A stretch of 59,601 bases of DNA, the filler included, from Squatina squatina (Eukaryota): assembly GCA_031763465.1 (NCBI GenBank). It is 4 parts of 3 records of this genome, joined end to end, with 100 filler letters (N's around TTAATTAATTAA, not from the genome) between each part and the next. Parts side by side here need not be neighbours in the genome. Positions count along the whole stretch, not along the records: positions 1 to 15,345 come from JARFOE010000016.1; 3 more parts are not named here. One strand, given 5' to 3'. A program made the position numbers and the translations under genes. The notes under the pieces were generated by a model, which did not search any database, was not told the origin of the DNA, and saw only the letters and a list, made by a program, of their open reading frames with translations. Each line of letters starts with the position of its first letter. The first letter of the stretch is position 1. This document shows, in pieces, positions 1 to 59,601 of this stretch.

Positions 1-351
1 CAACTCCACTTTCCTCCTGCTGACCATATCCCTTGATTCTTTTAGACTTTCTCAATTCTTCCCAAACACCCCCCGCCCCTCACCTCCCAGTCATCACTTG
101 CGAGACTCTGCCTCTGTTGAGGGGTCTCATAAAGGTGGCGCTCATGGCTACTGTGCAGCTGGTTGTCATTTAGATGTAGTGCTTTAAGAGTCTGTGCAGT
201 AGGACAGTGGGATTCCTGCAAGGAACAAAACGAAAACCTTTTTTTGAGTATGTGGAGAGCTGCTATTTTCTATTAACTGTGTACATCTAGTGTTCCTATT
301 TGACCCATCAAAATTGCACATTAACATGAGTCAGTTTTATGGCTAACCCAA

Positions 352-570
352 AAGCAGAAAAAACTGCAGACGATGGAAAGTGAAACTAAAAGTTGTGGAA
401 ATGCACAGCAGGTCAGTCAGCCTCTGTGAAGCGGAAAGATAGCTTTCTGTGTCAGGTTTAATCCCTTCATCAGAACCCTAAGGAAGGGTCTACACCCAAA
501 ACATTAACCGGTCTTTCCCCTTTCCAGATGATGACTGACCTGCATATTTCCAACATTTTCTGTTTCTATT
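352..570. mobile_element. Two degenerate Penelope-like terminal repeats in inverted orientation
   Basis: Left arm (~352-475, GCAGGTCAGTCAGCCTCTG...CCCTTCATCAGAAC) matches the reverse complement of the right arm (~478-570). Both resemble the repeats at 905-1170. Confidence 0.65.
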
Positions 571-619
571 AGTAAGGATTATAGTTCTCACTCCAAAGTG
601 TATTACATAAAAATATAAA

Positions 620-885
620 GTGGTTACAACACAGAAACAGACCACATGCACCAAACAGTCTTAATCACGTTTACCCACCCTGTTCCCATATCCCTTGATC
701 CTCTATTCCTTCATCCACCTATCCAATCTCAACTTAAACATAGTTTCTGCCTCATCCACTATCCCTGGAAGTGAATCCCACAGCCTCACGACTCTCTGTG
801 TGAAGAAGTCTCTCCTGGCCTCTGTTCTAAATCTCTTATATTTAATCTTGTATCTCTGGCTCCTCTTTCTAGACCCTTCAACCAC
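620..885 (-). mobile_element. CR1-clade LINE 3' fragment
   Basis: Minus ORF RFRTEARRDFFTQRVVRLWDSLP...FKLRLDRWM is a typical CR1 ORF2 C-terminus, followed by the 3' UTR. Confidence 0.9.
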
Positions 886-904
886 TGGTTCTATCTACAA
901 AAGG

Positions 905-1420
905 CAAATACTGCGGATGCTGGAAATCTAAAATAAAAACTGAAAATGCTGGAAATACTCAGCAGGTCAGGCAGCACCTGTGGAGAGAGAAATAGAATCA
1001 ACGTTTCAGGTCTGTGACCTTTCATTAGAACCTTCTACAGAAACGAAATACTGCGGATGCTGGAATCTAGAATATAAACAAAAATGCTGGAAAAACTCAG
1101 CAGGTCAGGCAGCATCTGTGCAGAGAAAAACAGAGTTAACGTCTCGGGTCGATGACCCTTCGTCAGAGCTGAAAAAAAGCCAGAAATGCAGCAGGTTTTC
1201 AAGCACCTGCAGGAGCAGGGAAAGGGGAGGGGAGGAAAGATTAGTGATTGGGTGGAAGGCAGCGAGTTTTGGTAGATACCTGATCAAATACGAGGAGGGA
1301 AACATAAAGCAATGAAGATGAACAAGGTAGAAGAGACAAACGGAAATCCCGTCTGAGGGAGGAGCAGAACTTCAAGGTGGGCATTCCTGGAAGAGAAGTG
1401 GCAGTGAATTAAGAGATGAC
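905..1420 (-). mobile_element. Internally deleted Penelope-like element with tandem terminal repeats bearing hammerhead-like motifs
   Basis: Two direct copies (905-1032, 1046-1170) of AAATACTGCGGATGCTGGAA...CAGCAGGTCAGGCAGCA...GACC. The minus strand carries CTGANGA/stem/GAAAC-like cores. A short minus ORF from 1384 (MPTLKFCSSLRRDFRLSLLPCS...) resembles a recalled PLE ORF start. Confidence 0.7.
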
Positions 1421-1460
1421 CAGTCAGCAGCAATCTCCACAAGTCATTGCTGACCAAGCA

Positions 1461-1679
1461 GATACTCCATTCTCATATCAACACACACGCACGGATACTC
1501 CATTCTCGTCTCAACACGCGCACACACTCCATTCTCGTCTCAACACGCGCGCACACACTCCATTCTCGTCTCAACACGCGCGCACACACTCCATTCTCAT
1601 ACACACACACACGCACACACTCCATTCTCATACACACACACACGCACACACTCCATTCTCATACACACACACACGCACA
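1461..1679. repeat. Minisatellite, ~30-33 bp unit, about 7 copies
   Basis: Core ACTCCATTCTC repeats, each followed by (CA)n/(CG)n-type spacers. Confidence 0.9.
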
Positions 1680-2491
1680 GGCAAGATGAAGTTTGTGATA
1701 TTAGAATTTATTTTGAACTTACTTTTATGACATCATTGATATCGATCCTTCCATCATTGTTTTCATCCAGGGATTCAGCAATCTTTTGTAATTTGTGCTG
1801 TGGGATATTCNNNNNNNNNNNNNNNNNNNNNNNNNNNNNNNNNNNNNNNNNNNNNNNNNNNNNNNNNNNNNNNNNNNNNNNNNNNNNNNNNNNNNNNNNN
1901 NNNNNNNNNNNNNNNNNNNNNNNNNNNNNNNNNNNNNNNNNNNNNNNNNNNNNNNNNNNNNNNNNNNNNNNNNNNNNNNNNNNNNNNNNNNNNNNNNNNN
2001 NNNNNNNNNNNNNNNNNNNNNNNNNNNNNNNNNNNNNNNNNNNNNNNNNNNNNNNNNNNNNNNNNNNNNNNNNNNNNNNNNNNNNNNNNNNNNNNNNNNN
2101 NNNNNNNNNNNNNNNNNNNNNNNNNNNNNNNNNNNNNNNNNNNNNNNNNNNNNNNNNNNNNNNNNNNNNNNNNNNNNNNNNNNNNNNNNNNNNNNNNNNN
2201 NNNNNNNNNNNNNNNNNNNNNNNNNNNNNNNNNNNNNNNNNNNNNNNNNNNNNNNNNNNNNNNNNNNNNNNNNNNNNNNNNNNNNNNNNNNNNNNNNNNN
2301 NNNNNNNNNNNNNNNNNNNNNNNNNNNNNNNNNNNNNNNNNNNNNNNNNNNNNNNNNNNNNNNNNNNNNNNNNNNNNNNNNNNNNNNNNNNNNNNNNNNN
2401 NNNNNNNNNNNNNNNNNNNNNNNNNNNNNNNNNNNNNNNNNNNNNNNNNNNNNNNNNNNNNNNNNNNNNNNNNNNNNNNNNNNNNNNNNNN

Positions 2492-2660
2492 GTGTGTATG
2501 TTTTGTGTGTGTGTGCGTGGTGTCTGTGTGTGGTGTGTGTCTGTGTAGTCTGTGTGTGGTGCGTGTGCGTGTGGTGTGTGGTGAGTATGTGTGTGCGTGT
2601 GTGTGCGTGTGTGTGTGGTGTGTGGTGTGTGTGGTGAGCTGTGTGTGTGGTGTGTGTGTT
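2492..2660. repeat. Degenerate (GT)n microsatellite
   Basis: Seen directly, abutting a gap. Confidence 0.9.
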
Positions 2661-2664
2661 GATT

Positions 2665-2930
2665 TCGCTGAGTGCTGGATCACGCTCATCCATTTTAATC
2701 CCACTGGGGCCCACATTCTCACCACTCTTTGGATAAAGACACTTCTCCTGAATTTGTTATTGGATTTATTACTGACTATCTTATATTAATGGCCCCTCGT
2801 TTTCGACTCCCCCACAAGTGGTAACATCTTCTCTACGTCTATCCGATCAAACCTTTTCATAATCTTAAGGACCTCTATTAGGTCATTTCTCTGACTCCAC
2901 TTCTCTGGAGAAAGGAGCCCTAGCCTGGGG
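2665..2930 (-). mobile_element. CR1 LINE fragment
   Basis: Reverse complement matches CR1 ORF2 C-terminal sequence also seen at 41215-41540. Confidence 0.8.
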
Positions 2931-3439
2931 CCATATGTTCTGCATTGGCTCGAAATCTGCTTCTAATCTGTTGATGGAGGGAGGAAGTGGGGTGAGTGGG
3001 GGAAGGTAATGAAACAAAACAGGACTGGGAATAAATCGTGCCAGCCCTTGTCGCTGCAGCTGCCAGGTATCCAATCCTCGGATTTATTCAGCAGGTACTT
3101 TGCAAATGTAATGCTTTTCTGTGGCTGCCTATATTCTGTAATTCCATTCATTAAAGATATTTATACAGCCAGTTAAGCTTCGAAGCCTGTTCGGAGTTGG
3201 TTTGTCGCCCAAGGGCATTCACAGATACAAGACTGTGCCGGAGAAATCACAGATGATGATATATATCGAGCAGATAGACCACTAATATTTCAAACTGCTT
3301 GGATCAGTTATGGTGTCATTTCATTATAGAGTCTAATCTTCTGTTTACAATTCAGGAGCCCATCCCCTGACTGCAAATCAACAGTCAATAAAACAAAATA
3401 AAATTCCCAGATCTCTGTGCTCCTCGAATTCTGTCCTCT

Positions 3440-3850
3440 TGAGAATGGGAACGGAGTTGTGGTCAGGAACAAGGACAACGGCTTTGATCTTCCCAATATT
3501 TAGTTGGAGGGAATTTCTGTGCACACATTACTGGATGGAGTCTGACAATTTAGAGACGGTGGAGGGGTGAAGGGAGGTGTTGGTGAGGTAGAGCTGGGTG
3601 TCGTCAGCGTACACGTGGAAACTGACGCTCTATTTTCGGATGATGGCACTAAGGAGCAGCATGTAGATAAGAGATAGGAGGGTCAAAGGATATACCCTTG
3701 GGGGACACCAGAGATAACTGTGTGGGAGCGGGTAGAATAGCCACTGCAGGTGATTCTCTAGCTACGATTAGATAGATAAGAATGGGACCAGGCGAGTGCA
3801 GCCCCGCCCAGCTGGACGACAGTGGAGAGGCGTTGGTCAAGGATGGATAA
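3440..3850 (-). mobile_element. L2-clade LINE reverse transcriptase fragment
   Basis: Minus strand encodes SGVPQG...SFHVYADDTQLYL (YADD motif), with frameshifts and stops. Confidence 0.85.
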
Positions 3851-4099
3851 CTTCACTACTTTTCAATTCAATCCCTCGAGAGATAAACCCTGGTGCCTGA
3901 TTTGCTTTTCCTTGGCCTTGTTAACCTGTGTCAATGCCTTTAGTGATGTGTGTATTTGTCTCCCAGATCCCTTTGCTCCTCTACCCCATTTAGAATCTTA
4001 TTTTCCAAGTAAAGGTGACCTCCCTATTTTCTGTACCAAAATGTAATACCTCATCTTTACCAGTGTTGAACTTCATTTGCCAATTATATCAGGTAACAT

Positions 4100-5045
4100 G
4101 AGAACCAGGAAGGGAAGGGATGGTCAGCAGTTTAGCGGGAATAGGGTCAAGGGAGCTGGACTTGGTCTCATGGCCAAGATGACGTTGGAGAGGGCAAGAG
4201 GGTAGATCGGAGAGAAACTGGAGAAAGATGCGAATTCCGGGCTAGGCCCGGGGGAAACATAGAGGAAGTTTGGCCCAGTGGACTGGGGGCAAGACAGGAA
4301 GTGGCAGAGGCAGCTGATTGGATGGTCTCAACCTTAATGATAAAGAAGTCCATGAACTCCTTGTTGTCGGAGGTAAGGGTGGAAGAGGCAGAGGAGAGGG
4401 GTTTAAGAAGACGGTTTGTAGTAGAGAAAAGAAGCCGGGAGTTATCTTTGCATTCCAGAATGATCCTGGAATATTGAGCAGTTTTGGCCGACGAGAGCAG
4501 GATCTGATAATGCTTTATGTGATGCAGCCAGACCTGGTGGTGAATGGCTAAACCAGTTGTGCGCCATATCCGTTCAAATCTGCATCTCTGCGACTTAAGG
4601 GAGCGAAAATGAGGGTTGTACCAGGGGAAACAGCCAGGGTGAGAGAAAGCAATTGTTTTAATAGGGACTAGGGCATTAAAGGTGGTGGTGAGGGTGTGGT
4701 AGAGCAGATCGGTAGCTGTAAACATGTTGGGGTGAATGGAGAGCCAAAGGCTCGACAGTTGGGATTTTGAAAGTTCAGTTGTAAGAGTATTTGGAGAGAG
4801 TTTTTTTCCAGGGGTGGACACAGAAGGAAGTAGGGTTGGGTGTGAGGGGGAAGGGGATGTGGCTGGAGAACTAAACAAGGAAGTGATCAGAGATGGCCTT
4901 ATCTGTGATTGACACAATGGGAGTAGCGAGGACAGGTGAGATGGCAAGGTCAGTGGGTGGCTGTGAATATGGGTTGGGGAGCTTACATGGAGGGAGAGAT
5001 TAAGGGAGTGTGGGAGGGCAGTGAACTCAGAGGAGAGAGGGCAGA
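4100..5045 (-). mobile_element. L2-clade LINE ORF2 fragment (endonuclease-RT linker)
   Basis: ORF 4168-5127 contains PWYNPHFRSLKSQRCRFERIWRTTG...AQYSRIILECKDNSRLLFSTTNRLL, typical of the L2 linker region. Confidence 0.85.
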
Positions 5046-5514
5046 CGTGATGGGCTGAATGGCTTTCTTCTGTGCTGGAAAATGATATGATTCGATGAAA
5101 TGAAGAAGAGTGATTAAGCGATGCCACAGTTGGGTTTTACATGTCTTTCAGATGTAGGAGGAAGGGAGCTGAGGAGTCCCACAGTTTGCAGCTGCTGGGA
5201 AAGGCTTGAGTTATCACACCCAATTCCTGATGTTGAAAATACAATTGCCTTCACCGTCTGCACCATTAATTAGATTTTGATCCACTCCTTTATTCTGGCA
5301 AATCCAGAGAAGGCAACACTTTGCCAGGAGAGGCGAAATAGAGCTTTGAACAATTTTGAGCGCTAAAACAACCATAATCTCAATGGAGATGAAATGCTAA
5401 GTGGAGCTCAGTGTTGGCTCTTCATTACTGTCCCACAACCCATGAAGGATTAAATTAAATAATGCAGTGCCAGCTAACTAGAATCCTTTCTGTAGCTCAC
5501 TGTCAGTATCCATT

Positions 5515-5920
5515 CTGTCAACCGTGGTTCAGTGGGTAGCGCTCTCTACCTCCGAGTCAGAAGGTTATAGGTTCATTGCCCCACTTTAGAGATTTGTGCA
5601 CCTAATCTAGGCTGACACTCCAGTGCAGAGCTGAGGGAGTGCTGCACTGTCTTTCAGATGAGGCATTAAACCAAGGCCCTGACTGCCCTCTCAGGTGGTT
5701 GTAAAAGATACAACAGCACTATTTTGAAGAGGAACAGAGGAGTCCTCACCCGGTGTCCTGGCCAGTATTTATCTCTCAACACTCATCACTGAAATGGAAC
5801 ATCTGGTCATTTATCTCATTGCTCTTTGTGGGAGCTTGCTGTGTACAAATTGGCTGCTGCATTTCCAGTGACTACACTTCTAAAGTACATCTTTTGCTAT
5901 AAAGTGCTTTGGGAATAAAT
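5515..5920 (+). mobile_element. tRNA-derived Deu-domain SINE (SacSINE1-like)
   Basis: tRNA-like head, Deu-domain-like TTTCAGATGAG...AAACCAAGG...CCCGGTGTCCTGGCCA, and an L2-type tail (AAAGTGCTTTGGGA). Confidence 0.8.
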
Positions 5921-6232
5921 TTCTTTCTTTCTTTCTTTCCTTTTCTTCTCTCCTTCTCTCTTTCTCTTTCCTCTTTTTCTTTCTTTTCCTCTTGATTTAA
6001 TTTTCCTCTTTCTATCTCAAGGGGGCAGAGTACTTCAATACCACAAGCAGCAGGATCACTAATAGCAAGAGTGAGCCTCCAACTATTGGATCATTTGCCT
6101 TCCTATCGCTTGACTTTGCATCCCTTGATCCCACAGCCAATGTACTTTTGAAGAACAGCCACTTCTGTATTGTAGGAAACACAGCAAGTTCCCACAAAGA
6201 GCAATGAAATAATGACCAGATAAACTGTTTAA

Positions 6233-6469
6233 ATAAGAACATAAGAACAAGAAGCAGGAGTCGGCCATTCGGCCCCTCGAGCCAGCTACCCCATTCAACA
6301 AGATCATGGCTGATCTTCTGCCTCAATGCCATTTTCCTGCACTATTCCCATATTCCTTGATTCCCAATACTATCTAAAAATCTATTGACCTCAGTCTTGA
6401 ATATATTCAATGACCGAGTCTCCACAGCCCTCTGGGGTAGACAATTCCAAATATTCACCACCCTCTGAG
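6233..6469 (-). mobile_element. CR1 LINE 3' end
   Basis: AAGAACATAAGAAC...GCAGGAGTCGGCCATTCGGCCCCTCGAGCC is the reverse complement of the shark-type CR1 tail. Confidence 0.85.
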
Positions 6470-6569
6470 NNNNNNNNNNNNNNNNNNNNNNNNNNNNNNN
6501 NNNNNNNNNNNNNNNNNNNNNNNNNNNNNNNNNNNNNNNNNNNNNNNNNNNNNNNNNNNNNNNNNNNNN

Positions 6570-6687
6570 AAGCAGGTACGGGGTACTGAGTTGAAAGATC
6601 AGCCATGATCGTGTTGAATGGCGGTGCAGGCTCGAATGGCTGAATGGCCTACTCCTGCACCTATTTTCTATGTTTCTATGTTTCTAT
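6570..6687 (+). mobile_element. CR1 LINE 3' tail
   Basis: GATCAGCCATGATC...GAATGGCCTACTCCTGC...(TTTCTATG)n tail. Confidence 0.85.
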
Positions 6688-6784
6688 GACTACACTCCAA
6701 ACCTACTTCATTGGCTGTAAAGCGCTTTGCGACGTTCAGTGATTGTGAACGGTGCTGTATAAATGCGAGACTTTTTTTTTGCTT

Positions 6785-7025
6785 TCCTGACTCCTTACTG
6801 GAATAAGATTCCACAATTGCCGGTCGCTCCTCCTCGCCTAAATGGGCATTGTTCACCTGTGGGGCCGAGACAGTGAGTGTCTGCGGGCTATTTAAACGTG
6901 GGGGTATCACTGCTGAGTCAAAGTCCTGACCTTGCCTGACATGCATACAGTTCCAGCAGGGGTTTGACAGCGAGCATTCTACAGCAGGGACCCCTGACTG
7001 AGATCCTCTCCCTGACATAGGCCAT
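6785..7025 (-). mobile_element. Old SINE-like repeat fragment
   Basis: Reverse complement is similar to 56990-57345 and 23775-24050. Confidence 0.55.
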
Positions 7026-7644
7026 TTCCAGTGCTTCCATGTCAGCATCAGCCAGGGAAGCAAACCTTGCGAATGTCCCAGCCTTTTGGTGAGGCTACAC
7101 ACCGGGAGAGCTCAACGAGCTGGGAGAAGTGGGAGCCGGAACAACACACCTTTAAAAGAATGCTTTTGCATTCAAGTCTCAGATCAAGGGCAATGGTTCC
7201 TTTCCCAAGCAGAGTGTTGTTGTGAGATGAGATTTTCACTGTGCCCAGCTGTAGCTCATTGAGAGCGAGACAGGGGCTGATCAAAGCTGACAGGGCTGGT
7301 AATGTCAGGGGCTGTGTTATTAACTCAAGTGCATGGCAATGAACTGGTGAATGACACTGGCCTTCCTCTTGGGTCAAGAGAGGAGGGGAGATAGGTATGT
7401 AAACGCTGATTGAGAGCAAGATGGGTTTGTGTGGAAGGACACTGGGAGAGGATTGCAATTCTCGGCTGTGATCACATGACCAGCCACTGCTGGTTTGAGA
7501 GACATTAGAGGTGTGGGAATGTTTTGTAAATCATGCGACCAAAACATATATCCCTGGCGTTTAGATCTGTTCAAATAACAATCACATCTTATATACAGCT
7601 GTCAGTGGGTAACACTCTGAGTTAGGTGAAAGAAAGTCGTGAAA

Positions 7645-7750
7645 GAAAAATAACAACAGGAAACGCTGGAAATACTCAGCAGGTCAGGCAGCATCTGTGG
7701 AGAGAAACACAGTTAACATTTCAGCTCGATGACCCTTCGTCAGGACTGGA
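7645..7750 (-). mobile_element. Penelope-like terminal repeat with hammerhead-like motif
   Basis: Near-identical to the 905-1170 units. Minus strand reads CTGACGA-A-GGGTC-ATC-GAGCT-GAAA-TGTT-AACT. Confidence 0.75.
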
Positions 7751-7869
7751 CTGTCATCTCTACATCGCCTTTCACAACCGCAGAACATCCCAAAGCCCTT
7801 TGCAGCCAAAGAAGTACTTTTAGAACTTAAGTCACTGTTGTAATGTAGGAAATGTGACAGTCAACTTAC

Positions 7870-8090
7870 CCCCAATCCAGAGACTTGAGCACAACAGCTA
7901 CACTGATACCCCGAGCGTGGTACGGAGGGAGTGCTGCACTGTTGGAGGTGCCGTCTTTCGGATGAGACATTAATCCAAGGCCCCGTCTGTCCTTTCAGGT
8001 GGACGTAAAAGATCCCATGAAGAAGGGCAGGGGAGCTTTCTCCGGGTCCTGGGCCAGTAATTATTCCTTAAACAACACCATTTAAACAGA
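7870..8090 (+). mobile_element. Partial Deu-domain SINE
   Basis: GGAGTGCTGCACTGTTGGAGGTGCCGTCTTTCGGATGAGACATTAA...GATCCCATG, shared with 14680-15130. Confidence 0.8.
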
Positions 8091-8476
8091 TTCAGGGCGA
8101 AAAAGTGAAATTCGGCAAGGTGAGGCGGCGACCTCACCGGCCGGGTAATTCCCCCGGGTGGGGTGTGGGGGGTCCCAAAGGCACAAGGCCTTTGCTCCTC
8201 TGCCAGGGCCCGCCACATCATCAAAAGGTGCGCCGACCCCCTACCGCCCCACCGCGACCCTTCGTAACCCCCGTTGTGCCTGCGGGTGAAATTCCCCCAC
8301 GTGACGCGAGGCCATCAGCTGTTGGTGGCAACCACAGCTTGAAGCTGTCATTGCCACTGCCTTTTAAATGGGAGGANNNNNNNNNNNNNNNNNNNNNNNN
8401 NNNNNNNNNNNNNNNNNNNNNNNNNNNNNNNNNNNNNNNNNNNNNNNNNNNNNNNNNNNNNNNNNNNNNNNNNNNN

Positions 8477-8720
8477 TCATTATTTACTCCATCAGAAACT
8501 CTCATAATTTTTCAACACCTCTATTAAATCTCCCCTTAACCTTCTGTTCTGTAAGGAGAACAACGCCAGCTTCTCCAGTCTTTCCACATAACTGAAGTCC
8601 CTTTGGTCATTCTGGTAAACCTCCTCACCAAGGCCGTGACATCCATTCTAAAGCATGGTGCTCGCTATTGTGCGCAATACTAATACTCCAGCTGAGGCCG
8701 AACCAGCGATTTATGAAGTC
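8477..8720 (-). mobile_element. CR1 LINE fragment
   Basis: Reverse complement resembles the CR1 RT C-terminal region (LEY..Q..AP motif). Confidence 0.7.
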
Positions 8721-9364
8721 TTACTCCTGTTCCTATTGCAGCACACATGTCACCATTCCTGCGGAAGTAATCTCAAGCTCATTTTTTAATAAGCTGATCC
8801 GTGGCAAACAGTGGGAGATCCTCTGGCTGCGACAGAGCTGATTCCTGCGGGGTAAAGCTCACCAAATATATGTAATGACAGAACACGATTAAAAATATGT
8901 GTTCAAGTTAGTAATTCATTTATATTTAATTAGAAATGGATAGAATTCCATGCACGCAGCTAACAATATATCAGTTCAAAATCGTTTTTTCTTTTTTGAG
9001 AACAAACATGGAGTCCTCCCCAGAGGGGCAAGGGCGAATATTAACAAAAATTGAAATCTAATGATACAATAGGATTAAAAGAGTATTAGCACTTAGTAAT
9101 TCATTTAGATCTCATTATAAATGGATGGAATTGCATACGTGTAAGTGACAAATATAATTGGTTTTGCACAGTTAACTCTCTGAGGCTCGATCCCCAGTGC
9201 AGGAGGCAGGCAAGCCTGGCCTGAACATTCAGTGAAAAAAACATGTTTCCGTGCCGATATCTGCAGATTTGGAGTAGGCCGAGAGTCAGGGAGTGGACAT
9301 TTCATCGGCAAAGAGCATCACGCCCGACTTCTGACTCAAAGCCATAGAGAAAGACCTTGCACTT

Positions 9365-9756
9365 ACATAGCAAAATAATCCAAAAGGCTGAAGGAATGCT
9401 GGCCTCTATATCCAGAGGATTGAATACAAGGGGGTGGAAGTTATGCTGCAGCGATACAAAGCCCTGGTTAGACCACACCTGGAGCACTGGGAGCAGTTCT
9501 GGGCACCACACCGTAGGAAGGGTATATTGGCCTTGGAGGGAGGGCAGCACAGGTTTACCAGCTTGATACCCAATCTCCAAGGGTTAAGTTACGAGGAGAG
9601 ATTACACAAATTAGGGTTGTATTCCTCAGAATTTAGAAGGTTAAGGGATGATCTGATCGAAGTTTTCAGGATATTAAGGGGAACAGATAGGGTAGATAGA
9701 GAGAAACTATTTCCACTGGTTGGGGATTCTAGGACTAGGGGGCATAGTCTAAAAAT
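9365..9756 (+). mobile_element. CR1 LINE ORF2 C-terminal fragment
   Basis: YKALVRPHLEH..QFWAP...LSYEERLHKLGLYSSEFRRLRDDLIEVFRIL...SRTRGHSLK. Confidence 0.92.
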
Positions 9757-9959
9757 NNNNNNNNNNNNNNNNNNNNNNNNNNNNNNNNNNNNNNNNNNNN
9801 NNNNNNNNNNNNNNNNNNNNNNNNNNNNNNNNNNNNNNNNNNNNNNNNNNNNNNNNGTTTATGTGTCCATTGATCGTGCCTCTGTGAAGTGCCTTGGAAT
9901 GTTTTTCTACGTTAAGAACACTGTATAAATGCAACTTCTTGTTCTTGGTGCCGATGATG

Positions 9960-10910
9960 ATGTGTGTCCAAGCCTGGTTGGTGTGTGATTCGGATCTTGG
10001 AGGTTGGAGGCGAATTACTGACAATTACAGCAATCAAGAGTCACCATTGATAATGAGTTAAAAATAATAGTTCAGGAGAGATGTGAGGTAAGGCCGTGTT
10101 ATGCCAGCCAGCCTTCATAATACATACACTTAATGTCATTACAGGAGACAGTCTGCATGACTGAGAAGTCGGTTGAAAATCATTGGAAAATTGATAAACA
10201 GCCCCAGGTATGGGGACAATACAGCACTGATTGCAGATTTAAAAGTGAGATTACACAAGATACTTGATGAGGTAAATCAGGCAAGTTTTGGAATATTGAT
10301 TGAAATTAAGTGGCAAGAAGATAAAATCAATGATAATCAAGAAGAGAGAGGAGCTCCTAAACATTGACCTTAAGACTGAGAAATAGAACGAGAGGTGAAT
10401 CTGTTTACTGGGGTAGACAAGTAATATCGGAGAGTCAAACTAACAAAGGAATTAAATGGGGAATAGGAAGTGGAAAAAGGATGTATAACAACATGTAAGA
10501 GTTTCTACACAACCTCAATATCAAACTGGTGATAAGCAGTTGATGGTCGGGAGTTGTGTGCCATCAAAGGCATCATCCTGATGTGACAATGGGACCTTGA
10601 ACACGGGACTAAGAGGCCTGGAGGGGATTGAGTTCTGGTGCCACAGACATCTCTTGAAAATAGGCTGAAGGAGTAGAACAACTAATGAGATGGTCCTTGA
10701 ACCAGGACAATGATGGAGAGAAGTGACGAGGCTGATCATGATGAGAAAGATGACGGGTACAGGGGAAGTTGTCGAGGTTGTCACTCTCTGCAAAAGATGA
10801 TGGTGATAGATCAAGAAGGAAATGGGGAACCTGGTTGGATGGTGTGATGGATTGGACAGCTGTATTGTTATCTGTTCTGAGACTGGGAAGAATGAAGTGC
10901 GTTGCTCCAC
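9960..10910 (+). mobile_element. Highly decayed RTE-clade LINE (RT and C-terminus)
   Basis: INSPRYGDNTALIAD resembles the RTE motif INNLRYADDTALIA. A downstream GDRSRRKWGTWLDG resembles the RTE C-terminal R/G-rich W.D motif. Confidence 0.6.
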
Positions 10911-11149
10911 TGGGGGGAGAAAACACATGGAGAATGAGGGAAAGTCAGACAGAGAGAGAAAGATAGAGAGAGAGAGAGATCTAACTCGCCAGACGGGGAG
11001 CCCACAGGATCGGGTGGAATGGCGGTTTTACCACCCTTCCCCCGCCACGTGACTCCAATAGAGTGTAAAATCTGGTGAGGGAGTAAAACCAGCATCGCAC
11101 CAACCCCGTCAGTTACCCGAAGGCCAGTTAAGTTAAAATTGCTCCCATT

Positions 11150-11328
11150 GTGAAAGAGAAAGAGAGAAAGAGGCTGAGAGAAACAGAAAGATAGAGAGAT
11201 TGAGAGCGAAAGAGAGACAGAACGAGAGAGAAAGAGTGATTGAGAGAGAGACAGAGAGAGTCAAGTTGAGTAAAACAAACTGAGGGAGAGTGACAAACTG
11301 AGAGATAAAGAAAGAGACATAGAGAAAG
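11150..11328. repeat. Degenerate (GA)n tract
   Basis: Seen directly. Confidence 0.9.
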
Positions 11329-23244: not shown

Positions 23245-23674
23245 GCTGGCCGGAGTTAGCCCGACAGATCCCCAACTCCTTCCAAGGTGGCTGAGCGGCG
23301 GCCGGGCGGCGTTTTCATGCAAACAGCAGCGGGGCTTCGGGCTGGCGGGGCGGGCGGAAAGAGAGAGAGAGAGTCAGAGAGAGAGAGAGAGGGGAGCAGG
23401 GACACGCACACTCACTCACTCACTTATTCAGAACGCCACAGCTCTCTCTCCCACTCTCTCTCTCTCTCTCTCTACAACACATCGCCCCGGCTCCCCGCAG
23501 ACACTCACTGCGAGCTGCAACAGGCAAGCTTAAAAGAAAACGAGATCATCGCGTCACCCAAAGTCGGCATTCTTTAACTGTCAACTTCCAAATAAAACGA
23601 AAAAAAACACCACACACACACACAACTCGTCAGCACCGGGGCCATCAACCCCCCCCAAATACATCACAAACACA
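23245..23674 (-). promoter_or_regulatory. CpG-rich TSHZ1 5' UTR / proximal promoter
   Basis: Local CpG enrichment, GC boxes (GGGGCGGGCGG ~23347), and GA and CT tracts upstream of the start codon. Confidence 0.7.
23256..23318 (-). other. Upstream ORF in TSHZ1 5' leader (20 aa)
   Basis: ATG 23318 to TAA 23256 encodes MKTPPGRRSATLEGVGDLSG, ending 11 nt before the main ATG. Confidence 0.6.
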
Positions 23675-24294
23675 NNNNNNNNNNNNNNNNNNNNNNNNNN
23701 NNNNNNNNNNNNNNNNNNNNNNNNNNNNNNNNNNNNNNNNNNNNNNNNNNNNNNNNNNNNNNNNNNNNNNNNNNGGTTTGATATCTGCTCTGTACTGAGT
23801 CAGCTGATCTGTACGGATGCTATACTAGCTTCAGTATAGTTGAAATAGCAAGGGAGTCAAAGAAAAATCAGCCTGAGCCTGTCCTGACTGCTGTCTAATA
23901 AGTCCTGCTGGAAAGTGTACATGTGAAGTCCCCTGTGGTTGAATCACATCATCTCACACATGCAGAATTCGTCATCTGGTCGAGGTACCAGTGAATGAAT
24001 GGCACCAATGAACACTGAACCTCAGTTACCAGAAGAGGAGGGGAAAACACTGGAGCCCCGAACTTCTTGGTCCTTGATGTGCCACTGAAAGTGTAGTAGA
24101 ACAGGGTTTTCCTGTCCACATGCAGCCAAGGATAAGGGTCCCATCCCAAATCGTGGTGACAGGGTCATTTAAATAGTTGGCTGGCACCACAAGAGAAGTG
24201 CCTGCTGACATATATGGCTCAGCTGAATGTTCAACCCACTTATGCTCAGAAAAGATGGCAGCACTCTGTCTATCAGCAGGATTTGTGTTTTCAA

Positions 24295-24720
24295 CTCAAT
24301 CCGACCAAGTTGGTAGCACTCTTACATCCAGATCAGAAGATTATGAATTGAAGCCAAATATCAGAAAATTGAGCATGTAGTCTATAATAACACTTCAGTA
24401 CAGTACTGCAATGTTAAACTGAGGCCTACCTGTCTGTTCCGGTGGTTCAGCTGGATGTTAAATATCTCATGGCACCATTCACAGCAAAGGAGAGAGTTTT
24501 CCTGGTGTCCTGGCAACATTCATCCCTTGATCAACATTGCCAAAAACAGATTAACTGAACATCGATATCATTGCTGTTTGTTTGATCTTGCTGTGTACAA
24601 AAGGGCTGCCATGTTTGCCTGTATAACAACACTTCACTGCACTACAAAATAATTCATTATTTACAAAGTGGTTTGAGATATTTCAGAGAGACATGATAAG
24701 GTGCTATATAAGTGCACTTT
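24295..24720 (+). mobile_element. Degenerate Deu-domain SINE
   Basis: Collinear similarity to 14680-15130, including GGTGTCCTGGCAAC and the AAGGTGCTATATAAGTGCA tail. Confidence 0.7.
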
Positions 24721-25114
24721 TTTTTTCTTTTCTTGGCAGATAGGTATTTAATGACAGCCAGAGCAGATCAGGGGCGATCTTTCTGTCCCAAACGCGTTTT
24801 TAAAGATGTCAGGCAACCAGTAGCAAATTCTTAAAGAGGAGTTGAGCGGGAGGAGATCAGGGCAGATCTGACTATTGACGGCAAGATCAGAAATCGCCAG
24901 TCTTCCCCATTCTTTTAAGCCCTGGAATCATTCCAAATGTCTGAAAACTGATCAAGAAAAACAGGAAGAATTAACAAAACTTTAAAAGTCCCTGATGCAT
25001 ATTCAATTAAACTCTGATCATGCTTGGTCCAAATCGAGCCATTGCCTGCTCAACTGCTGCTCCATTAATTGTTCAGGCAGTGTGATCCTGTGCTGGGTTC
25101 ATATAGGGGTGATG

Positions 25115-25345
25115 CTTAAATGGGACTTGGTGCAAGTTAGGATACATGTAGCAAAGTTTTGGAACAGCTTAAGTTTAGAGGGTGGAAGATGGGAGGCCAA
25201 TAAAAGCATTGGAATAGTCAAGTCTGGAGGTAATAAAAGCATGAATGAGGGTTTCAGCAGATGGCTGGGAAGGAGGACAGGCGATATTATGGAGGTAGGA
25301 AGTTGGCGATCTTTACAATGGGAGAGGATATGGAGTTAGAAGCTC
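25115..25345 (-). mobile_element. L2 LINE fragment
   Basis: GCATTGGAATAGTCAAGTCTGGAGG is the reverse complement of sequence encoding SRLDYSNAF, an L2 C-terminal motif. Confidence 0.7.
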
Positions 25346-25429
25346 AGTCTGCAGACACTCGACATTACGAACTTGTATCCTTCTCCACCACTGTTCTAAT
25401 TTGAAAAGTGCATTATTTTTATTTTAAAA

Positions 25430-25799
25430 AGACATTGCATTGAGTTGGCTTTGCGCATGGGTCGGGCATAGACGCTATTATATCACGAGCACAAGGGGTT
25501 TCTATTTTTGCTTCGTTTAAAATCCCCAGTCTGGGAACCGGCGCAACTCGCGCCAGCCGGAGGCCCGGGTCACCACTGTCACTGGTTGGTGATTGGACCA
25601 GATGACACCGGCACGTGATTGTTTGAGACTCGCGTAACAATCGGGCAAAAAAACAGGAAAACGGCAGCGCCGTATAAAAGCCGGAGGGTTTGAGCGAGTG
25701 CTCTGCAGCGGAAAACATCGCCCCTGCAAGTACTTCCCAATGGGGACTGACCGTGCAGACAGATCCGTCCTTTAAAAGAACAGCCTGCTCTTCCCGGGC
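25430..25799 (+). promoter_or_regulatory. CpG-rich RNA polymerase II promoter candidate of an unidentified gene
   Basis: Inverted CCAAT (ATTGG 25592), E-box CACGTG 25612, TATAAAAG 25673-25680 and many CpGs. The downstream sequence runs into a gap. Confidence 0.6.
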
Positions 25800-26385
25800 N
25801 NNNNNNNNNNNNNNNNNNNNNNNNNNNNNNNNNNNNNNNNNNNNNNNNNNNNNNNNNNNNNNNNNNNNNNNNNNNNNNNNNNNNNNNNNNNNNNNNNNNN
25901 NNNNNNNNNNNNNNNNNNNNNNNNNNNNNNNNNNNNNNNNNNNNNNNNNNNNNNNNNNNNNNNNNNNNNNNNNNNNNNNNNNNNNNNNNNNNNNNNNNNN
26001 NNNNNNNNNNNNNNNNNNNNNNNNNNNNNNNNNNNNNNNNNNNNNNNNNNNNNNNNNNNNNNNNNNNNNNNNNNNNNNNNNNNNNNNNNNNNNNNNNNNN
26101 NNNNNNNNNNNNNNNNNNNNNNNNNNNNNNNNNNNNNNNNNNNNNNNNNNNNNNNNNNNNNNNNNNNNNNNNNNNNNNNNNNNNNNNNNNNNNNNNNNNN
26201 NNNNNNNNNNNNNNNNNNNNNNNNNNNNNNNNNNNNNNNNNNNNNNNNNNNNNNNNNNNNNNNNNNNNNNNNNNNNNNNNNNNNNNNNNNNNNNNNNNNN
26301 NNNNNNNNNNNNNNNNNNNNNNNNNNNNNNNNNNNNNNNNNNNNNNNNNNNNNNNNNNNNNNNNNNNNNNNNNNNNNNNNNNNNN

Positions 26386-26451
26386 TATGATAACAGTTTT
26401 GACAATGGCAACTTCCACATATCTAGAGGCTATAATTACCACCAAGGACCG
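26386..26451 (+). CDS. AGL: Glycogen debranching enzyme, internal exon (5' part lost in gap)
   Basis: YDNSFDNGNFHISRGYNYHQGP|gtaatt compared with recalled human [22 protein letters not shown]. Confidence 0.9.
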
Positions 26452-26544
26452 GTAATTATTTATACTACATTTCATCAAGTTTAGCTACAGTGCTTTTACT
26501 ATATAATGTTATGATAGACCTGTATATTGTATTTTTGGTTCTAG

Positions 26545-26678
26545 GAATGGCTGTGGCCTGTTGGATATTTCCTACGTGCAAAGTTGCATTTTTCAAAAGT
26601 GTTGGAAGAGAAATTGTATGAAGACACTATATATTTAGTGAAGAATGTTCTTTCTCATCATTATGATTACTTGGAAAA
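26545..26678 (+). CDS. AGL: Glycogen debranching enzyme, penultimate coding exon (134 nt)
   Basis: ttctag|[44 protein letters not shown]..|gtaagt compared with recalled human [18 protein letters not shown]...LVKNVLSRHYVHLER. In phase with the previous exon across a 93-nt intron. Confidence 0.93.
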
Positions 26679-29641
26679 GTAAGTCAATAATTTAGAGAAC
26701 TAAATAAATCTTTTGCAGAATTTTTATTAAACATTGCCCCAAAATCTAGATTCACATCAAATCACTACAGTAACTTGATTTCTGTCTGTATCAGTTGTCC
26801 ATCTGTGGTATTAGTTCAGCTTGTTTTTTTTCTCCCCTTTTTGGTAAAATACAATCTGCCTTCTGGCGTTCAATAAAACCCTCCATGTGCTAAAATGTAC
26901 TGTTATATTCGGCAGTAAAAATTGATTTTACTGTATGGGATATTAAAATGAACTTTTAAATTATCCCTGCAACGTTCCCACCGCGCGAAATTGACTCGGC
27001 GTTGTTGGCTGTGCTTCTGCAGAATTCATACTTAAATATTTCTAGTCTATTGGAATAAATAGCGCCTGGCGAGGTATCAAAGTACGAGTTCCTGTAAAAG
27101 TCAAATGTCCTAGGGCAGAGGGTGGGGGGTGGCTCTGGAGCCTTTCTGTTGAAGTCCTTTGCCCTGTCTGGGCTCAGATGAGTGATAGTTGTGGGTTTTA
27201 TATCTTTCCACTCGTGATTGTAATCATTTGGGCGGGTTCTATGCAGTTTCTGGAGTACGAACAATAAATCTAGCAGGCAGGCATTCCTTGCAAAGCAGCT
27301 TTTGTGCTCGAACCGGGCGAGAGCTTCGCAGTTTGATGTTGGGTGTACTGGACAGAGATTTTAGTTTGTTGAAAGTCGCTCTTATTTGAGCTGATGCCTT
27401 GCAGACGATCTGACACATATCTGATCAGTTCATTTTGAGCTTTTTATTTTGCTGGTAATGCCACGTTACCGTGTTCTGCGAAGACCGCTGTCTTTTCTGC
27501 TGGCTGGCTATATTTATATGGCATCCGGTAAATACATGCTCAGATCATATCCTGTTACACATCTTATTAGCAGGTCATTAGCTCAGCCCGGGGTAAAGGA
27601 ATTTCATTTTAGTCAAAATGAATGCAAACACGTCAAGGCAATAAACAGCACAGTGGATTGAAGTCTGTGTTGACTGTCGCGATTTGAAATGTACAGTGAA
27701 AGCCGCGTTTGGGATTCTTTAGAAAGTCGGCGTGACGAACAGAGAATGTAGAATTACAGTTTTCACACATTAAACTAATCCCTAAGGAATCTTCAGGGCC
27801 CTAATGTACACCGTTTTAGTCACGTGAGGGATCGGATCTCAGCCCAAAGTCACGTTAATCCCAACAAACGAGTAAAATTAAAGACTTTGTGGGCCGCCTT
27901 TTAAAAGTTATAAAGTCATCGCTCTGTTCTTCACTTCTAAAAAAAATGTCATCTGGAACGCCGAGAGCTGCATTGCAGAACTAAGAATTAAACGCCAATC
28001 ACACTAACGAGGAGAATGGATTCCGGATCATTTTTGGCCACACAACACCTTGCACCTTAACTCCAGGCACAAGGTATAATGCACACTGGTGCATCTCCCT
28101 CTGATTATTCTCAATTGCTGCATCAGGGGCTGGATTTTTAGCTTGTATTATTTAACTATCGCGTTCTGGACAGCTGATGGTGACGGGGCAGGTTTGGAAG
28201 TTTTATGCGTGACTTCTGTCTTTGTTGCTCCATGAATGGAGCGCACCTCACACTCGCTCTTGATGCAGCGATGGACCCGAGGATGACATTGCTAAATTGC
28301 TCCATTGCCAAAAGAAAATATTATAAATGTTGCTGTCTGCCTTCGCCAATCAGACGCATTTTTGCCAGAGCAAATTTTCTGCAAAGAGCCCACGAAGAAT
28401 CTAGTTTTTTTTAAAAAAACATTTNNNNNNNNNNNNNNNNNNNNNNNNNNNNNNNNNNNNNNNNNNNNNNNNNNNNNNNNNNNNNNNNNNNNNNNNNNNN
28501 NNNNNNNNNNNNNNNNNNNNNNNNNNNNNNNNNNNNNNNNNNNNNNNNNNNNNNNNNNNNNNNNNNNNNNNNNNNNNNNNNNNNNNNNNNNNNNNNNNNN
28601 NNNNNNNNNNNNNNNNNNNNNNNNNNNNNNNNNNNNNNNNNNNNNNNNNNNNNNNNNNNNNNNNNNNNNNNNNNNNNNNNNNNNNNNNNNNNNNNNNNNN
28701 NNNNNNNNNNNNNNNNNNNNNNNNNNNNNNNNNNNNNNNNNNNNNNNNNNNNTTCTTTCTGAGGACATACATTTTTCGTCATCACTAAGCAATATTCCCA
28801 GCGCAAATACACTTGTTCGTGTTCAAAATGGGAAGTCGATTTCCAATGAAGTGAAACAAATTCAATTTAGCATCTCAGTACTTTTTTTCCGAAAAAGAAG
28901 TGTAATTAAAACTCTTCTAGAAAGTTTACCATAGCACACGTACAGACCATATTTCAGTGCACTAGCTCTGTTAAATAAGTCTTGGCGTTAAATAATTTTA
29001 TGGCGAACAATTTTTCGCTTAATAGGAATGGACTTTTCTTGTGAAGTTTTCTGGGGAGCTGCAGTTGACTTTAACAGAGTTTCTTTAAAAAAAACCTTTC
29101 CATTTAATTTACGTTATACTTCAGTGTATTTTAATCATTCTTAAAATTCTCTGCAGTCTTAAATGCTTTCGTTTTATTGTATAGCACACCGGCCAGCGAG
29201 TATTCTCCACCAGTTCATATCTGAAAGCTGGGAGCAGCATCAGCAGAGCTGCAGTCGCAGCTTCCCAGTGAACTGCAAACCTCCCACAATGGACTGAAAA
29301 GCCTGTGGCAACGTCCTAAGAAACTTAGTTGAAAAATATCCGAAGGAATTTATCCTCATCATAGCAATATAAAAATGATCTGAACCTGGGACCACAATGA
29401 GGCACCATATTGATTCTCATCGCTGTTAGTGATAAAAACATTTATTGTGATAGTTGTCTCAGCAGTCAGCAGTTAACCTTCCCAACACTCATATCACCTG
29501 CTGTTGAATTATCAACCTACAGCTTACAATTTGAGCAGGTGCTGCTGTAGAGCATTAGTTGCTTCATTTATACATAAAAGAAAATTAATTTTCAGGTTAA
29601 CATATCATTTATCTGTGTGATCACAGGAATTCAATGTAGTA

Positions 29642-29741
29642 NNNNNNNNNNNNNNNNNNNNNNNNNNNNNNNNNNNNNNNNNNNNTTAATTAATTAANNN
29701 NNNNNNNNNNNNNNNNNNNNNNNNNNNNNNNNNNNNNNNNN
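29642..29741. other. Artificial scaffold spacer N44-TTAATTAATTAA-N44
   Basis: Identical to 15346-15445. Confidence 0.97.
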
Positions 29742-32700
29742 GGACACTGGAGAGACTGACTGGCAACCATCAAACTACATCACAGAACATCATTTTGAGC
29801 ATGGAATGGGGATAATAATTTTATGTGCGACAGAATTTTGGACTTGAAGAAAATTTAATTGAATTGAAATAAATGTCATACAACTCACTGTATTGAACTT
29901 AGCAAACAGCTTGTTATCTGGCTCTCTCTAATTAGGAAGAGGAATGTGTATTGACTTTCCCGCCTCTTCTTTGCTCCACTATTAAGCTTTAAAGAGGAAA
30001 GTACGGCTCAGAAAATGTAGAAGTGCCTGCAGTAGCGTAGAGCTCAGATTTGGTTTATGTGTGAATTAAATCCTCCTGATTCCTGGTCTGGGTTTTTTTT
30101 TAAACGAATTTCTGTAGATCTATGACAATAAAATAAATACAGGTGAACTTAATGGGAACGCTCATTTTATGGACACTGTGCTATTGTTCTATCTCCCTGA
30201 TTTGATTTGATCTCAGTATTACGATGAAAGTTAATTATGGGAATGTACTTACTCGACCAAGAGCACCATCAAATATCATTACTTTTCCTTTAGGGATAAC
30301 TGGTATATTTAAAGTAAGTATCATTCCTCACATGATTACTTGGAATAACGTTGCTCCTCTCCCTATATTTCTATATTCATGACTTTTTTGGGTGGACATG
30401 AAGCTCTGTGTAAGCTTGAAGAACCTGAAAATGCATATTATTTAAACGGTCTTTCAATTCTAGTCATGAACAAGATGAATAATGAGATATATAGACTAGA
30501 GTAGGTATAGATAGTGAAGATATTTGTTAAATCAATTAGATTTAAAGTCTAATTTACCTCAAGCCAATAAAATAGGTTAGGCATACTTGGCAATTTGCCA
30601 CTCCTGAAGGATAGGGAAATAGTAATAGAGTCACTTTTGATGGAACTTATAAATGTCTTTTAGAGAGTCTTTTGATTAAAAAAGAAGAGTAATTATCATC
30701 ACAAACTAGGGGTAGCCAAAATGAACATGGCCTGATCCTCTTATGAAATCTTATGAAAACCTTGGGCAAAAAAGTGCCAAGTAGAATAACAGCCATTTTT
30801 ATATCCTCTCTAACTCTATCAGCACCGATGAAGCTCTAGTTGAAATGTGTGTGCAACAAAAATAGACATAAAGGGGAGGCATCTATATAAGCTACATTTA
30901 CTGGAGTAATGATAGAAAAGATCAAATCTGGTCTTGGGGCTAATCATACTGAAGTCACAACTTATGAATTTCTTAGGAAGAAAATTATAGTCAACAGCAA
31001 CTTGCATGGTTACTGATTAGGCAAAATGATATGGTCCAGAAATGAGCAGAAAATGGAAAGTATGCTCAAAGTAGAGGGAAGTGGATTACTCATCAGTCAA
31101 ATTGCTGGAATTGTAGGATGACTGCACACCAATAGAAATGTGATGAAGTAACCTTCTAACATTGTAATTCTGATCTACATAGCACTGACAAACTGAGTTA
31201 GTCTATGCAGGTAGCTAGCAAAGCAATTGAGATGATACATCACTGTTACAAAAAGAACTGAAGGTTTTTCTGATTAATAGTCTCCACCCAAAACGTAAAC
31301 TGATTTGTTTTTCCTGTCTTTNNNNNNNNNNNNNNNNNNNNNNNNNNNNNNNNNNNNNNNNNNNNNNNNNNNNNNNNNNNNNNNNNNNNNNNNNNNNNNN
31401 NNNNNNNNNNNNNNNNNNNNNAAAGCATATGCATTAGCCACAGTGCATCTTATCACCAAATACCTTACATTTGGCATGTAACAGGGATACTAAAATGGTA
31501 TATAATTTGATCATTTAAGGTATTTGTTTTTCATCATAAAATGTTTGGATGTCATCGCATTTAATTAGACGTTATGGAATGTACTCTCCCGGGCCTCTTC
31601 TATTTCTTCAAATCTCTTGAGTTACCCAAAGAAAGCTATGAGCCTGGGGACTTTAATCAGAACAGAAGCAGAGATGAGTCATACACTCTTGGAATGGATG
31701 TGTAACAGGCAAATAGATGTAGTTGTAATTTGTCAGTTGTGGTCTTTAGTGGGATGTATGCTTTTTGCATACTATGTTTTGTGGTCATGTAAATTGGTGC
31801 ATGCAATTTCCCTTTTCTAATTCTTGTCACTGTCAAGTCAATTTCATATATCCAGTGCTCTCTTTTGCATAATTAAATTAGAAGTTGAATAATGCAATAC
31901 AATGCAGCAGAGGAGATTTTGTAATTTAAAAGAAAAGTATTTCAATACAGATTTATTAATTCTCAGATTAGAGCTTTCCTGATCGCTCAACANNNNNNNN
32001 NNNNNNNNNNNNNNNNNNNNNNNNNNNNNNNNNNNNNNNNNNNNNNNNNNNNNNNNNNNNNNNNNNNNNNNNNNNNNNNNNNNNNNNNNNNNCCAACGTC
32101 TCTGCATTTCAGTTCTATTTCTCCAGAAATTACCCCCAGTGCTTTGTTTGCATTCGTTTTGGCCTTGTTACCTGCAATGCTGCTTTTAAAGATTTGTGAA
32201 TCTGTACCCCTAGAACCAGTTGCTCCTTTACCCCATTTAGACTCATCCTTCCCAAGGAGTATATCGCCTCCTTATTCCATCTATCAAAATACACCACCTC
32301 ACATTTTTTATATTAAAATTCTGTCAAATAAAGATGAAGGACTCTTGAGCAAAAACTGAACACAGTTGGTGGGAGTATAGTTCCCCTCTAGTGATTCTCC
32401 TACACAAATCCTCTTATCCACCCTGCAAACTAGCATTGCTGCACACAGCTGTTCTCACCGATAAGGTCGATGATTTACAGCTATTCATAGCACACCAATA
32501 TTAAAGAAATCTATCATTTTTTCCCCCCTTTTCTATGCATTGTCTTTATAGTGTGTGTATAGTGGCTGGATGTATTTTAAATAACATTAAGCTGAGATGT
32601 AAGCTGCTGGGAATTTTGTGCTCAATGTTTTTCCACGTAGGCGCCATGATATTCTCCTATTGACTAAAGAGATTTAAGTCTCAGTTATCCTTTGAATTGT

Positions 32701-32889
32701 GATTTTAGGTTTTTAGTAGAACTAGAGCAGTTTCACTGCAGTTGACATATACAGATCTTGTTCCCTGTGGACCTGGAAATCCTATCTTTTCAGTAATCTT
32801 GCAGAGTTATGTGTTCTGCAGGCTACCAATTACCTTATTTTGTTATAATCTATAAACTGGAATAAATTATTTCAAATTAATCTTACATC

Positions 32890-33154
32890 TCCAGACCCAC
32901 AGCAATGTGGTTGACTCTTAACTGCCCTCTGAAATGGCCTAGCAAGCCGCTCAGTTGTAACAAACCGTTACAGAAAACAATAAAAAGAATAAAACCGGAC
33001 AGTCTACCCGGCATCGATCTCGGCACCGATTTCAGACACGACAATGTCACACCCAAGCCAGTCGACCCTACAAAATCCTCCTCACTAACATCTGCAGAAT
33101 TCTGTCAAAATTGGGAGAGTTGTCCTGCAGACTAGTCAAAAACAGCCTGACATA
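32890..33154 (+). mobile_element. LINE 5' region / AP-endonuclease N-terminus fragment
   Basis: ILLTNI...KLGELSCRLVK.QPDI-like translation, matching the start of a non-LTR endonuclease domain. Confidence 0.65.
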
Positions 33155-35179
33155 NNNNNNNNNNNNNNNNNNNNNNNNNNNNNNNNNNNNNNNNNNNNNN
33201 NNNNNNNNNNNNNNNNNNNNNNNNNNNNNNNNNNNNNNNNNNNNNNNNNNNNNNTTCACTTAATTGCAATCAATAATAGACTGTTGAGCAATATGCTTGT
33301 CCTGTTTCATTTCTGTCTCACCTTTTGTTCTGCTATTTTCTTTCCCAGTGCAATTTAATCTTGTACCGGTTTGTCATGCATGATGATGCCTGACCATATT
33401 ATAGATTCCAAAGCTATATTTGACATTGGACTTCTAATTCTGTTTAGTGATACCAACTGCATGATTGACGGTGATAGAATATATTCTTAAAAGAGAAGTT
33501 AACCCTGTTTAAGTGATGATGAATTTCAATAACCCACAATCGGTCAAGTGTTTTGACCCAGCTGATACTGTCTTACAGTGAACTTTGGTTTATAACATTG
33601 CACTGCAAAGGTTTGAACCCATTTCTTCTCCCCTTATCATTGTATCCTACGTGATAGTCCATAATAATTCTGCCAGTTTTCCTGCACAGCTTTTGGCTTA
33701 AAATGCACTGAAATAGAGTAACATGCCAAAACATTACTACTCATATCATTTACATCAAAATTAGAGACGTGTATTGAATTTCGAAGCATCAAAAGTTAAA
33801 CGCCTGTTGCTACTCTCCTGCAGCAGAAGGTTGTGATTCCTATGTGTGTTATTTTCAGTGTACTGGTTAACACATTTGCTTCAGATTCCAGTTTAACAAA
33901 GTCACTCATCTGTTTAAAGTAAGGCTAGAAATGAATCTTTTNNNNNNNNNNNNNNNNNNNNNNNNNNNNNNNNNNNNNNNNNNNNNNNNNNNNNNNNNNN
34001 NNNNNNNNNNNNNNNNNNNNNNNNNNNNNNNNNNNNNNNNNACAGCTGCAATAAAACTTGAGGATGATTGGAAATGTAAAATCTGTCTCATTTCACATTT
34101 CAGCATGATGCCTAGATCAATGTTACAAACACAAAATTATACCATGTTGCAAAAGAGAAAGGGAACTAGAATTAAAAACCCACATTTTTCATCCAGGTTA
34201 AGAGACCGATGTTCATTTACCTGATTTAGATTTGTAATTGTTTAAGATGATTCTGCCATTTTGATGATTTAATTGATTTGACAGGAGATTTATCTCTGTT
34301 AGAGTTTATTATGGAATTTAAATTACAATAATTTATTGCTAAACTGAGGAATTGGTTTCTAAAGGGAGGAATATATCTATGCCAAATTGTAGAATCTTTG
34401 GAGTGTACATGTGTAACAAGATAATGGGCTCACCTGGCAAGGTCTCTTTCATCAAAATGATCTCTCTCTATATCCATAATTGTGTTGGAATAGAAGCAAG
34501 TTTCTATGAGTAACTGCCACTTCCTACTCTTGAGGAAGAAATAGGTTTCAATGTTCAGCAATCATACCATGTTTTTTTCTTTTTAAAAATAAAGTGGAAT
34601 AATTTAAGCAGTAAAATTAAATTCTACTTTATTTCTCTTATCCATCTCTAGAATCCTGCCATGCATCATTCTGCTGGTGGAGAGGTCAGCTAGCTGACTG
34701 CTCCTGTCATTAGGAACTTCCTGAGACTGGTCTATTTTACCATAGACTCTATTCCAGTACTTAATGAAATGAAGCTTCTACATAAATGTTCATTGATCAC
34801 CAAAGCAAAACTCCATGATATTGATCCTTTGTTGATCCGTGTTTACTAAAACCTCTAGATTCCTTTATTTTAATTTTTAGCTATTTGCTTGCCTCATTCA
34901 TTTTTTCTAACAGTGTATAATAATTTATATTTATACGTATTGAATTTCATCTGCTACTGGTTTCCCACCGACTGTTACATATTTTATCCAATTCATTTTG
35001 TAGGTCTTTTAGGTTAACTCTTCAGATTTGACTACCTCGCTATCTTCCTTTCCAGTTTGGTATTCTTAACAACTCTGTCCAGTTTCTATCGAGCTTCGAC
35101 ATATAGGTCTTTATAATTAACAGACACACCAAGCCATGCATTGATCAAATCAACTCAAAGTCACTTGGAGTGACTTTGT

Positions 35180-35398
35180 GAAATAGTGGATGCATTGGTG
35201 GTCATTTTCCAACATTCTACAGAATCTGGATCAGTTCCTATGGATTGGAGGGTAGCTAATGTAAACCCTCTGTTCAAAAAAGGAGGGAGAGAGAAAACAG
35301 GGAATTATAGACTGGTTAGCTTGACATCGGTAGTGGGGAAAATGCTAGAGTCCATTATAAAAGATGTAATAGCAGAGCACTTGGAAAACAGTGACAGG
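35180..35398 (+). mobile_element. CR1 LINE RT fragment
   Basis: IFQHSTESGSVPMDWRVANVNPLFKKGGREKTGNYRLVSLTSVVGKMLESII. Confidence 0.92.
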
Positions 35399-38300
35399 NN
35401 NNNNNNNNNNNNNNNNNNNNNNNNNNNNNNNNNNNNNNNNNNNNNNNNNNNNNNNNNNNNNNNNNNNNNNNNNNNNNNNNNNNNNNNNNNNNNNNNNNTT
35501 GCTTTCAAGGCAACACCTGTGGGAATTTACTTATCATAAAAAGATGTGTATGTAACCATCTAAATTAACAAAAGAAAAAATGAGCTCTAATGTATAGGCT
35601 TCGGACCAGAAGAGAATAATGACATCCCCACTTAATTACACAATGACAAGTTCATCTGTAAATGCAATTGAGATATATAAACTAAGGAGATACAGAATTC
35701 AATTTTTTTCTGTTTCCATGGTAACAGAAAATGGGGAGGAATTTAAAACATGTTCTGCGAGTTGCCTTTGATATCCACAAGCAAGGATTGAAGACCTGAA
35801 CTTTCAAATCAACAAACATAGGAGGTCTTATAATAACCAGTATTGAATACAACTATTGAGACATGTATGTGAATAATAAAGCTATCAAATGCAATATTTT
35901 GTAAGAGGTATTCATTTTGCTGGAACAGTGCCAGTTTCCATTTTAAGAAACGGACATGAAGGCCATTTCATTTTCGACACCATGTGCCAATTTGCAAGGC
36001 ATAAACACCTTAAGTGCACAAATGGAATAGACGCCCAGGGCATCGCAGCTTCACTGTGCTTATGGGGCTGTACATTACATTGTAACTAACAAAAAACATA
36101 TTTTTTAGGGATGCAATGCATTGGCAAGTATCACTGCCTGTTATATCTTCACCACTACCTTGATGTTATTAAAGATTCATTGCAGAGATAGCTATTCAAG
36201 GTTAAAACTAGCATANNNNNNNNNNNNNNNNNNNNNNNNNNNNNNNNNNNNNNNNNNNNNNNNNNNNNNNNNNNNNNNNNNNNNNNNNNNNNNNNNNNNN
36301 NNNNNNNNNNNNNNNTGATTTCACTACACCAAGCAAACAGTGGAAAATGTTTTCTTTAGTTCCAAATTAGTGTCAATATTCTGCTCTGGGCACATGCCCA
36401 CTAGAGCTGGGTTGTCCAAGCTGCTTTTATGTAGGCCCTTTACAGTTGGAAGATAGAAAAGGTTTTCATCCGATCACGCTGGACTGGACTGAACCCAGGT
36501 GCCTGAAGTGACCTACTACACCACCCAGTTCTCCCTTATTCTTTATGCATAGCTGTCTAATCAAAAGGACTGAGTTATGTTTCAAATAGTAGAAGCTTAT
36601 ATCGCATTCTACATTGTAACAAAGAGCTTGTTAGAGCAAAGCCTGGGAATGATTTCAAGAATATAAAATGGTGCAACTGTTCATTTTGGAGCTTTCAGGG
36701 TTTTTAAAATTGCCATGTGTTAAGACTTTGGGTTTTGTCCAAAGGAACAGAGAGGCAGTAATTAATCCACAATTAACTTTATATTTTATGCATAATCAGT
36801 AATGGACAAATAAATACAAATGAGTTGCTTCATTAACCAGCACCAGGGAAGCTTCCAGAAAACTGTGCTAATTTGCTTTTAATAAATGAAGAATGTTATA
36901 AATAAATCAACAGTGACGTGGACTCATGCGGCAAACAATAGCTTATCTTCCATGCACAGTTTTTTTTAGAAACTCCAGTTGCATGCTGAAATGATTTAAT
37001 TGTTTTAGTCTCAGATTTGGCGTACTCAGCATAGTGCTATATAATCCTTTTACTGACTTATTCTTTCTGTAATCCTACTGGAATTCTACTGCTAGAAAAT
37101 GAACCTGCACAAGAGATGATAACAGTTTCTCCTGTTTTGTGTTGGTTAACAAACTGCTAAATGTAAGGTTATGTCTTCAATATGAAGCATTTTTTTTTTA
37201 TACCTGATGTGTTTCCTAAATCAGACAAGTGCTGTTCCCAGGATTTCAATAAAAAGCAATGTTCTGATGTCAGTATTACCCAGCCTTTTCTTCCTGTGGT
37301 AAGATACCAATAATGATTGTTTTAATGTCAGTTTTTGCAGTCATCTTCTGAATCATAATGACATTGTTGTAAGGCATTCTGCTAAGTGAATGTACTAATT
37401 TTTTGGCTACGTAAATTGATACAATGCCATAATTGTAATGATTCAGTGGAANNNNNNNNNNNNNNNNNNNNNNNNNNNNNNNNNNNNNNNNNNNNNNNNN
37501 NNNNNNNNNNNNNNNNNNNNNNNNNNNNNNNNNNNNNNNNNNNNNNNNNNNATTCTGGACTAATCTTTCCCGAGCAGAACGAGGGGCATCAGATCGATTG
37601 TACCACCCCTATAGCTACAGCGGAGCTCAGCACGTACCGGATACTGAACCTGGGACATTCCAGGTGTGCGGCTAAGCTAGTCCCCGGGTAAAACCATTGG
37701 GAGATTTCAGAGAACAGGAGTCTACCCAGCAGGTTCAACAGATAACCTTTCACCACATTGCAAACTGCAGTGACATAACATTCCAAAGTCAAATATGTTC
37801 ATGCTGTTTTTCAGTAATGAGATCATTTTGTCTTTGTGATTGCAAAATATACTACAGCATAATCAATGCTGTTGGCAGATTAATTTCCCACAGGCAAACC
37901 TGAAAAAAAAATCCCAATTGCTTACAATGTGCTGAATAAGTTAGTGAACCAAATTGATGTTTTACCCTCATATAAATTTTGCTTCATGAATTAAGCTTGA
38001 ACAAGTTACACTTTTACATTTTAGAACTTTGGAATTCATCAAATCATCTGAAAATTACCCTTTAAAAGATTAGCATGTGTTCAATTTAGGGACCTTAAAA
38101 GTTTAATGATTAGGGCTGCAAAAGCACTTTGTGGCCTTGGGCTGCCAGTTAGAAAATATATTACAGGAACAGCATAAAGGGATTTCAGCCGACACTATNN
38201 NNNNNNNNNNNNNNNNNNNNNNNNNNNNNNNNNNNNNNNNNNNNNNNNNNNNNNNNNNNNNNNNNNNNNNNNNNNNNNNNNNNNNNNNNNNNNNNNNNGG

Positions 38301-40019
38301 AGGTGCCGTCTTTCGGACGGACATCTTAATTTATGTTTCATTCCCAGTCGGAGATTTTCCACACACCCATCTAACAACACAATTCTGATCCTCTGGAAGC
38401 CGAGCCCGTTATGGAAGCCGCCTTTGAACAATGAACACATGGGAAAAGCTCGAAAATGCACTTTTGCCTTTAGCAGAATTATACAAAACAATATTCAGCT
38501 CCGTGCTGTCACAAGAGCGGCAGAACAGCCGAGAAACTTGTACCCCGAGGTACATGGCAGCAGAGTCACTGAGCCCAGGTTCCAGGTCAGTGAAACTAAT
38601 ATGCGAATTCGGACAGGTTTTATCAGTTTCGTTCATATGGTGAAATTCAAACATTTTAACAAAGGCTGTTATTTGCATAAAAATTTGGCAGCTTTGACAT
38701 TGCAGAGTTGTCTGGGTACAACAGACGGCAGTAATTTGAGCTGAGTCAAAAAGAATGAAAAATTAGAGGCACAAACACTGCATAAGAGCAACTGCAAACT
38801 TTAGCAGACAAGTATCAAGTGGGTCAGCAGTATTATGGGAGGCGTGCCCTGATTGGCTCAGCATTGTGCAAGCATTCTCATAAACTCAACCACACAAAAA
38901 TCCCACTGTTCAAAACAATGCAATGCTGTGAGTTTTTTTACTGTCCATGAGAGCTACAATGAAAGCTCAAAAAACTGGTAATACATACACTGGAGTATGT
39001 CATCTTTATCTAAAATGAAAGATATTTCAGATATGGATTCAATCTATCTTACCTTTACAAAACTGTGGCAACATTCTCCACAGTTGTTTATGTCAAAACT
39101 GCTTGTTTGAGGTTATGATGGGAGAAGACGCAGGAGTAAGCATAGCTTATCTCTGGATTCCTCATCTGTAAGAGTATCATGCTAGTATCCTATTGCAATG
39201 AATATATCCCCAAGCAACAATTCATGTTTGCTAACTATGTGATGCACTTCCCTTGCTAAAATCTCAAAAGGGAGTAGTGGCCTATGTCACAATAGTGGAT
39301 GCAGTCGGTTCAAATATTGTAAATAGCACTTCATTCTATGGAAAAGGTAACTTCATTGTAATTGCTAAGTGCCTCCTCACAATGGTTATATAAACTCCAA
39401 ACATTATATATAATTACAAATTTATGACAGAATGACTGACATACCATCTCCTATTATTATTTTCTCTCTCTTCCAGATGAAAATATTGTTTACTTCTGCA
39501 TTGTTTTTTCATAAAGCAAATAGCAAATATAAAATCAGGCTCAATATATTAACAGAGATATGAAGGGAAATTTTAACTCCTGGGCAGTCTCTGTGAGATG
39601 ATAAATATTTCTAACAATAAAGCCCATTAGGCCCCATAAATCCATGGCTATTTTGATATACTCCCACCATCACTTCTTGGTCACTTCAAACAATATTATT
39701 GTCATAAGGGACAGCTNNNNNNNNNNNNNNNNNNNNNNNNNNNNNNNNNNNNNNNNNNNNNNNNNNNNNNNNNNNNNNNNNNNNNNNNNNNNNNNNNNNN
39801 NNNNNNNNNNNNNNNNAAATGACGCCCCCTAACCAAGAAAATGGGCAGGGGGCTGGGGCGGATATCAATGGGTGAGTGGAGGAAAGGAGGCAAGGAACGC
39901 CACACTCTACCAGGTCGGACAGCAGAAGCAAAATCCCTGGGGCCGTCCAGGATACAATGGGTGAGGTAGCAGGAGGGTAGAGCTTTGATGGCCTGAATGG
40001 TCTTTTCTTGTTCATGACC

Positions 40020-40250
40020 TTTGTAAATGAAAATATTAGACATGAGGAAAAACTTTTTTACGCAACGAGTGGTTAGGAGCTGGAATGCACTGCTGATAGG
40101 GTGGTGGAGGCAGACTCAGTAGTAGCCTTCAAAAGGGAATTGGATAAATATTTGGAGGAGAAACTATTGCAAGGGTTTGGGGAAAGAGCGGGGAAGTGGG
40201 ACTGATTGAATCGCTCTGTGAAAGGAGCATAGCTATACTGTACTGTTCTA
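40020..40250 (+). mobile_element. CR1 LINE 3' fragment
   Basis: Translates as RKNFFTQRVVRSWNAL...AFKRELDKYL, then 3' UTR. Confidence 0.85.
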
Positions 40251-40784
40251 TGATTCTGTGATTAAATCTGCAGTGGCAGATGCATCACCTAGAACATTAT
40301 CACGTTCCCATTCAGACTGCTCATTAGGGGAATTACCTCCGAGATGGTTTACCAGGGAATGAACAACCCTTTGGGCGTACAACAACCTCTCCCTGTCACA
40401 ACCTTTTTCATCCTTATCCATTGATACTCCGCCCATTGCTTCTCTGAGTCTTTCTCTCATGTTTCTCTGGATCTCCAAACACACTGTTCTACAACGCTCT
40501 TGCCCCTCTCTCCATTCTCACTGTGTCCAAATCAAGACTCATCGCACTGACTCTACGCTCATTCACTTACCCTGTAACTGTGATGCCAGTGTCAATCCAG
40601 ACTACTCTGCACCAAAATCCAGGCCTGGAGATGAAAGATTAGTGTCCAGATCTCTGCACCACCTAGTCCTTCTTTTAATTTACACTATTATCACAAGTCA
40701 TAGGCAGCAACTGTAAAATAACAAGTGGTGTACGTGTGATGAAGTAGCATGGGACGGGCTGAAACGGTTCCTGTGTCTCCCCAG

Positions 40785-41096
40785 AGTATGCGAATACATC
40801 AGCACATTGGAGCACAGCCACTTCAGCGATGGAGGCTCGCAGCCTCCCATCCCCATCACCCAGGCCCAGCAGGCCCCAGGCTCCCTACCGTCGGCAGACA
40901 CAGCTCTCAACTCCACCACGAACCTGAGCCCCGAGCTGGACACAAATATTGGCAACCCCGTCATTCAGTCCATCACCATTCAGGAGCTGATCAAGGAGAA
41001 CTGCAAGGGGAAGGCGTTTGACTTCAGAGGAGGGGGCGTGCTGAGCGGGAGCAATGCGGCCAGGGCCGTCTACACGCTCTCCACAATGGCTGACAA
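40785..41096 (+). CDS. ARFGEF3: ARFGEF family member 3 (BIG3) internal exon (312 nt, phase 2-2)
   Basis: ctccccag|...VCEYISTLEHSHFSDGGSQPP...VIQSITIQELIKENCKGKAFDFRGGGVLSGSNAARAVYTLSTMAD..|gtaagt compared with recalled human RVCEYVGTLEHNHFSDGASQPP...VVQPLSIQDLVREGSRGRASDFRGGSLMSGSSAAKVVLTLSTQADR. Confidence 0.9.
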
Positions 41097-41214
41097 GTAA
41101 GTAAGGAGCCTAAAACCGTAGGCCTCATACACCAGATAGAGCTGATGTATTTATCCTATCTTTTGTAAAATTTCTACCGGAAAGGCCAAGCAAATATCCC
41201 AAGATATTAATAAA

Positions 41215-41540
41215 AGTGGACGAGACCAAAACTAGGGACCGTAAATATAAGCTGGTCACTAATATATCCAATAGGGAATTCAGGAGAAACCTCCTTACCC
41301 AGAGAATGGTGAGAATGTGGAACTCGCTACCACAAGGAATGGTTGAGGCGAATAGCAAAGATGCATTTAAGGGGAAGCTCGATTAAACACATGAGGGAGA
41401 AAGGAATAGAAGGATATGTTGATGGGGTGAGATGAAGAGGGTTGGGAGGAGGCTCATGTGGAGCGTAGACACCGGCATGGACCAGTTGGGCCGAATGGCC
41501 TATTTCTGTGCTGTAAATACTTTGTAATACTTTGTAATAT
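41215..41540 (+). mobile_element. CR1 LINE 3' end
   Basis: TRDRKYKL...EFRRNLLTQRMVRMWNSLP...AFKGKLD, then the GGGCCGAATGGCCT tail and TGTAAT repeats. Confidence 0.88.
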
Positions 41541-44500
41541 TAGAAGGAAAATTATTAAAAGGTCATTACATCAGTTACTTTCTGTTCAAGCATCCTCAGG
41601 TACATCAAACATAATTGGGCTAGAAATGAATTTGTTGGATGGGTAATTCTGATGGACAATTTATTATACAAAATCTTTTTTTTGTGACCTGCAATTTATT
41701 TACAACAATTTGCCTTTATATAGCATCTTTAATGTAGAAAAATGTCCCAAGGCGCTTCACAGAGACGTAATCAGACAAAAACAAACATAGCAGTTGAACT
41801 TTGTTAGTTTTGATTTGATTTTCAGCCACGGATAAGGTCTGATGGAAAATTCTGAGCCCTATTGGCTTACTGCCACTAGGTGTTATAAGTGAATGTTGTA
41901 AATCTTATTGTGAAACAGCTGCAAGGCAAACTAGAGATAAATGGTGACTTTAAAACAGTAAGCTGTGAACCTTTTCTGAAATAATTTGTACGGTAAACCT
42001 TTTAGCTTCACTCTGATCGTAGTTGAACACCATCTATCTTTAGTCACGTCATTGATTGAAATCTTTTGTATTGTGTATTTGCACTCAGCTGGAAAAGAAA
42101 CGTCTTGATGTTCTTCGGTAAAATAAAATGGTATTGATAATCATTACAGCACGCTGTATTGCGAGGCTTGCAAATTCACAGCTTTGGTTCACAGGGACAC
42201 TCTGAGCAGGACATTTCAAATGGAAGTAGGGAGCAACATAGGGATGAATCATCTCGACATCTTATACATCTGCAGCACAATTTTAGCTCGAGTAAAAGAT
42301 GTACTATGTTTTCATACGGTAGAGCTACATATTTTAGGAATTATTTAAATAGGGTTTACAATTTTGAGACACATTACGAAAAGATCATTAGGGAAATACC
42401 ACCCCATCAGTTGAAATGGTTGCCTCCATTGCTGTTAAAGTGTCAAATATCATCATCTCTGTAGCGTTTTTATGAAATGCCTCACATCCACTAACCACAC
42501 ATCACACTACTTCCTAAAAGAATCTTGATTTTTATTAAAGTACTGCTGTCACTTTATCAGGGAGCATTGGGGTAGGCAAGCCAGAGTACCCTGTTCAGAT
42601 AATTCAGCTAAAATCCACTTTGTTGATGGTCAGTGAGAGTTCACGCTGCAGTAGATTATCAGAACAAATGTCTGTAATATTTATGTCTGTCTGTCAATCA
42701 ATCTATCTATTTATCTGTCAACTTTTTTTGTGTCTAAACCTGAATGCTCCAGCCATCTGACTGGTTAAGTGTAGGCGTATGTCAGAGCTTTCTGATTAGT
42801 TATTTTTCACAGTAGAAGCAGTGAACCAATCAGATATTAGGAAAATAAGTTCAGCCATCTTTCAGCCACTGTGAGAGTTGCCCAGATCAATGTGCAAAAT
42901 CACCCCAGCAATAAGATGAAAAGAAGGAGGTAGAGTCATAACTGAACTTTATAGCATTTACATTATCATGATCGCTTGCACTGCCTCAGCTCAAACCTCC
43001 CATTGCTTGCTCCCAGGATTGGTCCTTGACTACCACTTACTCCCCACCTTACTTTGATCAACTCTCCTGCTTGCATTTACACCACAACTGCTCAACCTGT
43101 GAAAGATTTGGAGTGGGACAGATCAGGCTAGGTTCTAACTAAATGGGAAATCTTCCCCAGGCTGCATTTGACCTAACCTAGTGCACAAAACGGAAACAGA
43201 TCTCTAGCCGTCCAAGCTTGGCATCTACACAACATGCTCCAATAACCAGTGGATTATTAGAACTAGGGAAGAACAGTGCAGGCGGCTATACTTCCAGTGA
43301 CAGCAAGCACATTGGCTGATTAACTAAGGTAACCATAACAACTGTATTGCTATGAACACATCATCTTAGAAATATTATAGCTATTCTTCCAAGTATTTCA
43401 AATTCCAGTCTCTGTCTTTGTAGCATTCTGCCAATACATCAAATAAACTGTGATTTGTGAGAATAATAATGTTTCCAAATTTGCCTGTCATTTACTGATG
43501 GTCATTTCTTGAATAAATGCTTCTCAATATTTTTCTGTTAAAATGACAGTGTTGCATCATGCTTGCTTCTTTTATGGTTTCTCAATTGCTGTCAAAGGAT
43601 AAAACAATTTATCACGTGTCTGTTGCTGATTGAAAATTGGCCAGCCCTCAGATCTTCAATTCTGTAAAATGTTCTTCGGAGATTAAAATTTAACAGTTTA
43701 TAGATTATGATTTATGAATATAAAGAGGGCATGNNNNNNNNNNTGGTGATACCTGGACGACATTTCAATAATGAAGTGATATCGTTTTCTGTTGAAGTAA
43801 TGCAGCTAATCATGGTTATTTAAACAGCCCATCAGTCTAACTTTGTTGGTATTTGTTCTTTAAAGAAAATCTGTAAACACAAGGCCTTAATAATTTGTTA
43901 TAGAATACACTTGCCTGTGTTTAATAATGAAAGGAAATGGTACACCAAAAAAATTAGAAAGTAATCCTTCATATTCAGACCAAAACAATCTGTTAATGTG
44001 CCACTGGTAAGGTGAACAACATTATTTATATTGAAAACTTTGAGTCATCAAAAACAACTGCTCTTCCATTGGTTTGTTAGCATCACAAGATTGCAAGATA
44101 AATATATTAGCAGCAGCAGGTTTTTAAGGTATTTTGCATAAGAAATATTTTGATTATCTGCCCGACAGTATACCGTATAGGAAGATCCAAAGATTCTCAT
44201 ACATCTAAGAGGACACATTTTGTACTTTTGATGCCCCATTTATTCTTAGCATCTGNNNNNNNNNNNNNNNNNNNNNNNNNNNNNNNNNNNNNNNNNNNNN
44301 NNNNNNNNNNNNNNNNNNNNNNNNNNNNNNNNNNNNNNNNNNNNNNNNNNNNNNNNNNNNNNNNNNNNNNNNNNNNNNNNNNNNNNNNNNNNNNNNNNNN
44401 NNNNNNNNNNNNNNNNNNNNNNNNNNNNNNNNNNNNNNNNNNNNNNNNNNNNNNNNNNNNNNNNNNNNNNNNNNNNNNNNNNNNNNNNNNNNNNNNNNNN

Positions 44501-45909
44501 NNNNNNNNNNNNNNNNNNNNNNNNNNNNNNNNNNNNNNNNNNNNNNNNNNNNNNNNNNNNNNNNNNNNNNNNNNNNNNNNNNNNNNNNNNNNNNNNNNNN
44601 NNNNNNNNNNNNNNNNNNNNNNNNNNNNNNNNNNNNNNNNNNNNNNNNNNNNNNNNNNNNNNNNNNNNNNNNNNNNNNNNNNNNNNNNNNNNNNNNNNNN
44701 NNNNNNNNNNNNNNNNNNNNNNNNNNNNNNNNNNNNNNNNNNNNNNNNNNNNNNNNNNNNNNNNNNNNNNNNNNNNNNNNNNNNNNNNNNNNNNNNNNNN
44801 NNNNNNNNNNNNNNNNNNNNNNNNNNNNNNNNNNNNNNNNNNNNNNNNNNNNNNNNNNNNNNNNNNNNNNNNNNNNNNNNNNNNNNNNNNNNNNNNNNNN
44901 NNNNNNNNNNNNNNNNNNNNNNNNNNNNNNNNNNNNNNNNNNNNNNNNNNNNNNNNNNNNNNNNNNNNNNNNNNNNNNNNNNNNNNNNNNNNNNNNNNNN
45001 NNNNNNNNNNNNNNNNNNNNNNNNNNNNNNNNNNNNNNNNNNNNNNNNNNNNNNNNNNNNNNNNNNNNNNNNNNNNNNNNNNNNNNNNNNNNNNNNNNNN
45101 NNNNNNNNNNNNNNNNNNNNNNNNNNNNNTAACATTTGCCCGATGCAATTTTGGAGCAGGCCTCAATTTAGGCAGCCAGCCCTTCCATCCGAATCAGGCA
45201 GGAACGTGGGTACTATATTTAAAGCTTGGTCCCAGGGTGCATTTAGGACACTGATGCAATTTTGGTTTTCTTGCTGGACGCAGAGTGGCCAAACCAGCAG
45301 CTCTTTAAGGGCTGCTCCAAAAAGCATTTTTACCTGATTTTTTATGAGGCCAGTCGGAGATGGAATTTCTTTCTGGCTCCACAAAAATATTCCCACCCAG
45401 TGCCGGACCCTCCGTGTCCCATCCCCCCCTGTGATTGCCTTCCCCCCTTTAATGAGAAACATCTAGCTGTGCAGAGGCACCGACAGTTTTCCCGCTCCTC
45501 CCTGAGGCCTGACTACATAAACAGATGGGGCCTGCCGCCAACATCATTGGGCAGGCAGAGCTGAGGCCCAACACATGCTGAATATCAAAATGATCTCCAA
45601 AGTCGGTTTGTTTGTTTTGGAGAGACAAATGCTTTTTTACTGTTCACTATCTATTGCAAAATCATGAATACATTCATTGTACGCATGTTTATGATAATTA
45701 GCGGGCCGCTTCCCACAAAACACCAAAGAGCAAGTTAAAATGTCCCAGGGCAGTAGAGGTTGCTGAGACAATTTTGGCAGTGGAATTTTGAGGGGAATAT
45801 TGTGCAGCAGTAAAATACTGCTGTAAATTTCAGCGAGATGGGTAATCAGTTTAAGGATATTAAATGCTTGACCATTGACAGTCTTCTTTATGGATGACTA
45901 TAATGGGCA

Positions 45910-46010
45910 TATTAAAACAAAAAGAAAATGCTGGATATACACAACAGTTTCTTCAACAGCTGAGAGATAAAGACAGGTTTATGTTTCAGACGAGACCCTT
46001 CAACAGAACT
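45910..46010 (-). mobile_element. Decayed Penelope-like terminal repeat
   Basis: GAAAATGCTGGA...GTTTCAGACGAGACCCTTCAACAGAACT, similar to 905-1170. Confidence 0.55.
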
Positions 46011-46389
46011 GCATGTTGGGCATGTTGTCAGTTTTCAATAGACCCATCAATAATACATACTACGGTAATGAGTGCCTTCTATCTCACCAAAGAGAAACTG
46101 TCTATAAATTTAATAATAGCATTTGAACGGTCAGTTAGGAGCTGGGGAAGTGTGGCAAAGAGGGATGTAATGAGGCGAAACAGGTCATTTACCATCAGCA
46201 TGGCCAACATCTGCTGTCAGGTTTCAGATAATGTAGGATGAAAGGCACTGTATAAAATTCTTTTAGTGCAGATCACAGTTATGTGTGCTGACTGATACAC
46301 AGGGTTATAGAGGCTCTATTTTCAGCAACTACTTACAATGCAAATTAATAAATGCCGTTGACAAGATACAAAGAAGCATAATTAGGACC

Positions 46390-46489
46390 NNNNNNNNNNN
46401 NNNNNNNNNNNNNNNNNNNNNNNNNNNNNNNNNTTAATTAATTAANNNNNNNNNNNNNNNNNNNNNNNNNNNNNNNNNNNNNNNNNNNN
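46390..46489. other. Artificial scaffold spacer N44-TTAATTAATTAA-N44
   Basis: Identical to 15346-15445. Confidence 0.97.
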
Positions 46490-47080
46490 CAAAAGTGAGA
46501 AAATGACTAGTTGCCCAGTCTTGGTCAGACCCCATTGGGATTACTGCGTTCACTCTTGGGCGCCGCACCTCAGGAAGGGTATATTGGCCTTGCAGGGACT
46601 ACAGCTCTGATTCAGCAGAATTATACCAGGGCTAAAAGGGTTAAATTATGAGGACAGATTGCCTAGGCGAGGCTTGTATTCTCTTGAGTATAGAAAGTTA
46701 AGGATGATCTAACCAAAGTGTTTAAAATGGCATAGGGATTCAACAGGCTGGATTCAGAGAAACTATTTCCTCTGGTGGACGAATCCAGAACGAGGGTGCA
46801 TAATCTAAAAATTAGAGCTAAGCTATTTAGGAGCGAATTTCAGAAGCATTGTTTCACACAAATGGTGGTGGAAATCAGGAACTTGTTCCTCCAACAGGCT
46901 GTGGATGCTGGGTCAACTGAAATGTTCACAGCTGAGATTGATAGACTATTGTTCGGTAGGGGTATGAAAGGTAATAGAGCAAAGGCAGGTAATTGGAGTG
47001 GAGGTACAGACTAGCCATGATCTAACTGAATGCTGGAAGAGGCTCGAGGGGCTGAATGGCCTACTCCTGTTCCTATGTTC
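46490..47080 (+). mobile_element. CR1 LINE 3' ~600 bp
   Basis: LVRP.DYCV..WAP...SRTRVHNLKIRAK...FTQMVV, with the GGGCTGAATGGCCTACTCCTG tail. Confidence 0.9.
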
Positions 47081-48064
47081 CTGTCCCTTTCAAAAGTCGC
47101 TTCAAAACCTTTCTCTTCCATCACACCTTTGGTGCAGAGGCTACATTCAGAAACTCTGCTGGTCTGAATCATTATTTTGCAGCATATAACAAAACAGCCT
47201 GCTGACACTCAAGTGTAGGTTTACACGCGAAGAACATCCACTTGGATTAAGTATCTGAAGCACCCCTGAAACAATATCCCAGCATGGGTCAGTATTTTCA
47301 GCAGAAGAACAGAGAGAAACGGGGGAAATAAAAATGACTACAACATCTTTCTTTGTAATGAAGGCTCTGCACTCTTGAACCATCAATCACAAAAAGTCAT
47401 GCCATGCTTTTAATGTGCTATCTGCACAGTCCAGCGTAATCACTTCTTTTGTGCTGTCTAACACCACTGACACATGAATGCGTATGAAGTGAGGAATTTC
47501 ACTGGCGTTCCTGAAACCCTCCCTCTCAATCTACTCCTGTCCAAAGATGGTTTATAGACACAAAAGTGAACAGATAGTGTTGAAATTAATGAGGAAGCGA
47601 TGTAATTGCAAATGCTGCAGATGAGTTGAAGACATATCTATTTGAGCCTGTTAGAAATTACTGGCAAGAGTGAGATTGGACAGATTGTTTTCCCCGGATT
47701 GGAAGATTCTAATTACCCAAGCATGTTTCTATTTGTGAAGTGAAAAAAAAATGCCTCAGGCATCAAGACTGAGAGAATACAAAATAAATTCCAGAGGCAA
47801 TGATGTGAATGATATTTTAGCACAGCAGCAGAAATGGCTTTTTGGTATACTACAGGATTTAATATTAANNNNNNNNNNNNNNNNNNNNNNNNNNNNNNNN
47901 NNNNNNNNNNNNNNNNNNNNNNNNNNNNNNNNNNNNNNNNNNNNNNNNNNNNNNNNNNNNNNNNNNNNCATCTCAACACCTTCCACAACACAAACATACA
48001 AATTCAACGTATGATACTCTGACATATCAGAAACATACAAAAGTATCTTCCCCTCTTCTCCCCA

Positions 48065-48600
48065 TTCAGCATTCCGAAGCGACCATTCCCTGAGCAACAT
48101 TGTTCATTCTTCAATCACCCCCAACACTTCCCACAGCATCTTCCCAGGCAAGCTCAGGAGATGCAACACCTGCCCTTTTACCTCCTCCCTTCCCACCATC
48201 CAAGGCCCAAACAATACTTCCAGGTGAAAAAGAGATTTACTTGTACTTCTTTCAATTTAGTATACTGTATTTTCTGCTCATAATGCAGTCTCCTCCACAC
48301 TGGGGAGACCAAACACTGAATGGGTGACTGCTTTGCAGAACACCTCCGTTCAGTTCATAAGCGTGACCCCAAGCTTTCAATCCAAGACCTGTCAATCCCA
48401 CTCTGACCTCTGTCCTCGGTCTCCAATGAAGCTCAACATAAGCTCGAGGAACAGCACTTCATCTTTCGATTCGCCACTTTACAGCCTTCCGGACTCAACA
48501 CTTCAAGAATTTCACATCATAACCTCTGCCCCTATTTTTTCAGATGGCAGCTGTTGATGATTCGACTATTTCCATTTACACCTCTTCTTGACCCATCTTT
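48065..48600 (+). mobile_element. Penelope-like element GIY-YIG endonuclease fragment
   Basis: Frameshifted translation AFRSDHSL...RRCNTCPFT...FQVKKRFTCTSFNLVYCIFCS.CSLLHTGETK...FAEHLRS...KLEEQHFIFR...LQPSGLN, a PLE GIY-YIG domain with Cys motifs. Confidence 0.85.
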
Positions 48601-49255
48601 TAAGAATGTAAAAATCTGGAGCAGAAAGTAGGCCATATGGCCCCTCGAGCCTGCTTGCCATTCAATGATATCATGGCTATCCGCGACCTCAACTTCAATT
48701 GTCCACCCGATCTCCATGTACCTGGGTTCCCCAAGAGTCCAAAAATCATTGTTTTCCATTCGTTCAGCCTCCAAATGGAAATTGCCCACAAATGATGGGA
48801 CAAAATTGCCTGGGTTTCTGTTTCTTTAAGAAATTTCCCCTTACAGAGATTAGATGTTCCTCACCATTACCCCAATGAGTAAATACAACCTCACTCTTAG
48901 TATCACCTCATGTTCTTCTTCAGCCACTTAAGAACATAAGAATTCGGAGCAGGAGTATGCCATACAGCTCCTCAAGCTTGCTCTGCCATTCTGACTTTGA
49001 CCTCAATTCCACTTTCCCGCCCAATCTCCATATCCTTTGATTCCCCTAGAGTCCAAAAATCTACCCATCTCAGCCTTGAATATACTCAATGGTTCAGCAT
49101 CCACAGCCCTTTGGGGTAGAGAATTCCAAAGATTCACAACTTTCTGAGTGAAGAAATTTCTCCTCATCTCAGTCCTAAATGACCAACCCCATTATCCTGA
49201 GACTTTGACACCTAGCTCTAGGCTCTCCAGCCACGGGAAACAACAGCTCAGCATC
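48600..49255 (-). mobile_element. Two CR1 3' fragments (48600-48800, 48930-49255)
   Basis: Each begins with TAAGAA...GGAGCAG..GTA.GCCAT, the reverse complement of the CR1 tail. Confidence 0.8.
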
Positions 49256-51522
49256 CTGTGGCTTGCAGTCAGGAAAAACAATTCCCGGCTGACCTGCACA
49301 CCCCACCGCACCCTGGCCACCACCCCGCCAAGCCACATCCCGCAACAACCCACAGTCACTGGGGCAATTTTGCCATGCATTTACAACCCTGGCTGAGATC
49401 TGCTAATTCAGCACAGTGCCAGGAATCAAACATTGGATCTTCTTGGTCTGTTTGTGCTGTATTAATCCCCAGAGATTTCAGGGAACCCAAGCTGCTGTAT
49501 TTTCCATATAGGAAAATAAAGAGTTGACGGCAGTCTACGTGTAGTAAAAGGTTTTGTTAGTAGTGCATAGCAGCAGCAGTTTGTTGATTCACTGAGCCGC
49601 CCCACCCGCCCCAACCTAATTTCTTTACTGTGTTTTCATGTACTGTGTGTATATAATCATATACTGACTCCAACAAACCGTGACTGAAATAACATTCACC
49701 ATCATAGTGCGAGCACGTGTAATCTAATCATTGCATTAAAAAAAATGAAATGTGGATTTCAGAGAGTCACAGCCATAACTCCCAGCAACATCTGTAGCTG
49801 GTTTTATTACCGGCAGTTTAAATTCTTCTGCCTCAAGCTTTTTTTCTGAATTACAAAGACAGGCTGCTGAAATTTACATTTTAATTGAGACAGAAGACAC
49901 CATGAGGCAGCTCAGTCGGTGTAGAGTTGCTGAAATGTAAAAAAAATATCCCACCGGAGCTTCCGATCTATAAAATGTTTCTCTGCTGGCGAGACTGCTT
50001 CGGAAGATAAATGAAGCCATCGCCCAGAGCCCAGCCCTCACCCGGACTGAAGACACAGTGCCATGAGCGATCCGCACCTCCTTCTCACACACGTCGAAAA
50101 TGGGAGTTCCACAGCAACGTAGGAGACTGATTGACACATTAGCATCTCCACCAAACCTGCCCCTGAACAGCAGCAAACATATTTACAAATAGATTAGTCA
50201 GAAGAAGGAAAGGGATGAATCACTAGGACTTCTTCAGATGCCAGATGCCTGGGCCAGAAGGGGTTGACACATTTGAGCTTATAAATGATATTCCTCCATG
50301 GAGGGTATCGTGTCCTCTTCAACAGCTAATGGTTCTCAGTAGAACACTCTGGTGCTGCGATATGATTATTGCGGATGAATTACAACTGACTGTGCAATCT
50401 TGACATTTTTAAAAGCAATCAGCAGTTTCCATATACTGTTTCTGCTTGCCCAGCAACATTACATTAATATTTTGTCTCTTCAAATTGTAATTTGGCCCAC
50501 AGGATTAGAAAGGCTGTGAAAATAATAACTTATTGACAGCTACCACTGCGAATACTGTGGATAATGGCATAATAGCAGAAGGATACAGAAAACCAGGAAA
50601 TAAATATGTTTTTAATTGGATCTATGTGGAGGTAATGCTATAATATCCCTACCCTACTGTAAGGGTTTATGTGTATGTATATTTGTTTTGTGCAAAGTGA
50701 CAAGTGATTAACAGCATATTACTCGTGTGCCTGGGACTTAAGTAATACTAAAAGATATGCTGGTTGATCTCCTATAGTGTCTAGGATGGATTTGGGATGT
50801 TTAACTGCTAACCTGCCTTAGCCCTTTAAGGAAACTGCTCAGGTTCTCTCTGTGGGCAAGTGGTCTAAATAAGCAAGCCCTTGCAATAGTGGCTTCCTGT
50901 AGATATCCGGCTCCAGATCAGGAAAATCCACCTCTCTCTCGGTGCGGACTGCACCTGTAACAGTGTATAATATCTGGAGTGTTGGGATGCGAGCTAGATG
51001 CCAGACTTTCATATCGATAGATGTGTTAGTCTCATTTGGTTGGAAACCAAAGAGAGGTTCGGTAAGAGTTTACAGGAAAGTAGCACTGAAACTTCTTTTA
51101 TGTTGGGTGTGTTGAGAGTACAGGCGTTAATGTGAGATCTTCCAATCGTAACACAGTTTTCTCGGGTTGATGGTCACATCACAGGTCAGTTGTGTTTATG
51201 TGGTGTTAATCAAGTGCACTTTCAAAACCAGTTGTAATTCAGAGACCTGGTCTAATAATCCAGAGAGGATGAGTTTCTTCATGGCAGTTTGAGAATTTGA
51301 ATTCAGTATTTTTTTTATAAATCTGGAAATAAGCTGGGTTGAGTAAAAGTGAACAGAATGACGAAGAATAAGCGTGAGAAGGATAGCAAGAAAGCGCCAA
51401 CTTGCATTTATATAGTGCCTTTNNNNNNNNNNNNNNNNNNNNNNNNNNNNNNNNNNNNNNNNNNNNNNNNNNNNNNNNNNNNNNNNNNNNNNNNNNNNNN
51501 NNNNNNNNNNNNNNNNNNNNNN

Positions 51523-51650
51523 CTCCGAGTGAAGAAATTTCTCCTCATCTCAGTCCTAAATGGCCAACCCCTTATTCCGAGACTGTGGCCCCTGGTTCTC
51601 AACTCCCCAGCCAGAGGAAACATCCTCCCTGCATATGCCCTGTCAAGCCC
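51523..51650 (-). mobile_element. CR1 LINE fragment
   Basis: RMFPLAGELRTRGHSLGIRGWPFRTEMRRNFFTR on the minus strand. Confidence 0.88.
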
Positions 51651-53377
51651 TGGAGGCAACGCAAAGCTAATTGCAAGAACCAGAACCTGATGCATGTTCC
51701 TCCTTGTACCCTTTCCAACCCAGGGTGAATGGACCATAGATTGCCAAAATTCAGAATGTACTCCTCCGAATTGGGCTTACAGGACACCGAGCAAGGACAC
51801 CATTAGAGCAGCTAAGAATCAGAGAGTGGCTACCAGGAAATCCTCACTGCACCACAAACTGAGGATTTGCATTTTTACAGCACAAGATGAATAGTGTTTA
51901 GCAAGCCAACAGCACTATTAGGCGATTGTTGTGATTTGCTGCCACAGCTAATGAGGCTGCAATGATTATTGAATTAATTGACCATCTTTCAACTACACCA
52001 GTGATGAAATCTATTATTTATATTTGATTAATGGGGAAAATACAAATCAACACTTATTGCTGTAATGCGATAAACCTATATTTAAGCTGCTCCTATTAGC
52101 ATTTGATGTTATCTCGAAAGCGCTTCGCTATCTGTGACAATCCATTAAGAAACAGGCTTAGTGAGGCTTTATTTAACTATTACAGTATGAGGTCTCTCTT
52201 CTAGAGTGGTACAAAGGTATGTTCTTGTTCCTCTTTAGCTCCAAATATACCATTCGACAATCTCTCCTCTTCCTTACATCCTCACTGTTGAAATTAAAAC
52301 CCGCCACATCATTTCTTAACCTAACTGTAGAGAGTGCTACCACTGAGCCAAGACTGACACCAAATCAATCAAATTGCACCACTACCCATAGACACAATTG
52401 GGGGATCCTAGCCTTTGGCTTTTTCCAACCTGTACTAAGTTGTTTATTTGTAGGTAATTGTACTGTGTCCCCATGGGGAGAGTGTATGCTCTCCATGTTG
52501 GCACTTGGCACTCTACATGTGTGAATTTCTCAGCAGTTTGGTTTGGAGACAGAAGTCCAGTGACTTGTTTCCAACTGATCCAAAAAGGAAAGCTGGGAAT
52601 GATGCTCCACTGAGGAACAAAATGTGGAATGGCGTATGGCATAGTGGCTCATGATTGGCACAGAATTGCATGAATTGACATTCTAAACTCTGAATTGGCG
52701 AACTGAATGATTGATTGTGTTGCTTCCAATTGTTGATCCTATTTATACCACAAAGATTAATAGGTCTAATTTGGAAATGTTTACAATACACTCNNNNNNN
52801 NNNNNNNNNNNNNNNNNNNNNNNNNNNNNNNNNNNNNNNNNNNNNNNNNNNNNNNNNNNNNNNNNNNNNNNNNNNNNNNNNNNNNNNNNNNNNGTACTTC
52901 TAAAGCACTTTGGGATGTCCTGAGGTCACAAAAGATGCTTATCTTTCTTTAGCTTCCTACGAGAGTGAGATTGTGCAAAGTAGAGCGTCAGGTTATATTT
53001 GTGCAACGTTACACCTGGAATGATGTTGATTCGTGTGCTCAAACACCCTTTTAACAAAAAGGGGAGAATGTCTGTTTCAAGAATTAAGGATTCAATAAAC
53101 AACATCATGGGAATTCGCAGCTACAAAACATGCAATTTTTGAGCATGCAATTTCATTAACAATTTGTCAATTGTGGAGAAAAACAGGTATTCTCCCATTT
53201 CATGTTAAGAGCAATTTAATTGTGGTTGCGTAAAATGGGAAACTCCTCTGTTCCATAATGCAAACATCCCTTAATGGGGGCAAATATCTGCCTTTAATGG
53301 AGCAGGATGGATATATTTTCTGGTCTGCAGCACCAATAACCTTTAAGAGCATCCTCAACACTTTAACATCCTCTTAC

Positions 53378-53662
53378 CAGACAAAACTTGAAGGTCAGCA
53401 TCATTTCCAGTTCTTGAGCTTCCAGGATTTTCTGCCAGGCAACGGTAGGACCCACCATCCCCTGCCTGAAGCTTGCTGATCACCAAAGATCCAGAGGGAA
53501 GAACAGCCAGGCGGGTGTCATCAGCACTTAGCTTCAGATCATTGCGGTTTTTCTGCCAATGAATGGAAGGCATAGGCTCACCAGTAACTTCACATTTCAG
53601 TAGGGCAACGTCTCCTGCATAAGCAGAGGCTGGCTCTGTCTGTGAGATGAATCTCAGTGGAC
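53378..53662 (-). CDS. DCC: Netrin receptor DCC, second Ig-domain exon (285 nt, phase 1-1)
   Basis: ttttctag|[43 protein letters not shown]...[41 protein letters not shown]|gtaaga compared with recalled human DCC [39 protein letters not shown]...SSRTGNEAEVRILS. Confidence 0.93.
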
Positions 53663-54319
53663 CTAGAAAAAAGGGACAGATATTTATTAGACATTGTTAA
53701 AAGTTGATGGCTAAAGGTCAAATTTTGCCATCACCGTGATGGCTGATATGAGGCTTATTGGCTGTAGTTAGCACCTGTGTTATTGATTGCAGTGGAGCAA
53801 TGTTTGGAATTTAGTGGCATTGTTAGGTGTATTCATTTCCCAAATGTTCAATGTATTTTTAAAGTTTATAATACATTTAAAAGATAAAGTGAATTCTGTA
53901 TTTTATAGTAATATTTGATTGTCAGCCAATTCTTGGAAGTCACATGGCCTAATTCTTGGCAGTCACCTGATCAATTCTTGGAANNNNNNNNNNNNNNNNN
54001 NNNNNNNNNNNNNNNNNNNNNNNNNNNNNNNNNNNNNNNNNNNNNNNNNNNNNNNNNNNNNNNNNNNNNNNNNNNNNNNNNNNAAACATTGCTTGAAGAA
54101 CATTTAATTGTGAGTTCTGTTTAATTGCATATTCCAAAGGGGAACATAATGTTTAATGGTAAGTGAATTGTGTAGCTAGAAGCATCTCACTGTCAGTTGA
54201 CTACTTTCCTCCCTTCCTATAATTAAACTTCAGAGAAAGACATATAATGAATAATACTTTTACTGCATAAAATGGAATGCAACTCACAGGGCTTCCATAT
54301 ATCCTACAGCAAGCCAAGC

Positions 54320-54640
54320 AACAACAATTATTTGCATTTATATTGCACCTTTAAAGTAGGAAAAAGACCCAAGGCACTTCACAGAAGCGTAATCAGACAA
54401 AAATTGACACCAAACCAAAGAGGGAGATATCAGGAGCAGTGACTAAAATCTTGGCCTTAAGGAGGGTGTTAAACGAAAGGGGAGAGGTGGAGAGATGGAG
54501 AGGTTTGGGAGGGAATTCCAGAGCTGAGGCCCTAAATGGCTGAAGGCACAGTGACCAGTGAGGTGAGGGGAGTGGGGGGATGCACAAAAGACCAGAGTTT
54601 AAGGAACACAGAGTTCTCAGAGGGTTGTAGGACAGATTGC
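54320..54640 (-). mobile_element. L2 LINE 3' end
   Basis: TTGCATTTATAT.GCACCTTT...CCAAGGCACTTCACAG is the reverse complement of the L2 tail, followed by GGGAATTCCAGAG (LWNSL). Confidence 0.8.
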
Positions 54641-54999
54641 AGAGCGAGATGGCTTTTATTTCCTGGCTGCACGTACATTAAAAAGAAAAGTAGATGTGCA
54701 TTAATAGCTATATTCCACCAATGTGCTTCAGAGATTAAAGGCAGCAATTTGTTAGCCAATGGTATGTCGCTTTGGTAAAAGTGCACGAGCAAGCCCTTAC
54801 TGACCTGTCTGTCTCCTATACAGAGAAATAATAATGTAGGTAGGCATCAAAGAGTGGATGGCCTGTGTCATTTTGTTTCCCAGAATGTATACATAGGGCT
54901 GAATTTTTGCACTTGTCAAAGAGGGAGAAGCTGGGGATTGAACCACAGTTCCACTGGCCATATCAGAATGGAGAACTGCAATCAGGAACAGCACAACCA

Positions 55000-55610
55000 G
55001 ATGTGCAGCAAAACTCACACGGATTTGTGAAGGGGAGGTCTTGCCTCACAAATCTTATTGAATTCTTTGAGGAGGTGACCAAGCGCGTGGATGANNNNNN
55101 NNNNNNNNNNNNNNNNNNNNNNNNNNNNNNNNNNNNNNNNNNNNNNNNNNNNNNNNNNNNNNNNNNNNNNNNNNNNNNNNNNNNNNNNNNNNNNCCATGA
55201 TCCAATTGAATGGCGGAGCGGGCTCGACGGGCCGAATGGCCTACTCCTGCTCCTACTTCTTATGCTCTTATTGAGCTTGCTCCATCATTCAATTAGATCA
55301 TAACTGATCTGTACCTCAATTCCATTTTCCCGCCTTAACTCAATTTCTCTTGATACCCTTAACTAACAAAAATCTATCGATCTCAGTCTTGCAAGCCCCA
55401 ATTGTCCCAGCTTACACAGACCTGTGGGTGAGATCATTCTAGATTTCCGCCACCCTTTGTGTGAAAAGATGCTTCCTGATTTCTCTCCTAAATGGCATTG
55501 CTGTAATTTTACGATTATGTCCCCTCGTTTTTGATTCCCCATTAGAGGATACCCTATTGAATTTGTTTAATACCTCAATCTTCTCCATACAACCCCTCAA
55601 TCTTCTTATT
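55000..55610. mobile_element. CR1 fragments: + strand RT piece and tail abutting a - strand CR1 tail
   Basis: HGFVKGRSCLTNLIEFFEEVTK, then a gap, a + tail to ~55270 and a - tail from ~55272. Confidence 0.8.
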
Positions 55611-56519
55611 TTTCATGGAACTTCAGTCGAAATAAAAAATGGGAGAGATATAAAACAGGCTGCTTATTTCCTATCTTACACTGTTGCGCAAAGTCAAAAT
55701 TACTCCCATTGTGCGAAACATTAAGAGACATGTTGAGCTAACAAGGTACTATATCAATGGAAGTGTCATTTAATCTCCCAGGTGATGAATTACTGAAAAC
55801 GCTGCTCACTCCTCATTCCAGTTTGCTATTTTCATTTGAAGTTTTCTCGTATTGTGTTTTCTTTAATGATTGTTAATGCTTCAATATCATCTGATTGTGC
55901 TGTGTTAATAATATATTCCTCCAGCGTGAAGGTTTAAGTCTACAATTAAGCACTAAACAGCTAATTACTACTTGATGGTGACATGTTTTTTTACCCAGTA
56001 AAGTGTAATTATCAACCGTTTTACAGAGCAACCGATACGAATTATACAAAACAAAGTTCCTTTTAAGGCAGGGTGTGACTCAGCATCAGCATGATGTATT
56101 TTCAATCAAGCAGCATATAATTAAAATAAATCACTGTTTTGACTAATTAATTTCTCTAGTCATTGTGCCTTCCAGTTATCATATAATTTGTTCACAATTT
56201 TAAGTCTATTTGGATTAAGGATTTAATTATTAAAAAACTAATCTGGCAAATGGATAAATAAGATTTAGTCAAATGGATTTGTGCTTTAAGGTAACTCTGT
56301 TGTGGACCAATTTCAGATCAAGCGGAAAAGGGCTCAGCAAGGAGAGTGGGGACCTTAAAATGATCAATGGCAAACAACTGCAAAAAAAATGTTCTGAAAA
56401 ATGGAGAGTCAGGCACAATGAAAGCAGAGATCGTCTTCAGATGTCTTCTGATGTCAGTCATCGATGCTCGACTGTGGCAGATTTTTGCTCCTGAACTGAC
56501 AATTCCAAGCCTTGTGGGA

Positions 56520-56799
56520 TTTGTGGCTGCAGAGATAGTGGATACATTGGTTGTAATCTTCCAAAAATCCTTAGATTCTGGAGAAGTACAGGAGGATTGG
56601 AATATTGCCAATGTGATACCCTTATTCAAAAAGGGTGGGAGGCAAAAAGCGGGTAACTATAGGCCGGTTGGCCTAATGTCTATTATTGGAAAAATATTAG
56701 AATCAATTATTAAGGATGTAATAGCAGAACATTTGGAAAGTCATAATCTGAACAAGCAGAGTCAGCATGGCTTCATGAAGGGGAAATCATGTCTGACAA
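56520..56799 (+). mobile_element. CR1 LINE RT fragment
   Basis: IFQKSLDSGEVQEDWNIANVIPLFKKGGRQKAGNYRPV...SQHGFMKGKSCLT. Confidence 0.92.
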
Positions 56800-56989
56800 N
56801 NNNNNNNNNNNNNNNNNNNNNNNNNNNNNNNNNNNNNNNNNNNNNNNNNNNNNNNNNNNNNNNNNNNNNNNNNNNNNNNNNNNNNNNNNNNNNNNNNNNG
56901 GAGAGAGGTTCCAAGTACTTAAAACAGAAAATCTAGCTCCTTGATGGCCTACTGGATAAAGGCATCACCAGGTGTAATACAAAATCATA

Positions 56990-57345
56990 CAGCCCAGACA
57001 ATATCGGGTTCAATTCCTACTCCGTGCTGTTAGTGAATCACAGGTGGCCTGGGGCAGTAATTGGAGCATTACAATTGACCTTAGGGGTGGGAAAAATTAG
57101 ACAAGGTTTCTGACTTCTGAAGATTATCCACGTGCCTCCTTCTGAAAGTGTACCTGTGCGGACATTGTGCGAGAACCGGATTGGGCTCATCTGGATTGCC
57201 CTCTGTAGCTGAATATCTGGTAAAGCTCACAATCTAGCCTCACATATGAAGAATGATCATATGGATGAGGTAATGAACAGCTTTTGAATCCATGCCCCAG
57301 AAAGAAACAGCTACTTCAGGAGAGAAGGGAGAAAATAAATTGGGG
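56990..57345 (+). mobile_element. Old tRNA-head SINE-like repeat
   Basis: B-box-like GGTTCAATTCC at ~57007. Body is similar to 23775-24050 and to the reverse complement of 6785-7025. Confidence 0.55.
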
Positions 57346-59004
57346 AAGGACAAAACGCAAAAATAAAGTTTAAACAGTGTAGCTAACAGCCCTCTGCCTT
57401 CCAGAGCCACGTCGCTGTCTGGTTGACATTTCAAAGCTTGACTGAAATGTAACCCTAGTGAAGAAAGCAGCTCGTATCAGCAGCCCTAGGGACAGAGTAA
57501 AGGCTGCTGTCACTGAGACTCTGCTAGTGGTCTTGGCCTGTTCAGAATGCAAAACTGTGAAGCGGATTATGCTCCCCTCCCCCTCAGGCACGGTGAAGTA
57601 ACCTAGTGGGAGTTTAATCTCTCCCTACAGAAACGCTAATTATTAAGCAATTAAAAGTTCATTTTAAAAACCTAATCATTAGGGAGAAACCCTCTGGCTC
57701 TTAAAGCCACCTAAACTGTTTAACATTCAGTAAATGCTTTAAGCCAAACTCGGTGGGGGCAGGGTGTGCAGAGTGAGCGGGTGGGGGGTGTCACACCTTC
57801 TGTTCCTTAAATTATTCATGATACAATATTTATGTCAAATATGCCGAACATCATTTTTTATAATTATTGTGGAGCAAACATTGAAATTGTATGGATTGCT
57901 ATCACTTCTGTGTACTTAAAGGCAACATTAGCATTAACATTTTATTAAAAACACGAAATAGATCAGTCTTTCCATTCCAAAACTGTTATCAATATTTGAT
58001 GGTGTTAAGCCTGATACACAATTAATCTTGATTTTATTAATAATTTAACACACTATATGCCATCAACAAATGTAAGATTGCTAACTTGAATAGGGCTTAT
58101 CTTAGTACTTAGGGATTTGAATAAAAAGGGCCTTTGTATCGGCGAAACTATTCGACGGAGTATATACTTTAAGCACCATGCTATTCTTAGATTTTTTTTA
58201 TTCTGTGGTTGTGGAAAGCAATTTTACTGCCCACAGGATTGAAATTTCACTATGTATGAAAATCTTAAATCAATAATTCACAAGTGTGACATAATGTTCA
58301 GCAACCTGAAACAGTGCTCAGCATCCCAAAATTCATTAAAAAAATTCGCTTAACGTCTTATCAGGATTGCTATTATCTCTTAAAACACACAAGCATCTCA
58401 ATGGTGAATTTAATTTTGCTGGGATGACTGCCAAGTATCACAAGTCTCCCATGTTCATGACTCATTGTCACGAGCTCCTCTTATTTTGTTTCTTAGCATT
58501 TCTTTTTCCCCCACTCAGCAAGGTTGGGGGGGAGTGCTGGAGAGAGGGACGTTTACCATTTCTCAGCACGCAGTGACAGCATCAAGCACTCAAAAGCCAG
58601 GTCTATCACAAGCCAGATGTCAAGTTAAAGCACCTTTTGTTTGGTCCCAGTAATATGCTTCATCCCAATTTTGGAAAAGCACCAGTGTGAACAGTTTCTT
58701 TACTCTCTGAGCTTACCAATTTGGTGCCACTATGTGACCAGATGTGTGCTGGGAGCCTACAATCACCAGGAACTTGATTGAGAATAACCCAAGCTTATTT
58801 CACACAAAAACCTTACAATCATCGGTCATCCCGTCATTCCTCACTTGATTCAAAAGGTGGAAAGGATGTCTGCCACCTCTGTGCCAGCTAGCCTGAGATC
58901 AGCCATGATCTCATTGAATGACGGAGCAGGCTCGAAGGGCCGAATGACCGACTCCTGCTCCTATATTTTATGTTTCTTCCTGCTCCTGCACCATTGCCTC
59001 TCGT

Positions 59005-59405
59005 CCTCCAAGGATCGATCCTTGGCCGCCTCTTGTCTTTCACTTAACGTGCCGCCCCTTGGCGACCTCATCCGGTCTCAGTTTCCACATGTACGCTGAC
59101 GATACCCAGCTCTATCTCACCACCACCGCCCCACTCTCTCCAAATTCTCAGATTGCTTGTCCGACATCCAGTACTGGAAGAGCAGAAATTATAATTTTAA
59201 TCGCTCCGCCATTGGTGGCCGTGCTTCCAGCTGCCTAAACCTCCCCACCTCTCTACTTCTCCCCTCCTTTTAAGACGCTCCTTAAAACCTACCTCTTTGA
59301 CCGAGCTTTTGGTCACCTGTCCTAATATCTCCTTCTGTGGCTTGGTATCAAATTTGCTTTGATAATCGCTCCTGTAAAACGCCCTGGGATGTTTACTAAA
59401 GGCAC
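59005..59405 (+). mobile_element. Internally deleted L2 LINE (RT YADD region joined to 3' end)
   Basis: PQGSILG...SFHMYADDTQLYL followed closely by GGRA..C and the L2 tail. Confidence 0.8.
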
Positions 59406-59444
59406 TGACCCCTTGGTCAATAATCCTGACATCAATAAGAAACG

Positions 59445-59601
59445 GTCGCGTAGTGGTTACATTACAGGACGAGTAATCCAGAGGCCTGGATTAATGATCT
59501 GAAGATGCAAGTTCAAATCCCACAACGGGAGCTGGAAGAAATCTGTAATAAAAAGCTGGTGTTAGTATGGTGACCACGAAACTACAAAATTGTCATTAAA
59601 A
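59445..59601 (+). mobile_element. tRNA-derived SINE head
   Basis: A-box-like GCGTAGTGG and B-box GTTCAAATCC, but no full cloverleaf. A similar decayed copy lies at ~51230-51350. Confidence 0.65.

Follow-up and report, generated by a model that had tools for sequence, protein, structure and literature searches.

The genome of Squatina squatina (assembly GCA_031763465.1) contains two adjacent units that resemble the minimal hammerhead ribozymes (min-HHRs) of Penelope-like elements (PLEs). The questions raised by this locus are whether these units are ribozymes of such an element and whether they are arranged to fold as a dimer, as was proposed in a sequence-only reading. The window, i.e. the whole stretch of DNA that was analysed, comprises 59,601 nt, of which positions 1-15,345 come from JARFOE010000016.1. 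Features are located on the minus strand unless otherwise stated.

The family consensus was deduced from public contigs of related organisms or samples aligned to the locus. These runs represent relatives, the best word share with the window being 0.25 among the 24 runs listed. Four of the 24 runs (X1, X3, X9 and X15) were aligned to 880-1300, and three of those four to 1100-1480. The repeat family is very abundant, with 44,296 of 31.4 million records aligned in X1, 63,271 of 26.5 million in X3, 6,984 of 5.4 million in X9 and 5,488 of 0.93 million in X15. The percentages given below for these runs are shares of depth and not copy counts.

Identification of two minimal hammerhead motifs

The reading of both units on the minus strand was confirmed from the sequence. 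Unit A (1134-1170) is a minimal type I hammerhead whose 5' part consists of AGCU (1170-1167), CUGACGA (1166-1160) and an extra A (1159). It is followed by stem II (1158-1154/1150-1146) and by a 3' part composed of GAGA (1145-1142), CGUU (1141-1138) and AACU (1137-1134), with a predicted cut between 1138 and 1137. Unit B (996-1032), also a minimal type I hammerhead, is composed of GGUU (1032-1029), CUAAUGA (1028-1022), an extra A (1021), stem II (1020-1016/1012-1008), GAAA (1007-1004), CGUU (1003-1000) and GAUU (999-996), with a predicted cut between 1000 and 999. The C3 positions of A and B are 138 nt apart. Both units display the unpaired base between positions 9 and 10.1, a paired stem II and, as had been described, a helix III represented by the loopless palindrome ACGU.

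The one core substitution announced for each unit is indeed present: A14G at 1143 (GAGA for GAAA) in A and G5A at 1026 (CUAAUGA) in B, the latter belonging to a subfamily with the pair A10.1-U11.1. Stem I of A contains a C.A mismatch (1168/1136), and the weakened stem I of B consists of three wobbles and one U-A pair. The proposal that the flanks form stem I is thus only partly retained: they are paired in the majority of the family but damaged locally in both A and B. Core changes such as A14G and G5A abolish hammerhead cleavage. Hammerheads A and B are likely inactive at this locus, as had been guessed: each core carries one change and the family majority is intact.

A min-HHR descriptor allowing one core mismatch gave three matches in the window (A, B and an AT-rich match at 30961 on the plus strand, which is probably due to chance) and none in 30 of 30 first-order Markov controls. 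A degenerate motif recovered two matches in the window (A and the copy at 7712-7743) and none in 100 shuffles, the descriptor and this motif having both been designed after the motif had been seen. Rfam scans of 1-6000 and 960-1200 detected no hammerhead family with E values up to 10; this was expected because the motif lacks a helix III beyond the palindrome, and no weight was given to it. The folding z-scores of the motifs are not significant (-0.88 to -1.34). For these reasons, the case rests on the conserved core and not on folding energy. The monomers are predicted to pair the core onto the palindrome in 77% of the ensemble for A and 53% for B.

Conservation of the ribozyme in the family

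The residue A14 (position 1143) is conserved in 99.1%, 98.0%, 99.97% and 95.0% of the depth in X1, X3, X9 and X15, respectively; judged from these contigs, the local A14G is a rare deviation from the family. In stem I, the U at 1168 (AGUU with AACU) is conserved in 98.5%, 91.5%, 99.9% and 100% in the same runs. The family form of stem I is AGUU/AACU, with a U-G wobble in most of X9. The C-to-U change of B at 997 is a minority form (family letter 86-98%), whereas the G that it has at 999 predominates in X9. The residue N7 is only C or U among the rows shown, U representing 12%, 76% and 4% in three runs. No variant row was found for G5 at 1164 among the 40 rows listed, and the consensuses of loose ends in X3 and X9 contain an intact CUGAYGA. 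On these two grounds G5 would be the majority letter and the local G5A is probably rare too. The B-type stem II associated with an intact G5 is also a loose-end consensus in X3.

Position 11.1 is a U in 67%, 85%, 16% and 86% of the depth in X1, X3, X9 and X15, respectively, and otherwise a C. The A10.1-U11.1 form, like that of B, is the consensus of a loose end of 115 contigs in X3. Across the runs, the closing pair of stem II is observed as G-C, G-U and A-U. The palindrome is lost in 4-11% at 1140 and in 12-22% at 1002, both losses being of CpG type.

None of the six copies of the window (described below) has a fully intact ribozyme. The first two positions of stem II are paired in all six, and 87% of the stem II cells are paired over the window copies, in comparison to 19-52% over both helices in slid controls. 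Covariation over the six copies does not beat shuffles (the value is reached by 244 of 500). The covariation of stem II claimed from A and B is seen as three states of the closing pair across the runs, but the comparison of A with B gives a single pair and the six window copies are not significant.

The family consensus keeps CUGANGA...GAAA, with GAAA at 95-100% of the depth in all four runs. The assignment to the minimal type I hammerheads of the Penelope kind is upheld, the family majority having an intact core and stem I that match the published consensus (U-rich flank, CUGANGAH, stem II, GAAAN, palindrome and UH; supplement of PMC4209133). A further subfamily, with a stem II of 4 bp and a loop of 4 nt, appears in X9 as a loose end at 1173 (29 contigs), and copy D (478-500) fits this form.

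Copies in the window and their ends

Six copies of the family, A to F, are present in the window. Copy A (1036-1255) comprises a pyrimidine-rich upstream part, the hammerhead, the body and a tail of ~30 nt; it was delimited from contig pieces (1104-1240) and from the alignment with B, and its 5' boundary is approximate (1240-1260). Copy B (896-1030) measures 135 nt and extends from the 5' edge of the hammerhead to the tail (896-930), the family contigs reaching 896-899. A linker of 5 nt (1031-1035) separates the end of A from the start of B. Copy C (349-477), older and with a tail, is placed head-to-head with copy D (478-570, plus strand), also older and without tail, whose C3 abuts the 5' strand of stem I of C. 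Copy E (7647-7748) has no tail and its upstream flank comes from another repeat family. Copy F (45913-46011) is decayed and without tail.

The tail of ~30 nt is thus found in three of the six copies (A, B and C), and D, E and F stop before it. In the contigs, loose ends are piled at 931/932 (890 contigs in X1 and 1,419 in X3, the pile at 931 being inflated by clipping at a local variant at 930) and at 906 (428 contigs in X1). Part of the tail duplicates the sequence before it, with a 9-mer recurring at a distance of 29 nt (896-960), and folding predictions pair the tail with the part of the body that follows the ribozyme. The head-to-head junction of C and D (462-488) is located exactly at the 5' edge of the ribozyme, with imperfect arms of 11 nt and a spacer of 4 nt. 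Opposite-strand joints of the family are also seen in the contigs.

In five of the six copies (all but A), the 5' end lies no more than a few bases from C3 instead of at the cut site. The alignment of the 60-nt upstream flanks of B-F with that of A is no better than with shuffles (p 0.21-0.81); copy F shares 8 nt with the upstream part of A and may extend further. Among the listed classes of loose ends, the heterogeneous ones at 1167 are the most numerous in X1 (331 contigs) and of the second tier in X3 (179, behind 274 and 227 at 1139-1140), these counts being inflated because contigs are clipped at the 1168 variant. None of the six loose-end rows listed per run corresponds to the cut site (1137). 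In X9, the depth drops six-fold, from 173,444 at 1168 to 28,434 at 1180, and the contigs differ by less than 1% from the window at 1168-1180; diverged subfamilies could mimic such a 5' boundary.

No target-site duplication is evident by inspection around Z-A-B (Z being the segment that precedes A, see below). The search of a 19-nt motif of the body in metagenomes gave 15 loci, all of them chance matches without the unit, and scans of viral and prokaryotic genome contigs with the hammerhead motif gave no match in either.

The segment Z and the likely start of the open reading frame

Two loose ends of X9 delimit the segment Z (1261-1412). The loose end at 1412 leads directly into the tail (8 contigs, agreement 0.9), and the one at 1261 prolongs the open frame (6 contigs); therefore Z is what normally follows the tail in the family. 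This segment contains an acceptor-like CAG (1387-1389) and a frame of 41 codons (1384-1262) with its ATG at 1384. The 41 codons are 86-88% identical to P0002, a gene model of the horn shark, over its residues 73-114, and the residues that come next in P0002, FHSHISFLS, are those encoded by the X9 loose end (FHSHIS). The frame of Z likely represents the start of the ORF of the element, and we take it to resemble the N-termini of PLEs. The order hammerhead, tail, ORF-like start is observed in the family. P0002 is a chimeric-looking shark gene model of 205 aa, without RT/EN, and is the only real homolog of the Z frame; the family is assigned to sharks because of this match.

No longer relatives of the residues 74-153 of P0002 were found among 49 candidates, an Atlas search gave no usable match, and the supplement of PMC8557442 gave no peptide or shark match. 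A second protein, P0003, was rejected as a homolog: it is a repeat protein scored over nine stretches. A frame of 44 codons starting in the core of B was also discarded as the ORF start, having no homolog among 15 candidates and being broken in A.

No RT or GIY-YIG protein linked to the family was retrieved in the protein and homolog searches, and the membership in Penelope consequently rests on the architecture. The optional tail of ~30 nt, the head-to-head pair and the ORF-like start after the tail make this membership likely. The units are not terminal repeats flanking an ORF at this locus, which contains end fragments and the likely start of an ORF. Judged from this arrangement, the lack of a flanking pair of pLTRs lowers the case for a full element here, but not for the origin of the family.

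Three acceptor-like sites (a pyrimidine tract followed by AG) are observed at 1169-1180, 1113-1130 and 1385-1399. The first is located at the 5' strand of stem I, the second comes 25 nt past the cut site, and the third, where P0002 apparently joins the Z frame, immediately precedes the ATG. In the Penelope element of D. virilis, the 3' boundary of the intron falls at the 5' end of helix I (PMC4209133).

Comparison with the hammerheads of known Penelope-like elements

The min-HHRs are known from PLEs of fish, coelacanth, frog and reptile (PMC4209133). The shark family shares with the metazoan min-HHRs of that study the type I form with a short stem I, the U-rich 5' flank, the CUGANGA followed by one unpaired base, the stem II of 5 bp, the GAAA and the loopless ACGU of helix III, together with the occurrence of mostly single dispersed copies from truncated elements and of close pairs on opposite strands. 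The association of A10.1 with U11.1 is found also in the family Latimeria(2) (PMC4209133). In contrast to the min-HHRs of this source, the closing pair is often G-U or A-U here instead of G-C, the local shark copies are mutated and the ORF is known as a start of 41 codons only. No shark appears among the examples in the part of the PMC4209133 supplement that was searched, and no shark-specific description of such hammerheads was found in the literature searched. An optional tail of 30-40 nt, partial tandems and inverted 5'-truncated copies are described as PLE traits (PMC8557442, PMC3846280). Here, they correspond to the optional tail, the A+B tandem and the head-to-head inversion of C and D.

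Functional data are provided by the Poseidon element PAc of Anolis carolinensis, in which two RT start sites flank the tail (PMC11167929). According to this source, the Anolis PLE hammerhead cut only when the PLE protein was added, catalytic hammerhead mutants still inserted in vitro, and no reads ended at the cut site, the unprocessed RNA being the main substrate. As in PAc, the shark hammerhead is placed shortly upstream of two 3' ends separated by the tail, and an uncut main substrate fits with shark copies that include the ribozyme over its full length. In PAc, stem II is where the ORF begins (PMC11167929), whereas the likely ATG of the shark family follows C3 by ~165 nt and is preceded by the tail and by an acceptor-like site.

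Proposed mechanism and role of the ribozyme

Taken together, these data make it very probable that A and B are decayed min-HHRs in end fragments of an abundant, likely Penelope-like family of cartilaginous fishes, for which we infer the following mechanism. RT would start either ~100 nt or ~130 nt past the hammerhead, producing 3' ends that lack or include the tail, respectively. It would copy mostly uncut RNA and would often run off just 5' of the ribozyme, leaving copies of ~100-135 nt, of which B is an example. Copy A, with Z, would stem from another subfamily and have landed beside B in a second insertion. Cleavage after GUU in an active element would require that the ACGU palindromes of two units pair with each other, and a protein would probably assist it. 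At this locus, both cores have decayed. The starts of the copies at the 5' edge agree with the Anolis result, in which the unprocessed RNA is the main substrate and the ribozyme needs the protein. The shark family may use the same RNA-processing strategy as the known PLEs, as had been proposed.

The identity of the family is left unchanged by a second reading that differs only in the mechanism. In it, the hammerhead is conserved without a need for dimers, either as a protein-assisted monomer or for protein binding or translation, and cleavage plays no essential part in transposition. We regard this reading as a reasonable possibility, although not the favoured one. The behaviour of the Anolis hammerhead (protein dependence, insertion of the mutants and absence of reads at the cut site; PMC11167929) points in this direction, as do the copies starting 5' of the ribozyme instead of at the cut and the predicted monomer fold with the core paired to the palindrome. 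However, the palindrome is conserved apart from the CpG-type loss seen at 1140, a conservation explained by pairing in dimers, and dimers and trimers of the Schistosoma min-HHR cut weakly when monomers did not (PMC4209133). Pairing between units is kept in the preferred mechanism.

The segment Z together with A (1412-1036) measures 377 nt and extends from 7 nt past one tail end to the next tail end. The interior of the ORF is missing from it, and it looks like one gutted copy of unit length. A circular-template intermediate of PLE transposition has been proposed (PMC4209133), and the locus could be imagined as a fossil of PLE RNA copying, in which 1412-1036 would result from one RT pass round a circular RNA produced by hammerhead cleavage and re-ligation, and copies B-F would mark the 5' end of uncut RNA. 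We consider this improbable: a linear multimer, a later deletion or chance would equally give Z and A, no listed contig piece of the three runs bridges the Z/A junction, and a single locus is concerned. If it were true, copy ends taken genome-wide would directly test the proposed circular intermediate. With the present finding, a ribozyme class that was already described is recognised in one more fish lineage, which adds little. The question that it touches is the in vivo role of the PLE hammerheads. So abundant a family records the ends of its RNA in its genomic copies, and mapped 5' ends (ribozyme edge, cut site or tail-to-tail) could reveal an uncut, cut or circular template.

A different origin, from a non-autonomous SINE-like element or from the end of another class of retroelement, with the resemblance to a hammerhead as a passive relic or a coincidence, is very unlikely. 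The absence of a link to RT or GIY-YIG proteins in the searches, the Rfam scans without a hammerhead match, the non-significant folding z-scores and window-copy covariation and the shortness of most copies would be compatible with such an origin. Against it, the core letters are kept at 95-100% in the family, the closing pair moves between G-C, G-U and A-U without being broken, the six copies all pair the first two positions of stem II, an ORF-like frame follows the tail, and the tail and the inversion are PLE traits. The Penelope-like assignment is preferred on this evidence.

Arrangement of units A and B

The claim that the units are arranged for dimeric folding was not borne out: the two copies appear to have been inserted separately, the folding prediction for the dimer is unfavourable and both cores are changed. 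Copies A and B are identical at 111 of 135 aligned positions (82%), and they differ at N7, at loop 2 and at the 10.1-11.1 pair, the sites that distinguish subfamilies in the contigs. The extension upstream of the hammerhead is of ~240 nt for A, including Z, and is absent for B. From these differences, A and B are likely two adjacent insertions from two subfamilies. A tendency of PLEs to integrate within or beside pre-existing copies is noted in a review (PMC6765202).

A double hammerhead can nevertheless be drawn for A+B; it is nested and formable, with helix III between both ACGU and the stem I partners swapped. In a nearest-neighbour model without tertiary contacts or protein, the constrained dimer of the native A+B reaches -27.7 kcal/mol vs a minimum of -44.1 kcal/mol, i.e. 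~16 above the minimum, and the probability of the helix III pair in the native fold is ~0.001. One of the halves of the dimer carries A14G and the stem I mismatch, the other G5A.

Tandem hammerhead units related to the pLTRs of PLEs are also known in the animal non-LTR retrozymes (PMC7229834; bioRxiv 10.64898/2026.07.22.740005). In the single chondrichthyan genome that it covers, the 2026 preprint describes tandem repeats of type I hammerheads, with a mean consensus of 363 bp; it traces repeats of this kind back to pLTRs. Unlike these retrozymes, the locus contains just two unlike units of unequal extent with both cores broken, and A+B does not provide the two consecutive complete motifs by which the preprint defines such repeats. 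That A+B would be a purpose-built tandem dimer, i.e. a retrozyme-like repeat of 138 nt whose double hammerhead releases monomers or circles, is hardly probable: the head-to-tail position, the common ACGU palindrome, the formable nested structure and the chondrichthyan repeats of the preprint speak for it, but the divergence at subfamily-marking sites, the folding energy and helix III probability, the two mutated cores, the upstream extension limited to A and the use of canonical, not minimal, hammerheads by classical retrozymes (PMC7229834) speak against it. A tandem retrozyme family of ~380 nt, with Z and A repeated, was also considered and is unsupported, no listed contig piece of the three runs bridging 1240-1261.

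Other features of the window

An exon encoding an Ig domain that matches DCC (E 2e-60) is located at 53358-53696. Of the six copies, all but D have the orientation of this exon and could lie inside the DCC pre-mRNA, which for A and B would be ~52 kb downstream. Three identical AT palindromes of 12 nt, flanked by runs of 44 N (15390-15401, 29686-29697 and 46434-46445), are assembly spacer artefacts. Long open frames occur at 4171-5136, at 9392-9754 (plus strand) and at 56364-56798 (plus strand), and presumably represent LINE ORF2 fragments of the L2 or CR1 type. Finally, a minisatellite with units of 29-33 nt occupies 1454-1682, directly beyond the segment Z.
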